A DNA stretch of 64,000 nt from Candidatus Aminicenantes bacterium (GCA_963702005.1 OY969696.1:1024001-1088000), one strand, 5' to 3'; positions 1-64,000 are shown, counted from the stretch's first letter. Notes: generated from the sequence alone by a model not told the origin. Numbers and translations are program-made.

Positions 1-1
1 G

Positions 2-784
2 GCCTACCGCCTCGGCATCCTTAACGTCACTCAGGACCTCTGGAATCGGGGCGAAGTCGAGGTCGTTATCGAAGGCTCGGCGGCCAAGGGGAAGCCCGTC
101 AAGACGTTCAGCCAGAGGTTGGCCGACCTGCCCTTCCACCCGACGCTCAACGTCATCGGAGCCCTGCCGGCCCGGGATTTCGCGCCCGATTATTACGAGA
201 TGAAGTTCAGCCTGAAGGACGGCGGGGGGGCGGTCCTGGACACGGCCTCCCTGCCTTTCATCATCTCGAGCGAGATCGCGATTCCCCATCCGGTCACGTT
301 AAGCCGCTCCCTGCCGGCTGCCAACAACTTCTTGTATTTCTACGGGCTGGCCATCCAGTACGATAAGATCGGCGACCCGGCTCGGGCCGAAGCGGCCTAC
401 CGGAAGGCCCTCGAGCTGAAGCCGGATTATCCGGAGGGCCTGTCCGACTTCGCCGATTTCCTGTTCCGGTCCAATAAATTCGACGAGGCCCTTCGGGTCG
501 TCGAGCCGCTCAAGGACAACGACAAGTTCCGCTTCAATTATTTTCTGATCCGAGGCCGGGCCCTGCTGGAGAAGGGGGAATTCGGATCCGCCATCCAGAG
601 CCTTCTCGACGGCAACAGAATCTACAACAGCGACACCCGGCTCCTCAATGCCCTGGGGTATTGCTACTACAAGACGGGCCGCAAGAAAGAAGCCTTGGAC
701 GTCCTGGGCGCCTCGCTCCGCCTCAACCCCGAACAGGCGGACGTCAAGGCGCTCATCGGCACGATCGAAAAAGAGCTGAAGTAG
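2..784 (+). CDS. C-terminal part of a TPR-containing protein, probably a GWxTD-domain protein (5'-partial)
   Basis: Frame is open from base 2. Ig-like segment (DFAPDYYEMKFSLKD) is followed by TPRs (AEAAYRKALELKPDY, LNALGYCYYKTG). The Ig-like part resembles the C-terminus of the GWxTD ORF at 15357-16937. Confidence 0.7.
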   Translation, partial: AYRLGILNVTQDLWNRGEVEVVIEGSAAKGKPVKTFSQRLADLPFHPTLNVIGALPARDFAPDYYEMKFSLKDGGGAVLDTASLPFIISSEIAIPHPVTLSRSLPAANNFLYFYGLAIQYDKIGDPARAEAAYRKALELKPDYPEGLSDFADFLFRSNKFDEALRVVEPLKDNDKFRFNYFLIRGRALLEKGEFGSAIQSLLDGNRIYNSDTRLLNALGYCYYKTGRKKEALDVLGASLRLNPEQADVKALIGTIEKELK

Positions 785-817
785 CCGGGAATCCCGGCGG
801 CCTTGACATCGTGGCTT

Positions 818-1438
818 TCAAAAACCACGGCTTTTAGTTGTTATTTTTTTAAAAAACCTTTTAGGGATAAATCTCGGGACTTGACGGCAGTATTCTTCAT
901 ACTCTTTCCCGAAGCGCTGATGAAGTTCCCGTTCCTCTAAAATCACCACAATAAAAAAAAGAGGTATTGAAAGAACAAACATCAAGTAGGCGGCCGGATA
1001 ATTGGCAAGCAGAGTATAGCCCAGGGTGAACAGGCTGGCTTCTACATAGCGGGGGTGCCGGATCCATGCATAGGGGCCGCCGGAGAGCAATTCCCCCGGG
1101 TATTTTTTTTGGGAAAGTTCGGGATTGCCGGCGAGTAAACCAAAAGTCAGGTATTGGCGGCGTTTTTTACTAATGTAAATGGCCGCTCCCATACAAACCA
1201 GCCCTAAGCTAATCGGAATAATATTTGTTCCGAGATCTTTTGCCAAAATTGATTTCCGGTATAGATATATTCCTCCCATCCAGACTAGCGAGGGGATGCT
1301 GAGTATGCCATAGGTCAAGGCAATACCCAAACGGCGCCAAAAAGAGGCCAGGGGATGAATAAATATCCATAAAAACAAGGCCACCGGATAGCTCATTAAA
1401 ACCATCATGGCTATGACATATCTGATTGTATTGATCAT
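818..1438 (-). CDS. Isoprenylcysteine carboxyl methyltransferase / phospholipid methyltransferase (ICMT/PEMT) family membrane protein
   Basis: Several TM segments; motifs GPYAWIRHPRY and EERELHQRFGKEYEEYCRQVPRFIP. Visibly AT-rich compared with flanks. Confidence 0.85.
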   Translation of the reverse strand: MINTIRYVIAMMVLMSYPVALFLWIFIHPLASFWRRLGIALTYGILSIPSLVWMGGIYLYRKSILAKDLGTNIIPISLGLVCMGAAIYISKKRRQYLTFGLLAGNPELSQKKYPGELLSGGPYAWIRHPRYVEASLFTLGYTLLANYPAAYLMFVLSIPLFFIVVILEERELHQRFGKEYEEYCRQVPRFIPKRFFKKITTKSRGF

Positions 1439-1473
1439 TTTATCTCCAAAGGATAAATTATATTAAATTATAA

Positions 1474-1537
1474 GGTTCAGGTCTTGCATTACGATTTATT
1501 TGCAATTATAAAAAGCATGATAGCAAGACCAGCCCCC
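1474..1537. repeat. Degenerate REP-like palindrome (GGTCTTGC...GCAAGACC arms, AT-rich loop)
   Basis: Arms ggtcttgc (1480-1487) and gcaagacc (1523-1530), extended imperfectly by ggttca / agcccc. Confidence 0.5.
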
Positions 1538-1778
1538 ATTTGCCACGATGATATTCCGTTGGCGGCCTCATCAACATCACCTTGACGGATGCCGAGACGG
1601 GCGAAATGGGAGAGGGGGCCCTCTTTTTCAGAGAGCTTGGGGACGGTCGTTTAGTTTTTTAGAATTTTCTGAAGCCTGGTGAGGACTAAGACCAAGCCGG
1701 AGGCCGAGCGGGAGGGCAAGTACATGTTCCGGCCGGTCCGGGAGCTTTCGGCCCATTCCTACAAGGAGGATATCGAAC

Positions 1779-3083
1779 ATGCTGACACCAAGATCCGCCA
1801 CAAGATTGATTCTTCTCCTGACCATGATCCTTTGCTCGGGTCCACTCACAGCGGCGACTTACTACCTTTCTCCGGCCGGATCCGACTCAAACCCCGGCAC
1901 AGCGGTTAGCCCCTGGCGCACATTCCAGAAGGCGGCGTCAGCGGTCCGCGCCGGCGACACAGTGATTGTCCGCGATGGGACGTACACGGGCGGGGTGTCG
2001 ATCGAAACCCCGGGAACGGGCAGCAAGCCGATCGTGTTCAAGGCCGAGGGAAGTCATGCCGTCATTCAGGGGAGCGGCGGCGAGCGGGATGCCTTATATG
2101 TCGATGGATACTCCCTCGGGGACCCGTGGTGGAAGGGCGCGGACATGTACATTACGATCGAGGGGCTTACCATCCGGAACGCCACCCGGGGCGGCATTCG
2201 CATCTCTTGTGCGCACCACGTGACCGTGCGCAACTGCATTCTCACGCGGAACGGCACCTGGGGCATTTTCACCGATTACTCGAATTACTCACTCCTCCAG
2301 GACAATGAGTGCAGCTACTCCGGCGACGAGCACGGAATCTACGTGAGCAACAGCAGCGACTTCCCGATCATCCGCGGAAACCGCGTCCACCACAACTCAT
2401 CATCGGGGATCCAGATCAACGCGGATCCAGCGATGGAGGATGGCGACGGAATCACGACCGGCGCGGTGATCGAGCGGAACATCGTCTATGAAAACGGCCG
2501 CCGCGGCGGCTCGGCCATCAACCTGGCATCCGTCCGGAGCTCGTTCGTGCAGAACAACCTCCTCTACGACAATTATGCCGGCGGGATCGCCTGCTGGGCA
2601 GATGGCAACGGGCCGGCGTGGGGGTGTAAGAACAACCGGATCTATAACAACACGGTGTTCTTCAGGAGTACCCGGGGCCGCTGGACGATTTCCCTCAAGG
2701 AAGGCAGCAGCGGCAATCAGATCCGCAACAACATCCTCTGTGGCGGCCGTGACGGAGTTCTCGAGTTCGACGACTCGCAGTCGACCAAGGGCCTCAAGAT
2801 GGATTACAACCTCTTCTACCGGGCCGGGTCGAACCTTGTTGTCACATGGGAGGATGAGGCCGATTACACGCTCGACGAGTGGCAAGTCCAGTATCATCAG
2901 GACGCGCATTCGATTTCAGCGGCGCCCGCTTCCGTCTTCGTGAACATGGGCAAGGCCAACTTCCACCTCAAGAGCGGTTCCCCATGTATCAACGCCGGTG
3001 ACCCGGCCAAGAAGTTCAACGATCCGGACGGCACGCGTAACGACATGGGAGCGTACGGCGGACCCAAGGCTCTGGCGCGATGA
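1779..3083 (+). CDS. Secreted right-handed parallel beta-helix protein (pectate lyase-like, DUF1565-type N-terminus)
   Basis: Signal peptide, ATYYLSPAGSDSNPGT..PWRT, Asn-ladder repeats, C-terminal FHLKSGSPCINAG..DMGAYGG. RBS aggagg. Confidence 0.85.
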   Translation: MLTPRSATRLILLLTMILCSGPLTAATYYLSPAGSDSNPGTAVSPWRTFQKAASAVRAGDTVIVRDGTYTGGVSIETPGTGSKPIVFKAEGSHAVIQGSGGERDALYVDGYSLGDPWWKGADMYITIEGLTIRNATRGGIRISCAHHVTVRNCILTRNGTWGIFTDYSNYSLLQDNECSYSGDEHGIYVSNSSDFPIIRGNRVHHNSSSGIQINADPAMEDGDGITTGAVIERNIVYENGRRGGSAINLASVRSSFVQNNLLYDNYAGGIACWADGNGPAWGCKNNRIYNNTVFFRSTRGRWTISLKEGSSGNQIRNNILCGGRDGVLEFDDSQSTKGLKMDYNLFYRAGSNLVVTWEDEADYTLDEWQVQYHQDAHSISAAPASVFVNMGKANFHLKSGSPCINAGDPAKKFNDPDGTRNDMGAYGGPKALAR

Positions 3084-3230
3084 TCGCCCGTGCGCGCCTG
3101 CACCGACCGCATGGGTCATCGTGAGGGCGCGCGTTCGACCGCCGAGACCGTGGGTCGGATCAGCGGCCACCTGAAGCTACAGTTCGCGGCGGCGAAGCCG
3201 CCGCTCTTGCGTGTCCTCGAGCAGGTCGCG

Positions 3231-3320
3231 CTCGCGGCGGCCGGTACCGATCGCTTAGTCTAAGAAGCGAATTCTTCAAGGGCGGATTTCCGGTTTTCGG
3301 AAGTCCGCCCTTTTTCTTTT
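3231..3320 (+). repeat. Repeat copy R1: RRM-gene 3' end plus intrinsic terminator
   Basis: cgcggcggccggtaccgatcgcttagtctaagaagcgaattcttcaagggcggatttcc..ggaagtccgccctttttctttt; same sequence recurs at ~4712, ~8601 and ~10654. Confidence 0.85.
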
Positions 3321-3390
3321 TAATGGGGGGGGCAGTCCTTAATGGCTTATGCAGGGAAACGAATGTTGGCATAAGCGCCTATCCACGAGC

Positions 3391-3430
3391 TTGCCCTACA
3401 TTTATCCGCAGTGCTTATTTTGTAGGGTAA
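3391..3430. repeat. Palindromic site TTGCCCTACA-N20-TGTAGGGTAA immediately downstream of the nucleotidyltransferase gene
   Basis: Near-identical arms to the site at 4437-4477; lies 1 bp from the stop codon at 3432-3434. Confidence 0.75.
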
Positions 3431-3431
3431 T

Positions 3432-4427
3432 TTACCGCAATAAGGCCTGCAGCCGTCGGATGACGCCCTGCTCAAGCGGCATGATATCCTCGGCTTTTGC
3501 CAGCGATCGCCTTATCTGGGCCTTCCATTTTCCCCGCAAGCCGCCCCAGAGACCCGACAATCGGGTTGTTTCAGATTTTTCGGCTAATACGTATTTCCCG
3601 GCATAAATCCCCTGCCGGATGTCCTTTTCCCTTTTGTTCCAGCGCTCCGGACGCGCGGCGATGAACAACTTATGCAGAAGGAAGGCTGACGGGCTGGGCA
3701 CCTTAGCACGTATCCCTCTGCCCAATTTCAAGATTATGGGATCGGCAAAGAGGATATCGAGGAACCTCAATTCCTGCGGAGTGAGGGCGATCTCCTTAAT
3801 GTGCCGAGGGGGGAGAGTGCCGTTTTTCCGCTCCCGAGATACGAACTCGACTTTCATTCTGTTCCCCGTGAAAAACATGGAACCGTCCGGGTTGAAATGC
3901 TGGCTGAACCCCAGACGCTGCAAAAACTCGCTGAGGTTAAAGGCTCGACCCTTGAACGGCCGGGGCACCAGAATATCCAGGTCATCTGTTTTCAGCGGGT
4001 ACTTTTCCATCGGCAGGTGCTTTTGATAGAGAAGAAAACACCAGCTGCCGATGATTTCGAATCCGGCATCCCATAATTTCTGCTCGGTCAGGGTACGGAA
4101 GATCTCGAGCAGGGGGTCTGCGAGATCGAGCTCTCCTCCTCGAACCGACCTGAGGAGCCGCAATCCTTCGCGGACACGGGGTAGTTCCCTCTCCAGGCGA
4201 TCCCTTTCAGCCAGGCTGTCGCGCAGCTCGCGAGGCACCTCTTTGCCGATGTAGTCGGTTTTCACCGAGCGGCCCTTTCGATACTGAAGATAGCAATAAA
4301 CTTCGCCGCCGATCTTCTTCGATCGAATGCGGCCCTTGGGCAGCAGAGCCAGCCGCGCGGAAATCTTCCTTTCCTGTTCCCGATAGAAGTCCGCGTTCTC
4401 GCTGAGCGTTTCCTTGAGGTCTTTCAT
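3432..4427 (-). CDS. Nucleotidyltransferase-fold protein (GSU2403-like) with basic N-terminal domain
   Basis: IIGSW...KTDDLDIL (G-S/DxD NTase motif), AFLLHKLFIA..R....KREKD. N-terminal KGRIRSKKIGGEVYCYLQYRKG segment followed by a coiled coil. Confidence 0.75.
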   Translation of the reverse strand: MKDLKETLSENADFYREQERKISARLALLPKGRIRSKKIGGEVYCYLQYRKGRSVKTDYIGKEVPRELRDSLAERDRLERELPRVREGLRLLRSVRGGELDLADPLLEIFRTLTEQKLWDAGFEIIGSWCFLLYQKHLPMEKYPLKTDDLDILVPRPFKGRAFNLSEFLQRLGFSQHFNPDGSMFFTGNRMKVEFVSRERKNGTLPPRHIKEIALTPQELRFLDILFADPIILKLGRGIRAKVPSPSAFLLHKLFIAARPERWNKREKDIRQGIYAGKYVLAEKSETTRLSGLWGGLRGKWKAQIRRSLAKAEDIMPLEQGVIRRLQALLR

Positions 4428-4433
4428 GAGGGC

Positions 4434-4477
4434 ATCTTACCCTACATTTATGATGTTGTCAATAATATGTAGGGTAA
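4434..4477 (-). promoter_or_regulatory. Sigma70 promoter (TTGACA-17-TAAGAT), probably leaderless, overlapped by palindrome TTACCCTACA-N21-TGTAGGGTAA
   Basis: On the minus strand, -35 at 4462-4457 and -10 at 4439-4434; the ATG at 4427 is 6 nt after the -10 with no SD. Inverted repeat spans 4437-4477. Confidence 0.7.
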
Positions 4478-4519
4478 TGGGTAATCCTTTCATGCGGATG
4501 GCCGAGAAGGGAGGTGAGT

Positions 4520-4732
4520 ATGAATATCGGGTGATCATAAGCGGGGAGGCGGTGCTCTCAAGGTCGCCTCCGCGCTCAACGGCAAGGACCTCAAAGGCCG
4601 GAACCTGAAGGTCAACGAGGCCCAGGCCCGGACCTACCGGCCCCGCACGGCCGCTTCGGCCTGTACTCATGAGCCCGTGCTAACGGCTCCATGAGTGCGG
4701 GCGGGTTCGGCGGCCGCAGCGGCCGGTACCGA
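4520..4732 (+). pseudogene. Internally deleted RRM (RNP-1) RNA-binding protein gene
   Basis: RBS ggaggtg plus ATG AAT ATC (MNI start typical of bacterial RRM proteins). From 4572 the frame reads ALNGKDLKGRNLKVNEAQARTYRPR; after a hairpin insertion it reads GGFGGRSGRY. Stop appears as CGA here and TGA in copy R3. Confidence 0.75.
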
Positions 4733-4744
4733 TCGCTTAGTCAA

Positions 4745-5065
4745 CCCCTCGACACCCATACTAAGCCGAGAACGGCTTAGTATGAGTGCTGCAAGGCTAC
4801 TCCCCGGCCGAAGCTCCACGGCCTAATGCTCGTTGGAGCGCCAGTACTCATGAACCGTTTCCGGTTCGTGAGTGTATGAATGCCGGGGCTTGTTCGGGGC
4901 TGAAGCTCCACAGACTTTCACGTGGAGCTTCTGCCCTGAGCCCACTCAGCTCCATTCCTTCTAAAAGGGCTGAGTGCAAAAGTGTCGCTTCTCGTCCCCG
5001 CCTTGAAAGGCGGGGCTCCGATTTTAAGCCCCGCCTATCAGGGCGGGGTAGCGTCGGCGAACGGG
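4745..5065. mobile_element. Non-autonomous nested multi-hairpin insertion flanked by TCAA direct repeats, splitting repeat copy R2
   Basis: Removing 4745-5065 and one TCAA restores gcttagtcaagaagcgaa, as in R1 and R3. Contains at least six hairpins and no credible ORF. Confidence 0.7.
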
Positions 5066-5126
5066 TCAAGAAGCGAATTTACCAAGAGCGGATTTCCCGG
5101 GATGGGAAGTCCGCCCTTTATTTTTT
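5066..5126 (+). terminator. Distal half of repeat copy R2 (terminator hairpin)
   Basis: tcaagaagcgaatttaccaagagcggatttcccgggatgggaagtccgccctttatttttt. Confidence 0.75.
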
Positions 5127-5423
5127 AAACGTCGATATCCGGTCACTCTCCGGCTGGGGGCGAAACCCGGCAGCGGGAAGGTTCATGATGAATCGGTTCA
5201 GGGTTTGCCCGTAAGGGCTGTCGATGCTTTTTCGTCTTGACAGTCTCATTCGTCATAAATTACTATAATAATCAGGGGATAAGGGAAGAATCAAAGCGAT
5301 GCGGCGGTTTCCGTCGTCGGAAAAAAAAGTTATTTTCGTTTCCCCTTGGGGAGCGCCCGACAGGGCTTTCTAAACTTCGCGCAGCTTAAGGGGCGGCCAT
5401 CCCCTTGAGTGAAGGAGGGTATT

Positions 5424-5720
5424 ATGAAATTGGCTCTTCTGATCCTTTTTTGGGGTTTCTCCGGCTGGCTTGTCTGTTTTATTCTTAAGACGGATCCTCC
5501 CTGTCCCAAACTCCGGATCTGTTTTCTCCACTTCGTTACGGGGGTGGGCGGAGGCCTGCTGTATTATTATGCGTTTGCGCTGAAAGAGAGCTTCACGGGC
5601 ATCGACTTTCTCGCCTCCTCCTATGCGGCTTTTATTGCCTCCCTTTTCTTGGCCACTTTCGTGTGGTGCCCGAAGTTGATCGCACGCGGGAAACCCGAGA
5701 TCGATCAAAAAAGGAAATAA
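5424..5720 (+). CDS. Small three-TM membrane protein of unknown function
   Basis: RBS aaggaggg before ATG 5424, three hydrophobic segments, upstream TTGACA (5238) promoter-like element. Confidence 0.65.
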   Translation: MKLALLILFWGFSGWLVCFILKTDPPCPKLRICFLHFVTGVGGGLLYYYAFALKESFTGIDFLASSYAAFIASLFLATFVWCPKLIARGKPEIDQKRK

Positions 5721-5784
5721 AAAAAAGGCCGATTCAGAAGACGTCCCCGGCTTTTAGGGTGAGGTCTGAGAACCGGCGGTCTCA

Positions 5785-8496
5785 ATGAGTCTCGTCGGAA
5801 AAACGATCGGCCGTATCCGGATCCTGGATATCCTCGGCCAAGGCGGGATGGGAGAGGTTTATGTCGCCTTCGACGAAGTCCTCAAAAGGAAAGTGGCCGT
5901 CAAGGCGATTGGCGCGGGGATTCGGCTCGACCCGCGGGCCAAGGCGCGTTTCCTGAGAGAAGCCCGCGCCCTCTCGCAGCTCGAGGATCCTCACATCTGC
6001 CGGATCCACGATTATATCGACGGCGTCGAGAACGATTTTCTCATCCTTGAGTTCATCGAGGGGAAGACGCTCGCTCGAGCCATGCGGGAAGGGCTGACAA
6101 AGTCCCAGAAGGTCAGAATCGCCGAGCAGATCGCTCAGGTTCTCGCCCTCGCTCACGGGAAGGGCGTCGTTCATCGCGATCTCAAGCCCGCCAACATCAT
6201 GCTTGTCCAAGGCGATCAGGTCAAGGTCCTCGATTTCGGTCTGGCCAGCTTCGTCAAATCGCAGGCGCAGACGCCGGGGCCGTTGATGGAGGAGGGCGTT
6301 TATAAAGCGAGGCCGGGCGATCTTGAGGAGGAAAAGCTTGGGGACTTGACGCTTACCCTTTCCTCATCTCCCGCCGCAGCCGAGATAGCCCCATCCGTTT
6401 CCGGGCTTTCCCCGGCCTCCTTCGAGACCGGGCACGGGATGATTATGGGCACCCTCCTCTATATGAGCCCGGAGCAGGCGCGCGGAGAGGACGTCGGCCC
6501 GTCGAGCGATATGTACTCTTTCGGCCTCCTCCTCCAGGAACTCTTCACCGGGCGGCCGCCCTATGAACAGACGTTGGACGAGGCCTTGCTTCTGGGCAGG
6601 GTCGCCAAGGCGGAGACAAACCCTGTCTCCGGCCTGAGCGGAGACCTGACGAAACTTATCAACCAGCTCAAATCGCTGGCCCCGGCCGCCCGGCCGACGG
6701 CCCTGGAAGCCGCCGATCGTCTCGAGGAAATCCGGGAAAAGCCGGCCCGCAGGATTCGCGCCGTCGTTATCGCCGCCATCCTGATCACCTTCCTGGCGAT
6801 GGGATTGAAGTATGTCCTGGACCTGCGGCGCGAGCGAAGCCTCGCCCTTCAGGCCCGTGATGAGGCGACAAGCGTCGTCGAATTCCTGGTGAACCTCTTC
6901 CAAGTCTCGGATCCCGGCGAAGCCCGGGGGAATACGATTACCGCGCGAGAAATCCTCAGCAAGGGCGCCCAGGAAATCAGCCAGGGCCTCGAACGGCAGC
7001 CCCTAACCCGGGCCAGGTTGATGGAGACGATCGGAAGCGTCTACCAAAAACTGGGACTTTACCGAGATGCCGAGCCTCTCCTCGGCAGAGCCCTTCAAAT
7101 CCGCCAGCAGCTTCTCGGCCCGAAAGATCCGCTGGTTGCGGAGAGCCTCAACAGCCTGGCCGGGCTTTATGAACTCCTGGGCAGACTCCCGGAAGCCGAA
7201 GCCCTTTGCCAGAAGAGCTTGACCATTCGCACGTCGGCCCTGCCTTCCGACCATCCCGCGATAGCCGAGAGCTTGAACCTCCTCGCCCGGATCCATTACC
7301 AAAATGGGAAGTTCAAAGACGCGGATTCCCTTTTTCATCAGGCCCTTGCTATCCGCGAAAAGGCGCTGGGACCGAATCACCCCGCCGTCGCCGAAAGCCT
7401 GACCGACCTGGGGCGCCTGTATTACACGGAGAGCAGGTTTGACGATGCGGAAAAGTGTTATCAAAGAGCCCTCGTCATCAAGGAAACGATTTTGGGGGCG
7501 GACCACCCGGACGTCGGGCAGGGCCTCAATAGCCTGGCCGGGCTCTACCTCTGGCTGCGCCGCTACGCGGACGCTGAACCCCTCTACAAGAGAGCCCTGG
7601 CCATCCGGGAAAAAACCCTGGGCCCCGTCCATCCGGACGTGGCTGTCTGTCTTTTCAACCTCGGCATCCTTTATCACTACCAGAAAAAATGGCCCGAGGC
7701 GGAAAAATTCTACCGGCAGGCTCTTGATATTCAGAAAAAAGCCCTCGGGGAATTCCACCCCGATGTGGCCGACACCTATGAGGCTCTGGCTCAGGTTTTC
7801 CATGAGTCGGGAAAATACAAGGATGCCGAGCCTTTCTATCAGCACGCTCTGGCCATCAATGAAAAGACCGCGGGCCAGGATCACCCCCAGCTGAGTCATT
7901 GCCTGAACAACCTCGGGATCCTCTACACCGACTTGGGCAAATTCTCAGAAGCGGAGTCCGTGCTCTTGAGGTCCCTGAGAATTCAAGAAAAGGCCTGGGG
8001 GATCGAGAATTCGCGGCTAGCCAGGACCCTGGAACATCTGGGCGATCTCTACAGCAAGAGCCGAAAGCCGGATGCCGCGACGGCCGCTTACGGTCGTGCT
8101 CTTGCCGTCGTGGAGAAAGAATACGGCCCAGAACATTCGGAATTGGCGGCCCCCCTGATCGGCCTCGGCTCCGCCTTGGCAGAGCAGGGGCGCTTGGAAG
8201 AAGCGGAAAAAAACCTGCTTCGGGCGCTGGCCATAGGAGAAAAGAACGCCGACCTCGACAGGGAGGTCTTCGCCGATGGTCTCTTCGTGTTGGCGAAGTT
8301 CTACCACAGGAAACTCGTTCGCCCCAAGCAAGCCGAACAATTCTACAAGCGGGCATTGGAGGTTCAAGAGAAAGCGACCGGAGCGGGCTCCAAGGAGGTG
8401 AAGAGCATCATCGCTCCGTACGCTGAGCTCCTCCGGAGCCTGGGACGAGCGAAAGAGGCCGAGAAAATCGAAGTCCGGAGGAAAGGAACTCCGTAA
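5785..8496 (+). CDS. Hanks-type Ser/Thr protein kinase - TM - TPR (kinesin-light-chain-like repeats)
   Basis: GQGGMG, VAVK, HRDLKPAN, DFG and YMSPE motifs; one TM helix; about 11 repeats of ~42 aa of the type AESLNxLA..Y...G...AE....RAL.IREK.LGP.HP. Confidence 0.93.
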   Translation: MSLVGKTIGRIRILDILGQGGMGEVYVAFDEVLKRKVAVKAIGAGIRLDPRAKARFLREARALSQLEDPHICRIHDYIDGVENDFLILEFIEGKTLARAMREGLTKSQKVRIAEQIAQVLALAHGKGVVHRDLKPANIMLVQGDQVKVLDFGLASFVKSQAQTPGPLMEEGVYKARPGDLEEEKLGDLTLTLSSSPAAAEIAPSVSGLSPASFETGHGMIMGTLLYMSPEQARGEDVGPSSDMYSFGLLLQELFTGRPPYEQTLDEALLLGRVAKAETNPVSGLSGDLTKLINQLKSLAPAARPTALEAADRLEEIREKPARRIRAVVIAAILITFLAMGLKYVLDLRRERSLALQARDEATSVVEFLVNLFQVSDPGEARGNTITAREILSKGAQEISQGLERQPLTRARLMETIGSVYQKLGLYRDAEPLLGRALQIRQQLLGPKDPLVAESLNSLAGLYELLGRLPEAEALCQKSLTIRTSALPSDHPAIAESLNLLARIHYQNGKFKDADSLFHQALAIREKALGPNHPAVAESLTDLGRLYYTESRFDDAEKCYQRALVIKETILGADHPDVGQGLNSLAGLYLWLRRYADAEPLYKRALAIREKTLGPVHPDVAVCLFNLGILYHYQKKWPEAEKFYRQALDIQKKALGEFHPDVADTYEALAQVFHESGKYKDAEPFYQHALAINEKTAGQDHPQLSHCLNNLGILYTDLGKFSEAESVLLRSLRIQEKAWGIENSRLARTLEHLGDLYSKSRKPDAATAAYGRALAVVEKEYGPEHSELAAPLIGLGSALAEQGRLEEAEKNLLRALAIGEKNADLDREVFADGLFVLAKFYHRKLVRPKQAEQFYKRALEVQEKATGAGSKEVKSIIAPYAELLRSLGRAKEAEKIEVRRKGTP

Positions 8497-8600
8497 TTCC
8501 GGGGCTTCGCTCTTCGCTCTGTGGACATAGCGCGAGGAACCCATTCGGCTTGCGTCCCAGCCCAGCGCCATTCTGTCGCCTTTCTTGACCTCGCGCGGCG

Positions 8601-8678
8601 GGCGCGGCGGCCGGTACTGATCGCTTAGTTAAGAAGCGAATTTTCAAAGGGCGGATTTCCTGGGATGGGAAGTTCGCC
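8601..8678 (+). repeat. Repeat copy R3: RRM-gene 3' end (GGRY-stop intact) plus partly decayed terminator
   Basis: ggcgcggcggccggtactgatcgcttagttaagaagcgaattttcaaagggcggatttcctgggatgggaagttcgcc. Confidence 0.85.
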
Positions 8679-8740
8679 AGGCTGACGAACTTGATATCCT
8701 CCAGGCAATCGAGTTATCCTCTGTTCAAAAGGAGGGATTT

Positions 8741-9520
8741 ATGAAACACAACAAGCCGTTGGCCTCGATCTTGGGGCTCATCGTTATCCTCGGCGTCTTG
8801 CCCGCCGCTATTCGTTCCCAGGAAGCTCAGCCGCAGCTCTATCTCGCGGGCGATTTCCTGGCCGACACCTCTCGAGTCGGCGAATATGAGGCGGCCCTCA
8901 AGGAACTCCTGGCCAACCTGGAAAAGCACGGCTTCCCCTTTCGCCTCGATATCTACAGTACGCACGACAGCCATTATTACCTGGTCTTTCCATTAAAAAA
9001 CTATGCTGACGCCGACCTGTGGATTAAGGCCTGGGGAGAGTTGGGGCGGAAGATGGGGCCGCAAAATCTGCAGGCGGTTCATGGCCGAATCGTCGCCTGC
9101 GAGATCGAACGCGTCTATCAGTTCTGGTATTACCGTCCCGATATCTCGTTTCTCCCGGAAAAGGAGCGCTTAGAAACGGAAGAAATCGGCTATACCACCT
9201 GGGATTTCGTCTGGGTCATCCCGGGGAAAGAGGCGGAATTCGAGGCCATCAACAAGGAGTGGATCGCCCTTAGCAAAGCCAAGAAGGCGCGGGATCCTTT
9301 CTTGACCTTTGTGGGCGACCTGGGCACGAAGATGCCGGTTTATGTCTGGATGGAGTACGGTAAAAGCGCCGCGGATTATGCCGCCGCGGAAGAAATTTTC
9401 TGGAAGGGGATGGGGGAGGAGGGCGCCGCGCTGTCGAAGAGGACCCGGGCCCTTATCAGGAAAATGGAGTCGAAAACCGGACGGTATCGGCCCGACCTCT
9501 CCTATGCCCCGAAGAAATAG
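8741..9520 (+). CDS. Secreted protein with two NIPSNAP-like / dimeric alpha-beta barrel repeats
   Basis: Signal peptide; two similar halves ending YYRPDISF and RYRPDLSY; PGKEAEFE motif. RBS aggaggg. Confidence 0.6.
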   Translation: MKHNKPLASILGLIVILGVLPAAIRSQEAQPQLYLAGDFLADTSRVGEYEAALKELLANLEKHGFPFRLDIYSTHDSHYYLVFPLKNYADADLWIKAWGELGRKMGPQNLQAVHGRIVACEIERVYQFWYYRPDISFLPEKERLETEEIGYTTWDFVWVIPGKEAEFEAINKEWIALSKAKKARDPFLTFVGDLGTKMPVYVWMEYGKSAADYAAAEEIFWKGMGEEGAALSKRTRALIRKMESKTGRYRPDLSYAPKK

Positions 9521-9534
9521 CCCATCCGGTCTTT

Positions 9535-10536
9535 CTACAGTCCGATGGCGATCCCCGCTTTCAGTTGAAAGCCGGAGATGTCCAGGAAAAACCTGGTTGT
9601 GCCTCCCCAGTAGGACCAGTAGGAAGCGTCGTAATTATTGCCCGCCATCAAACCATAGAGACGGCCCCAATCTCGATAGACATCGTACGGAACCTGCAAC
9701 CACAGCTTGTCGTCCCAATTTTCGGAGTGGACGATCGGTTCAGCGCCGGGGTTCCGAATTTCCGTTCGGAGGGTTCCGGGGCCCTTCAAATCGGAGGTGT
9801 GGCGGAAGGCGAAGCCGCCTTCGGCGAAGAGGCTGAGAAATTTCACCGGACGGATGCGGAGCCGGGCGCCTATCTCGCCGCAGATTCCGGTGTTACGGCC
9901 GGTCATATCCAAGATCGTTGTCGTTTCGTAGCGCCGGCCTTGGCTGTCGACGATGATATCGCGGCGTTCGAAGCTGGACCGGCACTCGGCGAACATCGGG
10001 CCGCCGCCGATGAACAGCTCGAACCGGAGCGCCGATAGAAAGTTCCATCCGAAGCGCGCCTGGAGTTCCGGAATCCAGCCCGAGGCCGAGAGTTGGAAGG
10101 AGGGGAGGCGGTATTCGGCGCCGCTCCCGTCGGGGGCGGTGACGACCATGCCGACGGTGGAACTGCGGTCGCCTTTCACGCGCTGAATCCCGAGCGACAA
10201 AGTGAGCGTTGGGGTGGCCTTGTAGGTGAGGCGGACGCCGAATGGGAGGACGCGGTCCAGGGACCGGATCCGGGAGTCGCCGGTCCGGGTCGTTGTCGCA
10301 TCCTTGCCGTAAATGAATTCGTATTTATCGATGGTGAAAAAATTCAGGTAGGATTCCTCGTACCGGGAGATGGTGTTGAGCTCTTTGGGATTGATTTTCG
10401 AGAATCCGCCGTAGATTTCCAGGCCGAAATTGGCGAAGCTGAACGGTAAGCCTTGTTCTTGGGCTTGGACGGGCTGCGGAAAAATGGCGATACAAGCGGC
10501 GAAGAGAGCGAATACGACCCCATATCTTGTTTTCAA
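9535..10536 (-). CDS. Outer-membrane beta-barrel protein (OmpA/OmpW-like with long loops)
   Basis: Signal peptide (VQA), amphipathic strands, C-terminal LDISGFQLKAGIAIGL; TTG start with aaggagg RBS. Similar to the barrel of 16968-18095. Confidence 0.7.
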   Translation of the reverse strand: MKTRYGVVFALFAACIAIFPQPVQAQEQGLPFSFANFGLEIYGGFSKINPKELNTISRYEESYLNFFTIDKYEFIYGKDATTTRTGDSRIRSLDRVLPFGVRLTYKATPTLTLSLGIQRVKGDRSSTVGMVVTAPDGSGAEYRLPSFQLSASGWIPELQARFGWNFLSALRFELFIGGGPMFAECRSSFERRDIIVDSQGRRYETTTILDMTGRNTGICGEIGARLRIRPVKFLSLFAEGGFAFRHTSDLKGPGTLRTEIRNPGAEPIVHSENWDDKLWLQVPYDVYRDWGRLYGLMAGNNYDASYWSYWGGTTRFFLDISGFQLKAGIAIGL

Positions 10537-10653
10537 GGCATCCTCCTTCTCGCTGTTTCCATGGTCGAGATGATGATATTTGGGATAACGGGGATAATCA
10601 TAATATCCAATTATAATACGTCGGAACGAAGAAAAATGTTACCCGGGCGGCGA

Positions 10654-10774
10654 GGCGCGGCGGCCGGTCCTGATTGCTCGCTCCTAGAACCGATTCTTCA
10701 ATCCCCTCGCGGGATCCCACGGACGTAAGTCCGTGGAGCTTCAGGGCGGATTTTCAATTTTGGGAAGTCCGCTC
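10654..10774 (+). repeat. Repeat copy R4 (most diverged) carrying a small hairpin insertion at 10701-10743
   Basis: ggcgcggcggccggtcctgattgctcg...ttcttcaa[tcccctcgcgggatcccacggacgtaagtccgtggagcttca]gggcggattttc..gggaagtccgctc. Confidence 0.7.
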
Positions 10775-10812
10775 ACCAACACCGAACCGGATCTGAGCTT
10801 TGCTTAATTCAG

Positions 10813-10919
10813 GTTACTACGGGGAGCAGAATAAACATTGCATAATCCTTGCTGCTCCCCGAGTACTAGCCGGGCGATAAGGAAATATGGAGTCAACTAT
10901 ATTTCGCCCGGCTTAGTAA
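10813..10919. repeat. 107-bp double-hairpin dispersed element, copy 1
   Basis: Reverse complement aligns with 57263-57369; stems conserved, loops partly diverged. Confidence 0.85.
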
Positions 10920-12109
10920 TGAGATAGAGCAAGCCCCCCCGTCCGGGGCTCGAAGTCCAGCACCACAAAAGACTCTTGGTCGGGGCGTCCCGGAGCGATA
11001 TGGAGCTCCGGATGATCGCCCAGGACCATTATGGTGCACCCGTATGTTCCCGCGTTGTTAATCCCGGAGTTGCGGTCGGAGAACACGCGTTTGAGAACGG
11101 CCAGGTCGAGAGCCGCCGCGTTGTCCTTGAATGTTTCCTGGAGAAATCTGAACCTGGGGCAGCGGGCTTTATAGGCTTCCAGAGTCATGCCCTTTTTATT
11201 GAGTCCCTCGATGAACCTCGGATTGAAGTCGTCGTTGGCCAGCGGATGGTTCGTGTGGTAAGTGAATTCGGCGCCTTCAAAGGGGATGAATTCGACCATC
11301 CGGTTCGCCGAGCGCTCGAAGCCGGCGCCCTCCTTCGGGCCGCCGATGACATAGTTCTGGGGAGCGGCCGGCTGGATCTCTTTGAGGAAGCGAACGGCAT
11401 CCTGATAGGTTTTTTGCCGGAGAATCCCCCTGATGACGAAGTCGACGGGGAGGCCTTTGGCGGAGTAGGCGAGCTGGGTGACGGCGTTGACGCAAACGGC
11501 GACGGAGCGGTCGTTCAGGCCGTTCGCGGCCACAACTCCCGGGATCGTAAAAACGAGGGCGTCCGGCTCGTCGGCGTTTCCCTCGATGCGCAGAACCGTC
11601 TGGTATCCGTGATAAAAGGCCGGGATATCCAGGTTCTGAGCGACCAGAGCGGGCGAACCGCCCCTTCTTCGGGCGCCGATGGACGTGCACTTCGAAAGGC
11701 CGAGGTCGTCGCTCATGACCCAGGTCTCGTCGATGAGCTGGTAAGCGTACATGGTCGTAAAATCGATCCCGGCGCCGTCGGCGATGCCGCGGACTTCGTC
11801 CAGGAGTCCGGGCGTCCAGCGTTCGATGGCGGGCTGGAAGTCTGTCGCCTCGAGAAGCCTTTGGATATAGGTCGTCGCCGGAACAGAGAAGTTCTTTTCG
11901 AGGTCCGCTTTCCAGCGTTTGACGAGCTCCTGGATTTCCGGCTTGAGGCTCCGGCCGTGGATTTGCCCCTGCTCGTAGGGCGTTCCCTTGAGCTCAATAA
12001 CCCGGAGCTTCCCTTCTCCTGCCGTAGGCGAAGAGTCCTCCGGCATAATGGCAAGTGAAACGATGAGGACGAAGAATACGGATGAAAAAAGAAGACGCCA
12101 TTTTCGCAT
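10913..12109 (-). CDS. Peptidase C45 family Ntn-hydrolase (acyl-CoA:6-APA acyltransferase-like), secreted
   Basis: GTPYEQGQIHG, EVRGIADGAG, nucleophile CTSIG, AQNLD, GLND..V, HTNH. Confidence 0.85.
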   Translation of the reverse strand: MRKWRLLFSSVFFVLIVSLAIMPEDSSPTAGEGKLRVIELKGTPYEQGQIHGRSLKPEIQELVKRWKADLEKNFSVPATTYIQRLLEATDFQPAIERWTPGLLDEVRGIADGAGIDFTTMYAYQLIDETWVMSDDLGLSKCTSIGARRRGGSPALVAQNLDIPAFYHGYQTVLRIEGNADEPDALVFTIPGVVAANGLNDRSVAVCVNAVTQLAYSAKGLPVDFVIRGILRQKTYQDAVRFLKEIQPAAPQNYVIGGPKEGAGFERSANRMVEFIPFEGAEFTYHTNHPLANDDFNPRFIEGLNKKGMTLEAYKARCPRFRFLQETFKDNAAALDLAVLKRVFSDRNSGINNAGTYGCTIMVLGDHPELHIAPGRPDQESFVVLDFEPRTGGLALSHY

Positions 12110-12214
12110 GGAAAGACTATATCACGATCTGCTTATCTTGACATCACTGCGCAGCCGGCGATATAGTCGTCAAATCGCTTTCCGCATGCTGCTTGCAATT
12201 ATGGAGAACCAGCC

Positions 12215-13729
12215 ATGAAGATGTTGGGTTTGCGCATCTCGATTATGAGACGAGTTTGCTATTCTTTCGTTTTGGCGCTTCTTCTGCATACATTTCTTCA
12301 GGCTCAACCCGGTCCGGAGGGATTACGAATCGTGTTCATGGAACCGGATTCAACCCATGAAACCGGTTCATTGCCCGCGTTCCGTGCTGTTGCGGATACG
12401 GCCCGGCTCCAGATGTACCGTGCCTGGCTCGATAATGATGCGGCGCGCTGGGCGTTCGATCTGTATCGGCGCGCATGGGCTATTGAGCGGGGATACGATC
12501 CGACGCTCCCGCCCGAAGCGGTCTATTACATTGCCCTGGTTCCGGGTGGAAATCATGCCGCCGTGGGGTTTCGATTATTCGAAAATGCGGACGTTCAAGA
12601 CTATCCGAGGGCGACCTACATCAAGCTGGCCCCGGACGATTGGCTGTTCGACTCGACACTGCTCCATGAGACCGGCCATATGCTGCTCGCCATTTTGAAC
12701 GGGGGAAGGGAAGTGCCGAAGAGGGAGATCGCAGCGATCCCCCATACCACGGCCGCCCTCACCGACCGCGGCACGGCCTTCGATGAAGGATTTGCCATCC
12801 ACCTCGAAACGCTCGCGGCGCATTTCCTGTCAGGCCCGGTTATTAAGGACCGCTACGACCATCAGCGGTTCATGTTCGGCACGCCGTTGCTGCAGGGAGA
12901 ATACCATCGGCCGGCGGGAGATCTGCTCAGCTTCTCGCAAACCCGGGCTCGCTATTTCGAGGTGCGGGAGAATTATTTTGCCTTCGGCCCGGCCTTCAAA
13001 GGGCCCGATTATCTGCGCGTCGAGATGGAAAAGGGGAGAGATTTTGCCGCCCTGCGCGATGCGAACCAGCTTCTGCAATCGGAAGGGTTTACGGCAACCT
13101 TCTTCTTCGGTTTCCTTCTCCGCGGAGACCGCCCGGTCGCCGCGGACATCGTCTCTCAGCGGCAGACGGAGATGCTGGAAACCCTGGCGGCGATGTTTTC
13201 GACGGAGGAGAAGAGCGCGGAGTCGCCTTTCATCTTGGATTTCATTCGAACCTTCATGAAAAAGCATCCGGGCGAAGCGAAGGAGGCGCTGGATGTCCTG
13301 CTCGATCTTTCCCACGGCGTGTTCGTCGACCGGGCCGCCCCCAAACTTTGGCGCGACCACTATCTGAATGCCCTTCGGCTGGATTTGAAGGAGAAAAAAA
13401 ACACGGAGATCGAGGCGGCGAGAGACCGCTGGCGAAGCGAGGCGTTAAAAGACCCGAAGGCCCTGTATTCTCTTGTCGGGCCTCAGATTCGCTGCGAAGT
13501 TTCGGAGCGTTCGGTGCTGCTGGTGGCGTTTGAAGAACCCGCGCCGCTCTCATTCGATTTGAACACCGTCGAAGAAGGCGTCATCAGGATGGTCCCGGGA
13601 ATCAGCGACGGGGAAGTTGAATCATGGCTGGCGCAGCGGGCGATAAAGGCCTTTAGCGACGTCGCTGATTTTAAGAAACGAGGCGGATTAAGCGCCGCGG
13701 CGCTTCAGCACATGAGATTCAAGGAATAA
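12215..13729 (+). CDS. Secreted HExxH (gluzincin-like) protein with C-terminal helix-hairpin-helix domain
   Basis: LLHETGH, downstream AFDEGFA, C-terminal FDLNT.....I..VPGIS......R....F.DVADF. TTGACA/TATAGT promoter at ~12138-12167. Confidence 0.6.
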   Translation: MKMLGLRISIMRRVCYSFVLALLLHTFLQAQPGPEGLRIVFMEPDSTHETGSLPAFRAVADTARLQMYRAWLDNDAARWAFDLYRRAWAIERGYDPTLPPEAVYYIALVPGGNHAAVGFRLFENADVQDYPRATYIKLAPDDWLFDSTLLHETGHMLLAILNGGREVPKREIAAIPHTTAALTDRGTAFDEGFAIHLETLAAHFLSGPVIKDRYDHQRFMFGTPLLQGEYHRPAGDLLSFSQTRARYFEVRENYFAFGPAFKGPDYLRVEMEKGRDFAALRDANQLLQSEGFTATFFFGFLLRGDRPVAADIVSQRQTEMLETLAAMFSTEEKSAESPFILDFIRTFMKKHPGEAKEALDVLLDLSHGVFVDRAAPKLWRDHYLNALRLDLKEKKNTEIEAARDRWRSEALKDPKALYSLVGPQIRCEVSERSVLLVAFEEPAPLSFDLNTVEEGVIRMVPGISDGEVESWLAQRAIKAFSDVADFKKRGGLSAAALQHMRFKE

Positions 13730-13916
13730 ATCCCAACGGCTGAAACGGCGCGGCGAACGGGAATTTTAGTGGGCTCCTCTTTCATTTTCTTGGAACGAGA
13801 TCGTTGACGCCGCCGCGGACCTTGGGGATCTCTGAAAAAGTTGAGCGCGATCTCGGGGCTGGAAGGGGAGGCTTTATTTCCTATAGAATAGTGATGGATT
13901 GACAAGGAGGACCGTT

Positions 13917-14216
13917 ATGCCGGAACATCCGCTGGCGACGTTGGGAAAACTCGACCCAAAGATGATGGATCACCTCAGGGAAATCAACGACCTCATCTAC
14001 GGGCCGGGAGCGCTCCCCAGGAAATTCAAACTCCTCTTGGCAATGGCCTTCGACGCGGCCCACGGAGCAGACCAGGGCGTGAGGGCGCTGGCCCAGCAGG
14101 CCATCAAGGAAGGCGCGACAAAGGAGGAGATCGCGGAAGCCCTCAGGGTCGCTTATCACCTGTCCGGTGTCGGGACGCTCTACACGGCTTCGAACGGACT
14201 CAAAGACATCTTCTGA
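13917..14216 (+). CDS. Carboxymuconolactone decarboxylase (CMD/AhpD-like) family protein
   Basis: GALPRKFKLLLAMA...A...GATKEEIAEAL; RBS aggagg. Confidence 0.85.
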   Translation: MPEHPLATLGKLDPKMMDHLREINDLIYGPGALPRKFKLLLAMAFDAAHGADQGVRALAQQAIKEGATKEEIAEALRVAYHLSGVGTLYTASNGLKDIF

Positions 14217-14307
14217 CCGGCCTCAACTTGACACCGTTTTCGGGCCGGTGATATCGTCACGTCGTACTGCGCGTGCGAGAATTCGAGGCTTGAGGAAGGA
14301 GAGAGCC

Positions 14308-15360
14308 GTGAAGCGGATTATCATCCCCTTGATCGCGTTGACCGCGGTTCTGTCGATCGCCGGTCCGCCGGGCATCGGCCAAACGACATCGAAAGGCTCG
14401 ACGGCCGCGCAGCCCGGTAGCGCGCCGGCGGAGGAATTCAAGGTCTGGAAGGTGCCCAACATTCCCGAGGGCGCCGAATGCTATTTTTCCCCCGACGGAA
14501 AGTCGCTCATCTTCAACGGCAAGACGGCGGACAACCAGAACCATCAGGTTTATACCGTCCGCTTGGACGGGACGGACTTGAAGCGGATCAACGACCGGGG
14601 CGTTGACGCCTGTTCCTTTTTCAACCCCAACGGGCACGGCCTGATCTGGACCTCGACCCGGGACAACCTCGACCTGCCGCCCGGGAATTTTTCCGACGTG
14701 AAAAATTACCCGCAGGGTGCCGAGATCTACATTTCCGACCTGGAGGGCGGAAACGTCGTCCGCTTGACGCACAATCAAGTCTATGATGCCGAAGTCACCT
14801 ATGCCCCCGACGGGCACAAGATCCTGTTCGGCCGCCAAGTCGAAGGCCGGATGGACCTGTGGACGATGGACCCCGACGGCGAGAACCAGACGCAGATCAC
14901 CTTTACCCCGGATTGGCAGGAGGGCGGCGCCGTCTTTCTTCCCGACAGCAAGACGATCATCACCCGGGCCTGGAAGAAGTCCGAGCAGGACCTGCCGGCG
15001 AGATCCATGCAGCTGTTTCTCCTCGAAGAGGACGGCTCGAATATGCGGCAGATCACGACGGAGGAAGGGACACACTGGTCTCCTTATCCCGCGCCCGACG
15101 GCCTCCATGCCGTCTATGTCCGGGTCCTCCCCCCGCGCAATTTCGAAATCTTCCTGTTGAACTTGAAGACGGGGGAGGAAAAACGACTGACGGCCGATCC
15201 CGCCTTCGACGGCTTTCCCTCGATCTCACCCGATGGGCGGCTGATGGCCTTCTCGTCGAGCCGGGGCGCCAAGCCCGGAGAACGGACCTTAAGCCTTTAT
15301 TTGATGGACATATCGCCGCTTCGGCTGGGCGGGACTCCGGCCGGCGCCCCGGGCGACTAA
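14308..15360 (+). CDS. Secreted TolB-like PD40 beta-propeller protein
   Basis: Signal peptide from GTG 14308; repeated SPDG/APDG motifs; YDAE and FDGFP. Confidence 0.85.
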   Translation: MKRIIIPLIALTAVLSIAGPPGIGQTTSKGSTAAQPGSAPAEEFKVWKVPNIPEGAECYFSPDGKSLIFNGKTADNQNHQVYTVRLDGTDLKRINDRGVDACSFFNPNGHGLIWTSTRDNLDLPPGNFSDVKNYPQGAEIYISDLEGGNVVRLTHNQVYDAEVTYAPDGHKILFGRQVEGRMDLWTMDPDGENQTQITFTPDWQEGGAVFLPDSKTIITRAWKKSEQDLPARSMQLFLLEEDGSNMRQITTEEGTHWSPYPAPDGLHAVYVRVLPPRNFEIFLLNLKTGEEKRLTADPAFDGFPSISPDGRLMAFSSSRGAKPGERTLSLYLMDISPLRLGGTPAGAPGD

Positions 15361-16937
15361 CGATCGGCGGCGACCACCCAAGAGCCGCGCAGCGGTTTGG
15401 CCGAGACGGTAAATCCCGTGGTTTCGGCAAGGACCTCCCGACCGTCCTTGTCGAGAAGGGCGGCCTTGACGGCGTAGGCTCCGGGAACGAAGGCGTCCAG
15501 CGTGAATTCTTGGAGAAAATCCCGCCGGTTGTCGGAGTCGCCGACTTTTCGGCGCGAGGCCTGAAGGATAGTCCCCCCGCTCAAAATGGAATATTCCAGG
15601 CTGCCCTGCTCGATCAATTCGGGGCTCAAGCCGTACATCTGGAAAAACAAAAAAAGGTGATCCTTCGCCGAAAAGATATTCATCAAGGAGGGATAAAGCT
15701 GGACCGCTCCGACCTGGAAAGCCCGGCCGGCGCCCCCGGATGTGTCCCTGACGACATCCCGGGCCAGGACGAGCTGGCCCATCTGAAGCCGTCGGCCGTC
15801 GGGCACGGATATCTTTTTCTCGACCGAGGCGGATTCCTTGGAGACCGTATTTTCCAGCACCAGGTTCAAGGTATACGTCCCGGGCGAGAGAGGAAAGGCC
15901 CCGTAAAGCTCCAACGAATTCTCGGCCAGGGTTTTCAGCTCATCCCGGGTCATTTCGATGGGCGTGAATGTCTCGGTCTGGAGGACGCTTTTCCCTTCGG
16001 CGTCGGTCGCCCGAATCCGCGTTCGCAGGCCCGCGAAGTAGCGATCTTGAAAGAAATCGAGGCTGAGGATTTCGGGCGCGATGACATAGTTCGCCAGAAA
16101 CGGACCCAAGGGATCCTGAAGGACGCTCAAGGTCAAAGCGCTCTCCATGGGCCGAATCGCATTCCGGGGAGACGATTCGATTTCGGCGAGCAGTTGGGCC
16201 GAGCGAAGCGCTTGGCCGGGGTCGCAGAGTCCGGGGAACGAGGATATCGAAGCCTCGGCCAGCTCCCCCGTTACGGCCTCGGCCAGGATTCTGTAGGCTT
16301 GCTTGTCGGCCGCGGTCCAACCCGCCGGAAAGGGCATGCCCTCTCCGGCCGTTTCGGCCGGAACGCTCCGCGTCCCGCTTTTTCTTTGCTCGGGAAACGG
16401 GACAAGGCGCTTGGCTCCGTCCGAGACCGGGTTGTAGAGCTTGAATTCCTCGGCGCCGTATTCCTCGAAAAAAAGAAGCCGGAACAAGGTCGGCCGGTCG
16501 CGCCGGAGTTCTCTGAGATAGTACCAGATTTCGATGGGACAGATATCCGGGGTCGCGAATTTCCGGACATCAAGCGGCGGGCCCAAAAGGATCAGAGTCC
16601 GGCCGCGGTCCGTCTTCCATCCCGGCGGCGATCCTTCCCCGCCGAATCGCTCGTTCACGTAGTTGATTCTTCGGGCCTGCTCTTCGCGGAATTCGTTCCG
16701 GGGCGTACCGGGCGTCGGGTCCCGTTGTCTCCAGAATTCCTCGATGAAGAGATCCCGGTCCCGGTCCGTCGCCAGCTTCCCAAAGGCGTCCCTATCTTCG
16801 GGAGATAGGATGGTGACGACGTCCCGATCAAGCCAGGTTTCGTATTTTTTCGACAAGCCGGGCGTTTGGCTCCCGGACGGGAGCGAGAGCCAGGCGAGAC
16901 AAACAAGAACCAAGGCCGCCGGACGTGTGATTTTCAT
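15357..16937 (-). CDS. GWxTD domain protein lacking the C-terminal TPR region
   Basis: FIEEFWRQRDPTPGTPRNEFREE...GWKTDRGR..ILLGPP; signal peptide. Confidence 0.88.
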   Translation of the reverse strand: MKITRPAALVLVCLAWLSLPSGSQTPGLSKKYETWLDRDVVTILSPEDRDAFGKLATDRDRDLFIEEFWRQRDPTPGTPRNEFREEQARRINYVNERFGGEGSPPGWKTDRGRTLILLGPPLDVRKFATPDICPIEIWYYLRELRRDRPTLFRLLFFEEYGAEEFKLYNPVSDGAKRLVPFPEQRKSGTRSVPAETAGEGMPFPAGWTAADKQAYRILAEAVTGELAEASISSFPGLCDPGQALRSAQLLAEIESSPRNAIRPMESALTLSVLQDPLGPFLANYVIAPEILSLDFFQDRYFAGLRTRIRATDAEGKSVLQTETFTPIEMTRDELKTLAENSLELYGAFPLSPGTYTLNLVLENTVSKESASVEKKISVPDGRRLQMGQLVLARDVVRDTSGGAGRAFQVGAVQLYPSLMNIFSAKDHLFLFFQMYGLSPELIEQGSLEYSILSGGTILQASRRKVGDSDNRRDFLQEFTLDAFVPGAYAVKAALLDKDGREVLAETTGFTVSAKPLRGSWVVAADR

Positions 16938-16967
16938 GGATGCCTGTCTCCTCCCGCCGGCCGGACC

Positions 16968-18095
16968 TTAAAACAGAACTCTGAATCCGGCCGCCAAGCT
17001 CACTCCGGAGAGGTTTAAGATCGCCCGGTGGACGTTTCCCTGCCCCGAAGATTCCCCCTCGAGGACAGCCAGGCCGGGATGCGGCCCTTCGTCTTCGTAG
17101 TAAAGAAAGCCCTTTTTGACGGAGGTCCAGAACTGTAAGTCCCACAATTTTGAGACCGCCTCATCGCCCTTGAAATCGCTGATCCTGGCGTAGCGGCCTT
17201 GGACCTCCAGAAAAAACGCCGATCGCCGATACATGCGCAGCTCCAGTCCGACGCCCCCTTGGAGGCCGAGACCATGGGCTTTGACTTTCTGGCGAATCAG
17301 CTCGTTGCCTCGGTCGGCACGAAAATCGCGGCCGTACTCGAAGTTTACGAGATAGAGCGCGGGTCCCCCATTCAGCGAGATCGTCAACAAGCGGCTGAGG
17401 GGAAGATCATAGTAAAGTCCCGGTCTGAGGGCGATGATGGACAAGGACGACGAGCTCCAGGTTGTGAAGAATTGACCGGGCTGGCCGAAGTTGATCCGAA
17501 GAGAACCGTCGGCGTATGCATGGCCGTATTCGAACCTGAGCCCGGCGCCTAGGCGCCGCTTGACTCTGTAGAAAACGTCTCCGCTCAGGAGAAATACCGA
17601 GCGAAGCGGCTCCTCGCTGGTATCTTCGATGACCGCGCCTAAAGAGTCCGCGCTGTCGATGGCTCTCTCGAACATCCCCGAGGCGCCCCTTCTGAGATCG
17701 CCGCCGTTGAAAAGATAGAATCCTCCGCCCAGCCTCAAACCGATTCCGAAACCGCGATATTCGCCGGCCGCCTGTTCCCAGAAATCAGGCTTCTGCTCGG
17801 CCTTCTCCACGACCTCCACATCGCTCGACGATAGATATCCGAGAACCAGCAAGCCTTCCCGGCCGGGCTCGAGGATCACTCGAAACCACCTTCCTTCCTT
17901 GGCGAAGGATTTCAAGGTCGTCCCTTTGGCCGCGGTCGAGATGGCCGGACTTGACGGGTCCGGCTTCAGATGGATCCGGGCCTCGTCAACACGGATTTTA
18001 AGCGTCCATTCCCCGACTTCGGCGCTCCAGGCTTGAACGGAGAGCAGGATGAGACTCAAAGCGCAGGCCGCCGGCCAAAAGCATTTCGTTCTCAT
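16968..18095 (-). CDS. SH3-like domain plus outer-membrane beta-barrel protein
   Basis: Signal peptide, ARIHLKPD..SPAI....KGT.L.....EGRWFRV (bacterial SH3), C-terminal LNLSGVSLAAGFRVLF. Confidence 0.7.
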   Translation of the reverse strand: MRTKCFWPAACALSLILLSVQAWSAEVGEWTLKIRVDEARIHLKPDPSSPAISTAAKGTTLKSFAKEGRWFRVILEPGREGLLVLGYLSSSDVEVVEKAEQKPDFWEQAAGEYRGFGIGLRLGGGFYLFNGGDLRRGASGMFERAIDSADSLGAVIEDTSEEPLRSVFLLSGDVFYRVKRRLGAGLRFEYGHAYADGSLRINFGQPGQFFTTWSSSSLSIIALRPGLYYDLPLSRLLTISLNGGPALYLVNFEYGRDFRADRGNELIRQKVKAHGLGLQGGVGLELRMYRRSAFFLEVQGRYARISDFKGDEAVSKLWDLQFWTSVKKGFLYYEDEGPHPGLAVLEGESSGQGNVHRAILNLSGVSLAAGFRVLF

Positions 18096-18138
18096 GCTCG
18101 ACGCCCTTCCTTTCGGCCGCGTCTACCTTCTTTGGGGC

Positions 18139-18714
18139 CTATTTGACCAATTGGACTCCGAACAGGGGCTTGGGAGCGGAGTTGTAAGTCTCCATTTCTA
18201 TGGTCGCCGTGCCCGTGGTTTTGTCTCCGTTGAATCGGATCTGGGCGTTTTCGTAGATCCTTCCATCTCCCTTTCCCTTGTTGTTGACGTCCAGCTCGAT
18301 GACCATGTAGGGAAAGCGGCCGTCCATTCTCGCCATGACATCGACGTCCCAGGCCTGTATTTCCGTAAAGAGCATTATTTTTCTTCCGTCTTCCTTGGGG
18401 ATGACTTGGGCCGCATGAATGACGACCTTCAAGCCGCGGGAGCTGGCGAAAACGAGACTCCCTTTATTGGACTGACGGAAAGCCGAGATGAACGGCTCAT
18501 AGCCGTTAAGCTCCAGAATCTGCTGAAGTTTCCAAACTTCCTGGCCGGTCGAGTAGCTTTCGATCGCTATTTGAATTTTGATCGCGGATTCCGAATTGGG
18601 TCCGCCCCGGGTGAGGAGGCGGGCGGTGTATTTCTCTTGGGCCGCTAAAAATCCGCCCAAGCACAGGCTGATGACGATCAGGGCAAAAACCGCACATTGT
18701 CTCCGTAGATTCAT
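18139..18714 (-). CDS. Secreted hypothetical protein
   Basis: ATG 18714 with aggagg RBS and signal peptide; beta-rich body. Confidence 0.7.
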   Translation of the reverse strand: MNLRRQCAVFALIVISLCLGGFLAAQEKYTARLLTRGGPNSESAIKIQIAIESYSTGQEVWKLQQILELNGYEPFISAFRQSNKGSLVFASSRGLKVVIHAAQVIPKEDGRKIMLFTEIQAWDVDVMARMDGRFPYMVIELDVNNKGKGDGRIYENAQIRFNGDKTTGTATIEMETYNSAPKPLFGVQLVK

Positions 18715-18840
18715 GGTCCTCCTTTTTAAGCCCAAAATCTCCTCCCCAATACCCTCAGCAAAATGCATGCCAAATAACAACGGTGTATCCGGTCGATTCG
18801 CCCGCCTTGAATTTACCTTCAATCGAGGACACTTGTCATC

Positions 18841-20919
18841 TCAATCTTCTTTAAAGGAGACGAGCCCGGCCTTCTCGAGGAGCTTGAAAAATCCGGCGAC
18901 CGCGGACACCGTGACCGGCCCCATTTCGGCGGAAACGGCCTGAGTGATATCGAGGAGGCTCCGCCGGCCGTCGGCGAAGTTCAGGGCTTCGTAGGCAGCA
19001 TCCCCTTGGAGCTGAATTCCTTTGGCGGCTTCCTCTCCAAGCTTCTCGCTGAGATAATCGGGGTCGAGAGGTCCGATAAATTTTTCGTCGCGGACGGGCA
19101 CGATCCTGGAGGCGGCCTTGTCCTCGGCCGAAAGAGCCGGCGCCCCGGGTTTTATCCGCAGCTCGCGGCAGCGTCCTTCATAGACGCCCCGCGCCTCGGC
19201 CCGGTAGGCTCCGGCCAAAGTCTCGAGCGGTTTTGTCAGAGGGAGAAGCGATGGGAGCGTTCGGCTCGCCCGGGCCAGAACGGCCGCCGACAGGATGGCC
19301 TTGGTTTCCCGGTCGGCCCCCCGGTCGAGGATGTTGAGCACCTGTCCGTAGGCGGTCAGAAGCGTATCGGCCGACCCGGCGTCGAGCAGGGCCGCCGAGG
19401 CGCCACGGTAGTCGCCCGCCACCCGGTTCGGGCCGCGCCGGGCGACGAGCCGCGCCGTCTCCACGGCTTCGGCGTCGCCCGCCGACGCGAGGTACATGGC
19501 CGCGCCCAGGGCGATGAAGCAGGAGCGGCGGAGCTCGGTCGGGTCGACCTTGTCCATGCTGTCCAGGTTGGTATGGTGGAAGATGTCCCCCCGGTTGAGC
19601 ATGACCGACGGCACCGCCAAAGCGCCGTCGTTGAAGACGATGTGGTCGCTTCCTCCGCTGTAGGGCAGGACCTCGAAGACGAAAGGATGGTCGCTCCCGG
19701 TCAGGCTCTTGAGGTTAAGGCCCTCGGCCAGGCCGGCGAAATCGCCGACGACATCGGCCAGAAAGCTCGGCCGGGACCAGGGCGGGCTGAAGATTTGGAA
19801 ATATCCCGACGTCTTGTGGAAGTCCTCGCCGATCATATCGCAGTTGATCGCCGCGATCGTATTCCGGGTCCGCTCGAGGTAGGCCAGCACGTAAGGGAAG
19901 GTCCCGTTGATCTCCGGGACCCACAGGAAGCGGATGGTGCGGCGCGGCGCCGGGATCGTGCCTTTGTCGACCATTGTCCGCAAGGCCCGGGCCATCTCGA
20001 CCATGCTGCCCGAGCCGCTGGCGTTGTCGTTGGCGCTCGGCGCGGGATGGCAGAGATGGCCGAGGACGAGGACCTCCCGGGCCGGATCCTCGCTACCGGG
20101 AAAGCTGGCCGTGACGACCTCGATCCGGCTCTCGTAGAACTCGGCCTCGACGTCCGCCCGCAGGACGACCCGCTTCCCTTCCTCCAGCATCTGTTTAAGG
20201 CGCCATCCCTGGAGCTTGGAAACGTTGAAGCCGAACCCGAGCTTGTCTCTCTCCTCCCAGCGCGGCCAGATGGCCGTGTACCGGATCATGGCGGGATAGC
20301 CGGGGCGCGTCTCGGGAGAGTACCAGGTCACGACGCCCAAGGCTCCGCGCTTGACAACGGCCTCCCGCAGGACATCCCCGCTGTAGCCCGTCGCCAGGAC
20401 GATCCGTCCTCGGACTTCCTTTCCCCGGTAGGCCTCCTCGCCCAGGCCCGTCCCGACGTCGACGAGCTCTGCCTCGGCGTGCCCGGACCCGCTGTGCTTG
20501 ACGAGAGTGAGCGGGACTTCCCGGTAGGAGCACAGGCGCTCCCGGCCGGGCGACACGAGCCAGAGCTCTCCGGACTTGGCCCTCCAGCCGATGACGGACC
20601 GGCAGGTCGAATAGCGGAGCGTTCCGTTCGAGGGCCAGCCTTCGACGGCCGCGTCGGCGTAGCCCATCCGCGCAAGCTCCTCCTTGATCATGACGGCGGC
20701 GTCATGGAAGCCTTCCGAGGCCTGGACCCGATCGAACCGGGAGATCCGAGCCGTCGCGTCGAAGGCGGCTTCGCCCGAGATCTCGTCGACGAGGGCTTGT
20801 ATGAGCTTCGGCGAGGCCAGCGGCCGCTCGGCGGCGCGGGCCGGCGCCGGGCTCAAGCGCTCCAAACAGAAGCAGAATAAAAGGATGCCCAGGGCTCGGA
20901 TCATTTTTTCTTGGTTCAT
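18841..20919 (-). CDS. M28-family metallopeptidase with PA domain (DUF4910-like)
   Basis: HLCH..PSANDNASG, PEI, INCDMIG, GGSDH, HHTNLD; C-terminal winged-helix-like tail. Confidence 0.85.
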   Translation of the reverse strand: MNQEKMIRALGILLFCFCLERLSPAPARAAERPLASPKLIQALVDEISGEAAFDATARISRFDRVQASEGFHDAAVMIKEELARMGYADAAVEGWPSNGTLRYSTCRSVIGWRAKSGELWLVSPGRERLCSYREVPLTLVKHSGSGHAEAELVDVGTGLGEEAYRGKEVRGRIVLATGYSGDVLREAVVKRGALGVVTWYSPETRPGYPAMIRYTAIWPRWEERDKLGFGFNVSKLQGWRLKQMLEEGKRVVLRADVEAEFYESRIEVVTASFPGSEDPAREVLVLGHLCHPAPSANDNASGSGSMVEMARALRTMVDKGTIPAPRRTIRFLWVPEINGTFPYVLAYLERTRNTIAAINCDMIGEDFHKTSGYFQIFSPPWSRPSFLADVVGDFAGLAEGLNLKSLTGSDHPFVFEVLPYSGGSDHIVFNDGALAVPSVMLNRGDIFHHTNLDSMDKVDPTELRRSCFIALGAAMYLASAGDAEAVETARLVARRGPNRVAGDYRGASAALLDAGSADTLLTAYGQVLNILDRGADRETKAILSAAVLARASRTLPSLLPLTKPLETLAGAYRAEARGVYEGRCRELRIKPGAPALSAEDKAASRIVPVRDEKFIGPLDPDYLSEKLGEEAAKGIQLQGDAAYEALNFADGRRSLLDITQAVSAEMGPVTVSAVAGFFKLLEKAGLVSFKED

Positions 20920-20934
20920 GTCGATTCCCGGAGT

Positions 20935-22953
20935 CTAATCGGTTTTTGTCGAGAATATGGCCAGGAAGGCGTCATTATCCTTCTTCAAGTTTTTCTGGTA
21001 GGGATCGACAACCGGGAAATCGGGGCTGTTCGTCTCCCCGGCGAGATAGATCGAGCCCTGTCCGTCCAGGGCGATGCCGGAGCAGATATCTCGATAGATA
21101 CCGCCCAGCAGGGTGGATAGGCTCAGGCTTTGGCCTTGCGGCGCGACGACGGCCAGGAAACCGTCCAAGCTTCCTTTGAGGCTTCCTTGATAGGGATTCT
21201 TGACGGGGAAATCCAAGCTGCCGGTGGAGCCGGCGACATAGGCCGCCCCGCTCGCGTCCACCGCGATTCGGAGCGCCTGCTCGTTTCCGCGCCCTCCCAA
21301 GTAGGACGCGTAAACGAGGCTTTTTCCGTCCGGCGCCGCCTTGGCGACGAAGCCGTCGTATCCGCCCTTGCGCGTCTTCTGAAACGCGTTCTTGACCGGA
21401 AACGACCCGTTGGTCGCGCCGGCGAGATAGGCCGCGCCGGTCCCGTCGACGGCGACGGCCCATCCGGTGTCATAGCCGGAGCCTCCGAGATAGGAAGAAT
21501 AGACGAGGCTGTCGCCGGCCGGGGATAATTTCGAGATAAAGGCGTCGGTGCCTCCGCCGCCGAACGCCTTTTGAAAAGCGCTCTTGACGGGAAAGGCGTG
21601 GCTAACGGTCTGGCCGGTGATATAGGCGGCCCCGGCGCCGTCCACGGCCAGGCCTGCGCAGACGCTGGAGCCGGTCGATCCGAGGTAGGTGGAATAGACG
21701 AGACTTTTTCCGCTGGCCGCGACCTTGGTGATGAAACAATCCGGGTGGCCGCCGCCCCCGCTGGTCTGATAGGCGTTCTTGACCGGGAAGTCCCGGCTCG
21801 AGGTCCAGCCGCCGATATAGGCGGCGCCGCTTCCGTCGACGGCCAGGCCAAAGCCGCATTCGGCGCCCGCCCCGCCCAGGTAGGACGAGTAGGCGAGGCT
21901 CTTTCCGCTCGGCGCCAGCTTGAGGATGAAGGCGTCCCAGCCGCCCTTGAGCGTCGTCTGGAACGCGTTTTTCACCGGGAAGTGGCGCGATTCCGTCTTG
22001 CCCGTGAGATAGGCGGAGCCCTTCGCGTCCACGGCCATGGACATCCCGCACATCTCGGCGAAGCGGCCGTAGGAGAAGAAAGCCGAATAGACCAGACTCC
22101 GGCCCCCCGGCGCGAACTTGGTGACGAAGACGTCAAGGCGGGGCAGGGTCTGCACGGTCGGAGGGAAATCGGCGCTCAAGGTGTAACCGGCCACGTAGAC
22201 GGCGCCGGTCGGATCCAGCGCCGTCGCAGAGGCGAAATCCGAGTCGGAGCCGCCCAGGTAGGTCGAGGCGACCAGGACCAGCGGGTCGAGGACCAGCTCG
22301 CGGCTCGCGTCGTAGACGCCGACGGCGAACCCGTACTCGCCCTTGTCCGTCGCCCGGAAGGTCGCTTCTACGCTCCGCCGCCGGTTCCCGACGACCTGAT
22401 AGGCCGTCGGTTTGCTGTGGAGGATCCGGGATTCGGGAGTCTCGACGGCCAGGTTCCCTTCGCGGTCCAGGCCGGTCCTCAGGACGCCTTCATAAGCGAG
22501 CCGAATTTGATCGGGCCGGGCGCCCGGCTTGACGATCCAGTCGTACTCTACCCGCCGGCCCGTCCCGTAGACCCTGAGATCGATCCCGTCGTAGATGTTT
22601 TCGTAACGGACGGCCCGGGTCGTGGGGATCCCGGTCCTCCATTCGGATTCGTCGCGGCCGTAGAAATAACTGACGCAATAGCCGGTCGGGTCCTCGGCCC
22701 TGAGCCTGACGTCCGGGTTGGCGTTCCGGAAGATCAGCCTCGAGGCCGCCGACCGCCCGAAGACCAGTCCGTCCCGGGTCAGCCAGATCGTGCCGCCCTC
22801 GCTCCGGGCGTAATAAAGCGCCTTCGAATCGGCCTGGCCGGCGTTGGGGACGAAAAACAACGGGGAGCCGCCGAACTCCACACTCAGCTTCGGCGCCGCC
22901 GATACCGGGATAATGAGTAGTACGATCCCCATGAGCCGGAAAAGAGTTTTCAT
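20935..22953 (-). CDS. SBBP-repeat (beta-propeller) secreted protein, paralog 1
   Basis: N-terminal FVPNAGQ / YDGIDLRVYG / EYDWIVKPGA domain; repeats LVYSTYLGG..D....AVD..G..Y..G.T.S.DFPVKNA. Confidence 0.9.
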   Translation of the reverse strand: MKTLFRLMGIVLLIIPVSAAPKLSVEFGGSPLFFVPNAGQADSKALYYARSEGGTIWLTRDGLVFGRSAASRLIFRNANPDVRLRAEDPTGYCVSYFYGRDESEWRTGIPTTRAVRYENIYDGIDLRVYGTGRRVEYDWIVKPGARPDQIRLAYEGVLRTGLDREGNLAVETPESRILHSKPTAYQVVGNRRRSVEATFRATDKGEYGFAVGVYDASRELVLDPLVLVASTYLGGSDSDFASATALDPTGAVYVAGYTLSADFPPTVQTLPRLDVFVTKFAPGGRSLVYSAFFSYGRFAEMCGMSMAVDAKGSAYLTGKTESRHFPVKNAFQTTLKGGWDAFILKLAPSGKSLAYSSYLGGAGAECGFGLAVDGSGAAYIGGWTSSRDFPVKNAYQTSGGGGHPDCFITKVAASGKSLVYSTYLGSTGSSVCAGLAVDGAGAAYITGQTVSHAFPVKSAFQKAFGGGGTDAFISKLSPAGDSLVYSSYLGGSGYDTGWAVAVDGTGAAYLAGATNGSFPVKNAFQKTRKGGYDGFVAKAAPDGKSLVYASYLGGRGNEQALRIAVDASGAAYVAGSTGSLDFPVKNPYQGSLKGSLDGFLAVVAPQGQSLSLSTLLGGIYRDICSGIALDGQGSIYLAGETNSPDFPVVDPYQKNLKKDNDAFLAIFSTKTD

Positions 22954-23109
22954 CGCGATTCTCCTTTTGGAATGTATTTCCCGATGATATCCTTTTTTCA
23001 ATGCTACAATTCGGACCCAAAATTGTCAACGATCGCCGAGACGTGATCGCCGGAGTTCGATGGCAAATGGAGCCGGGCCCGGAACCGGCCGTCGGGCGGC
23101 CCGAACGCC

Positions 23110-25182
23110 CTAGCGATATCGCGGGGCCGACGATCGAAGGGACGTGCTCCCGTTCGAAAATTTCATGACTACAACATCCTGTTTTCCGGCAAACTTCTTT
23201 TGGTAGGGCATGAGCAGGGGGAAATCGGGGCTGTTGGTCGAGCCGGCGATGAAAATCGTTCCTTTAAGGTCCACTAATATGCATCTTGCGCTATCTTTGT
23301 ATTGGCCGCCTAAATAGGTGGAGTAGAGGAGACTCCGGCCGTTCGGGGAGAGGATGGACAGGAACGCGTCTACGCTTCCGCTGATTTTGTTTTTAAAAGG
23401 CTTTTTGAGCGGCCAGTCGTAACTATAGGTGCATCCGACGATATGGGCCGCGCCGTTTCCGTCCACGGCGATTCCGAACGTATAATCCGTTCCGGACCCT
23501 CCCAAAAAGGTCGAGTAGACGAGGCCCTGGCCGTCCGGAGCGACCTTGGACACGAAACCCTCCAAGCCGCCTTTGCGCTTCGGCTGGAAGGCGTTCTTGA
23601 GGGGGAAAGCCCCGGCGGTATAGCCCGTGATATAGGCGGCTCCGGTTCCGTCGACGGATAGACCGCTCGCCATGTCATAGGCGGGACCTCCCAGATAGCT
23701 GGAGTAAACGAGGGCTTGTCCGGACGGAGCGAGCTTGCTGATGAAGGTTTCGCCGCTGCCGCGGCTCTTGTTTTGAAAAGCGTTCTTGACCGGGAAGTCA
23801 CTCGCGTTGGTGAATCCGCAGACATAGACCGAACCCGAACCGTCGATCGCCATGCCTCCGAGGTAATCAAACCCCGACGATCCCAAGAACGTCGAATAGA
23901 CAAGGCTTTGCCCGTCCGGGCTGAATTTTGAGATGAAGGCGTTGCCGTCACCCGCCAGGGATTTTTGGAGGGCGTTTTTCACGGGGAAGTTCTTGCTGGA
24001 GGTCATGCCGGCGACATAGATGAATCCGCCCTCGTCCAGCGCGACGTATCCTAAGTTATCGATGTCCGATCCTCCGAGGAACGTGGAAAAGACCAGGCTC
24101 TTCCCGTTGGGGGCCAGTTCCAGGAGAAAGGCGTCCCCAAAGCCGCCTCCGAAGGCCTTCTGGAACGCGTTCTTGACGGGAAAATTATGGCTGAAGACGG
24201 CGCCCGCCAGATAAACGGCGCCGGTCCCGGAGACGATGATCGAGGGGGGTGCTCCCTCCGGGTAGCCGGCCGTCGGAAAGAAGGCGGAGTAAATAAGGCT
24301 TTTTCCGTCGGCCGAGAGCTTGGAGACGAACGTATCCTGCCTGGGCTTTGTCTGATGAGCCGGCGGGAAGTCCGAACTTGCCGTGTATCCTTCGACATAG
24401 ACGGCTCCGGTTTTATCGATGCTGATGGAGAACGCTTCATCCCAGCCGCCGCCACCCAGGTAGGTCGAAAAAACCAGGACCACGGGATCGATAACGAGTT
24501 CGCGGCCGTCGTCATAGGGGCCGACGGCGAAACCGTATTCGTCGTTCCCTGTCTTTCGGAACGCCGCTTGGACATCGACCTTGCGGCCGTCGATGACTTG
24601 ATAGCAAGCCGGGCGGCGATGGACGAGGCGGCCCATGGCCGTCTCGGCGACGAGATTCCCCTCCCGGTCTAGGCTCGTCGTTAGAACGCTGGCATAGGCC
24701 CAGCGGATTCGGTCGGGCCTCCCACCGGGCTTGACGATCCAATCGTACTCGACCCGCCTCTCCGCGCCGTAGATCTTGAGATCAATGCCTTCATACAGGT
24801 TCTTATAGGTAACGGACCGCGAGGTCGGCAGGTCCGTGAGCCATTCGGATTCATCCCGGCCATAGAAATAGCTTACCCGATAGTCGGCCGGATCGGAGGC
24901 CGCGACCTCGACGTTCTTGTTGGCGCCGCCGAAAATCAATCGGGATACCGCGCCGTCGTCGAAGGTCAGCCCGTCTCGGGTCAGCCAGAGCGTAGAGTCG
25001 CCGGTTTTCGCAAAAAAGAGCGCCTTTGGATCCGTCTGCCCTGTGTTGGGGATGAAATAGAGAGGAGGGGAGCCGAAGTCGGGCTGGATGCTCATCGGTG
25101 AGGCCGGTCGCCTCCCGCTTGAAAGCGCGAGCGCCGCGCCGCAAACAAGAAAGAGCCCGAGCCAAAGGAAACCTTTTTTCAT
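23110..25182 (-). CDS. SBBP-repeat secreted protein, paralog 2
   Basis: Same architecture and motifs as 20935-22953. Confidence 0.9.
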   Translation of the reverse strand: MKKGFLWLGLFLVCGAALALSSGRRPASPMSIQPDFGSPPLYFIPNTGQTDPKALFFAKTGDSTLWLTRDGLTFDDGAVSRLIFGGANKNVEVAASDPADYRVSYFYGRDESEWLTDLPTSRSVTYKNLYEGIDLKIYGAERRVEYDWIVKPGGRPDRIRWAYASVLTTSLDREGNLVAETAMGRLVHRRPACYQVIDGRKVDVQAAFRKTGNDEYGFAVGPYDDGRELVIDPVVLVFSTYLGGGGWDEAFSISIDKTGAVYVEGYTASSDFPPAHQTKPRQDTFVSKLSADGKSLIYSAFFPTAGYPEGAPPSIIVSGTGAVYLAGAVFSHNFPVKNAFQKAFGGGFGDAFLLELAPNGKSLVFSTFLGGSDIDNLGYVALDEGGFIYVAGMTSSKNFPVKNALQKSLAGDGNAFISKFSPDGQSLVYSTFLGSSGFDYLGGMAIDGSGSVYVCGFTNASDFPVKNAFQNKSRGSGETFISKLAPSGQALVYSSYLGGPAYDMASGLSVDGTGAAYITGYTAGAFPLKNAFQPKRKGGLEGFVSKVAPDGQGLVYSTFLGGSGTDYTFGIAVDGNGAAHIVGCTYSYDWPLKKPFKNKISGSVDAFLSILSPNGRSLLYSTYLGGQYKDSARCILVDLKGTIFIAGSTNSPDFPLLMPYQKKFAGKQDVVVMKFSNGSTSLRSSAPRYR

Positions 25183-25344
25183 TGACCTCTCCGTTCTTAG
25201 ATGTGATAACCCGTTGAAAAGAGGATAGAACTCCGGTCCCTCCTTGTCAAGTTACAAGTCGAGGGGTTGACATCGCTCGCCGGCCGGTCCTATAGTCGTT
25301 TCAGGATGGGCGGCCAAGGCAGTTCTCACCGTCAAGGGGCGAGC

Positions 25345-27660
25345 ATGAAAACTATTCCCTGGGCAAGACTCATGACGGGATTATTCCTCCTCGTCCTGGC
25401 GATCGCGGTGCCGGGCTGCTCGCGGCGGCGGGATGCCGTCAAAGAATTGGCGAATTACGACGTCGTATGGGATCGTCCCGGGAACGATTCCAAGGGATCG
25501 ATGCCCGTCGGAAACGGCGATATCGGCTTGAATGTCTGGGCCGAGGCGGACAGCGGATCCGTCTGCTTCTATATCGGTAAAACCGACGCATGGGATGAAA
25601 GCGGGCGGCTGCTGAAATTGTCGAAAGTAAGGGTCCGGCTCGATCCCAACCCGTTTCGCCCGGGCGCGATCTTCCGGCAAAGGCTGAACCTGCGCGAGGC
25701 CGCCATCGAGGTCGAGGGGGGCGAAGGCCGAACCGGGGCGCGCATTCGGGTCTGGGTCGACGCGAATGAACCGGTCATCCGGATCGAGCTTCATGTCCCG
25801 GAAGGCTGCCGGGTGGCGGTCGGCATCGAACCCTGGCGGCTGAAGCCCGAGGTCCTCAAGGACGAGCTCGTCAGCGGCTTGAACTATTATGCGAACCTGT
25901 TCGGCCCCACCGTCGTCCAGCCCGACACGGTCCTCGATCATCCTTCGAACCGGGTCGTCTGGTATCACCGGAACCCCGAAACTCCGTCCTTTCTGAAAAA
26001 CGTCTCGATGCAGGGTCTGGAGAGTTTTCCGTTCGCCGATCCCCTCAAGGACAGGATCTTCGGCGGCGTCATGGAGGGCGAAGGGTTCATTCAGCAGGAC
26101 GATAAAACCTTGACCGCCTCGACGGGGACGACGAGACGTCTGAACATCCACGTCTTGACGCGCCAGCCCGATACTCCGGAGAATTGGCTGGATGCCGTCG
26201 AAGAACTGCTCCTCCATGTTCGGCAGAAGGGTTGGGCCGAAGCCCGGGCGGCGCACGTCGCCTGGTGGAATGAATTCTGGAATCGCAGCTGGATTTTCGT
26301 CCGGAGCGGCGCTTCGCTGAAGACGACTCAAGGAACGGAAAACGAAGGCCTGGTCGTGACCCGCGCGTATATCCTGCAGCGCTTCATCAGCGCCTGCGCG
26401 GGGAGGGGAAGGTATCCCATCAAGTTCAACGGCTCGATCTTCACCGTTGACGCCGAAGGCACGGAAGGCTTCGCCGATTATCGCCGCTGGGGGCCCGGCT
26501 ACTGGTGGCAAAACACCCGGCTGCCGTATATGTCGATGGCCGCGGCGGGGGACTTCGACCTCATGCAGCCGTTTTTCAAGATGTATGCCGGCCTCCTCCC
26601 GCTCTGCCGCTATCGAACCCGGCTTTATTTCGGACATGACGGGGTTTATTTTCCGGAATGCATCTATTTCTGGGGGACGGTCTTCACCGAAACCTGGGGC
26701 GACAAGCCTCTGGCCGAGATGCCCGAGCGAATCCAAGCCAGCGGCTGGCACAAGTACGAATGGGTCGGCGGGCTGGAGATGGCGGTCCAGATGTTCGACT
26801 ATTATCTCTACACCCAGGACCCGGCCTTTCTCCAAGCAACGCTGCTGCCCTTCGCGGAGGCCGTGCTGACCTTTTTCGACGAGCATTACGGCGTCGACAA
26901 AAACGGGCGCCTCAAACTCTTCCCCTCCCAGGCCCTCGAAACCTGGTGGGACTGTACGAACGCCATGCCCGAGGTCGCCGGCCTGCGCTATCTGATCCTG
27001 AAGTTGAAAACGCTGCCCGCCGGCCTTCTCTCTCCGGGCCGGAAAAACCTGCTCGACCGTCTGGAATCGAAGCTGCCGCCGATCCCGACGCGCGAGGTCG
27101 ACGGGAAGCTGATGCTGGCGCCGGCCGAACGGTTCGCCAAAAAGCAGAACATCGAAAATCCCGAGCTGTATGCCGTCTATCCCTTCAGGCTTTTCGGGAC
27201 TGGGAAGCCCGGTCTCGAACTGGCCGTCCGGGCCCTGGACAACCGCCAGGACATGGGGCATTTCGGATGGAGGCAGGACGACCTCTTCATGGCCCTCCTC
27301 GGATTGACCGACCGGGCCAGGAAAGGGCTGACGGAACGCGCCGGGAAGTGGGATCGAAAACAGCTCTTTCCCGCTTTTTGGGGACCTAACTACGATTGGA
27401 CCCCGGACCAGGATCACGGCGGCGTTTTAACCAAGACCCTTCAGGTCATGCTGCTGCAGTGCGAGGACAAAGACATCCGGCTGCTCCCGGCCTGGCCGGC
27501 GGACTGGGACGCCGATTTCAAGCTCCGGGCGCCCTACAACACGATCCTGGAAGGCCGGGTGCGCGCGGGGAAAATCGTCAAACTCGGGGTGACCCCGCGT
27601 TCGCGCCGCCTCGACATCAAAGAAGACTCCGCATCCGGGACGAAGGCGAAAGGGAATTGA
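25345..27660 (+). CDS. GH95-like (DUF5703) glycoside hydrolase lipoprotein
   Basis: Lipobox-like VPGC, SMPVGNGDIGLNVW, PIKFNGSIFT, YWWQNTRLPY, ENPELYAVYPF, PDQDHGG, LLPAWP. Confidence 0.8.
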   Translation: MKTIPWARLMTGLFLLVLAIAVPGCSRRRDAVKELANYDVVWDRPGNDSKGSMPVGNGDIGLNVWAEADSGSVCFYIGKTDAWDESGRLLKLSKVRVRLDPNPFRPGAIFRQRLNLREAAIEVEGGEGRTGARIRVWVDANEPVIRIELHVPEGCRVAVGIEPWRLKPEVLKDELVSGLNYYANLFGPTVVQPDTVLDHPSNRVVWYHRNPETPSFLKNVSMQGLESFPFADPLKDRIFGGVMEGEGFIQQDDKTLTASTGTTRRLNIHVLTRQPDTPENWLDAVEELLLHVRQKGWAEARAAHVAWWNEFWNRSWIFVRSGASLKTTQGTENEGLVVTRAYILQRFISACAGRGRYPIKFNGSIFTVDAEGTEGFADYRRWGPGYWWQNTRLPYMSMAAAGDFDLMQPFFKMYAGLLPLCRYRTRLYFGHDGVYFPECIYFWGTVFTETWGDKPLAEMPERIQASGWHKYEWVGGLEMAVQMFDYYLYTQDPAFLQATLLPFAEAVLTFFDEHYGVDKNGRLKLFPSQALETWWDCTNAMPEVAGLRYLILKLKTLPAGLLSPGRKNLLDRLESKLPPIPTREVDGKLMLAPAERFAKKQNIENPELYAVYPFRLFGTGKPGLELAVRALDNRQDMGHFGWRQDDLFMALLGLTDRARKGLTERAGKWDRKQLFPAFWGPNYDWTPDQDHGGVLTKTLQVMLLQCEDKDIRLLPAWPADWDADFKLRAPYNTILEGRVRAGKIVKLGVTPRSRRLDIKEDSASGTKAKGN

Positions 27661-27662
27661 TC

Positions 27663-29240
27663 ATGCCGGGAACAGCCCAGGGATCCTTGACCCGCCGGGA
27701 ACTCATCAGGCTCGGCCTTTCGAGCGCCGCGCTGTCCTGCTTGAACGGCCGCTGCAAAAAAACGACCGGCGGGAGCACGCCGGACCAGCCAAAGCCGCAG
27801 CCTCAACCCGTTTACCAGCTGACCGACGGCAAATCCTTGTACGACGATTTCGACGGGAACGGCTGCCTGCAGAGCTATGACAGCCAAAACCTGGCGGAAG
27901 CGGGCCGGCTCAACTCCAAGATCTGGTCGGCCTGGACGGGGTACGGAACGGCCGATGTCGTGCCGTCGCCGCTGGCGAGCGGTCTGCTGACCGTCGTCGA
28001 TGAAAACGGCCAAAGAGTCGAGTACGGCTGGCAGGACCGGGCCGTCCAGGAGATCGTCAGCTACCTCGTCGAGAATCCCAGGCCCGTGACGGCTTTCGAG
28101 AGGGACGTCCTCCAACGGCTGCTCAACGATCGAGGGAAAGCGGCCGTGGCCGGCCTCGAGGCGAGAGAGCTCGACATCCAGGTCAAGATCATTCAGTATC
28201 TCCTCAACTTCAGGGATGAACTGTTCAACGAGCGGGGGCGGGCTCTGGTCACCGCGCTATCCGAAATGGAATCCGGCGGCCTGGCGCGCGAGGGATTGCT
28301 GAAGTTGGCCAAGCGGGGCTTCGACGAGACGGAGCTGTTCGTCGTCAGCCAGCTCGCCGCCGAAAAACGGCTCTATGACAGCCTCCAGAAGTCCCCTGTC
28401 CGCAAGGCGCTCGGGGCGGGACAGCACATCGTTCGGACCGCCCTCGGATGGCGAACCGAACGGCAGGAGATCAAGTACGTGTTCGATGCCGCTGGCAGGC
28501 TTATCGACGCCGTCCCGCACGTCGCCGGGCAGCCTTATCACGGCTCTCAAAAGCTCCTCTGGTTGGGCGCCAAGGACGGCTTCCTTAAGAGCGGGAACGG
28601 GTCCTGTCTCATCCGAAAGGGCCGTGTCTATGCCGAGGCCCGGCTCCTTCAAGCGGCCGGCCGCGGATATGTCCTCGAGATGACGAACAGCCTCCTGATG
28701 GGCATGCCCTGCAACTGCTGCTGGCCGACCAAGGTCGAGTTCGCGGACAGCAAGTCCTTCAGCGCCGACGTCCTGCTCTCCTCCCAATCGACCACCCGGC
28801 GCCATTACGCCGTGCTGGATTATCACACGACCATCCCCGAGCAGCCGCCGGGAAAAAGCTGGCTCATTCAGATCGGGATCGGCACGGTCCAGGGGACCGC
28901 TCTCCACCTCGTCTGCCAATGCTGCAACGTGAACACGGGCTACCGCTTTTTCAAGTACCTGGGCGAGGCCCAGCTCGACCGCTGGTACAACCTCCGCTTC
29001 GACATCGTCACCGCCAAGGACGACAGCTCCCTCAAGGCCACCGAGCTCCGGGTCGATTTCTATGTCGACGGGATTTTGTTGGCGTCGGAAATTCCCGAAG
29101 ACAGCGAGCTTCTCCTCGACTCGGCCCGGACGGGCGCCGGACCCACGCGGATCATCTCGGTCAACAACGAGGAAGAGAACCGAACCAGCGTCGCTTTCTT
29201 CGACAACGTCAGGGCGGTCTATAAAAACCGGATAAGCTGA
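27663..29240 (+). CDS. Tat-exported probable lipoprotein with lectin/LamG-like beta domain and helical insert
   Basis: LTRRELIRLG signal followed by Cys residues; YDDFDG; C-terminal WYNLRF..VDFYVDG..FFDNVRA. Starts just after the stop of the upstream hydrolase. Confidence 0.6.
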   Translation: MPGTAQGSLTRRELIRLGLSSAALSCLNGRCKKTTGGSTPDQPKPQPQPVYQLTDGKSLYDDFDGNGCLQSYDSQNLAEAGRLNSKIWSAWTGYGTADVVPSPLASGLLTVVDENGQRVEYGWQDRAVQEIVSYLVENPRPVTAFERDVLQRLLNDRGKAAVAGLEARELDIQVKIIQYLLNFRDELFNERGRALVTALSEMESGGLAREGLLKLAKRGFDETELFVVSQLAAEKRLYDSLQKSPVRKALGAGQHIVRTALGWRTERQEIKYVFDAAGRLIDAVPHVAGQPYHGSQKLLWLGAKDGFLKSGNGSCLIRKGRVYAEARLLQAAGRGYVLEMTNSLLMGMPCNCCWPTKVEFADSKSFSADVLLSSQSTTRRHYAVLDYHTTIPEQPPGKSWLIQIGIGTVQGTALHLVCQCCNVNTGYRFFKYLGEAQLDRWYNLRFDIVTAKDDSSLKATELRVDFYVDGILLASEIPEDSELLLDSARTGAGPTRIISVNNEEENRTSVAFFDNVRAVYKNRIS

Positions 29241-29249
29241 GGGATCCGA

Positions 29250-29274
29250 ACGCCGTGCTGGATTATCACACGAC
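29250..29274 (+). repeat. 25-bp exact direct repeat of 28807-28831
   Basis: acgccgtgctggattatcacacgac at both positions. Confidence 0.9.
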
Positions 29275-29371
29275 TGGATGATTCCGCATGATTTTCAGAC
29301 CTGCGCCAAAAATCAAGAAACCAATCCCTAGCGTCTACCAAAAACTCAGCTTTTAGAAACTTATTAACTGG

Positions 29372-31051
29372 TTATTGGCTTAAGGCTCGTTTATTTTTCT
29401 TGCGCCAGGCCAGCCAGACCATGAGCACGGTGACCAGGATCAAACCGATGACCATGGCGCGCGCCCCCCAGAGATAGGGATGACGGCTTTGTTCCTCGCC
29501 CTTCATGAGGAACTTGCCGATGGCATCCTGGTATATCCAGCCACCCAGGACCACCATCATGTAGACCGGGGTGACGTATTTCAGGATGAATTTAAAGATT
29601 TTCGGCACTTTCAGGTCGGCGCCCTGGTGCATTTCTTCCCAACCCTTCTTAACGCCGAAAATCCAGGAAAAGAGGACGATCTCGATGGTGGCGAAAACGA
29701 CCAAGCCGAAGGTGCCGGCCCAGAAATCGATCTCGTCCAGGAAGCCGAACTTGAAGAAGACGACAACCAGCGCCGTACAGGCCACCATGACGGCGAACAC
29801 CGTGTTCACCGCTTTGGTGCGTTTCCACTTGAATTCGTCCTCCAGGAAGGCGATGGCCGGCGAGGTCAAGGCCACCGATGAGGTGATGCCGGCGATGAAG
29901 AGCAGGAAAAACCACATGGCACCTAAAATCTGGCCCATGGGGATCTTCTGGAAGATGACCGGCAGGGACTGGAAGCCCAGGTTGAAGGCCCCCTCGCTGG
30001 CGATGAGCTTGGTCTCGACCACGCCGAAAAAGGCCACGGCCACCGGGATGGCGATGGTGCCGCCCAGGATGACCTCGGCGAATTCGTTGGTCATAGAGGT
30101 GGTCAGGCCGTTCAGCGTGACATCGTCCTTTTCGCGCAGGTAGGAGGCGTAGGTGTTGATGATGCCCTGGCCCAAGCTCAGGGTGAAGAAGATCTGCCCG
30201 GCCGCCACCAGCCAGACCGTGGCCCGGCTGAGCTGGCTGAAATCGGGGTTCCACATGAAACCCATGCCGGCGCCCACGGAGGAGACGCCCGAAGCCGGGG
30301 CGCCCAGGGTCAGCACGCGGACAGCCAAAACGATGCCGAAAATGAACAGGACCGGCATGCCGATCTTGGCCAGAACTTCGATGCCTTTGGATATGCCTTT
30401 GCGCAGGAAATAGTAATTCAGGAAAATAGTAATGGCCAGAAAAACAAAGAGCGGCAGCCAGGAGGCGAAGAACTGGTTGTGCTCCACCGCCTGGAAGCCG
30501 CGCAGGAACCGGCCCATGGCGTCGCGCGTCGTCAAGCCGAAATATTTGCCGGTGCCCGAGAACCAGGCGAAGCCCAGCGTCCAGGACTCGATGAAATTAT
30601 AATAAACCACGATGAGAAACGGCAGGGAGATGCCCAGGGCGCCGAGGTACTTGGCGGCCGGGTGCTTCCACAGCAACTCGAACATGCCGGGTGTGGTGCC
30701 GTGGCCGTGGACGCCGCCGTGGCGGCCTATGGACCATTCCACCCACATCAGCGGGACGCCCAGGAAAATCAGGGCGCAGAAATAGGGGATCATGAAGGCG
30801 CCGCCGCCGTTGGCTGCCGCCTTGACCGGGAAGCGCAGAAAATTGCCCAGGCCGATGGCGTTGCCGGCCATGGCCAGGATTAGGCCGATGCGCGAAGCCC
30901 AATGGGCCCGGCCGCCGATTCCAACCGGCCCGGCATCTTTCTTCTTCTTGGCCAGCAGCACGCGGCTGAAGCAATAAATCAGTACTACCAGGATCACTCC
31001 CCAGGCTGCGGCCAGGGAGATCCAGCCCCAGAAGTTCAGTCCTTGGCTAAT
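29372..31051 (-). CDS. Sodium-dependent transporter of the NSS/SNF (LeuT-like) family with an extra N-terminal TM segment
   Basis: RAHWASRIGLILAMAGNAIGLGNFLRFP, GGGAFMIPY, W..AAGQIFFTLSLG. Start placed at ATT 31051 from RBS spacing; the alternative is GTG 30997. Confidence 0.9.
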   Translation of the reverse strand: MSQGLNFWGWISLAAAWGVILVVLIYCFSRVLLAKKKKDAGPVGIGGRAHWASRIGLILAMAGNAIGLGNFLRFPVKAAANGGGAFMIPYFCALIFLGVPLMWVEWSIGRHGGVHGHGTTPGMFELLWKHPAAKYLGALGISLPFLIVVYYNFIESWTLGFAWFSGTGKYFGLTTRDAMGRFLRGFQAVEHNQFFASWLPLFVFLAITIFLNYYFLRKGISKGIEVLAKIGMPVLFIFGIVLAVRVLTLGAPASGVSSVGAGMGFMWNPDFSQLSRATVWLVAAGQIFFTLSLGQGIINTYASYLREKDDVTLNGLTTSMTNEFAEVILGGTIAIPVAVAFFGVVETKLIASEGAFNLGFQSLPVIFQKIPMGQILGAMWFFLLFIAGITSSVALTSPAIAFLEDEFKWKRTKAVNTVFAVMVACTALVVVFFKFGFLDEIDFWAGTFGLVVFATIEIVLFSWIFGVKKGWEEMHQGADLKVPKIFKFILKYVTPVYMMVVLGGWIYQDAIGKFLMKGEEQSRHPYLWGARAMVIGLILVTVLMVWLAWRKKNKRALSQ

Positions 31052-31076
31052 GTTCGTGCCTCCTCAATAGGAAAAA

Positions 31077-31105
31077 ATGTTAGTCAATCGGGAAAACTTT
31101 GTCAA
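31077..31105 (-). promoter_or_regulatory. Sigma70 promoter TTGACA-17-TAACAT for the NSS transporter
   Basis: Minus strand ttgaca aagttttcccgattgac taacat. Confidence 0.65.
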
Positions 31106-31156
31106 GCGGCTGAACGAGTACAAACGGACCGTCTCCATCCGCCGGTCCGCGACGTA

Positions 31157-31186
31157 TTGACAGGGGCCGTGCCAGACTCCTACAAT
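31157..31186 (+). promoter_or_regulatory. Sigma70 promoter TTGACA-18-TACAAT
   Basis: Duplicated with the same spacing at 33370-33399. Confidence 0.7.
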
Positions 31187-31221
31187 TAGGCCACGGCCGA
31201 ACGCGGCCGGGAGGGAACACC

Positions 31222-33294
31222 ATGAAGGGAAAAAGAGCCGGATTCTTTCTTTTAATTATCGGTCTATCCGTCACTCTAAGCGTATCGACTTCGGCATCGA
31301 TGCCGTCCGCTCGGCTTGTGCCGGCCGGCGCCGGAGCCGACGCGCCGCTTTATTTCGTCCCCAACCGGGGACAGACCTCGCCGGAAGTCCTTTTCTACGC
31401 GCAGCAGCCCGGGATGACGCTGTGGCTGACCAAACGGGGCTTGGTGTTCGACCGGACGGACCCGACGCCCGACGGGCCGCATCGCTCCGTCTCGAGGCTG
31501 ACATTCCAGGGAGGCCGTCCAGAGGCCAAGGTCACGGCCCTGGACCCAACCCCCTACGCGGTCAGCTATTTTTACGGCGCGGACGAGGCAGGTTGGCGGA
31601 CCGGTCTGCCGACGTCTGGGGCGGTCCTCTACCGGAACCTCTACGACGGCATTGACCTCAAACTCTACGGGAACGGCCGCCGGATCGAATACGACTGGAT
31701 CGTCCGGCCGGGCGCGGACCCCGCCCGGATCCGCTTTGCTTGGGAGGGGGATCGGCCGGCCGGCCTGGACGCCGAGGGCAACCTCGTCTTCGGGACGATT
31801 CGGAACGGCTTCAAGATGCTCAAGCCCGAAACTTACCAGGTGATCGCCGGCCGGAGAGTGGAGGTCGCCTCGTCCTTCCGCGAGCTCGAAAAGGGCCTGT
31901 TCGGGTTCGAGGTCGCCGCCTATGATCGGGACAACGCCCTGATCATCGATCCTCTTGTCATCCTCTATTGGACTTATCTCGGCGGCCGGGGCCTGGAATG
32001 GGCATACTCCGTCGCCGTCGATAAGACCGGGGCCGCCTATGTCTTCGGCTATACCGAGAGCCTGGACTTTCCCCCGGTCAAAGTGACCAAGCCCCGGCAG
32101 GATGTGTTCGTCACAAAGCTCGCGCCGGACGGGAAGAGCCTGGTCTATTCCGCTTTTTTCCCGAGTACGATTGATCAGGCCCGACTGCCCAAGCTGGCCG
32201 TGGACGGGGCCGGAGCGGTCTATCTGGCCGGCATCGCCACCAGCCGCAATTTTCCGATCAAGAACGCGTTCCAAAAAACGTTCAAGGGCGACTGGGCGGA
32301 CGCCTTCTTCCTGAAGCTGGCCCCTTCCGGAAAAAGCCTGGTCTTTTCCTCTTTTCTAGGGGGCAAGTCTTATGACAGCGGACTCTCCATCGCGGTCGAC
32401 GCCGCGGGCTATATTTATGTCAGCGGCCAGACGGAGAGCGGGGATTTTCCCATCAAGAACGCGTTCCAGAGCAAACTGGGCGGCTTTTCGGATGTTTTCA
32501 TCACCAAGTTCAAACCGGACGGCCGAACCCTCGTCTTCTCGACCTATCTAGGTTCGTTGGGCTTTGATACTTTCGGAGGCCTGGCCGTCGACAGCCAGGG
32601 CGCGGTATTCGTCGCCGGCGGCACTAGCGGACCCGGCTTGCCCCTCAAGAATCCCTTCCAGAAAAAGTACGGGGGAGGCTATGATGACGCCTTTATTTCC
32701 AAGCTGGCCCCTTCCGGCGACAAGCTCGTCTATTCCAGCTATCTGGGAGGGCCTCGGACCGATCGGGCTTGGGGCTTGGCCGTCGACGGCGCCGGCGCGG
32801 CCTACCTCGTAGGGGGAACCAACAGCGGATTCCCGGTTAAGAACGCTTTCCAAAAAACCTACAGGGGATCCGATGAAGCCTTTGTTGCTAAAGTCAGCCC
32901 CGACGGCACCAAGCTGGTTTATGCGAGCTATCTAGGCGGGTCGGGATCGGAAGCGGCCTTCGATGTCGTCGCGGACGGGACCGGCGCCGCCTATGTCGTC
33001 GGCTCAACCGAGAGCCGCGATTTCCCGCTCAAGAATCCCTACATGAACCGCCTGAAGGGAAGCTCGGACTGCTTCCTGACCGCCGTCGCGCCGAACGGCC
33101 AGAGCCTCATGCTGTCAACCTACCTGGGCGGCGAGTATCGAGACGAATGGGGCGGCGTGGCCATGGATTCCGCCGGAAATCTCTACTTCGTCTGCACGAC
33201 GAACAGCCCCGATCTGCCCGTTTACAAGGCCTATCAGAAGTCTTTTGCGGGTCTCGAAGACGGCTGCGTCCTGAAGCTCAAGATCGGCGATTAG
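31222..33294 (+). CDS. SBBP-repeat secreted protein, paralog 3
   Basis: Same architecture; signal peptide. Confidence 0.9.
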   Translation: MKGKRAGFFLLIIGLSVTLSVSTSASMPSARLVPAGAGADAPLYFVPNRGQTSPEVLFYAQQPGMTLWLTKRGLVFDRTDPTPDGPHRSVSRLTFQGGRPEAKVTALDPTPYAVSYFYGADEAGWRTGLPTSGAVLYRNLYDGIDLKLYGNGRRIEYDWIVRPGADPARIRFAWEGDRPAGLDAEGNLVFGTIRNGFKMLKPETYQVIAGRRVEVASSFRELEKGLFGFEVAAYDRDNALIIDPLVILYWTYLGGRGLEWAYSVAVDKTGAAYVFGYTESLDFPPVKVTKPRQDVFVTKLAPDGKSLVYSAFFPSTIDQARLPKLAVDGAGAVYLAGIATSRNFPIKNAFQKTFKGDWADAFFLKLAPSGKSLVFSSFLGGKSYDSGLSIAVDAAGYIYVSGQTESGDFPIKNAFQSKLGGFSDVFITKFKPDGRTLVFSTYLGSLGFDTFGGLAVDSQGAVFVAGGTSGPGLPLKNPFQKKYGGGYDDAFISKLAPSGDKLVYSSYLGGPRTDRAWGLAVDGAGAAYLVGGTNSGFPVKNAFQKTYRGSDEAFVAKVSPDGTKLVYASYLGGSGSEAAFDVVADGTGAAYVVGSTESRDFPLKNPYMNRLKGSSDCFLTAVAPNGQSLMLSTYLGGEYRDEWGGVAMDSAGNLYFVCTTNSPDLPVYKAYQKSFAGLEDGCVLKLKIGD

Positions 33295-33369
33295 GTTGAG
33301 CCGGCGCCCCACAGCGGAGAACGGCGCGTCAAACGGCCTCGCTCCGTCAGGGCGGAGGATCCGGCCATA

Positions 33370-33399
33370 TTGACAGGGAGAACGCCCGACTCCTACAAT
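33370..33399 (+). promoter_or_regulatory. Sigma70 promoter TTGACA-18-TACAAT (duplicate)
   Basis: ttgaca gggagaacgcccgactcc tacaat. Confidence 0.7.
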
Positions 33400-33434
33400 G
33401 AGGCCATAGCCGATCGCGGCCAGGAGGGAAGCCC

Positions 33435-35501
33435 ATGAAGGGAAAAAGAGCCCAATTCTTTCTTTTTATCGGTCTGTCCGTCGTTCTGGGCGTATCGACC
33501 TCAGTATCGATGCCGTCCGCTCGGCTTGTGCCGGCTGGCGCCGGAGCCGACGCGCCGCTTTATTTCGTCCCCAACCGAGGACAGACCTCGCCGGAAGTCC
33601 TTTTCTACGCGCAGAAGCCCGGACTGACGTTGTGGCTGACTACGAAGGGCCTGGCTATTGATCGGTCGGACCCAGCCGGCGGACGGAGCTCGAAACGCGC
33701 CGTCTCGAGGCTGCTATTCCTCGGTGCCCGTAAAGACGCCCAAGCCTCGGCTCTCGATACGGCCGGATACGGCGTCAGCTACTTCTATGGCAGCGACGAG
33801 GCCGAATGGCGAACCGATATACCCACATCCAGGGCCGTCATTTACCGAGACGTTTACGACGGCATCGACCTTAAGGTCTACGGCAACGAGCGCGAAGTCG
33901 AATACGACTGGATCGTCCGGCCGGGCGCGGACCCCGCCCGGATCCGGTTCGCGATTGAAGGCGAAGAACGGGCGGCCCTGGATCGCGATGGGAACCTCGT
34001 CGTCGGGACTTCGCAGAGCGGGCTCAGAATCCTCAGGCCGGCGAGCTACCAGGTCCTCGACGGCCGGAAGGTGAAAGTCGCCTCGTCCTTCCGCGGAAGG
34101 GACGGCGCTTTCGGCTTCGAAATCGGTCCCTACGACCGGCGGTCCGCGCTCATCATCGATCCCCTCGTCCTTGCTTATTCAACCTATCTCGGCGGCAGGG
34201 GCGAGGAATGGGGCTACTCTATCGCCGTCGACGCGAGCGGGGCCGCCTACGTCGCCGGCTTCACCGATAGCCTGAACTTTCCTCCGGTCACCGTGACCAA
34301 GCCCCGGAAGGACGTGTTCGTATCCAAGCTCGCGTCGGACGGAAAGAGCCTACTCTATTCCGCCTTCTTCCCGAGCGACACCGATCAAGCCCGCCTGCCC
34401 AAGCTTATCGTGGATGGGACGGGCGCGGTCTATCTCGCCGGCGTCGCCGTGAGCCGTCAATTTCCAGTCAAGAACGCGTTCCAAAAAACGTTCAAGGGCG
34501 GCTGGTCGGACGCCTATTTCCTGAAGCTGGCTCCCTCCGGCAAGAGCCTGGTTTTTTCTTCCTACCTGGGGGGCAAGGGCTATGACAGCGGAATCGCCAT
34601 CGCGGTCGACGCCGCGGGATATGTCTTCGTCGGCGGCCAGACGGACAGCCGGGACTTTCCGGTTAAAAACGCCATCCAAAGTTCATCGGCCGGGCGCCGG
34701 GACGTCTTCATCGCCAAGTTCACGCCGGACGGCAAAAGCCTCGTCTTCGCGACCTATCTCGGTTCCTCGGGCGATGATGCGCTTGGGGGGCTGATCATCG
34801 ATGGTCAAGGGGCCGTCTACGTCACGGGCGGAGCCGGAGCCGGTTTTCCTTTGAAAAATCCCTTTCAGAAAACGTGGGGAGGCGGGGGTGAAGATGCTTT
34901 CATCTCCAAATTGGCCGCCTCCGGAGACAAGCTCGTCTATTCCAGCTATCTGGGCGGGCCGCAGTCCGAACGGGCTCAGGCGTTGGCGGTCGACGGCTCC
35001 GGCGCGGCATATATTACGGGCTATACGAACGGAGGTTTCCCGATAAAAAACGCCTTCCAGAAGTCCCGAAAGGGCTCGGAGGAGGGCTTCGTGACCAAAG
35101 TGGCTTCGGACGGGTCCGGCCTCGCCTATTCGACCTACCTGGGCGGATCGGGTTGGGACATGACCTTCGACATTGCCGTGGATGGGAAGGGCGCGGCCTA
35201 CGTCTTCGGGTCGACGGGGAGCCGCGATTTTCCCCTGAAAAATCCTTATCAAAGCGCGCTCAAGGGGAGACAGGACGCCTTCCTGATCGTCTTCGCGCCG
35301 AGCGGCAAGAGCCTTATCTCCTCGACGTTTCTGGGCGGCTTGTATCGAGAAGATTGGGGTGGGTTAGCCTTGGACTCAACGGGCGGGATTTATGTCGTCG
35401 GCACGACGAACAGCCCCGACTTCCCCGTGCTGAAAGCCTATCAAAAAGCGCTCGCCGGAGATTACGACGCGTTTGTCCTCAAGTTCGAGATGACGAAATA
35501 A
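33435..35501 (+). CDS. SBBP-repeat secreted protein, paralog 4 (tandem duplicate of paralog 3)
   Basis: Identical stretch SMPSARLVPAGAGADAPLYFVPNRGQTSPEVLFYAQ shared with paralog 3. Confidence 0.9.
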   Translation: MKGKRAQFFLFIGLSVVLGVSTSVSMPSARLVPAGAGADAPLYFVPNRGQTSPEVLFYAQKPGLTLWLTTKGLAIDRSDPAGGRSSKRAVSRLLFLGARKDAQASALDTAGYGVSYFYGSDEAEWRTDIPTSRAVIYRDVYDGIDLKVYGNEREVEYDWIVRPGADPARIRFAIEGEERAALDRDGNLVVGTSQSGLRILRPASYQVLDGRKVKVASSFRGRDGAFGFEIGPYDRRSALIIDPLVLAYSTYLGGRGEEWGYSIAVDASGAAYVAGFTDSLNFPPVTVTKPRKDVFVSKLASDGKSLLYSAFFPSDTDQARLPKLIVDGTGAVYLAGVAVSRQFPVKNAFQKTFKGGWSDAYFLKLAPSGKSLVFSSYLGGKGYDSGIAIAVDAAGYVFVGGQTDSRDFPVKNAIQSSSAGRRDVFIAKFTPDGKSLVFATYLGSSGDDALGGLIIDGQGAVYVTGGAGAGFPLKNPFQKTWGGGGEDAFISKLAASGDKLVYSSYLGGPQSERAQALAVDGSGAAYITGYTNGGFPIKNAFQKSRKGSEEGFVTKVASDGSGLAYSTYLGGSGWDMTFDIAVDGKGAAYVFGSTGSRDFPLKNPYQSALKGRQDAFLIVFAPSGKSLISSTFLGGLYREDWGGLALDSTGGIYVVGTTNSPDFPVLKAYQKALAGDYDAFVLKFEMTK

Positions 35502-35540
35502 ACAGAAAAACCGCCGTCCAACGGCCTATTCCCCCGGTCT

Positions 35541-36605
35541 CTATTTGAACGCGAACCGTCTGGACACGAAAAGATCAACGCAGGACGCCACGGCCGCCGT
35601 ATCGTAGCAGACTCCCTGTTTCCGGGTAATTTCCCCCAGGATATCGTCGAGGGGATAGGCCGGCCGGTAAGGCCGGTGGGAGGACATCGCCTCGACGACG
35701 TCGGCGACCCGGATGATCCGGGCTTCGGGCAGAATATCCCTCCCGGACAAGCCGAGAGGATAGCCCGAACCGTCCATCTGCTCATGGTGTTGATAAACGA
35801 TATCCGCGACTCTCCAGGGGAATTGGATCGTTTTCAAGAGGTCATAGCCGATCTTGGGATGGGCCTTGACCAAGTCGTACTCGAAGCAGGTCAACCGCCC
35901 GGGCTTGCAGAGAATATCGGCTGGGATGGAGATCTTCCCGATGTCGTGGATGGCGCCCGCGATTCGAATCCCTTCAATCTGTTCCTTGGGCAAACCCATG
36001 TTCGTGGCCATGGACCGGGCCAGATCGGCGACCCGCCGCTGATGCCCGGCCGTGCAGGGATCCCGGAACTCGACGACGGATTCGGAAAGCTCGATGACCC
36101 CGCCCAAGGCGACCCTGAGATTTTTCAGGGTTTGTTTAAGCTCCTCCTCCGTCCGCCGGACGGCGCCGCGCGTGCGCAGGGCCATGACGCCGAACGACAC
36201 GAGATCGGCCAGCTCGGTCAGGATCGCGACTTCCTCGTCGGGGATGGCGCCGCGCCCGGGAGGGAAAATCTCCAATACGCCGATGGAAATATCCATCGTC
36301 TTCAAGGGGAGCTTCAGCGGAGAGGGGGCCATCAGCGGGCGGCCGACATCCTCCTCGGCCCGCGCGACGGCCCGATAGGTAATGCCGTCGTCGTCCACTC
36401 TGCCGACCCGGGCCAGGCCGTAGCCGCCGCTCTCGACCAGGATCCGGCAGACCTCGTTCAGGAGCGCCGATTCATCGGTCGCCCCGACGAGGGCCTTGTT
36501 ACAGCGGAAGAAGGTCCGGCAGAACCTTTCGCTCTCCCGGAGTCGATCTTCCGACCGCCTGAGTTCTTCCCGCAGAGATGTCCGCTTTTGTTTTTTTATA
36601 GACAT
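35541..36605 (-). CDS. GAF-like plus HD-GYP cyclic-dinucleotide phosphodiesterase
   Basis: GHQRRVA, HDIGKI, HHEQMDGSGYP, ADVVEAMSSHRPYR. Start placed at ATG 36605. Confidence 0.88.
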   Translation of the reverse strand: MSIKKQKRTSLREELRRSEDRLRESERFCRTFFRCNKALVGATDESALLNEVCRILVESGGYGLARVGRVDDDGITYRAVARAEEDVGRPLMAPSPLKLPLKTMDISIGVLEIFPPGRGAIPDEEVAILTELADLVSFGVMALRTRGAVRRTEEELKQTLKNLRVALGGVIELSESVVEFRDPCTAGHQRRVADLARSMATNMGLPKEQIEGIRIAGAIHDIGKISIPADILCKPGRLTCFEYDLVKAHPKIGYDLLKTIQFPWRVADIVYQHHEQMDGSGYPLGLSGRDILPEARIIRVADVVEAMSSHRPYRPAYPLDDILGEITRKQGVCYDTAAVASCVDLFVSRRFAFK

Positions 36606-36725
36606 ATTTTGCCCCGCATTTATTTTGTCGTCCCGGAACTCGAAAAATTGAAAAATCGCCGAAAATGGTTGATTTTTCCGCCGGCTTATGTAAAATAGGC
36701 CCTCGAAATCTCGAGAGTCCTTGGC

Positions 36726-36813
36726 GTCCCCGCCCAGAGCCGAGTGCGTTCGACCTCTCAGGGGAGATGCGACGGCATTGACGGCGGGATGAGGTCGGGG
36801 CGGGGAGTCGAAC
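36726..36813 (+). promoter_or_regulatory. Structured 5' leader of hppA (candidate cis-regulatory RNA)
   Basis: tccccgccc (36726-36734) is complementary to gggcgggga (36798-36806, overlapping the RBS); nested stems cgacctc/gaggtcg and atgc/gcat. Confidence 0.4.
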
Positions 36814-39183
36814 ATGAATATTCTGGGTCTGGCCCGGCACGGGCTGAACTCGTTCGAACAGATCGCGATCCTGGGCGTCCTTTTCACGGCTTTCTTCAGC
36901 CTCTTTTACGCCTGGATGCTGCGCAAGGCCGTCCTCAAGAAGGATAAGGGCACGGCCAAGATGCAGGAGGTCTGGAACGCCATCCGCATCGGCGCGGACA
37001 GCTACCTCAACCGCCAGCTCCGTAGGATCCTCCCCATAATCGGGATCCTCACGGTCGCCCTGTTCCTCAGCGTCTATATCGTTCCGGCCAGCCGTGAAGC
37101 CGTCCGCGAATTCGGCGAGCACAACGCCCAGATCATCGTGGCCATCGGCCGGACGATCGCCTTCATCATGGGCGCCTCGTTCTCCCTCCTGGTCGGGCAG
37201 CTCGGCATGCGGATGGCCATCCAGGCCAATGTCCGGGCCGCTTCGGCCGCCCGCCGGGGCTTCAACGAGGCCCTCTCCATCGCCTACTACGCGGGCACGA
37301 TAACGGGCATGCTGACGGACGGCCTGGGGCTGTTCGGCGGCACGATCATCTTCATCGTCTTCGGGACGGCCGCGCCGGACGCCCTGCTCGGCTTCGGCTT
37401 CGGCGGGACGCTCCTCGCCCTGTTCATGCGGGTCGGCGGCGGCATTTACACCAAGGCGGCCGACGTCGGCGCCGACCTCGTCGGCAAGGTCGAGAAAGAC
37501 ATCCCCGAGGACGATCCGCGGAACGCGGCGGTCATCGCCGACCTCGTCGGCGACAACGTCGGCGACTGCGCCGGAATGGCCGCGGACATCTTCGAATCCT
37601 ATGAGGTGACCATCGTCTCCGGGCTGATCCTGGGGCTGGCCCTCATGGCCATCGATCCCAGCCATTCCCTGAAGTGGATCGTCTATCCTCTCATCATCCG
37701 GGCCATCGGCGTCATCTCCTCCATCCTGGGCACGTTCACGGTCCCGATCTGGGAACGTTTCCCGCTCAAGTTCCTCCGGGCCAAGGACGCCAAGGAAGCC
37801 ATGTTCCGGTCGTATGAGGTCTCGAGCGTCAACACGATTTTCTGGTCTTTCCTCGTGGCCATCAACTACGCCCACGACTGGCGGCTGGCCATGCTGACCT
37901 CGGTCGGCGTCGGGTTGGCCGTGGCCTTCAACCCGCTGACCTCCTACTTCACCTCGACCCGAAAGAATCCGGTCAAGGAGATCGTCCGTTCGACCAAGAC
38001 CGGGCCGGCGACCACCATCCTCTCCGGTCTGTCCGTGGGGATGGAGTCGAGCGTCTGGGCCGTCGTGGCCATCGCCGTGAGCTTCATCATCGCCCTGGTC
38101 CTCTACAGCGGCACCGGCGCGACCTACGTCCTCTACGCCGTGGCCATGGTCGGCATCGGGATGCTCAGCCATACGGGCAACAACGTGGCCATGGATTCCT
38201 ACGGCCCGATCTCCGACAACGCCAACGGCATCGGCGAAATGGCCTGGCACGACTTGAACGATGAAGAGACAAAGAAAGCCCGTCAGATCATGGCCGACCT
38301 CGACGCCGTAGGGAACACGACCAAGGCCATCACCAAGGGGGTGGCTATCGCCTCGGCGGTCATCGCGGCCGTGAGCCTCTTCGCCTCCTATATCACGGAC
38401 GTCGGCCGCGTCCAGCTCCAACTCGGCATGGCCAAGGTCATGGACTCAATCCGCGTCTCCGACACCAAGGTCTTCGTCGGCCTGCTCCTGGGCGGCGCCC
38501 TGCCCTGGCTGTTCAGCTCTCTGTCGATCAAGGCCGTCTCGCGCGCGGCCGGCCTCATCGTCGAGGAAGTCCGGCGCCAGTTCCGGATCCCGGGCATGAT
38601 GGAAGGCAAGGTCAAGCCGGACTACGCCCGGGCCGTCGGGATCTCCACGGTCGCTGCCCAGAAGGAGCTCATCCCGCTGGCCATGATCTCGGTCCTGATG
38701 CCGATCGCGGTCGGCCTCATCCTCCAGGTCGAGGCCCTGGGCGGGTTCCTCGCGGGCATCATCCTGAGCGGCCAGCTCCTGGCGGTCTTCATGGCCAACG
38801 CGGGCGGCGCCTGGGATAACGCCAAGAAATCGATCGAGGACGAGCCCCGGGATATCAAGGCCAACACCGGGAAGGGCTCCGAGCGGCACAAGGCGGGCGT
38901 CGTCGGCGACACGGTCGGCGATCCCCTTAAGGACACGGCCGGGCCCGCCCTCAACCCGATGATCAAGGTCACGAACATCGTCAGCCTGATCATGGCGCCG
39001 GTGATCGTCAAGTACAGCCACATGAGCCTCGGCCTCGTCCTGGTCGTCGCGGTCCTGCTCGCCGGCGTCGTCTGGGCCATCCTGAAGAGCAAGAGGGAGG
39101 CCCCGTCGCTGTTCGCCGAGGAGAAGAAGTCCCCCGAAACTCCCGCGGCCGTTGCTCCGGCCGTCAAGAAAAAACGCCGCTGA
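36814..39183 (+). CDS. hppA: Membrane-bound pyrophosphatase, K+-independent type (probably H+-translocating)
   Basis: GGGIYTKAADVGADLVGKVE, EDDPRN, DNVGD, GNTTKA (Lys at the K+-dependence site), GDTVGDPLKD. Confidence 0.96.
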   Translation: MNILGLARHGLNSFEQIAILGVLFTAFFSLFYAWMLRKAVLKKDKGTAKMQEVWNAIRIGADSYLNRQLRRILPIIGILTVALFLSVYIVPASREAVREFGEHNAQIIVAIGRTIAFIMGASFSLLVGQLGMRMAIQANVRAASAARRGFNEALSIAYYAGTITGMLTDGLGLFGGTIIFIVFGTAAPDALLGFGFGGTLLALFMRVGGGIYTKAADVGADLVGKVEKDIPEDDPRNAAVIADLVGDNVGDCAGMAADIFESYEVTIVSGLILGLALMAIDPSHSLKWIVYPLIIRAIGVISSILGTFTVPIWERFPLKFLRAKDAKEAMFRSYEVSSVNTIFWSFLVAINYAHDWRLAMLTSVGVGLAVAFNPLTSYFTSTRKNPVKEIVRSTKTGPATTILSGLSVGMESSVWAVVAIAVSFIIALVLYSGTGATYVLYAVAMVGIGMLSHTGNNVAMDSYGPISDNANGIGEMAWHDLNDEETKKARQIMADLDAVGNTTKAITKGVAIASAVIAAVSLFASYITDVGRVQLQLGMAKVMDSIRVSDTKVFVGLLLGGALPWLFSSLSIKAVSRAAGLIVEEVRRQFRIPGMMEGKVKPDYARAVGISTVAAQKELIPLAMISVLMPIAVGLILQVEALGGFLAGIILSGQLLAVFMANAGGAWDNAKKSIEDEPRDIKANTGKGSERHKAGVVGDTVGDPLKDTAGPALNPMIKVTNIVSLIMAPVIVKYSHMSLGLVLVVAVLLAGVVWAILKSKREAPSLFAEEKKSPETPAAVAPAVKKKRR

Positions 39184-39189
39184 TATTCG

Positions 39190-39244
39190 GAATTCTGGGG
39201 ACATGAACCGAACTTCTTAGTTCGGTATCGTGTCCCCAGAATTC
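39190..39244. repeat. REP-like palindrome copy A (GGGGACA...TGTCCCC family)
   Basis: gaattctggggacatgaaccgaact-tctt-agttcggtatcgtgtccccagaattc. Confidence 0.85.
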
Positions 39245-39247
39245 ATT

Positions 39248-41617
39248 TCACTGCGCGCTGCGGATCGTCCGGATCCCGAAAACGGGACCGGCCATGTTTC
39301 CGGGCTGCGCCTGGAATTTGACCGTCAGCGACGATTTCCCGTTCGTCAACTCGCGCGGGATCTCGTAGCGGACGTCGAGGAAGCTCCCCTCTTTTTTATT
39401 CGAGATATTCTCGCTGGCGATGACCCGGCCGTTGATGAGGATGTCGAACGTCTTCTTTCCCGGAAAGCCTCCCCAGTATTCCACGACCAGGGCGCAGGGC
39501 AGATCGGGATTGACCTTGATCCGGTAAGAGAACCAGCCGTCCCGCGCCTCCCGGCTGGGCCTGTCCTTGAAGCGGTCGGGGTTCGTTTTCTCACCCTGGA
39601 ACTCGTGGTCGCGCTCGGGCTGCATCTCGCCCGGCTGGACGAAGTCGATCGTGGCCGCCTCGAGCGCTTTTTTCCTCTCGACCTCGGCCCGGTACTCCGC
39701 CTGGCGGGACTGCCAGCCCTCCTCGCTGAACAGGTCCCAGTAGATCGAATAGCGCCGATCGTGCGTCGCGTAGAACGGCTTGAGGACGACGTCGCGCGGC
39801 CGGCCGACGCCCTTGGTGCGGAACGTGTTAGGCGACCCCGCCACGGGCTCGGTCCAGTCGGCGGGCGAGCGGTCCGCCGTCATGAACACGGGAACGTACA
39901 TCGCGTCCCGCGCCGCGGGGTCCTGCTCGGGCCCGAGGTCGCCGGCCAGGACGAGGGGGCCGTACATGACGGCGGCCCGGTCGGGGTCGTCGGGCATGGA
40001 TTCGAGGCGGAGCGTGAAGGGGAGCTTGACCTCGACCCGGTCCCCCGTCTTCCAGGTCCCGCGGACGGCCACGAAGCGGCCCGCCGGCGGATCGACCCGC
40101 CGGCTCTCGCCGTTGACGAGAATCTCCATCCCCTTCTCGGCCCAGCGCGGGTAGCGGATGTTGAGCGTCAGGGCAACGGGCTTGTCGCAGCGGAATTCGA
40201 GGGTCGTTCCCTGCTCGTCGGGATAGGCGGTCTTCTGAGTGATGACCATGCCTTTTTCGCGCCAGGTCAGCTCGGCGGCGATGAACTGGCTGACGAACAA
40301 CTCCTCGTTGTTGTGATAAAAGATCGCTCCGCCGTATTTGGAGTGGTTCTCCATCCCGGTCCCGATGCAGCAGGTGAACCATTCCGGATCCTGGTAGGCC
40401 TTGAAGCCCCCCATCTCCAAAGACAGGTTGTAAACGACGCGGCCGTCCCCCGGATGCTGGGAGGACAGGATATGGTTGAAGAGGGCCCGCTCGTAAAAAT
40501 CGGCGACGTCGGCCGACGCTTCCCAACTGAAGAGGTGTTCGGAGAGCTTGAGCATATTATAGACGTTGCAGGTCTCGGTCGTGCTTTCGTCCAATCGGTC
40601 CCGCAGCTTGTCGGGCTCGCCGAAATATTCGTTGTCTCCGTGGCCGCCCGTGACGTAGGAGTGGTGATGGACGACCCGGTCCCAGAAGAACTCGGCCGCC
40701 TTCCGGTCCGTCGCGTCCCCGCTGAGCTCGTAGCGGCGGGCCAGCCCGATGAGCTTGGGGATATTCGTGTTGCCGTGCTTGCCGGGCAGAATGTCGACGC
40801 CGGCGGCCAGCGGATCGAGGATGGCCTTGTGCTGGAAGGTTCGAGACAAACGGAGCCAGCGCTCGTCGCCCGTATCGGCGTAGAGGTCGGCCAGGACTTC
40901 GTTGATGCCGCCGTGCTCGCAGGCCAACATGGTCTGGATTTGGTCTGGCGTCAATCCCTTCACGACGCCCTCGATCCAGCCGGCCAGCTTCAGGGCGATC
41001 TCGAGGGCCGTTTTGTTTCCGCAGAGCCGATAGGCGTCCCTGAGTCCGGCCAGGACTTTATGATGGACGTAGAACGGCACCCACAGCCCGTTGAGGTCGA
41101 ACCCCTTGGAGCGGATGTTCCCCTTGGCGACTTCATCCATGAGGATCCGTTTGCCGTTCGGGATGGCCCCGACATACCCGTCGGGGTCCGCGTCCTGGCA
41201 GATCTTAAGCTGCCCGACGATATAATCGACTCGTTCCAGGAACTGCTTATCGCCCGTCGCCCGGTACATGATGGCGCAGGCGCTCAGATAATGGCCCAGG
41301 CTGTGGCCCGCGATCGTGTCGCGTTCCCAGCCGCCGTAGGGCTCGGCCTTGGGCTTGAGTCCCGCCTCGCTGAAGAACTTCGAGAGCAGACGGTCGGGCT
41401 GATAACGAAGCAGGGAGGCGCGATTGAGCTCGAGGGCGTGCTTGAACGGCCCGTCAAGGAGCTTGACGTCCTTCAGGTCGAAAGCGAGCGCCCGGAACGG
41501 CACGACTTCGCGTCCGTCGGTCTTGATGGTGGGCGTGCCCCGCTCTTGACAGGCGGCGAGAAGGGATAGAAGGAAGAGAGCCTGTAACGAGAAAATAGTC
41601 CTGGCCGTCTTCGGCAT
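39248..41617 (-). CDS. GH127/GH146-type beta-L-arabinofuranosidase-like lipoprotein (DUF1680)
   Basis: Lipobox LAAC, YGGWE...GHSLGHYLSA, EHGG.NE, ETCNVYNMLKL, FTCC.GTG.E. RBS aggagagg. Confidence 0.9.
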   Translation of the reverse strand: MPKTARTIFSLQALFLLSLLAACQERGTPTIKTDGREVVPFRALAFDLKDVKLLDGPFKHALELNRASLLRYQPDRLLSKFFSEAGLKPKAEPYGGWERDTIAGHSLGHYLSACAIMYRATGDKQFLERVDYIVGQLKICQDADPDGYVGAIPNGKRILMDEVAKGNIRSKGFDLNGLWVPFYVHHKVLAGLRDAYRLCGNKTALEIALKLAGWIEGVVKGLTPDQIQTMLACEHGGINEVLADLYADTGDERWLRLSRTFQHKAILDPLAAGVDILPGKHGNTNIPKLIGLARRYELSGDATDRKAAEFFWDRVVHHHSYVTGGHGDNEYFGEPDKLRDRLDESTTETCNVYNMLKLSEHLFSWEASADVADFYERALFNHILSSQHPGDGRVVYNLSLEMGGFKAYQDPEWFTCCIGTGMENHSKYGGAIFYHNNEELFVSQFIAAELTWREKGMVITQKTAYPDEQGTTLEFRCDKPVALTLNIRYPRWAEKGMEILVNGESRRVDPPAGRFVAVRGTWKTGDRVEVKLPFTLRLESMPDDPDRAAVMYGPLVLAGDLGPEQDPAARDAMYVPVFMTADRSPADWTEPVAGSPNTFRTKGVGRPRDVVLKPFYATHDRRYSIYWDLFSEEGWQSRQAEYRAEVERKKALEAATIDFVQPGEMQPERDHEFQGEKTNPDRFKDRPSREARDGWFSYRIKVNPDLPCALVVEYWGGFPGKKTFDILINGRVIASENISNKKEGSFLDVRYEIPRELTNGKSSLTVKFQAQPGNMAGPVFGIRTIRSAQ

Positions 41618-41747
41618 GATCACCTCTCCTGGCGCGTGACTGGGGCCGGCCGAATCCGGTGGCCTCCCTACGGGAAGCCATCGGAAGCGGCGGCCTTGGA
41701 CTAGGATAGCCATACGCGCCGTGTACGTCAACGCAAAAGACAACTGG

Positions 41748-41801
41748 AATTCTGGGGACATGAACCGAATCTCTTGATTCGGTATCGTGTCCCCAGAATT
41801 C
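41748..41801. repeat. REP-like palindrome copy B
   Basis: gaattctggggacatgaaccgaatc-tctt-gattcggtatcgtgtccccagaattc. Confidence 0.85.
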
Positions 41802-41889
41802 TGTGTCCCAGGTCGTTTAAATTTTCTGAAGCTAGGGCGAGGGATAGTCGATGAAGAAGGCCGTATGAGAGGCGGAGCGGGCATAGTCT

Positions 41890-41940
41890 GATTTGGGGAC
41901 ACGTTACCGATTTAAGAAAATCGGCACATGTCCCCAAATC
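41890..41940. repeat. REP-like palindrome copy C (inverted relative to A and B)
   Basis: Reverse complement reads gatttggggacatgtgccgattt-tctt-aaatcggtaacgtgtccccaaatc. Confidence 0.8.
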
Positions 41941-41943
41941 TCA

Positions 41944-44634
41944 TCAGAGCCTGAAACAATAGCTGAACTTGACCAGGAAGACGTTTCCGGGGTGGACGTC
42001 GAAGAGGTCGCGGAAGCCGTCCCCGAAGGCGAACTGGCCGGTATGGTCAAAACCCGTCCGGTCCTGCGACCAGACCAGATAGAGGACCGAGCCGGGGAGG
42101 TATTCCCAGCGGATGACCAGGTTCGACCGGAACTGAAAGAAGTTGAAGTTCGGGTTGGGGAATGAATAGTCGGCCAGGCCGTCGCCGTTTTCGTCGATGT
42201 TATAAACCCCTTCGACCGGGTCGGAGGAGATTTCTCCGGGCCCGAAGAGATGAAAGCGACCTTCGAGGGTGGCCGCGCGAGAGTCCGTGATGCGCTTGAA
42301 TTTCGAGTAGGTCCCCGCCGATATATAGGGCATGCCGTAGTACTGGATCGAGAGCTCGGGCGTCAGGCTCCAGTTGAGCCGGACGGTCAGCCCGACCGTT
42401 TTCTGGCCGAGGGCGGCCATGATATAGCGGGGCTCGTCGCCGCGCGCGCATTGAGTGACCCACTGGAGCATGGGCTTATAGACTTCGAACTGGGGGCTCA
42501 GGGTTAAAGTCAGGGCGTTCGAAGCCTGGTAGGTGACGCCGACCGAGAGACTCCGGTCCGACATATAGCCCCGGTCGCCTTGGTAGCTCGATCCCATGAA
42601 GTTGTATTGAAATTTTCGCCGCGTATCGGAACTGAGCTGGCCCCACATGTTCCAGCCGCCCTGGGTGCGGAGGGACGGGCCGCCCCTCAGGGCCGTGGCC
42701 GACAAGCCGGGGAACTGGCGGTTGATTCCAAGCCCGAACTGCCAGTAATTCTTGAACCGTCCCCAGAAATTGACGTTCCCGCCCATGAAGATCCGCTCGC
42801 CCCCGAAATTCAGGCCGACCCATTGGTTAAAGTTGACCTGGACTTCGCGGAAGACGCTGAAGGGCTTCCACCACCGGTAGCCGGCCCAGAAGTACTGCAT
42901 GGCGGCGTCGGCGTAGCGGGTGTAGCCCATGTCGTTGACCTCGAACCCGGGCGAGCGCCAAGTGACGCCCGTCGAAAAACTGAGATGGCCGCTCCCGGAT
43001 TTATTGAAGGTCAATGTCCCGCCGTGTCCGCTCAGCGAACGCCGCGCCGGGTCGAGCTTGAGATAATCGGCGTCGGGGCGCTGGAAATAGCGAAGCGAGG
43101 AGAGCTGCGTCCGGAGCAGGGCCTCCTCGCTCCCGCGGACCAGGCTGAAGGCGGTCATGAATTGAATCGAATAGGTCCGGTTCTTCCAGGTGTGGTTGAT
43201 GTCGAACCCGCCGGCGTAGGCGGCGCTGTGGAGGAAATCCAGCTCGTCGCCCTTGAGGTTCCGGTTCACGGCCGTGATGATTCCCCCTACAACGGTGTCG
43301 CCGTGGTGATAATCCTTCTGAAACCGGAGGCCAAGGTAGTTCGTAGCCGGCTCGACCGGCTCCTGACGCGTCAGGCCGGAGAAGCTCAAGTCGGCATACT
43401 CGGCCGCGGTCACGGCGTCGATGACGCCGATCGAGACGCCCGAGCGGGTTTTGCCGGTCAGCTTGAAAGCGCCGATAATATTGGTGCTGCTGGGCATGTC
43501 GACGTATTCGCCCTGGCCGACCTCGACTTCGCGCTGGGGATAGCGCCCGATCCGGCGCGAGTAGAAGAGGTTGTCCTGGGAGAAGTCGCCGTCTCCGCCC
43601 AGCATATCGAAGCTGATGATGTTCCGGCCCTCGATGAAGAAAGGCCGCTTTTCCTCGTAGTAGGTCTCAAAGGCCGTCAAGTTGACGACCGAGGGGTCGG
43701 CCTCGACCTGGCCGAAGTCGGGGTAGATCGTGAAGTCGAGGGTCAGGTCGCTGGTGACGCCGACCTTGCCGTCCAGGCCGCCGAACAGGCTCGAGCGGCT
43801 TCCGGTGGCGAACGGATTGCCCGGTTCGGCCCGGAAAGCCCGGGTGCGGCCGACCGAATAGGGGGTGAGCTCGACCTGACGTTGCGGCCTGAGGCCGTCG
43901 AGTCCGCGCAGCTCGCCGAAGCAGTGGACTAAGCCCGAGGCGTCGCGAGGGATGAACTGCCAGAAGGAGGTCTCCTGGCTGCGGAAGAATTTGCGATTGA
44001 CCTGGACACCCCAGCTGCTTTGGGCGCCGCCGGCGTAGCGGAGCTGGGACAAGGGGATCCTCATCTCGGCCGTCCAGCCCTCCCCGTCCACGGCCGTCTC
44101 GGCGTCCCAGATCGGGTTCCAGTCCGGGTCTTCGACCTGGCCGTCGCCGGACAGGAACAAATCGGACTTGACACCGGCCGCGTTGACCATGAAGCAGAAG
44201 GCGGAGAGGTGGTCGTAGTAGCTGTCGAGCTGGATCTCGACCCAATCGCCGTCGACGGTGTCGCGCCGGGCCAGGCGCCGCACGATCTTCCCCGGCTCAT
44301 TGTCATGGGCTCGGATCGCGACATACAGGTTTTTCTCGTCGTAGAGAATCTTGAAGGATGTCTGCTGGGTCGGGGCCTTTCCCTCGTTGGGTTCGCGCTG
44401 GACGAAATCGCCGGCCCACTCGACCTTGGCCCAGGCCGGATCGTCGAGGCGGGCGTCGATAACCGGGGCGTGGGGGTTGACGGCGTGCGTCGTATAGACT
44501 TTTTTGACGGGGGGCTCGGCCGCTTTCAGATAGGCCGGGAGGCCTAAGCCAAAAATGAGCGCCGCCCCTATCAGCAGGCCCGTCGGAGACGCTAAAGGCC
44601 TGATAGAGCCCGTTTTTCCGGTTTTCGCCGCCAT
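41944..44634 (-). CDS. CBM9-like plus DUF5916 outer-membrane protein
   Basis: PVIDARLDDPAW, WTAEMRIPLSQLRY, PDFGQVEAD, EKRPFFIEG, LFYSRRIG, C-terminal FLVKFSY. Confidence 0.88.
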   Translation of the reverse strand: MAAKTGKTGSIRPLASPTGLLIGAALIFGLGLPAYLKAAEPPVKKVYTTHAVNPHAPVIDARLDDPAWAKVEWAGDFVQREPNEGKAPTQQTSFKILYDEKNLYVAIRAHDNEPGKIVRRLARRDTVDGDWVEIQLDSYYDHLSAFCFMVNAAGVKSDLFLSGDGQVEDPDWNPIWDAETAVDGEGWTAEMRIPLSQLRYAGGAQSSWGVQVNRKFFRSQETSFWQFIPRDASGLVHCFGELRGLDGLRPQRQVELTPYSVGRTRAFRAEPGNPFATGSRSSLFGGLDGKVGVTSDLTLDFTIYPDFGQVEADPSVVNLTAFETYYEEKRPFFIEGRNIISFDMLGGDGDFSQDNLFYSRRIGRYPQREVEVGQGEYVDMPSSTNIIGAFKLTGKTRSGVSIGVIDAVTAAEYADLSFSGLTRQEPVEPATNYLGLRFQKDYHHGDTVVGGIITAVNRNLKGDELDFLHSAAYAGGFDINHTWKNRTYSIQFMTAFSLVRGSEEALLRTQLSSLRYFQRPDADYLKLDPARRSLSGHGGTLTFNKSGSGHLSFSTGVTWRSPGFEVNDMGYTRYADAAMQYFWAGYRWWKPFSVFREVQVNFNQWVGLNFGGERIFMGGNVNFWGRFKNYWQFGLGINRQFPGLSATALRGGPSLRTQGGWNMWGQLSSDTRRKFQYNFMGSSYQGDRGYMSDRSLSVGVTYQASNALTLTLSPQFEVYKPMLQWVTQCARGDEPRYIMAALGQKTVGLTVRLNWSLTPELSIQYYGMPYISAGTYSKFKRITDSRAATLEGRFHLFGPGEISSDPVEGVYNIDENGDGLADYSFPNPNFNFFQFRSNLVIRWEYLPGSVLYLVWSQDRTGFDHTGQFAFGDGFRDLFDVHPGNVFLVKFSYCFRL

Positions 44635-44804
44635 CTCGAACCTCTTTCCGTCCCGAGTGACCATTCAGAGGTATATACTCGGATAGGCCCGAAAAGGTTG
44701 ACAGGCTATCCCATTTTAGATTCGGCGGGCCGGGGCGATAGGATTGACTTCCCCCCCGGAAAACCATAATCTAAAGACATCCTCGGAGGGGAGATCAGGG
44801 GCGC

Positions 44805-47800
44805 ATGAAGTGCCCGATATGTAACACCGATAATCCTTCCGGCTCGAAGTTCTGCCGGGAGTGTGCCACTCCCATCCCGGCCGAAGCATCGGGGAGGGGG
44901 GTCCGCGCCTCCTTCACCCGAACGCTTGAAACGCCGTCCGAGGAGCTCGCGCGGGGGACGCTGTTCGCCGGCCGCTACGAGATCATCGAGGAGCTGGGCC
45001 ACGGCGGTATGGGCCGGGTCTACAAGGTCTTCGACGCCGACATCAAGGAGAAAATCGCCCTCAAGGTCCTGCGGCCCGAAATCGCCCTGGACAAGGAGAC
45101 CGTTGAGCGCTTCTCGAACGAACTGAAGCTCGCGCGGAAGATCAGCCACCGGAACGTCTGCCGCATGTTCGACCTGGGCAAGGCCGAGAGTACGACCTTC
45201 ATCACGATGGAGTTCGTGCCCGGCGAGGACCTGAAGAAGCTCATCCGCAAAACAGGCCAGCTCGGGGCGGGCCGGGCCGTATCGATCGCCAAGCAGGTCT
45301 GCGAAGGCTTAGCGGAGGCCCACGGCCTGGGCATCGTCCACCGCGACCTGAAGCCCCAGAATATCATGGTGGACGAGGACGGAAACGCCCGGATCATGGA
45401 CTTCGGCATCGCCCGCTCGATCAAAGCCAAAGGCATCACGGGCGCCGGGGTGATGATCGGGACGCCGGAGTACATGTCGCCGGAGCAGGTGGAGGGCAAG
45501 GAGGTCGATCAACGCTCGGATATCTATTCCCTGGGCATCATCCTCTACGAGATGCTGACCGGCCATGTGCCGTTCGAGGGCGACACGCCGTTCACGATCG
45601 GGGTCAAGCACAAAAGCGAAACCCCGCGCGACCCCCGCGACCTGAACACCCAGATCCCCCAGGACCTCGACCGCCTGGTCCTCAGATGCTTGGAAAAAGA
45701 AAAGGCGAAGCGCTACCAAAGCGCCATTGATCTCCACGCCGACCTGGAGAAGGTCGAGCAGGGCCTGCCGACGACCGAGCGCGTCGTCTCAAAGCGGAAG
45801 CCGTTCACCTCGCGGGAGATCACCGTCAAGTTCAACCTCAAAAAGCTCGTCCTGCCGTTGTCGGCCGTTATCGTGCTGGCCGCCGCGGCCGTCTTTCTCT
45901 GGAAATTCATCCCTCACAAGAAGGCGCCTGCCGCGCCCAAGATCGAGAACTCGATCGCCGTGATCAGCTTCGAAAATCAGACCGGTGACAAAAGCTATGA
46001 CTACCTCCAAAAAGCCATCCCCAATCTTCTCATCACCAGCCTTGAGCAGAACGGCGGCGCCTATGTCGCCACCTGGGAGCGGCTGCGCGACCTTCTGAAA
46101 CAAATGGGACAAGGGGAAAAGGACACGATCGAGGCCGACGTCGGCTTCGAGCTCTGCCGCCGGGAAGGCATTCAGGCCCTCGTCCTGGGAAGCTACGTGA
46201 AAGCCGGCGATATGTTCGCCCTGGATGTCAAGGTGCTGGACGTTGAGACGAAAAAGCTTCTCAAGAGCTCCGGTTCAAAGGGCAAGGGGGTGGATAGTAT
46301 CCTTGAGAGCCAAATCGACGAACTATCGCGGGAGATATGGCAGGGAATCGGATTGTCGGCCGTGGGATTTGAATTCGCCCCAACAAAAGTGGCAAATGTC
46401 ACGACCACCTCCATGGAGGCTTACAACTATTTTCTGAAGGGTGACGAAGAGCTCAACAGACTGCATTGGGAACGTGGCCGTCAATTTCTTGCCAAGGCGG
46501 TTGAGCTCGATCCGACTTTTGCCCTAGCCCATCTTTGGCTCTCCGACACCTTCCTCGCTTCGGGCGATCACAGGGCTTGGCGTGAAGAACTCGAGTTAGC
46601 AAAAAAATACTCAGAGAAAGCCACGGAAAAAGAAAAGCTCTACATCGAAGCCAATTATGCCCGCGATATAAAAAAGGACTCCCTCGCCTATTTAAACCTG
46701 ATGGAGCAATTGGTACAAAAATACCCCAAAGAAAAACAATTCCATTTTGATCTTGGCGCTATTCTCCTGAATACGGACTTGCCCAGGGCGATTGAGGAAA
46801 TCACCAAAGCCTTGGAACTTGATCCCCAATTTGGACCCGCTTCAAATGAACTAGCCATAATTTACAGAGGAACAGGGGATTACGAGAAATCACTTGAATT
46901 GTTCAGAAGATCTGCCGCCCTTTATCCCGGCGATGCCGATCCGCTCGATTCCATGGCCTGGACGTATCTCCGGATGGGCGATCTCGACCAGGCCCGAGCG
47001 AAATTCAAAGAAGCTCTTGAGGCCGAACCTGATTTTTTTTGGTCGCTCAAGGGAATATTCTATGTTTCTGCTCTAAGCCAGGATTATCCCGAAGCGAAGA
47101 AATGGGCCGACCATCTCATTTCCATGGTCAAATCCCCGGGACTGATCATGGAGGGATATTGGCACCGGGCATTGTTGGAGTTTTGGCTGGGTCAGATCAA
47201 AAGGGCCTCGGAGACGCTTCGGGAAGCCGGCGACCTGGCCGATAAGATATCCAACAAGAACGCCCGGATTTTCGCGGATTATATCAAAAGTTGCATCCAC
47301 TTTGAGAGAGGCGAGTTCGAGCTCGGCCGGAAATACCTTCAAGCCTGCTGGGACTATGAGACCCGGACATATCCGGACACACGGGCATTCAACAAGATCA
47401 TCTACGCTTACGAGCTGGGCCTCATTGAGCTCGAACTCGGGCGAATCGATTCGGTCAGATCGAGAGTGGCGAATATCAAAGCCTACCTCACGAAGCCCAG
47501 GGCTGAGTTCACCTGGGACCTTTCCCATTATTATGATCTTCTATCCGCGGAGATATTGTTGCGGGAGGGCGCGGCCAAGGCGGCCATAGGCCTCCTTGCC
47601 AAGATGCCGCCTCAAAGACCGCCCGTATCTTACGGACAAATCTCTCTAATCGCCTATAACCTGCCTTCCTTTAAAGATACGCTGGCTCGGGCTTACCAAC
47701 AGAATGGAGAAATCGACAAGGCCATTGCCGAGTATGAGCGCCTGATCACCATCGGCCCGCAAAATATCTCGCGCGCTCTTATCCATCCCCTCAATTATTA

Positions 47801-47948
47801 TCGCCTGGCCAAGCTCTATGATCAGAAAGGCGCGACGGCCAAAGCCACTGAAAACTATCGACGTTTCCTCGACCTCTGGAAGGACGCCGATGCGGGATTG
47901 CCGGAGGTCGCGGAGGCGAAGAAGCGACTGGCAAGGCTTGGAGCATGA
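44805..47948 (+). CDS. Zinc-ribbon - Ser/Thr kinase - TM - TolB-N/FlgO-like - TPR receptor kinase, paralog A
   Basis: CPIC..CREC, GHGGMG, IALK, HRDLKPQN, DFG, GTPEYMSPE, TM helix, SIAVISFENQTGD, TPRs. Confidence 0.93.
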   Translation: MKCPICNTDNPSGSKFCRECATPIPAEASGRGVRASFTRTLETPSEELARGTLFAGRYEIIEELGHGGMGRVYKVFDADIKEKIALKVLRPEIALDKETVERFSNELKLARKISHRNVCRMFDLGKAESTTFITMEFVPGEDLKKLIRKTGQLGAGRAVSIAKQVCEGLAEAHGLGIVHRDLKPQNIMVDEDGNARIMDFGIARSIKAKGITGAGVMIGTPEYMSPEQVEGKEVDQRSDIYSLGIILYEMLTGHVPFEGDTPFTIGVKHKSETPRDPRDLNTQIPQDLDRLVLRCLEKEKAKRYQSAIDLHADLEKVEQGLPTTERVVSKRKPFTSREITVKFNLKKLVLPLSAVIVLAAAAVFLWKFIPHKKAPAAPKIENSIAVISFENQTGDKSYDYLQKAIPNLLITSLEQNGGAYVATWERLRDLLKQMGQGEKDTIEADVGFELCRREGIQALVLGSYVKAGDMFALDVKVLDVETKKLLKSSGSKGKGVDSILESQIDELSREIWQGIGLSAVGFEFAPTKVANVTTTSMEAYNYFLKGDEELNRLHWERGRQFLAKAVELDPTFALAHLWLSDTFLASGDHRAWREELELAKKYSEKATEKEKLYIEANYARDIKKDSLAYLNLMEQLVQKYPKEKQFHFDLGAILLNTDLPRAIEEITKALELDPQFGPASNELAIIYRGTGDYEKSLELFRRSAALYPGDADPLDSMAWTYLRMGDLDQARAKFKEALEAEPDFFWSLKGIFYVSALSQDYPEAKKWADHLISMVKSPGLIMEGYWHRALLEFWLGQIKRASETLREAGDLADKISNKNARIFADYIKSCIHFERGEFELGRKYLQACWDYETRTYPDTRAFNKIIYAYELGLIELELGRIDSVRSRVANIKAYLTKPRAEFTWDLSHYYDLLSAEILLREGAAKAAIGLLAKMPPQRPPVSYGQISLIAYNLPSFKDTLARAYQQNGEIDKAIAEYERLITIGPQNISRALIHPLNYYRLAKLYDQKGATAKATENYRRFLDLWKDADAGLPEVAEAKKRLARLGA

Positions 47949-48023
47949 GTGAGCGAGCTTGCGCTGCTCTGAGCCATGAGATCAACAGTCGCGCGACAGA
48001 AAAATGGATAGCATCGCACAGTC

Positions 48024-48049
48024 TTGACATTTACTCAATATTGAGTAAA
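48024..48049 (+). promoter_or_regulatory. Promoter -35 (TTGACA) followed by perfect 20-bp palindrome TTTACTCAATATTGAGTAAA (probable operator)
   Basis: Palindrome 48030-48049 directly upstream of the HTH-MNT gene. Confidence 0.75.
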
Positions 48050-48073
48050 CATTTATTCAAAACGGGATAGACG

Positions 48074-48652
48074 ATGCTGGGTATTCTCACCAAGTCGGCG
48101 ATTCGGAGAAAGATCATCATCCTGTTCGTCTATAATCAGCGGAAGGAATTCTATTTGAGCGAGATCGCCCGTTTGGTGAAAACGACGCCCGGCACGGCCC
48201 AGCGGGAGCTGAACAGGCTTCTGACCCAAGATTTCATCGCCTTCAGGAAAAAAGGCAACCTGAGCCTCTACAAGCTTAACCCCGGCTATGGCCTTCTCAA
48301 GGAAATCGAGGTGATTGTCCGGAAGACGTTTGGGGCCGAGGTGGAGCTCAAGAAGGAGCTGGGCAAGGTCAAAGGCATTTCCTTCGCTTTTCTCTTCGGA
48401 TCGTATGCGAAAGACTCCCTGAAGTCGCGTTCGGACATCGATCTCTTTATCGTCGGCGACCCCGTCGATGACGACGTCTACCGCGCCGTGCGGCGGGTCG
48501 AGGAAATCGTCGGCAGGGAAATCAACTATCATCTCGCGGGAGAGGCCGAGTTCGCCCAAAAATCCAAGACGCGTTCCTTTTTAAAAGACATCGTCGCCAA
48601 GCCTCTGATGATTCTGGGAAAGGAAAATGAACTCCGACAGCGTCTTATCTAA
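48074..48652 (+). CDS. HTH plus minimal nucleotidyltransferase (MNT-type antitoxin)
   Basis: YLSEIARLV......QRELNRL (wHTH); FLFGSYAK.....SDIDLFIVG. Confidence 0.88.
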   Translation: MLGILTKSAIRRKIIILFVYNQRKEFYLSEIARLVKTTPGTAQRELNRLLTQDFIAFRKKGNLSLYKLNPGYGLLKEIEVIVRKTFGAEVELKKELGKVKGISFAFLFGSYAKDSLKSRSDIDLFIVGDPVDDDVYRAVRRVEEIVGREINYHLAGEAEFAQKSKTRSFLKDIVAKPLMILGKENELRQRLI

Positions 48653-48878
48653 GCTTGCGCGCGAAGGGAAGCTCAAGCGACAGAAGGCCGACCTCGACTA
48701 TCTCAATAAAATCCAGAGATTCCGGGTCAAAAGGAACGAATGTCTTTACGATCCCAGAGGATTGATCGGGAAAAACGAAGCCGAGGCGATCCATCAAACT
48801 GCGAAAGAATTTTGGGGCAAAGTCCGAACCTATCTTGAAAAGGAAAATCCCCAACTGAAGCTTTTCAGGGAGGTCTAG
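48627..48878 (+). pseudogene. HEPN-like partner of MNT, apparently shortened by an in-frame internal deletion
   Basis: Overlaps the MNT stop; keeps an N-terminal helix and the C-terminal R..RNECLYD...EA......AKEF segment, but is only 83 aa. Confidence 0.55.
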
Positions 48879-48886
48879 GGACTGAA

Positions 48887-51800
48887 ATGAAGTGCCCGCA
48901 ATGTCATACAGAAAACTCCCGGGATTCCAAGTTCTGTAAATCCTGCGCCACGCCGCTCCCCTCGCCCAAAGACCATACGCCGGCCATGACCGAAACCTTT
49001 CAAACACCCATCAAGGAACTGACCACCGGCGCAACATTCGCCGGCCGCTACCAGATCATCGAGGAGCTCGGCCAGGGCGGGATGGGGCGAGTTTACAAGG
49101 TTTATGACACTAAAATCAAGGAAAAGATCGCCCTCAAGCTGATCCGGCCCGAGATCGCGGCGGACGAGGAGGCCCTGGAGCGGTTCGGCAACGAACTGCG
49201 CCTCGCCCGGAAGATCCGGCATAAGAACATCTGCGGGATGTTCGACCTGGGCGAGGCCGCAGCTGTCCACTTCATCACCATGGAATACGTCTCCGGCGAG
49301 GATTTGAAGGGCATGATGCGCATGTCGGGCAGCCTGAGCCTGGGCATGTTGCTGAGCGTCGGAAAGCAGGTCTGCGACGGCCTGGCCGAAGCCCACCGCC
49401 TGGGCATCGTCCACCGCGACCTGAAGCCGCAGAACATCATGATCGACCGGGGCGGGAGCGCCAAGATCATGGATTTCGGGATCGCCCGCTCGCTCAAGCA
49501 GAAGGGGATCACCGGGGCGAGCACGATGATCGGCACTCCGGAATATATGTCTCCGGAGCAGGCCGAGGCTAAAGAAGTGGACGCCCGGTCCGACCTCTAT
49601 TCCCTGGGGATCATCCTTTACGAAATGGCGACCGGACAGGTGCCGTTTGAAGGCGATACGGCGCTCAGCGTCGCCATGAAGCACAAGGCTGAAATTCCTA
49701 AAAACCCCAAGCTGCTCAACCCGAATATCCCCGCGGACCTGGCCTCGGTCATTCTCAAATGCCTGGCCAAAGATAAAGAGAAAAGGTACCAGAGCGCCGC
49801 GGAGCTGCACGCCGACCTAGACAAGATCGAAAAGGGCCTGCCCACGACCGAGCGCATCGTCCCGGAGAAGAAGCCCGTCACCTCGCGGGAGATCACTCTG
49901 AAGCTCACTCCAAAGAAGTTCCTTGTGCCCGGTCTCGCCTTCATGGCCGTCGCCGCCGTCGCCATCATTCTCTGGCGCGTTCTCCCGTCCCAGAGCGTGC
50001 CCTCCGCGCCGAAGATCGAAAACTCGGTCGCGGTCATAGACTTTGAAAATCAGACGGGCGATAAAAGCTATGATTACCTCCGGAAAGCGATCCCCAATCT
50101 GATAATCACCAACCTCGAGCAAACGGGAAACCTCTATGTCCCGACCTGGGAACGGCTGCGCGATCTTCTCAAGCAATTGAACCGAGAGAACGCGGAGATC
50201 ATAAGCGGAGAGCTGGGTTTCGAGCTCTGCCGCCTGGAAGGGATCAGGACCATCGTCCTGGGAAGCTTTACCAGGGCCGGGAACGTGTTCGCCACGGACG
50301 TCAAGCTCCTGGACGCGGAAACCAAGCGGACGATTAAGAGCGCCAGCTCCAGGGGAGAAGGCGTCGACAGCATCCTTAAAACTCAGATCGACGAACTGAG
50401 CGGGGAAATATCGAAAGGCATCGGACTTCCGGCCGGAGCAGAGGGGGCCGCCCCGCTGCCCGTCGCCGAAATCACGACGTCTTCGATGGAAGCCTATCAC
50501 TATTTTTTGAAAGGAAACGAAGAGAGGGAAAAATTCTATTATCCGGAATCCCTCGAGTCTTATAAAAGGGCCGTGGCCATCGACCCGACCTTCGCCGCCG
50601 CCTATCAGGGTCTCTCCTGGGCCTGCGACTTGATGTTCGAGTCCAGAGCCAGTCGCGGGGCCCTCGATAAAGCCCGGTTCTACGCCCGGAAAGCGACGGA
50701 AAAAGAGAGGCTCTACATCGAGGCGGATTATGCGGCCTTTATCGAGAGGGATGGACCGAAATCCATCCGGCTCTTGAAACAAATTGTCGGCAAGTATCCC
50801 AAAGAAAAGCGCGCTCATTTGGCTCTGGCCAACTCGTACGGCTATCATAATATGCTTGAAGCCATTGAAGAATTGAAAAAGGCCTTGGAGATCGACCCCA
50901 ATTATGCCGACGCCTACAATTCGCTGGGATTGTATTATCGCTATCATGGCGATTTTGACGAGGCCCTTGAGGTGTTCAATAAATACGCCTCCGTTTCCCC
51001 CGATCAAGCCAACCCCATAGACAACCTGGCCAACCTCTATTTCCGGCAGGGACGGGTTGATGACGCCATAGCGAAATTCAAGGAGGCTTTGAGCATCAGG
51101 CCGGACTTTATTTGGTCGACGTTGGCCCTCAGCTACATCTCGGCTCTCAAACAGGATTATTCCGATGCCTTCCGGTTGCTGGATCAATTGATTACCGGGA
51201 TGAAGGGCGGTGGTGGCGAGTTCTTTGCCCGTTTGCCGAAGGCGTTTTTATGGGCCTGGCTGGGCAACCTGGAAAAGGCGTCGCGCGAATTCGCCATGAT
51301 TACCGATACGGCCGAACGGTTGGGGAACGAGGACATGAAGGGTATGGTCGATGAGATCAAGGCCTGGGCCTATTATGATCGAGGAGACCTCGAGCTCTGC
51401 CGGGATGGCTTTCATCAATATGAAACGTCCTACGCCCAAATCTACTCCGCATCCGCCAAAAACATGCCCGTGGGCGGACCGCCTAATTTCATCGTCAGTT
51501 TTAACAATGGATTCCTGGACTTGAAACTCGGCCGATTGGACTCCGCGAAGTCCAGATGGACGGAGGTGAAGGCTCTTTCATCCGAATCCGATAACGACCA
51601 AGTTTTTCACATCAACTATCTCCGGGGAGAGATTCTGCTCGCAGAGGGGAGACCTCTTGAGGCCATTTCTCTTCTTGAGAAGGCTCCCCCCAGGATCTTA
51701 ATCTCGCTTTCCTATAGCCCTTATCTGATCGCTTACAACTTTCCTTTCCTCAAGGACGCGCTGGCCCGGGCCTACGAACAGAACGGCGAGATCGATAAGG

Positions 51801-52027
51801 CCATTTCCGAATATGTGCGGCTGACAACCTATAACACCAGGAACAGGGAGCCATATCTCATTCACCCGAAGTATTACTATCGACTGGCGAAGCTCTATGA
51901 GAAAAAGGGTCTGGCCCTAAAGGCCCGGGAGAATTTCAAGCGCTTCCTCGACCTCTGGAAGGATGCCGACCCGGGCCAGCCGGAAGTTGAGGACGCGAAG
52001 AAGCGGCTCAACAGCCTGCAGAATTAG
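48887..52027 (+). CDS. Zinc-ribbon - Ser/Thr kinase - TM - TPR receptor kinase, paralog B
   Basis: Same motifs and essentially the same length (1046 vs 1047 aa) as paralog A. Confidence 0.93.
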   Translation: MKCPQCHTENSRDSKFCKSCATPLPSPKDHTPAMTETFQTPIKELTTGATFAGRYQIIEELGQGGMGRVYKVYDTKIKEKIALKLIRPEIAADEEALERFGNELRLARKIRHKNICGMFDLGEAAAVHFITMEYVSGEDLKGMMRMSGSLSLGMLLSVGKQVCDGLAEAHRLGIVHRDLKPQNIMIDRGGSAKIMDFGIARSLKQKGITGASTMIGTPEYMSPEQAEAKEVDARSDLYSLGIILYEMATGQVPFEGDTALSVAMKHKAEIPKNPKLLNPNIPADLASVILKCLAKDKEKRYQSAAELHADLDKIEKGLPTTERIVPEKKPVTSREITLKLTPKKFLVPGLAFMAVAAVAIILWRVLPSQSVPSAPKIENSVAVIDFENQTGDKSYDYLRKAIPNLIITNLEQTGNLYVPTWERLRDLLKQLNRENAEIISGELGFELCRLEGIRTIVLGSFTRAGNVFATDVKLLDAETKRTIKSASSRGEGVDSILKTQIDELSGEISKGIGLPAGAEGAAPLPVAEITTSSMEAYHYFLKGNEEREKFYYPESLESYKRAVAIDPTFAAAYQGLSWACDLMFESRASRGALDKARFYARKATEKERLYIEADYAAFIERDGPKSIRLLKQIVGKYPKEKRAHLALANSYGYHNMLEAIEELKKALEIDPNYADAYNSLGLYYRYHGDFDEALEVFNKYASVSPDQANPIDNLANLYFRQGRVDDAIAKFKEALSIRPDFIWSTLALSYISALKQDYSDAFRLLDQLITGMKGGGGEFFARLPKAFLWAWLGNLEKASREFAMITDTAERLGNEDMKGMVDEIKAWAYYDRGDLELCRDGFHQYETSYAQIYSASAKNMPVGGPPNFIVSFNNGFLDLKLGRLDSAKSRWTEVKALSSESDNDQVFHINYLRGEILLAEGRPLEAISLLEKAPPRILISLSYSPYLIAYNFPFLKDALARAYEQNGEIDKAISEYVRLTTYNTRNREPYLIHPKYYYRLAKLYEKKGLALKARENFKRFLDLWKDADPGQPEVEDAKKRLNSLQN

Positions 52028-52299
52028 CCTGACAACTCAGAATAGACTTCCCGTCGATGACCCACCCTAACGACAAGGATGATAAGTCGGGCTTCGTCCT
52101 TCTTGAAGATCACCCGATAGGCCCCGATGCGGAGTCGATAAAGGGCTTCTTCCGGACCGCTGAGCCTTCGGATGTTGTTCTTGAGCGCAGCCGGGTTCCC
52201 GGCCAGGATCAGAAGCTTGGCCCTAATAATTTTCTGCCTGGCCCGGTCGATCCGTTTGAACTCGTCCAGCGCCCTGTCCAGAAACACAAGTCTATACAA
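52024..52299 (-). CDS. RelE/ParE family toxin
   Basis: YRLVF...A..E...ID..., YRLRIGAYRVIF, VRVGHRREVY. Confidence 0.9.
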   Translation of the reverse strand: MYRLVFLDRALDEFKRIDRARQKIIRAKLLILAGNPAALKNNIRRLSGPEEALYRLRIGAYRVIFKKDEARLIILVVRVGHRREVYSELSG

Positions 52300-52524
52300 T
52301 CAGATTCCCAGGTCCTTCCAGACATCGTCGGCGTCGATGAGCTTGGCCTTTCCCTTTTCGAGGTCCTTCAGACGCTTCCGTGCAACCTTCAGGTCCAGGA
52401 GGTCGAAATAGACCTCCAAGGCCTTCTCGATCAGAGAGCTCTTTTTTTCGCCGAGCTCTTTGGCCAGACTCTCCAGCTCCCGCGAAACCTCCGCGTCGAT
52501 CGTGATGTTATGCCGCACCTGCAT
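52300..52524 (-). CDS. Ribbon-helix-helix (CopG/RelB-like) antitoxin
   Basis: VRHNITID....RELESLAKELGEKKSSLIEKALE; C-terminal DDVWKDLGI; RBS gaggagg before ATG 52524. Confidence 0.85.
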   Translation of the reverse strand: MQVRHNITIDAEVSRELESLAKELGEKKSSLIEKALEVYFDLLDLKVARKRLKDLEKGKAKLIDADDVWKDLGI

Positions 52525-52542
52525 ATTCTCGGCCTCCTCGGC

Positions 52543-52576
52543 TATACACAAATTATACACAATTATTGTGTATAAT
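52543..52576. promoter_or_regulatory. TA operator: perfect inverted repeat ATTATACACAAT-T-ATTGTGTATAAT plus a third half-site
   Basis: Inverted repeat 52552-52576; extra TATACACAA at 52543-52551. Confidence 0.8.
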
Positions 52577-52666
52577 CAAGGGGGCATCGATAAAAACGGC
52601 CATCCTTATTTCTTGACGCTGGACCCGACAAGGCATTCTCATCGAGCAGTATGATAAAATAGTCCG

Positions 52667-54112
52667 GTGAAGATGATGTTTCGCCGGCATCCAGCCTCGT
52701 CTGCATGTCTTGCGGCGGCATTCTTAGCGCTGTTCGTTTCCCTGGCGGCGCCGCTCGCCGCCGACGAGACGACCGATAAAGTTGACAGGCTCTTCGCCCC
52801 CTGGGATAAGACGACTTCCCCCGGCGCGACCCTGGCCGTCATCCGCGACGGCCGCATTATTTATGAGCGCGGCTACGGCATGGCCAAGCTCGAGGACGGG
52901 ATCGTCATGACCCCGGACAAGATCTTCGATATCGGGTCGGTCTCCAAGCAGTTCACGGCGGCCTGCGTCGTCCTGCTCGTCCGCGACGGCAAGCTCTCGC
53001 TCGACGACAACGTCCGCAAGTTCATCCCCGAGCTTCCCGACTACGGGACGCCCATCACCGTCCGCCACCTCCTCCATCACACGAGCGGGCTGCGCGACTA
53101 CAACTCCCTGCTCGAAATGGCCGGCTTCCGCGACGACTCCGACTGCCCGACAGTCGAGGAATCCCTGGACGTTATCTGCCGCCAAAAGAAGCTCAACTAT
53201 ACGCCGGGCGCCGAATATTCCTACACCAACTCCGGCTATTTCCTGCTCGGCCAGATCGTCGAGCGCGTCAGCGGCCGGTCGCTCAACGGCTTCGCCCAGG
53301 AGCGCATCTTCAAGCCCCTGGGCATGGCGCACACCCTCTTCCAGGACGACCACACCCAAATCATCCCCAATCGGGCCAGCGGCTACGAGGCGGCGGGGCC
53401 AGGCTTCCGGCTGGACATGAGCAACTGGGACGAGACGGGCGACGGCAACGTCTACACCTCGGTCGAGGACCTTGCCCTCTGGGACCAGGCGTTCTATAAC
53501 GGCAAGCTCGGCCGGGAGGTCACGGACATGCTCCAGACGACGGGGACGCTGACGAACGGAAAGCCGATCGATTACGCTTTCGGCCTCCGCCTGAACGAAT
53601 ATAGAGGTCTAAGAACGGTTTCTCACTCCGGCTCCTGGGCCGGGTTCCGGGCGGCTCTCATCCGCTTCCCGGACGAGCGGTTCTCGGTCATCTGCCTGGC
53701 CAACCTGGGCACGATAGAGCCCTACATCTTAGCGTTCCAGGTGGCCGATATCTACCTGGCCGGAAAACTCAAGGGGCCGGAGATCATGGAAGAACAGAAG
53801 GCCGAAGCGGCGGTCAAAGCGCCGGCGCCCTTCGGGCCTCTCGGCGCGGCCCGGCTGGCCGAATATACGGGGACGTACCTGAGCCCGGAGCTCCTGGACG
53901 CCAGGTATCAGGTCAGCATGGACAAAGGCGCGCTCCTTCTCAAGATGCGGGCATTCCCGAAGCTCGAGCTGAAAGCGACAGCGCCCGATCAATTTGCCCA
54001 ACCGGAACTGGACGCCACTTACGAATTCGTCCGCGGCCGCGGCGGCAAGGTCACGGGCTTCAAGCTCAACGTCGAGGGGGCCAACGGCATCGAGTTCTTC
54101 AAGAAATCTTAA
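52667..54112 (+). CDS. Serine hydrolase of the beta-lactamase class C / S12 family
   Basis: IGSVSKQF (SxxK), LLHHTSG, YSYTN, HSG. Confidence 0.92.
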   Translation: MKMMFRRHPASSACLAAAFLALFVSLAAPLAADETTDKVDRLFAPWDKTTSPGATLAVIRDGRIIYERGYGMAKLEDGIVMTPDKIFDIGSVSKQFTAACVVLLVRDGKLSLDDNVRKFIPELPDYGTPITVRHLLHHTSGLRDYNSLLEMAGFRDDSDCPTVEESLDVICRQKKLNYTPGAEYSYTNSGYFLLGQIVERVSGRSLNGFAQERIFKPLGMAHTLFQDDHTQIIPNRASGYEAAGPGFRLDMSNWDETGDGNVYTSVEDLALWDQAFYNGKLGREVTDMLQTTGTLTNGKPIDYAFGLRLNEYRGLRTVSHSGSWAGFRAALIRFPDERFSVICLANLGTIEPYILAFQVADIYLAGKLKGPEIMEEQKAEAAVKAPAPFGPLGAARLAEYTGTYLSPELLDARYQVSMDKGALLLKMRAFPKLELKATAPDQFAQPELDATYEFVRGRGGKVTGFKLNVEGANGIEFFKKS

Positions 54113-54302
54113 GGACGATTGTCCTTATCCGACCGAACGCCCGGCCGCGATCAAGTTGAGCCCCCAAGCCGTCGGCCGGATTCTTCGATCCATTTTTCGC
54201 GGTCATCACGCCGGAGTTCCAGGTTCTCAGGAAGAACCCGGAATTCCGGGCCCTGTTCAAACTGGGCATCTAAGCCTATAATATTTAAGGAGGGAGGGGA
54301 CT

Positions 54303-56966
54303 ATGAAAAAGTATCTTCTTGCGCTTCCTATCGCGGCGCTGGCCTCCGCCTTGGCCATCGGCCCGCGAACGATCCAGCCGAAGTCCGCTCGGATTATCCC
54401 CAGCGCGACTCCGACGGCGTTTAAGATCGATCCCGACTTCGGAACGCAGTGCGCGGCTTTCATCCCCAACCGGGGACAGACGCAGGCACAAGCTCTCTAC
54501 TACGCCAAGATGTCTTCGTCCACCCTCTGGCTGACCAAGACGGCGCTTGTTCTCGATTCCAAGTCCGGCGCCGATCCTGAGGGAGGCGCCCCGTCCCGCG
54601 ACGTGGTCCGGATCGAGTTCGAGGGCGCCAACCCCGCGCCCGAAGTGATCGCTCAAGATCCCGGCACCCAGGTCGTCAACTATCTCATCGGCAACGACCC
54701 GGCGAAGTGGCGGCAGGAGCTTGCGACCTTTCGGAGCGTCCTCTATCGGAACCTCTACAAGAACATCGACCTCAAGGTCTACGGCCGAGGGGGCGAGTTC
54801 GAATACGACTGGATCGTAAAGCCCGGAGGCGACGCCGGGAAGATCCGGGTCAGAATCGAGGGAGAAGCCCGGCCGGTCCTCGAGAAGGACGGATCTCTTG
54901 TCCTTTCGACCCGGCACGGCGAGTGGACCCTGCATAGACCGCAAGCATATCAAGTCCTTAACGGTAAGCCCATCGATGTCCAAGCTGCGTTTAAAGCCAT
55001 GGGGCAAAACACGTTCGGCCTGACCGTCGGCGGCTACGATAAGACCCAAATCCTGATGATCGACCCCGTCCTAGGCCTTAAATTCTCTTCCTTCCTGAGA
55101 GGGAGCAAGGACGAGGCGGGCCGAGGATTGGCGGTTTCGGCCAAGGGATTTATCTATATCGCGGGTTATACGGATTCCTCCGACTTTCCGACAAAGGCCG
55201 GCTACAACCAAGTCCTGGCCGGCGGTTACGACGTTTTCGTGACCAAGCTCCCCGCCTCGGGCCAGGGGCTCATCTATTCGACCTACATCGGAGGAAAGGG
55301 TTCGGACCTCGCTTATGGCCTCGCGGTCGACGCCACAGGCGCGGCCTATGTTACCGGCTCGACCGAGTCGGCCGACTTCCCGGTCAAGAACGCCTTCAAA
55401 TCAACTCCCGCGGGAAACGAGGATGCTTTCGTCCTCAAGCTCAGCCCAACGGGCGGAGTCCTCGTCTATTCGACCTATCTGGGCGGCCAGGGTTCGGACG
55501 CCGGCTTGGCGATCGGGGTGGACGGCCAAGGTTGTGCCTGCGTGACGGGAAAAACAGCTTCTTCAAATTTTCCATTAGTCTCGGCGCTGGACTCGAAAAT
55601 CGAGGGCCAGGAAGCCTTTGTCGCCAAATTATCGCCGTCCGGAACGTCGCTGATCTATTCGACGTTTCTCGGCGGGAAAGGAACAGACGCGGGCCGGGGG
55701 ATCGCCCTGGACAGCGGGGGCGGAGCCTACGTCACCGGTTCGACGGATTCCACGGATTTCCCGGTCGCGAACGCCTTTAGCACATCCGCGCACGGCGGCC
55801 TGGACGCGTTTGTCGCCCGGATTTCGCCGACGGGCCGGTCCTTAATCTTTTCCACTTACCTCGGCGGCGCCTCGGACGATGTCGGCTACGGGATCGCCCT
55901 GGACTCGGCGCGAAACGTTTACGTCACCGGGCAGACGGCATCTCCGGATTTTCCGCTTAAGAACGCCTACGACATCACCCTGGGCGGCCGGGACGCCTTC
56001 GTTGCCAAGCTTGATGCCTTGGGGAAAAATCTCGTCTATTCGACCTTCTTGGGAGGGCTTAAAGAGGACGCCGGATACGCGATCGTCGTGGCGGCGGATC
56101 ATACGGCCTGGGTGACGGGCTTCACGAAGTCGTCCGATTTTCCGACCGCGGCCAGCGTTTACGAGACCTACACAGCCGGCCGCGACGCGTTCCTGACCCA
56201 ACTTTCAGCGGACGGCGCGAAGCTCGTCTCCTCAGCCTGCTTCGGGGGGAGCGGGAACGAGACGGCCTATGCGCTTGCTCTTTCCGCGGATGGATTCCCC
56301 TGTCTGACGGGCGCGACGTCCTCGGCGGATTTTCCGACCGTTTCAACCGCGGACAAGGCCGCGGGCGGCGGCGAGGATGTCTTTAGCGTCAAGTTCGCCG
56401 CTGTCATCGTCGAGGTGCGGATCGATGATGTCGATCTAGTCTACGGATGGGGGGCTAAGCCCGTCGTCGCAGTGGACGTCTGGGGCCAGAACTTCGGGAG
56501 CCAGGGCCAAAAACAGCTTGTCTGCGACGGCGTCCTGATCCCCCGCGAGAAGGTCCAGTCCTGGTCAAGTTCTCATATCAGGCTCTCATCGGCCGGTTGG
56601 CTCGATGACCTGATCTATGTGGATCATAATTACAGCTTCGCTATCGAAGAATACGGCGCGGTTATCTCCAACACGCATCTCCAGCGATTTTTAATGCATA
56701 TCTTTGATATCTGGGATTATGGAGATTTTGGCTATCACGAAGTCGCGATCGAGGGATATAATTTCGGAACCGAGCAGGGTTCAAATGTCGTGCGGATGGA
56801 CTCTGATTCGGGCTCCTGGATCGTGGATGTTCATGGCTGGGGTCCTTATTCCGTATTGATCGGCGATTGGAGCTTCGCCACTCCTCCGGCCGGGGATTAT
56901 GACGTCTATATCCAGAGGGATTCTCAAATCATCTCCGAAGTTTATCGCTTTCATAAATGGTGGTGA
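54303..56966 (+). CDS. SBBP-repeat secreted protein, paralog 5, with two C-terminal IPT/TIG-like domains
   Basis: Same N-terminal domain and repeats; tail has V.V.GQNFGSQ..SWSSSHI and V.IEGYNFGTEQG..V. Confidence 0.88.
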   Translation: MKKYLLALPIAALASALAIGPRTIQPKSARIIPSATPTAFKIDPDFGTQCAAFIPNRGQTQAQALYYAKMSSSTLWLTKTALVLDSKSGADPEGGAPSRDVVRIEFEGANPAPEVIAQDPGTQVVNYLIGNDPAKWRQELATFRSVLYRNLYKNIDLKVYGRGGEFEYDWIVKPGGDAGKIRVRIEGEARPVLEKDGSLVLSTRHGEWTLHRPQAYQVLNGKPIDVQAAFKAMGQNTFGLTVGGYDKTQILMIDPVLGLKFSSFLRGSKDEAGRGLAVSAKGFIYIAGYTDSSDFPTKAGYNQVLAGGYDVFVTKLPASGQGLIYSTYIGGKGSDLAYGLAVDATGAAYVTGSTESADFPVKNAFKSTPAGNEDAFVLKLSPTGGVLVYSTYLGGQGSDAGLAIGVDGQGCACVTGKTASSNFPLVSALDSKIEGQEAFVAKLSPSGTSLIYSTFLGGKGTDAGRGIALDSGGGAYVTGSTDSTDFPVANAFSTSAHGGLDAFVARISPTGRSLIFSTYLGGASDDVGYGIALDSARNVYVTGQTASPDFPLKNAYDITLGGRDAFVAKLDALGKNLVYSTFLGGLKEDAGYAIVVAADHTAWVTGFTKSSDFPTAASVYETYTAGRDAFLTQLSADGAKLVSSACFGGSGNETAYALALSADGFPCLTGATSSADFPTVSTADKAAGGGEDVFSVKFAAVIVEVRIDDVDLVYGWGAKPVVAVDVWGQNFGSQGQKQLVCDGVLIPREKVQSWSSSHIRLSSAGWLDDLIYVDHNYSFAIEEYGAVISNTHLQRFLMHIFDIWDYGDFGYHEVAIEGYNFGTEQGSNVVRMDSDSGSWIVDVHGWGPYSVLIGDWSFATPPAGDYDVYIQRDSQIISEVYRFHKWW

Positions 56967-57039
56967 TGAATCGCGGCCGCGGCGACGGTCAGAAACAGCG
57001 CTTTCTTCATTTCGCTTCTCCTTTTTGGGCCGCCGCCGC

Positions 57040-57181
57040 TCAGGGCAGCGTCAGCGTTTCGGGGGCGACGATGAGCTTCCCCTGAATCGGGACGCCGCGC
57101 GGGCAGGCGGATTCGCAGGCGCCGCAGGCGAAGCGGCAGGTCGCGCCGCCGGCGGTTCGTTCGGGTCAGGTCGTTTGGCAT
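57040..57181 (-). pseudogene. Collapsed remnant of an Fe-S protein gene, possibly an aldo/keto reductase with 4Fe-4S domain
   Basis: RBS ggagg plus MPNDLTR start, then in another frame TCRFACGACESACPRGVPIQGKLIVAPETLTLP-stop (ferredoxin-type Cys motif). Confidence 0.5.
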
Positions 57182-57262
57182 ATCGTGTTTCCTCCAGCGG
57201 ATATACAGCAAGGCCCGTGCCATCGTTCTTGCCTGTCAATCGTCCATGGCACGTAAACATAC

Positions 57263-57369
57263 TTACTAAGCCGGGCAGAAAATACCTGACTCCCTATTTC
57301 TTTGTCGCCCGGCTAGTACTCGGGGAGCAGCAAGGATTATGCAAAATATATACTGCTCCCCGTAGTAAC
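57263..57369. repeat. 107-bp double-hairpin dispersed element, copy 2
   Basis: Inverted copy of 10813-10919. Confidence 0.85.
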
Positions 57370-57445
57370 AGGACCCGTTTCTACGGCGAGGCTCGGGCGC
57401 GCTTGACAGGGCCTTGGGCCGGACGTATTCTCGATTTTTAAGAGC

Positions 57446-58054
57446 ATGATCACGAGACGTGAACGGAGCGCCGGGGCGGCCTTATTCGCCTGCGCCGTCG
57501 TGTACGCTTCCGGGATCGCCGTCGGCCGCGGCTCGGGGCAAGAGCTCCTCGGTCCCCTGACCAAGGAGCAGATTTTGAACGTCCTGCCCGAATGCGGGTT
57601 CGAAAAGGATTCTTACGCTCCGTCTACCGCGGCCCTGGACAGGATCCGCGCGGCCGGAGGCTCGATCCGGATCGAAGCATACTTCGCGCCCTCGGACCTG
57701 GAGCAAGTCAAACAGATCGGCCGTCTGATGAAAGTCCAGGAGGCCGCGTCCGATGCGAACATCGCAATCGACTTCATCGGCCTGTCCAGAGCGAACGATC
57801 CCAGGGCGGCCGGGAAGGCCATCGAGAAGCTTCCTACTTACATCGTCTTTATCGACGGCAGCGAGGGCGGTCGCATCGCCGGAGTCGCCGGCCGGGCTCC
57901 GGAAGAATTCCTCGTATCGCTCCTGCTCCGGCCCGCCGACGATGTCCCCGCGCCGGAGACGGAGGATTCCATCTACGCCGACCGGGATTATTTCCGCGGG
58001 ATTCCCCACGCCCATTTGCCGCTCGATTGCACGCGTTGCCACCTCCCGCGCTGA
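57446..58054 (+). CDS. Secreted thioredoxin-like protein without active-site Cys, with C-terminal CxxCH
   Basis: LLGPLT.E, SYAP, IRIEAYF, IEKLPTYIVFIDGSEGGRI (thioredoxin-like core); ends DCTRCHLPR. Confidence 0.6.
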   Translation: MITRRERSAGAALFACAVVYASGIAVGRGSGQELLGPLTKEQILNVLPECGFEKDSYAPSTAALDRIRAAGGSIRIEAYFAPSDLEQVKQIGRLMKVQEAASDANIAIDFIGLSRANDPRAAGKAIEKLPTYIVFIDGSEGGRIAGVAGRAPEEFLVSLLLRPADDVPAPETEDSIYADRDYFRGIPHAHLPLDCTRCHLPR

Positions 58055-58062
58055 GACGACAC

Positions 58063-59016
58063 ATGACCCGTTCGCCGACGCCGAACCGCGCTTCTCAAGG
58101 CGGGGGTGATCCGCGAGGCTCAGGGTCGATCCTGAACAAGACCCCGCCTTCAGGCCGGGGTGTCGAGGATCTGACGATCCGGACGATGCGCAAGGCGGAC
58201 CTCGATTTCGCGGCCGCGTCGACCGTAATCGAGAACTGGCCGAGCGAAACACGCGAGGCATTCGAAGGCTTCCTCGCCCACGATCCGGACGGCTGCTTCG
58301 TCGCCGAACGGGACGGGCGCCCGGCCGGAATCTGCGTTGCCACCGCCTATGAGAGCTCCGGTTTCATAGGCGAGCTCATCGTCCGCAAGGAAGCGCGGGG
58401 ACGGGGTATCGGACCGCGGCTCTTAGACCATGCCGTCCGCTATTTAAAGGACCGGGGCGCCGCGGCCATCGGCCTCGACGCTGTCGAAAGGGCCGTTCCC
58501 TTCTACGAGAACTCCGGCTTCCGCAAGGTCTGCCGTTCCCTCAGGTTCCTGGGAAAAATCAAAGGCCGGCCGCATCCCGCCTTGAGATCGATGCGCCGGG
58601 AAGACCTGGATGAGATCCGCCGCCTCGACCGGGACGCTTTCGGTGACGACCGGAGCTTTTTCCTGGAGCGCCGACTGATTCTCTATCCTCGATTCGCGAA
58701 GGTCATGGAGCAGGCCGGCCGGATCGAGGGCTTCATCCTGGGCATCCGGGGCCGGGGCCTCGTAGCCGCGGGACCTTGGGTCGTGCGCGCTAATGTCGAA
58801 ACCCCCTTAGCGCTCCTCGAAGGACTGGCTCTCGAGACCGAAGGCCTTCCGATCCGGATAGGACTCCTCGAGACGAACGCGCGTGCGGCCGCGGCGCTGA
58901 ACCTCCTCCCGGGTCTTCAAAGCAGGCAGCCGAGCTGGCGCATGGTCCTGGGAAGCGGCGAACATCTCGGGGACACCCCTCTGTGCTGGGCCGTCGGCTC
59001 TCCGGCCAAGGGCTGA
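58063..59016 (+). CDS. GNAT N-acetyltransferase with second (YitH-like) domain
   Basis: IGELIVRKEARGRGIG..LL, FYENSGF, DRDAFGDDR, GPW. Start is uncertain (58063 or 58186). Confidence 0.85.
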   Translation: MTRSPTPNRASQGGGDPRGSGSILNKTPPSGRGVEDLTIRTMRKADLDFAAASTVIENWPSETREAFEGFLAHDPDGCFVAERDGRPAGICVATAYESSGFIGELIVRKEARGRGIGPRLLDHAVRYLKDRGAAAIGLDAVERAVPFYENSGFRKVCRSLRFLGKIKGRPHPALRSMRREDLDEIRRLDRDAFGDDRSFFLERRLILYPRFAKVMEQAGRIEGFILGIRGRGLVAAGPWVVRANVETPLALLEGLALETEGLPIRIGLLETNARAAAALNLLPGLQSRQPSWRMVLGSGEHLGDTPLCWAVGSPAKG

Positions 59017-59046
59017 GCGAAGGGCCGGCCGACGCTCCGGCTCCTA

Positions 59047-61365
59047 TTACTTTTTCTTTTGGAGCGAGGATTCCAGCTCCCGGCCTTTCCGGGCGCATTC
59101 CTCGGACAGGGCGTCGTTGCCGGTCCGGTTATAGAGGTCCGCGAGCAGAAAATAGCCGAGAGGGAGGTCCGGCTTGTCCGGCTTGAGCTCCAATCCCTTC
59201 TTGACGAGGGCGATCGCTTCTTCATAGTTCTGCCCCCGGTTGAGGTCGATCCGGGCCAGATATAAATAGCTCAGCGGAAATTCCGGATTGGCCTCGACCG
59301 TCTTCTTGAGCGTCTGAAGCTCGTCCTCCTCCCGGTCCATGGTCCGGTAGAGGCGGGACAGGTTGAAAAGCGCTTTGTAGCTTTTCGGCGCGTCCCGGAT
59401 CTCCTGGAGGTAGTAATCGACGGCCTCGGGAAGCCGGTTCTGCTTTTCCCGGAGCTGGGCCATGTTGTAGCGAAGGCTCATCAGCCGGGGGTTGATGGCC
59501 AGGGCGGCCTGGAGGTGTTCCTCGGCCCGGGCGAGGTCGTCCCGGTTGAGATAGATCGCGGCCAGGGCGTTGTGGGCCGAGGCCGATTGGGGATTCTGGG
59601 ACAGGCATTGATCGAAATAGACGATGGCCTTGTCGTAGGCTCTGCGGTGGACGTTGAGGTTGCCCAGCAAGAGGGTCAGCTGGGGATCGCCGAACCCCTT
59701 CTTGATGTGGTCGAGGACGAAGCCCTCGGCCTCGTCGTAGCGACCCATGGCTTGGTAGCTGTTGGCGATGTTGATGACGGCGAAGGAATCGTCCGGCTTG
59801 AGGTCGAGGGCCTTGCCGAAGGCCGCGACGGCCTCCTGGAACCTCCGTTCCTTGTAGAGGATGTTGCCCAGGGCGAAGTGGGCGTCGCTGATGTCAGGGT
59901 CCGCGGCGATGATCTTCTGGATCATCGGAATCGCCTCCGCGGCGTTCCCGCTCAGCCCCATCTCCCGGGCCTTGGAGAGGTCGTTAAAGACGCCGATTTT
60001 ATCCCGCGGATTGGCGAGCCTCTTTCCCTTGAGCTTGGCCGAATCCGAGAAAGAGCCGATGTAGCCGAGGGCGGCCAGCTTCTGACGGGTCTCCTCGTCG
60101 ATCGTGCGGACGTCGACCTCGAAGGCGTTCCGGCCGGCCGCCTCGAGGAAGGCGCCGGCCCGGGCGTTGAGGTCTTCGAAGATGCGCTTCTGGAGGTAGA
60201 CGAGATTTTTGGCTTCGCCGGGGTCCCGGTCGAGGTCGTAAAGCTCGGGGACGGGGGCGATGATGAGCTTGAAACGATTGTCCTGTACGCTTCTAAGCTC
60301 CGACCAGCCGTAATGGTAGCGGGGGTAGAATGTCTCGGAGTAGGCGAGACGGTCTCCGCCGGCCCGGGGGCTGAAGAACGAAGGGACGAGGCTCGTCCCC
60401 TGGACCTCGGGCGGAACCGCGGTCCCGGTCATCTCGCAGACGGTCGGCAGGATATCGGCCAGGCTGACCATGGCCGGAGACACGACCCCCCGGAGCCGCC
60501 GGAACGGCGTGACGATAATGAGCGGGACATGGATCGCGCCCTGATAGACGAAAAAGCCGTGAGTGCCCTCGTCGTGTTCGCCCAGGCTCTCGCCGTGGTC
60601 GGAGGCAAAGACGAGGAACAGGTCATCGAGGAGGGCGGACTGGCCGAGATACGCCCAGAGGCGGGCCAACTGGCTGTCGGCGAAAGCGATCTCGCCGAGG
60701 TAGGGATGGTGGGCGTATTCCGTTTTATAAGGTTCGGGCGGCTCATAGGGCGTGTGGGGGTCGTAGAGGTGGATCCAGGCGAAAAACCGGCCGCCCTTGT
60801 TCGCCTTGAGCCAGGTCAGGGCTTCGTCCATGGTCTCGTTGCCCGGCCTCTGAACCTCGCCCAGGGAGATTTTCTCGAAACGGCTGAGGTCGAACTTGTC
60901 GAAGTAATAATCGAAGCCCTGGTTGAGCCCCCACTTGGAATCGAGGACGTAAGCGGAGACGAAGGCCGCCGTCGCGTAGCCCTTGGCCTTGAAGAGCTCG
61001 GCCAGGGTCGTGAGCTCCGCCGGGACGATGAAGCCGCCGTTGTCGCGGACGCCGTGCCGGGTGGGCAAGGTGCCCGTCATGATCGTCGTGTGGGAGGGAA
61101 GGGTCAAGGGCGTCTGGGACATGCAGCGTTCGAAACGGATGCCGCGGCGAGCCCAGAGGTCCATGGTCGGGGTCTCGACCCGGCTCTTCCCGTAGCAGCC
61201 GACCTTGTCCGCCCGCAGGGTATCAACGGTGATGAGGATGACGTTGAAGTCCTTGCCCGCCCGGAGGCGGCGGAAGTCGGCCCGGCGGAGGAACAGAAAA
61301 GCGCCGACGGCGGCGACGATCAAGGCCGCGGCCAGCGCGGCCGGGAGAACGAAACGGCGTTTCAT
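59047..61365 (-). CDS. Sulfatase-like (alkaline phosphatase superfamily) hydrolase with C-terminal TPRs
   Basis: NVILITVDTLRAD, PLTLPSH, HLYDPH.PY, SDHGE, ELYDL..DPGE, LAALGYI, TPRs. Confidence 0.9.
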   Translation of the reverse strand: MKRRFVLPAALAAALIVAAVGAFLFLRRADFRRLRAGKDFNVILITVDTLRADKVGCYGKSRVETPTMDLWARRGIRFERCMSQTPLTLPSHTTIMTGTLPTRHGVRDNGGFIVPAELTTLAELFKAKGYATAAFVSAYVLDSKWGLNQGFDYYFDKFDLSRFEKISLGEVQRPGNETMDEALTWLKANKGGRFFAWIHLYDPHTPYEPPEPYKTEYAHHPYLGEIAFADSQLARLWAYLGQSALLDDLFLVFASDHGESLGEHDEGTHGFFVYQGAIHVPLIIVTPFRRLRGVVSPAMVSLADILPTVCEMTGTAVPPEVQGTSLVPSFFSPRAGGDRLAYSETFYPRYHYGWSELRSVQDNRFKLIIAPVPELYDLDRDPGEAKNLVYLQKRIFEDLNARAGAFLEAAGRNAFEVDVRTIDEETRQKLAALGYIGSFSDSAKLKGKRLANPRDKIGVFNDLSKAREMGLSGNAAEAIPMIQKIIAADPDISDAHFALGNILYKERRFQEAVAAFGKALDLKPDDSFAVINIANSYQAMGRYDEAEGFVLDHIKKGFGDPQLTLLLGNLNVHRRAYDKAIVYFDQCLSQNPQSASAHNALAAIYLNRDDLARAEEHLQAALAINPRLMSLRYNMAQLREKQNRLPEAVDYYLQEIRDAPKSYKALFNLSRLYRTMDREEDELQTLKKTVEANPEFPLSYLYLARIDLNRGQNYEEAIALVKKGLELKPDKPDLPLGYFLLADLYNRTGNDALSEECARKGRELESSLQKKK

Positions 61366-61396
61366 CGGAACCTATTTTACCACAGCCTTCGCGGAC

Positions 61397-61428
61397 AAAA
61401 AAAAGGGCGGCGGGCCGTCCCGCCGCCC
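61397..61428 (-). terminator. Intrinsic terminator after the TonB-dependent receptor gene
   Basis: Minus strand gggcggcggg-acgg-cccgccgccc followed by T8. Confidence 0.85.
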
Positions 61429-61454
61429 CGTGAGAATCCGCGTTCGCGCGGCCC

Positions 61455-64000
61455 TCAGAACATCAGCCGGAGGCCGAGCCGGGCTCGTCTGGGGAGGTCG
61501 ATCCCGTAGAGCTCGTGCCCGTTGGTGGAGGTGTCGCTGCCGTCAAAATAATAGTCGTAGCCCGCCCGCGTTCCCCAGCTGTAGATCGAGTCGGCGTTGA
61601 ACACGTTGAAAACGTCGAGGATGATCCCCAGCCGGTATTTGGAGGCCAGGGTGAACGTCTTTTCCAGCCTCACATCGAGCTGCTTGTCCATCGGGTAGTG
61701 GTTGGATCCGCGCTGCTCGGCGAAGAAGGTGACCCGGCCTTGGGCCAGCCGGCTCGACCGGACCCGCGTCGTCCAAGCGTCGCCGGAGATGGCGTGGAAG
61801 TAGGCGTTGAAGGAGATGTCGAAGGGCAGGACGTAGGTTCCCTGGATCTTGATCATGTGGGTCGGATCGTTCGTCGAGTGGCCCTCGCCGTTGATGAAGA
61901 AGTTGGGGTTGTAGATGTAGTTGTCGCTCGACAGGGCGCCGTAGCCGATGTCGTCCGAGGAGCCGTTGTCCAGAGTCCCGAAGGCCCGCGAATAGACGTA
62001 GGAGGCGAGGAGCTGCCAGCGGTTCGAGAAGCGTTTGTTGAAGAGGATCTCCAGGCCCCGGTAGTTGCGGTAGACATCCACCGGAATTCCGTTCCGGCCC
62101 TTATAGATGTTTCCGATCCAGAAGTCGTGGGTGTCTCCCGAGGTCAGTTCGTAGATCGTGAAGTTCTTGTCGAGGGCCTTGTTGTAGATATCGACGGGCT
62201 CCCAGGTGGCCAGATTGTCCCACGATCCGACCGGATTTTTCCAGCGGCGGTCGATGTAGGTCACCGAGAGCGAGGTGTCCTTGAAGAGTTCTCGCTCGAC
62301 GCCGAGCGTGAATTGGCTCAGGTAGGGATGCTTGATATTGGCGTCGATCTGCCAGGTTCCGTGGGTGATCCGGTTGTACTCGACCCACTCCGAAGACCCG
62401 AGGTCCCAGTAGTAAGAGATTTTGTCGGAGAATCCGGGGTTGATGCGGTCGAAGAAATACGCGTACATGGCCTCGGTGAACTGGCCGTAGTGGGCCTTGA
62501 GGACCGTGGATTTGTCGCCGAAGACGTCAAAGGTCAATCCGAGGCGGGGCGCGATCCGGTTCGTGTTCCAGGGAGTCCCGGACACACCCGCGACGGTCCC
62601 CCAGTTCTGGCTGAAGCGGGCGCCGATGTTGAGGTTGAGCCGCTGGCTGACCTGCCAGGAATCCTGGGCGAACGCCTCGAGCCGGACGAACCGCGTATCC
62701 AAGTTATAGCCCGCATACTGGGTGGCCAGGTAGTTGCCGGTATAACCATAGTACCAGTAGTCGGTGTAGTACCAGTGATTGGCCCCGGTATAGCCGTAGA
62801 CGTCGCGGACGATCGAGCGCTCGAACTCGGCCCCGAACTTGAATTCGTGGTTGCCCTGGATGAAGTTTTCCGCATAGTGGGTCAGGCTGGCGTTAATCTG
62901 GTAGCGGGTCCGGGGATGGTCGGCGTAGTATCCGGAGCTGAAGTGCCGCTTGTTGCCGCTTCCCGGCAGGCCGGGCGCGTCGCTCTGGAAGAAGTGGCCG
63001 GCGACATCCCGGCCGGACCGCGGCTCCAGGGTGTAGGTGCCGTCGAAGTAAGCGCCCTTGACGTCGAAGAACGTCTGCGGGTTGAAGATGTGGGTCAGGT
63101 TGAAGTTGAGGACCCACTCGGGCCCGGTCTGGTCGACGGTAGCCTCGGGAAGGACCGTGGAGCTTCCGCCGCGGTGGGTGCCGCGATAGTCGTCCCGTTC
63201 GACCGAAAAGGTCAGGTTCGTTTTGGCGGTGAGCTGAGAGGTCAGCTTCAGGAATCCGCGGGGTTGCTTGTAGTCAATGGCTACGGGGAAGCCGGTCGGG
63301 TAGTCCCAGGACCGGTACCACTGCGCCCCGCCATAGAACCAAAGCTTGTCCCGCAGGATGGGTCCGCCCAGCTGGGCATTGCCGTCCATGAGCTTCTCGA
63401 GCGGGGCGGTGATCGCCGGGAAGTCCGTGCTGTAAGTGCTGTTGTTGGTCGTCTGCCACAGCCCCTTCGGGCTGTCGTTTTGTTTGCCCTGGAAGAGGAA
63501 TTCAATATGGCCGGAAAATTCGTTCCCCCCGGACTTCGTGATGAGGTTGAAGATGACGCCCGTGAAACCCCCGTACTCGGCGGGCAAGCCGACGCCCATG
63601 ACCTTGGCTTCCTCGATGATGTTGTGATCGAGGAAGACCCAGGCCGTCCCTCCGGCCGGGTCGCCGACGCCGACTCCATCCATTTGCCAGGAAACGCCCG
63701 TTCCCGAGGACGCTCCGTAGGCGACGTCGTTGTTGACGCCCGGCGCCAGGTTGACGATGTCCGAAGTGAACTGGCTGTAGGGAATATTCCGGAGAATTTC
63801 GTTGCTCAGGGTGACCGATGCCGTTTCCGTCGATTTGACATCGACCGTAGGCGAGGTGGCGATGACGGTGATCTGCTCCGCGACCGTCGCCAGGGTCATG
63901 ACGACATCTACGGTCAGGGTGACCGTCGTCGTCATTCGGATGTTTTCCTGGACGGATGTGGCGAACCCCTGAAGTTCGGCCTTAAGGCTGTAAACGCCCG
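61455..64000 (-). CDS. TonB-dependent receptor (Oar-like), 5'-partial
   Basis: LPAEYGGFTG..NLITKSGGNEFSG, GGPILRDKLWFY, FAQDSWQV, APRLG, D.FNVFN, C-terminal GLRLMF; frame runs off the window end. Confidence 0.93.
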   Translation of the reverse strand, partial: GVYSLKAELQGFATSVQENIRMTTTVTLTVDVVMTLATVAEQITVIATSPTVDVKSTETASVTLSNEILRNIPYSQFTSDIVNLAPGVNNDVAYGASSGTGVSWQMDGVGVGDPAGGTAWVFLDHNIIEEAKVMGVGLPAEYGGFTGVIFNLITKSGGNEFSGHIEFLFQGKQNDSPKGLWQTTNNSTYSTDFPAITAPLEKLMDGNAQLGGPILRDKLWFYGGAQWYRSWDYPTGFPVAIDYKQPRGFLKLTSQLTAKTNLTFSVERDDYRGTHRGGSSTVLPEATVDQTGPEWVLNFNLTHIFNPQTFFDVKGAYFDGTYTLEPRSGRDVAGHFFQSDAPGLPGSGNKRHFSSGYYADHPRTRYQINASLTHYAENFIQGNHEFKFGAEFERSIVRDVYGYTGANHWYYTDYWYYGYTGNYLATQYAGYNLDTRFVRLEAFAQDSWQVSQRLNLNIGARFSQNWGTVAGVSGTPWNTNRIAPRLGLTFDVFGDKSTVLKAHYGQFTEAMYAYFFDRINPGFSDKISYYWDLGSSEWVEYNRITHGTWQIDANIKHPYLSQFTLGVERELFKDTSLSVTYIDRRWKNPVGSWDNLATWEPVDIYNKALDKNFTIYELTSGDTHDFWIGNIYKGRNGIPVDVYRNYRGLEILFNKRFSNRWQLLASYVYSRAFGTLDNGSSDDIGYGALSSDNYIYNPNFFINGEGHSTNDPTHMIKIQGTYVLPFDISFNAYFHAISGDAWTTRVRSSRLAQGRVTFFAEQRGSNHYPMDKQLDVRLEKTFTLASKYRLGIILDVFNVFNADSIYSWGTRAGYDYYFDGSDTSTNGHELYGIDLPRRARLGLRLMF

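Follow-up and report, generated by a model that had tools for sequence, protein, structure and literature searches.

The window analysed here, a stretch of 64,000 nucleotides (OY969696.1:1024001-1088000, GCA_963702005.1) from the 4.31-Mb genome of a Candidatus Aminicenantes bacterium (G000), contains four copies of the 3' end of an RRM gene (R1, R2, R3 and R4), all of which lie on the + strand and are separated by blocks of other genes (Table 1). The four copies are real: a 23-mer core has three matches in the window at ≤3 mismatches against 0 expected (100 shuffles), and the terminator pattern matched 4/4 copies, again against 0 expected. Genome-wide (≤5 mismatches), 10/10 core matches are on the + strand and nine of these are confined to 975-1035 kb, and in 62 metagenome loci all 76 RRM matches share the strand of the unit, hence the copies are not scattered in random orientation, in line with the original prediction. 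Logan contigs that are independent of the assembly (records 3, 21, 25 and 26) span R1-NTase-R2a and kinase-R3-next gene, so that the four-copy arrangement is not an assembly artefact. The contents assigned earlier to the blocks held for the nucleotidyltransferase (NTase; NTP_transf_8) and the kinase (Pkinase+TPR), were met by a sub-threshold match only for NIPSNAP, and found no Pfam match for the presumed outer-membrane barrel, the 333-aa ORF at 9535-10536.

Table 1. Features at the left end of the window (window coordinates).
Feature	Position	Strand	Remark
Right end of 52-kb segment (genome 975126-1027225), G000 only	1..3225	+	no orthologous DNA in congeners G001/G002
Beta-helix protein, last gene of 52-kb segment	1779-3083		Pfam Beta_helix
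R1: last ~5 RRM codons, 3'UTR hairpin, intact intrinsic terminator; type II unit	3226..3323	+	
Nucleotidyltransferase gene, PF12281 (NTP_transf_8)	3432..4427	-	Pfam
Palindromes CCCTACA..TTGACA..TGTAGGG on both sides of NTase gene	3393-3430 and 4441-4478		
R2a: RRM pseudogene	4520..4742	+	aligns ref 252-415, 457-504
MITE, 325 nt, in loop of 3'UTR hairpin, between R2a and R2b	4743..5067	.	right end ..GCGTCGGCGAACGGGTC
R2b: hairpin right arm, intact terminator	5068..5127	+	
Cargo block, kinase	5409..8496	+	small ORF and Ser/Thr kinase-TPR gene
Small ORF of kinase block	5409-5720		no Pfam match
Ser/Thr kinase-TPR gene	5785-8496	+	Pfam Pkinase+TPR
R3: RGGRGGRY-TGA, hairpin, terminator stem; T-run gone	8596..8677	+	
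Cargo block, NIPSNAP-like gene and 333-aa ORF	8741..10536	.	Pfam
NIPSNAP-like gene	8741-9520	+	sub-threshold Pfam match, E 8e-4
333-aa ORF	9535-10536	-	no Pfam match
R4: diverged unit; genome-wide hairpin repeat inserted ~10697-10745; T-run gone	10649..10772	+	

The ~100-nt unit had been described as the RRM gene's last codons, 3'UTR hairpin and terminator, and this is borne out. Its hairpin is an imperfect palindrome, GATCGCTT-N8-AAGCGAAT; stem and T-run are retained in R1 and R2b, which pass a terminator scan, while the T-run is absent from R3 and R4. Fold z-scores are -3.9 for R1 and -6.0 for L001:10995-11125, which covers 3'UTR and unit behind the intact gene, and one layout, a GC-rich stem and T-run directly 3' of the stop codon, follows intact RRM genes in four families. 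Judged by these sequence features, the unit is a predicted intrinsic terminator and 3'UTR module of RRM genes. R2a, which is also found in G001 (89.5% identity), is the only one of the G000 fragments to have kept the start codon; its RBS and ATG are present, ~codons 4-54 are deleted internally, a 50-nt REP-like hairpin is inserted at ~4651-4700, and at its 3' end the last codons run into the left hairpin arm of the 3'UTR. The MITE that follows matches dozens of places in G000, and a 115-nt member occupies the identical site in G001 (contig C306). R4, the most diverged copy, is split by a hairpin repeat of ~50 nt that is present genome-wide.

The intact RRM gene, whose existence elsewhere had been anticipated, was located ~50 kb upstream of the window (genome 974629-974958), 220 nt downstream of 5S in the single rrn operon of the genome, and encodes 109 aa (RRM_1, E 1.7e-23). 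On its 3' side, 13 firm RRM fragments and a weak one extend over ~60 kb, every blastn match between 974 and 1035 kb has + orientation, and R1-R4 are the tail of this larger array. The blocks are reshuffled in relatives, and most of the junctions coincide with RRM units. The cargo blocks are up to 37 kb long with genes on both strands, NTase and TA genes among them, have a GC content of mostly 0.54-0.59 (one block 0.63; flanks 0.60), and show no paralogy from one block to another. The (5S)-RRM-terminator module sits after the rrn operon throughout the order, and rrn-5S-RRM synteny is also seen in complete genomes of two further families. Relatives carry two to four intact co-oriented RRM genes right behind 5S, and G001 has two near-identical 5S'-RRM copies, one of them internally deleted. 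Fragments also lie upstream of an intact copy in G001 and G025, hence "oldest farthest downstream" is no strict rule. The intact gene is 95.6% identical to that of G001 over nt 1-180 and 85.8% over nt 181-300, a weak mosaic signal that may reflect a 27-nt conversion tract shared with a paralog at 1122620.

In the congener G001 (contig C292), the order is 5S'-intact RRM-unit(R1)-NTase-R2, at 89.5% identity to genome 1027238-1028660, and R1 is orthologous to the unit at the end of that intact gene. The 52 kb between the intact gene and R1 in G000 are absent from G001, whose gene joins the R1 unit directly; a search of this segment against G001 and G002 returned only IS110, MITE, Y2-transposase and paralog-level (65-76%) matches, and orthologous DNA for the kinase block was not found in these two genomes. 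The metagenome loci L070 and L079 have the order RRM-unit-333-aa ORF-5S'-R2-unit-(genome 1012309-1012914 block), with the 333-aa ORF immediately after the unit of the intact gene, which in L070 is preceded by the rrn operon and 5S; L104 carries the portion from the 333-aa ORF onward. In G001 and G002 the 333-aa ORF precedes NIPSNAP, the reverse of the G000 order. The RRM gene is thus intact and its site either empty (G001) or filled with different cargo (L070/L079) in relatives, which is what the original prediction had envisaged. Already-dead fragments with common derived features recur at several places, and the second option of the original prediction, in which it is the 3' end that gets copied from place to place, fits this part of the data. 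The NTase gene occurs in 3/41 related genomes, always with an RRM unit on one side and an RRM pseudogene on the other, and in a GTDB scan RRM pieces adjoin three of six NTase loci; the block is patchy, yet it has RRM flanks in two families (74% aa identity). The metagenome loci are not independent and include several near-identical pairs; in the 30 of them with an intact gene, no fragment was found in 50.6 kb upstream, mostly rRNA operon or contig end, and 13 were found in 136 kb downstream. A contig of run X3 (record 19, 2181 nt, 95-98% identical) runs from 10578 through 118 nt to 5072, which is compatible with a circular form but not specific for one, and the X3 joint 4725 -> 8595 leaves out the kinase block; tandem duplication or a second strain could also account for the X3 joint. 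Neither a circular junction nor a crossover was directly seen in the contigs, to which this comparison was confined.

With its rearranged blocks and variable cargo, the RRM locus resembles a hotspot for gene capture in which no integrase is apparent. In the reading that we favour, with a probability of about 0.5, the repeated (5S-)RRM-terminator modules provide portable homology for RecA-type and illegitimate recombination, comparable to the "C-terminal displacement" of rhs loci; a dedicated attachment site is less likely. The 60-kb array would then consist of decaying (5S rRNA)-RRM gene-3'UTR hairpin-terminator modules, with R1-R4 at its distal end and the promoter-proximal copy as the only one kept intact. 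The route of recombination, its circular intermediates and the direction that events take are inferred: DNA would enter and blocks would move by ordinary recombination without a dedicated integrase, first through homologous crossover between RRM (or 5S) copies, which would include both single-crossover reinsertion of circles looped out between two copies and unequal or tandem duplication, and second through illegitimate joins concentrated in the GGC-rich RGG-tail codons. In every such event the intact gene would stay on the rrn side and the older copy or 3' end would be pushed downstream, as Jackson et al. proposed for rhs, redundant copies afterwards shedding 5' or internal parts. Fragments in G000 and the metagenome loci start anywhere between aa 10 and aa 99, 5S and 5'UTR sequence is part of several copies that also have internal deletions, one junction shows the microhomology GCCCTC and another a 5-nt overlap CCATC, and L059 is a plain tandem duplication of 1442 nt that starts at codon 21; these features point to homology-driven rather than site-specific events.

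An unlikely alternative, though the most probable of three, is that ancestral tandem (5S-)RRM paralogs, such as many relatives retain, have passively eroded, so that the units are old gene ends without a role in cargo movement, and that IS, MITEs and horizontally acquired DNA landed in the spacers behind strong terminators. The relatives with several intact genes after 5S, the G001 pair and the simple duplication in L059 all agree with this, as does the genome 1012309-1012914 block, which lies behind differently eroded RRM copies in G000 and L070. Passive decay leaves unexplained, however, why block reordering is mostly unit-bounded, why copies that keep their 5' end are nearly absent from G000, and why the NTase block is patchy and RRM-flanked in two families; nor does it explain why some unit-only copies are 98-99% identical to intact-gene units on other contigs. 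Moreover, 14 copies call for much amplification, yet the cargo is without paralogy.

It is less probable still that the ~100-nt unit is a true recombination site for a recombinase encoded elsewhere, which would make the rrn-RRM locus an integron- or IMEX-like cassette array. The unit-only copies, which are young, begin sharply at the last codons, all within a short interval 3-13 nt ahead of CGGTAC, and such precision would be easier to reconcile with a specific site than with random homologous crossover. In three cases the unit begins 8-11 nt past the stop codon of an unrelated ORF, and 10/14 unit-only copies with an upstream ORF stand behind a co-oriented one. The genes of L070 and L093 are near-identical up to GATCGCTTAG, from which point terminator and downstream DNA differ; small inserts at the stop codon in G000 and G001 lie between two copies of a CCGGTACTGA-like motif; and the MITE in the same hairpin loop of two genomes as well as the contigs compatible with a circular form fit such a site too. 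Against it, neither Phage_integrase (PF00589) nor Resolvase (PF00239) was matched between 399 kb and 1510 kb, that is, within ~475 kb on either side, and no tyrosine or serine recombinase was found among 73 ORFs in 964-1040 kb or among 131 ORFs of 15/62 metagenome loci. The sole integron-integrase-like ORF (3940761-3941219) corresponds to a C-terminal half, scores below the cut-off (TIGR02249, 238.6 against 265 bits) and has no repeat array beside it at 3.94 Mb, and inspection of the four units revealed no attC core sites (RYYYAAC / GTTRRRY). The large blocks with genes on both strands, the many starts deep in the coding region and the copies with 5S also argue against a specific site. The original prediction is partly supported: the integrases that it proposed to look for next to the unit are found neither in the array nor in the ORFs of the scanned metagenome loci, and this, the scattered starts, the copies with 5S and 5'UTR sequence and the L059 duplication leave its tRNA-island-like attachment site for an integrase unsupported.

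The least probable of these alternatives holds that an IS91/ISCR-like rolling-circle element behind the RRM terminator reads through its upstream end and mobilises the RRM 3' end with its neighbours, after which the resident gene would recombine homologously with the product and so fix it, a route that has been proposed for ISCR1 and the 3'-CS duplication of complex class 1 integrons. The resulting topology, gene-IS-cargo-partial gene copy, resembles that of complex integrons (PMC8876359). A degenerate Y2 (HUH) transposase, in which N-terminal and HPHLH-type regions are recognisable, lies directly downstream of the intact gene's unit and co-oriented with it (genome ~975130-975724); in G001, a 5'-truncated copy (PF04986, E 4e-20) stands behind an RRM unit. 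L075 and L060/L105 have remnants 0.6-1 kb downstream of units, the L060 unit being within a 12-kb insert at a non-RRM locus. However, a remnant is present at 1/~14 G000 junctions, G000 has no intact transposase, and the 15 scanned metagenome loci gave no Pfam match to such a transposase. Nine further G001 copies were aligned, and wherever the sequence before the copy was displayed it held no RRM unit.

Several known systems share traits with this locus. When integrative islands insert in tandem at tRNA or tmRNA 3' ends, the target is regenerated and displaced partial 3' ends remain as co-oriented direct repeats. The RRM locus likewise has a regenerated target, direct repeats between blocks and content that varies among strains, but no integrase lies in or near its blocks, the repeats are heterogeneous in length and start (a common point, to within 3-13 nt, applies to the unit-only copies, the other fragments starting at aa 10-99), and some repeats comprise an entire gene together with the sequence before it. 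In integron cassette arrays, short structured repeats mark the 3' end of successive co-oriented units, the order of which varies between relatives; structured 3' repeats, varying block order and TA and nucleotidyltransferase cargo are found here as well, whereas no intI, attI, Pc or attC core adjoins the RRM array, the unit is a gene 3' end with terminator, and the cargo, which is often large, occupies both strands. Homology-facilitated illegitimate recombination and the "minimal mobile elements" of Neisseria use conserved sequence as anchor or arm, similar to the RRM locus, where the second join is at GC-rich microhomology. Such homology-anchored exchange usually leaves no ordered arrays of duplicated anchors, in contrast to what is seen here, and transformation is not known from this uncultured lineage. 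In complex class 1 integrons, ISCR1 (IS91-like) lies between partial 3'-CS duplications (PMC8876359). The RRM segment is similarly duplicated in part around captured genes, with an IS91-family remnant abutting the first copy; unlike ISCR1, however, the transposase is degenerate in G000 (5'-truncated in G001), occurs at one junction and is absent at the others, and there is no resistance-gene context.

A close parallel, and the proposal from which our favoured model is taken, is provided by rhs (and CDI) loci, for which Jackson et al. (2009; PMC2935791) describe arrays of dissociated C-terminal "tips" that arise by C-terminal displacement and propose homologous recombination with circular intermediates and no integrase. 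As in the rhs arrays, the RRM locus has the intact gene first, and behind it come co-oriented copies that lack 5' sequence but retain the 3' end and conserved core of variable length, with genes between them. Unlike in rhs, the gene codes for an RNA-binding protein of 109 aa next to the rrn operon instead of a polymorphic toxin, it is the cargo rather than the tip that varies since the displaced ends are nearly alike, copies may include the upstream 5S, and blocks reach tens of kb. An actual Rhs/YD or CdiA toxin-immunity array was rejected, as the gene is RRM_1 and the cargo is unrelated. By analogy, the RRM locus would thus work like an rhs-type array without being a member of that class.

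The locus is best read as a displacement array, or flexible island, whose seat is a housekeeping gene for an RNA-binding protein next to the rRNA operon. In this genome, a single 4.31-Mb contig in which the window occupies positions 1024001-1088000, the sole rrn operon (16S, two tRNAs, 23S and 5S) lies at 969254-974408, and an intact RRM gene (109 aa, RRM_1 E 1.7e-23) starts 220 nt past the 5S gene. The repeated unit, which had been read as the end of an RRM gene, corresponds to the last codons, small 3'UTR hairpin and terminator of this intact gene. A blastn search with the gene plus flanking sequence identified 13 firm partial RRM copies and a weak one between 986.6 and 1034.8 kb, all on the + strand; the last four firm copies are the units R1-R4 of the original prediction, which are all found in the sequence on the + strand, with R4 indeed the most divergent. 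The 23-nt core of the unit has three matches in the window at <=3 mismatches and the terminator pattern matches all four copies there, with no match of either in shuffled sequence. Genome-wide, all ten core matches are on the + strand and nine lie inside the 60 kb of the array, the tenth being at 4008078. Since the window has no Rfam match at the gathering threshold, the unit belongs to no known RNA family; what is repeated is the remains of a gene module (5S rRNA, RRM gene, 3'UTR hairpin and terminator), and neither a free-standing RNA family nor a product of chance.

Firm partial copies of the RRM gene (R1-R4 in window positions, the others in genome positions)
Copy	Position	Strand	Method	Remarks
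Partial RRM copy	986598-986960	+	blastn	
Partial RRM copy	987784-987830	+	blastn	
Partial RRM copy	989089-989315	+	blastn	
Partial RRM copy	990190-990309	+	blastn	
Partial RRM copy	1001988-1002044	+	blastn	
Partial RRM copy	1006710-1006787	+	blastn	
Partial RRM copy	1007847-1007934	+	blastn	
Partial RRM copy	1010804-1010877	+	blastn	
Partial RRM copy	1012094-1012362	+	blastn	
R1	3226-3323	+	blastn	
R2	RRM pseudogene 4520-4742; terminator half 5068-5127	+	blastn	halves split by a 325-nt MITE
R3	8596-8677	+	blastn	reads RGGRGGRY-TGA
R4	10649-10772	+	blastn	broken up by a genome-wide hairpin repeat

Two terminator types can be distinguished: type I is shared by the intact gene with those copies that lie no further than 1007 kb, and type II is found at R1-R4. 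The stem and T-run are kept in R1 and in the terminator half of R2 (R2b); the T-run is gone from R3 and R4, hence the idea that units are kept as terminators for upstream cargo genes is only partly tenable. The MITE in R2 (window 4743-5067; one end reads ..GCGTCGGCGAACGGGTC, the interior is hairpin-rich) matches dozens of sites in this genome on either strand, and a 115-nt relative occupies the identical RRM-unit site in the congener G001, while the insert in R4 (window ~10697-10745) is a short hairpin repeat (..GGATCCCACGGACGTAAGTCCGTGGAGCTTC..) with ~47 blastn matches elsewhere in the genome, again on either strand. A 38-nt REP-like hairpin (GTACTCATGAG..CTCCATGAGTGCGG) is present in the 5'UTR (974568-974605) and 3'UTR (975002-975039) of the intact gene at 95% identity, in the coding remnant of R2 (window 4660-4700) and elsewhere in the genome; the hairpin insert at the RRM stop codon of G001 is a different one, with a duplicated CCGGTACTGA on both sides. 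A 27-nt tract (GGGCCGCGCCCTCAAGGTCAACGAGGC) is identical in the intact gene (974830-974860) and a paralog at 1122620 (~1122820-1122850) and differs in G001 and locus L070, which suggests that gene conversion may have occurred between the two paralogs. A mosaic test of the intact gene gave a weak signal, confounded by the low-complexity tail and the conversion tract. The lone unit at 4008078-4008175 has minus-strand genes on its two sides, and its hairpin region is nearer to another family's RRM 3' ends (those of G019 and G025) than to the genome's own units. At 986460-986598 (L002:2460-2598), a protein-gene fragment, presumably resembling the N-terminus of adenylosuccinate lyase, runs straight into an RRM fragment at its codon 32, and an IS256 transposase fragment adjoins.

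Between the copies lie blocks of unrelated genes, among which Pfam agrees with the NTase and kinase-TPR genes as first named, gives a match below threshold for the NIPSNAP-like gene, and has no match for the ORF taken to be an OM barrel. The arrangements R1-NTase-R2a and kinase-R3-next gene are each spanned independently by contigs from public sequencing runs. Cargo proteins of different blocks show no paralogy, and segmental duplication of whole blocks in this genome was rejected, as its two kinase-TPR proteins share only 35% identity. The GC content of most blocks is 0.54-0.59, that of one block 0.63 and that of the flanks 0.60. The NTase block is found in three of 41 relatives and is RRM-flanked in two families (74% aa identity). 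This block supports the recombination model set out below, and its patchy yet RRM-flanked occurrence suggests that conserved modules may also provide the arms of homology through which lineages exchange DNA. Palindromes of the form CCCTACA..TGTAGGG are located on either side of the NTase gene (window 3393-3430 and 4441-4478), and the copy that precedes the start of the gene is a probable operator or promoter, since it contains TTGACA and is kept in all six NTase loci found among GTDB genomes. The NTase was rejected as an RRM-targeting mobile element, given this operator- or promoter-like palindrome and the three of six GTDB loci with no RRM piece within 4 kb.

Relatives present both an empty site and other cargo. 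Contig C292 of G001 has the order 5S'-intact RRM-unit-NTase-R2, with 89.5% identity to genome positions 1027238-1028660, and the R1 unit is therefore a genuine intact-gene end in G001, which is without the 52 kb that lie here between the intact RRM gene and R1. No DNA orthologous to the 52-kb segment or the kinase block was found in G001 (92% complete) or a second congener, G002 (83% complete), the matches being IS, MITE and paralog-level only. G001 has an array of its own with different cargo, namely genes for alpha-amylase-like, SpoIIE and M28 peptidase proteins, and 5S-like sequence is part of the copies there. A 333-aa ORF precedes the NIPSNAP gene in G001 and G002, while NIPSNAP comes first in this genome. 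Metagenome contigs L070 and L079 have the series RRM-unit-333-aa ORF-5S'-R2-unit followed by the block of genome 1012309-1012914; in L070 the rrn operon and 5S stand ahead of the whole series, and L104 carries the series from the 333-aa ORF on. In public run X3, a 2181-nt contig (95-98% identical) joins window position 10578 to 5072 via 118 nt, another joint connects 4725 to 8595 and bypasses the kinase block, and a third contig has the same order as this genome; a joint of 5070 to 10703 in run X5 was discounted, as both ends are in genome-wide repeats, and the reading of the runs is confined to the parts of the window that they cover with contigs. Most of the compared block junctions are at module copies. 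The locus is a hotspot where accessory DNA gathers and is reshuffled. The evidence backs the proposed capture at the RRM gene, and the initial observation is confirmed and much enlarged.

The same organization extends to metagenomes and other families. At 62 metagenome loci with the unit core, all 76 RRM matches are on the unit's strand, and the 30 among them where the gene is intact have no fragments in 50.6 kb upstream vs 13 in 136 kb downstream, several loci being near-duplicates and the sequence upstream of the gene mostly rRNA operon or contig end. Complete genomes from two further families also have the rrn-5S-RRM order, and as many as three RRM genes stand in tandem there; the layout of stop codon, hairpin and terminator 3' of intact RRM genes is common to four families. 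Extra 5S copies occur beside downstream RRM copies (L088, L103, L104 and L070). The rrn-5S-RRM synteny is kept across families of the order in L018, L023, L024, L088 and L103, and some contigs have, several kb downstream, another full-scoring 5S gene that adjoins an RRM fragment. A survey of breakpoints between unit pairs was set aside as evidence of mobility, as the right ends, mostly at +85 to +95, reflect mainly between-species conservation of the transcription unit.

The integrase originally invoked finds no support, as there is no recombinase in cis. Integrase or resolvase domains were absent between 399 kb and 1510 kb of the genome, a scan of 131 ORFs, taken from 15 of the 62 loci in metagenomes, gave no recombinase, and the transposase content of the array is limited to IS256 and IS110 fragments and one degenerate IS91-family Y2 transposase. 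Fragments begin at points spread over aa 10-99, some copies have internal deletions and include 5S and 5'UTR sequence, two junctions have microhomology, and L059 contains a clean 1442-nt tandem duplication beginning at codon 21. Together with the lack of a cis recombinase, these features favour ordinary recombination over a dedicated attachment site. In this topology an intact gene comes first, and the co-oriented fragments after it retain the 3' end, differ in the length of their conserved part and have other genes between them. From this we infer three steps: circles or duplications would arise between module copies, they would then insert either via crossover within homologous RRM or 5S sequence or through illegitimate joining in the GGC-rich tail, and the rrn-proximal copy would be retained while displaced copies decay.

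It is unlikely that the ~100-nt end of the RRM gene (last codons, imperfect palindrome and terminator) is instead a genuine recombination site served by an enzyme encoded elsewhere, in which case Aminicenantes would possess an integron-like cassette platform without IntI, with a housekeeping gene next to the rRNA operon as its anchor. In favour of such a site, unit-only copies begin 3-13 nt from one point, some being 98-99% identical to intact-gene units on other contigs, three units start 8-11 nt past the stop codon of an unrelated ORF, and L070 and L093 are near-identical as far as GATCGCTTAG, after which terminator and downstream DNA diverge. Two genomes have a MITE in the same hairpin loop, and this and the duplicated CCGGTACTGA-like motif on both sides of small stop-codon inserts point the same way. 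As for an integron integrase, the only candidate is an isolated ORF of 170 aa at 3.94 Mb (3940761-3941219; L123:6758-7270, - strand), which matches only the C-terminal half of TIGR02249 (238.6 bits, E 1.6e-70) and has no attC-like repeat array within 10 kb. The arrangement also recalls IS91-family capture, as with ISCR1, which according to PMC8876359 sits between duplicated 3'-CS copies in complex class 1 integrons, and here an IS91-family remnant adjoins the first unit; such capture may be considered given counterparts of the remnant in G001, L075 and L060/L105, but in this genome the remnant is at one junction only. The remnant, a degenerate Y2 (HUH) transposase, lies directly past the terminator of the intact RRM gene (~975130-975724; see also L016:12210-13068), and G001 has at least nine further copies of the family, this genome only fragments (another at 4152492-4153055). 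Pure decay of RRM paralogs accounts for the tandem intact copies in relatives, but leaves the reshuffled blocks unexplained. An RNA-mediated origin, considered because both edges of unit-only copies are sharp, was rejected, since several hold a conserved G-run past the T-run that would go untranscribed and the copies are clustered and co-oriented.

If the reading of the locus as a displacement array shaped by ordinary recombination holds, a highly conserved housekeeping module of 5S rRNA and RRM gene would supply the portable homology by which, throughout an entire order of uncultured bacteria, a flexible genomic island is assembled and reshuffled with no integrase involved. A practical marker of accessory DNA in Aminicenantes MAGs could then be had from stray RRM ends and additional 5S copies, and later genetic work could draw on the locus for naturally occurring homology arms and for an insertion site that is tolerated. 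No paper tying Aminicenantes to RRM genes and no relevant paper on rRNA-operon hotspots was found, supplements and subscription papers being outside the scope of the search. The logic of displacement arrays is known from rhs and CDI toxin loci, and would here be extended to ordinary genes, as the array is seated on a housekeeping gene rather than on a toxin.
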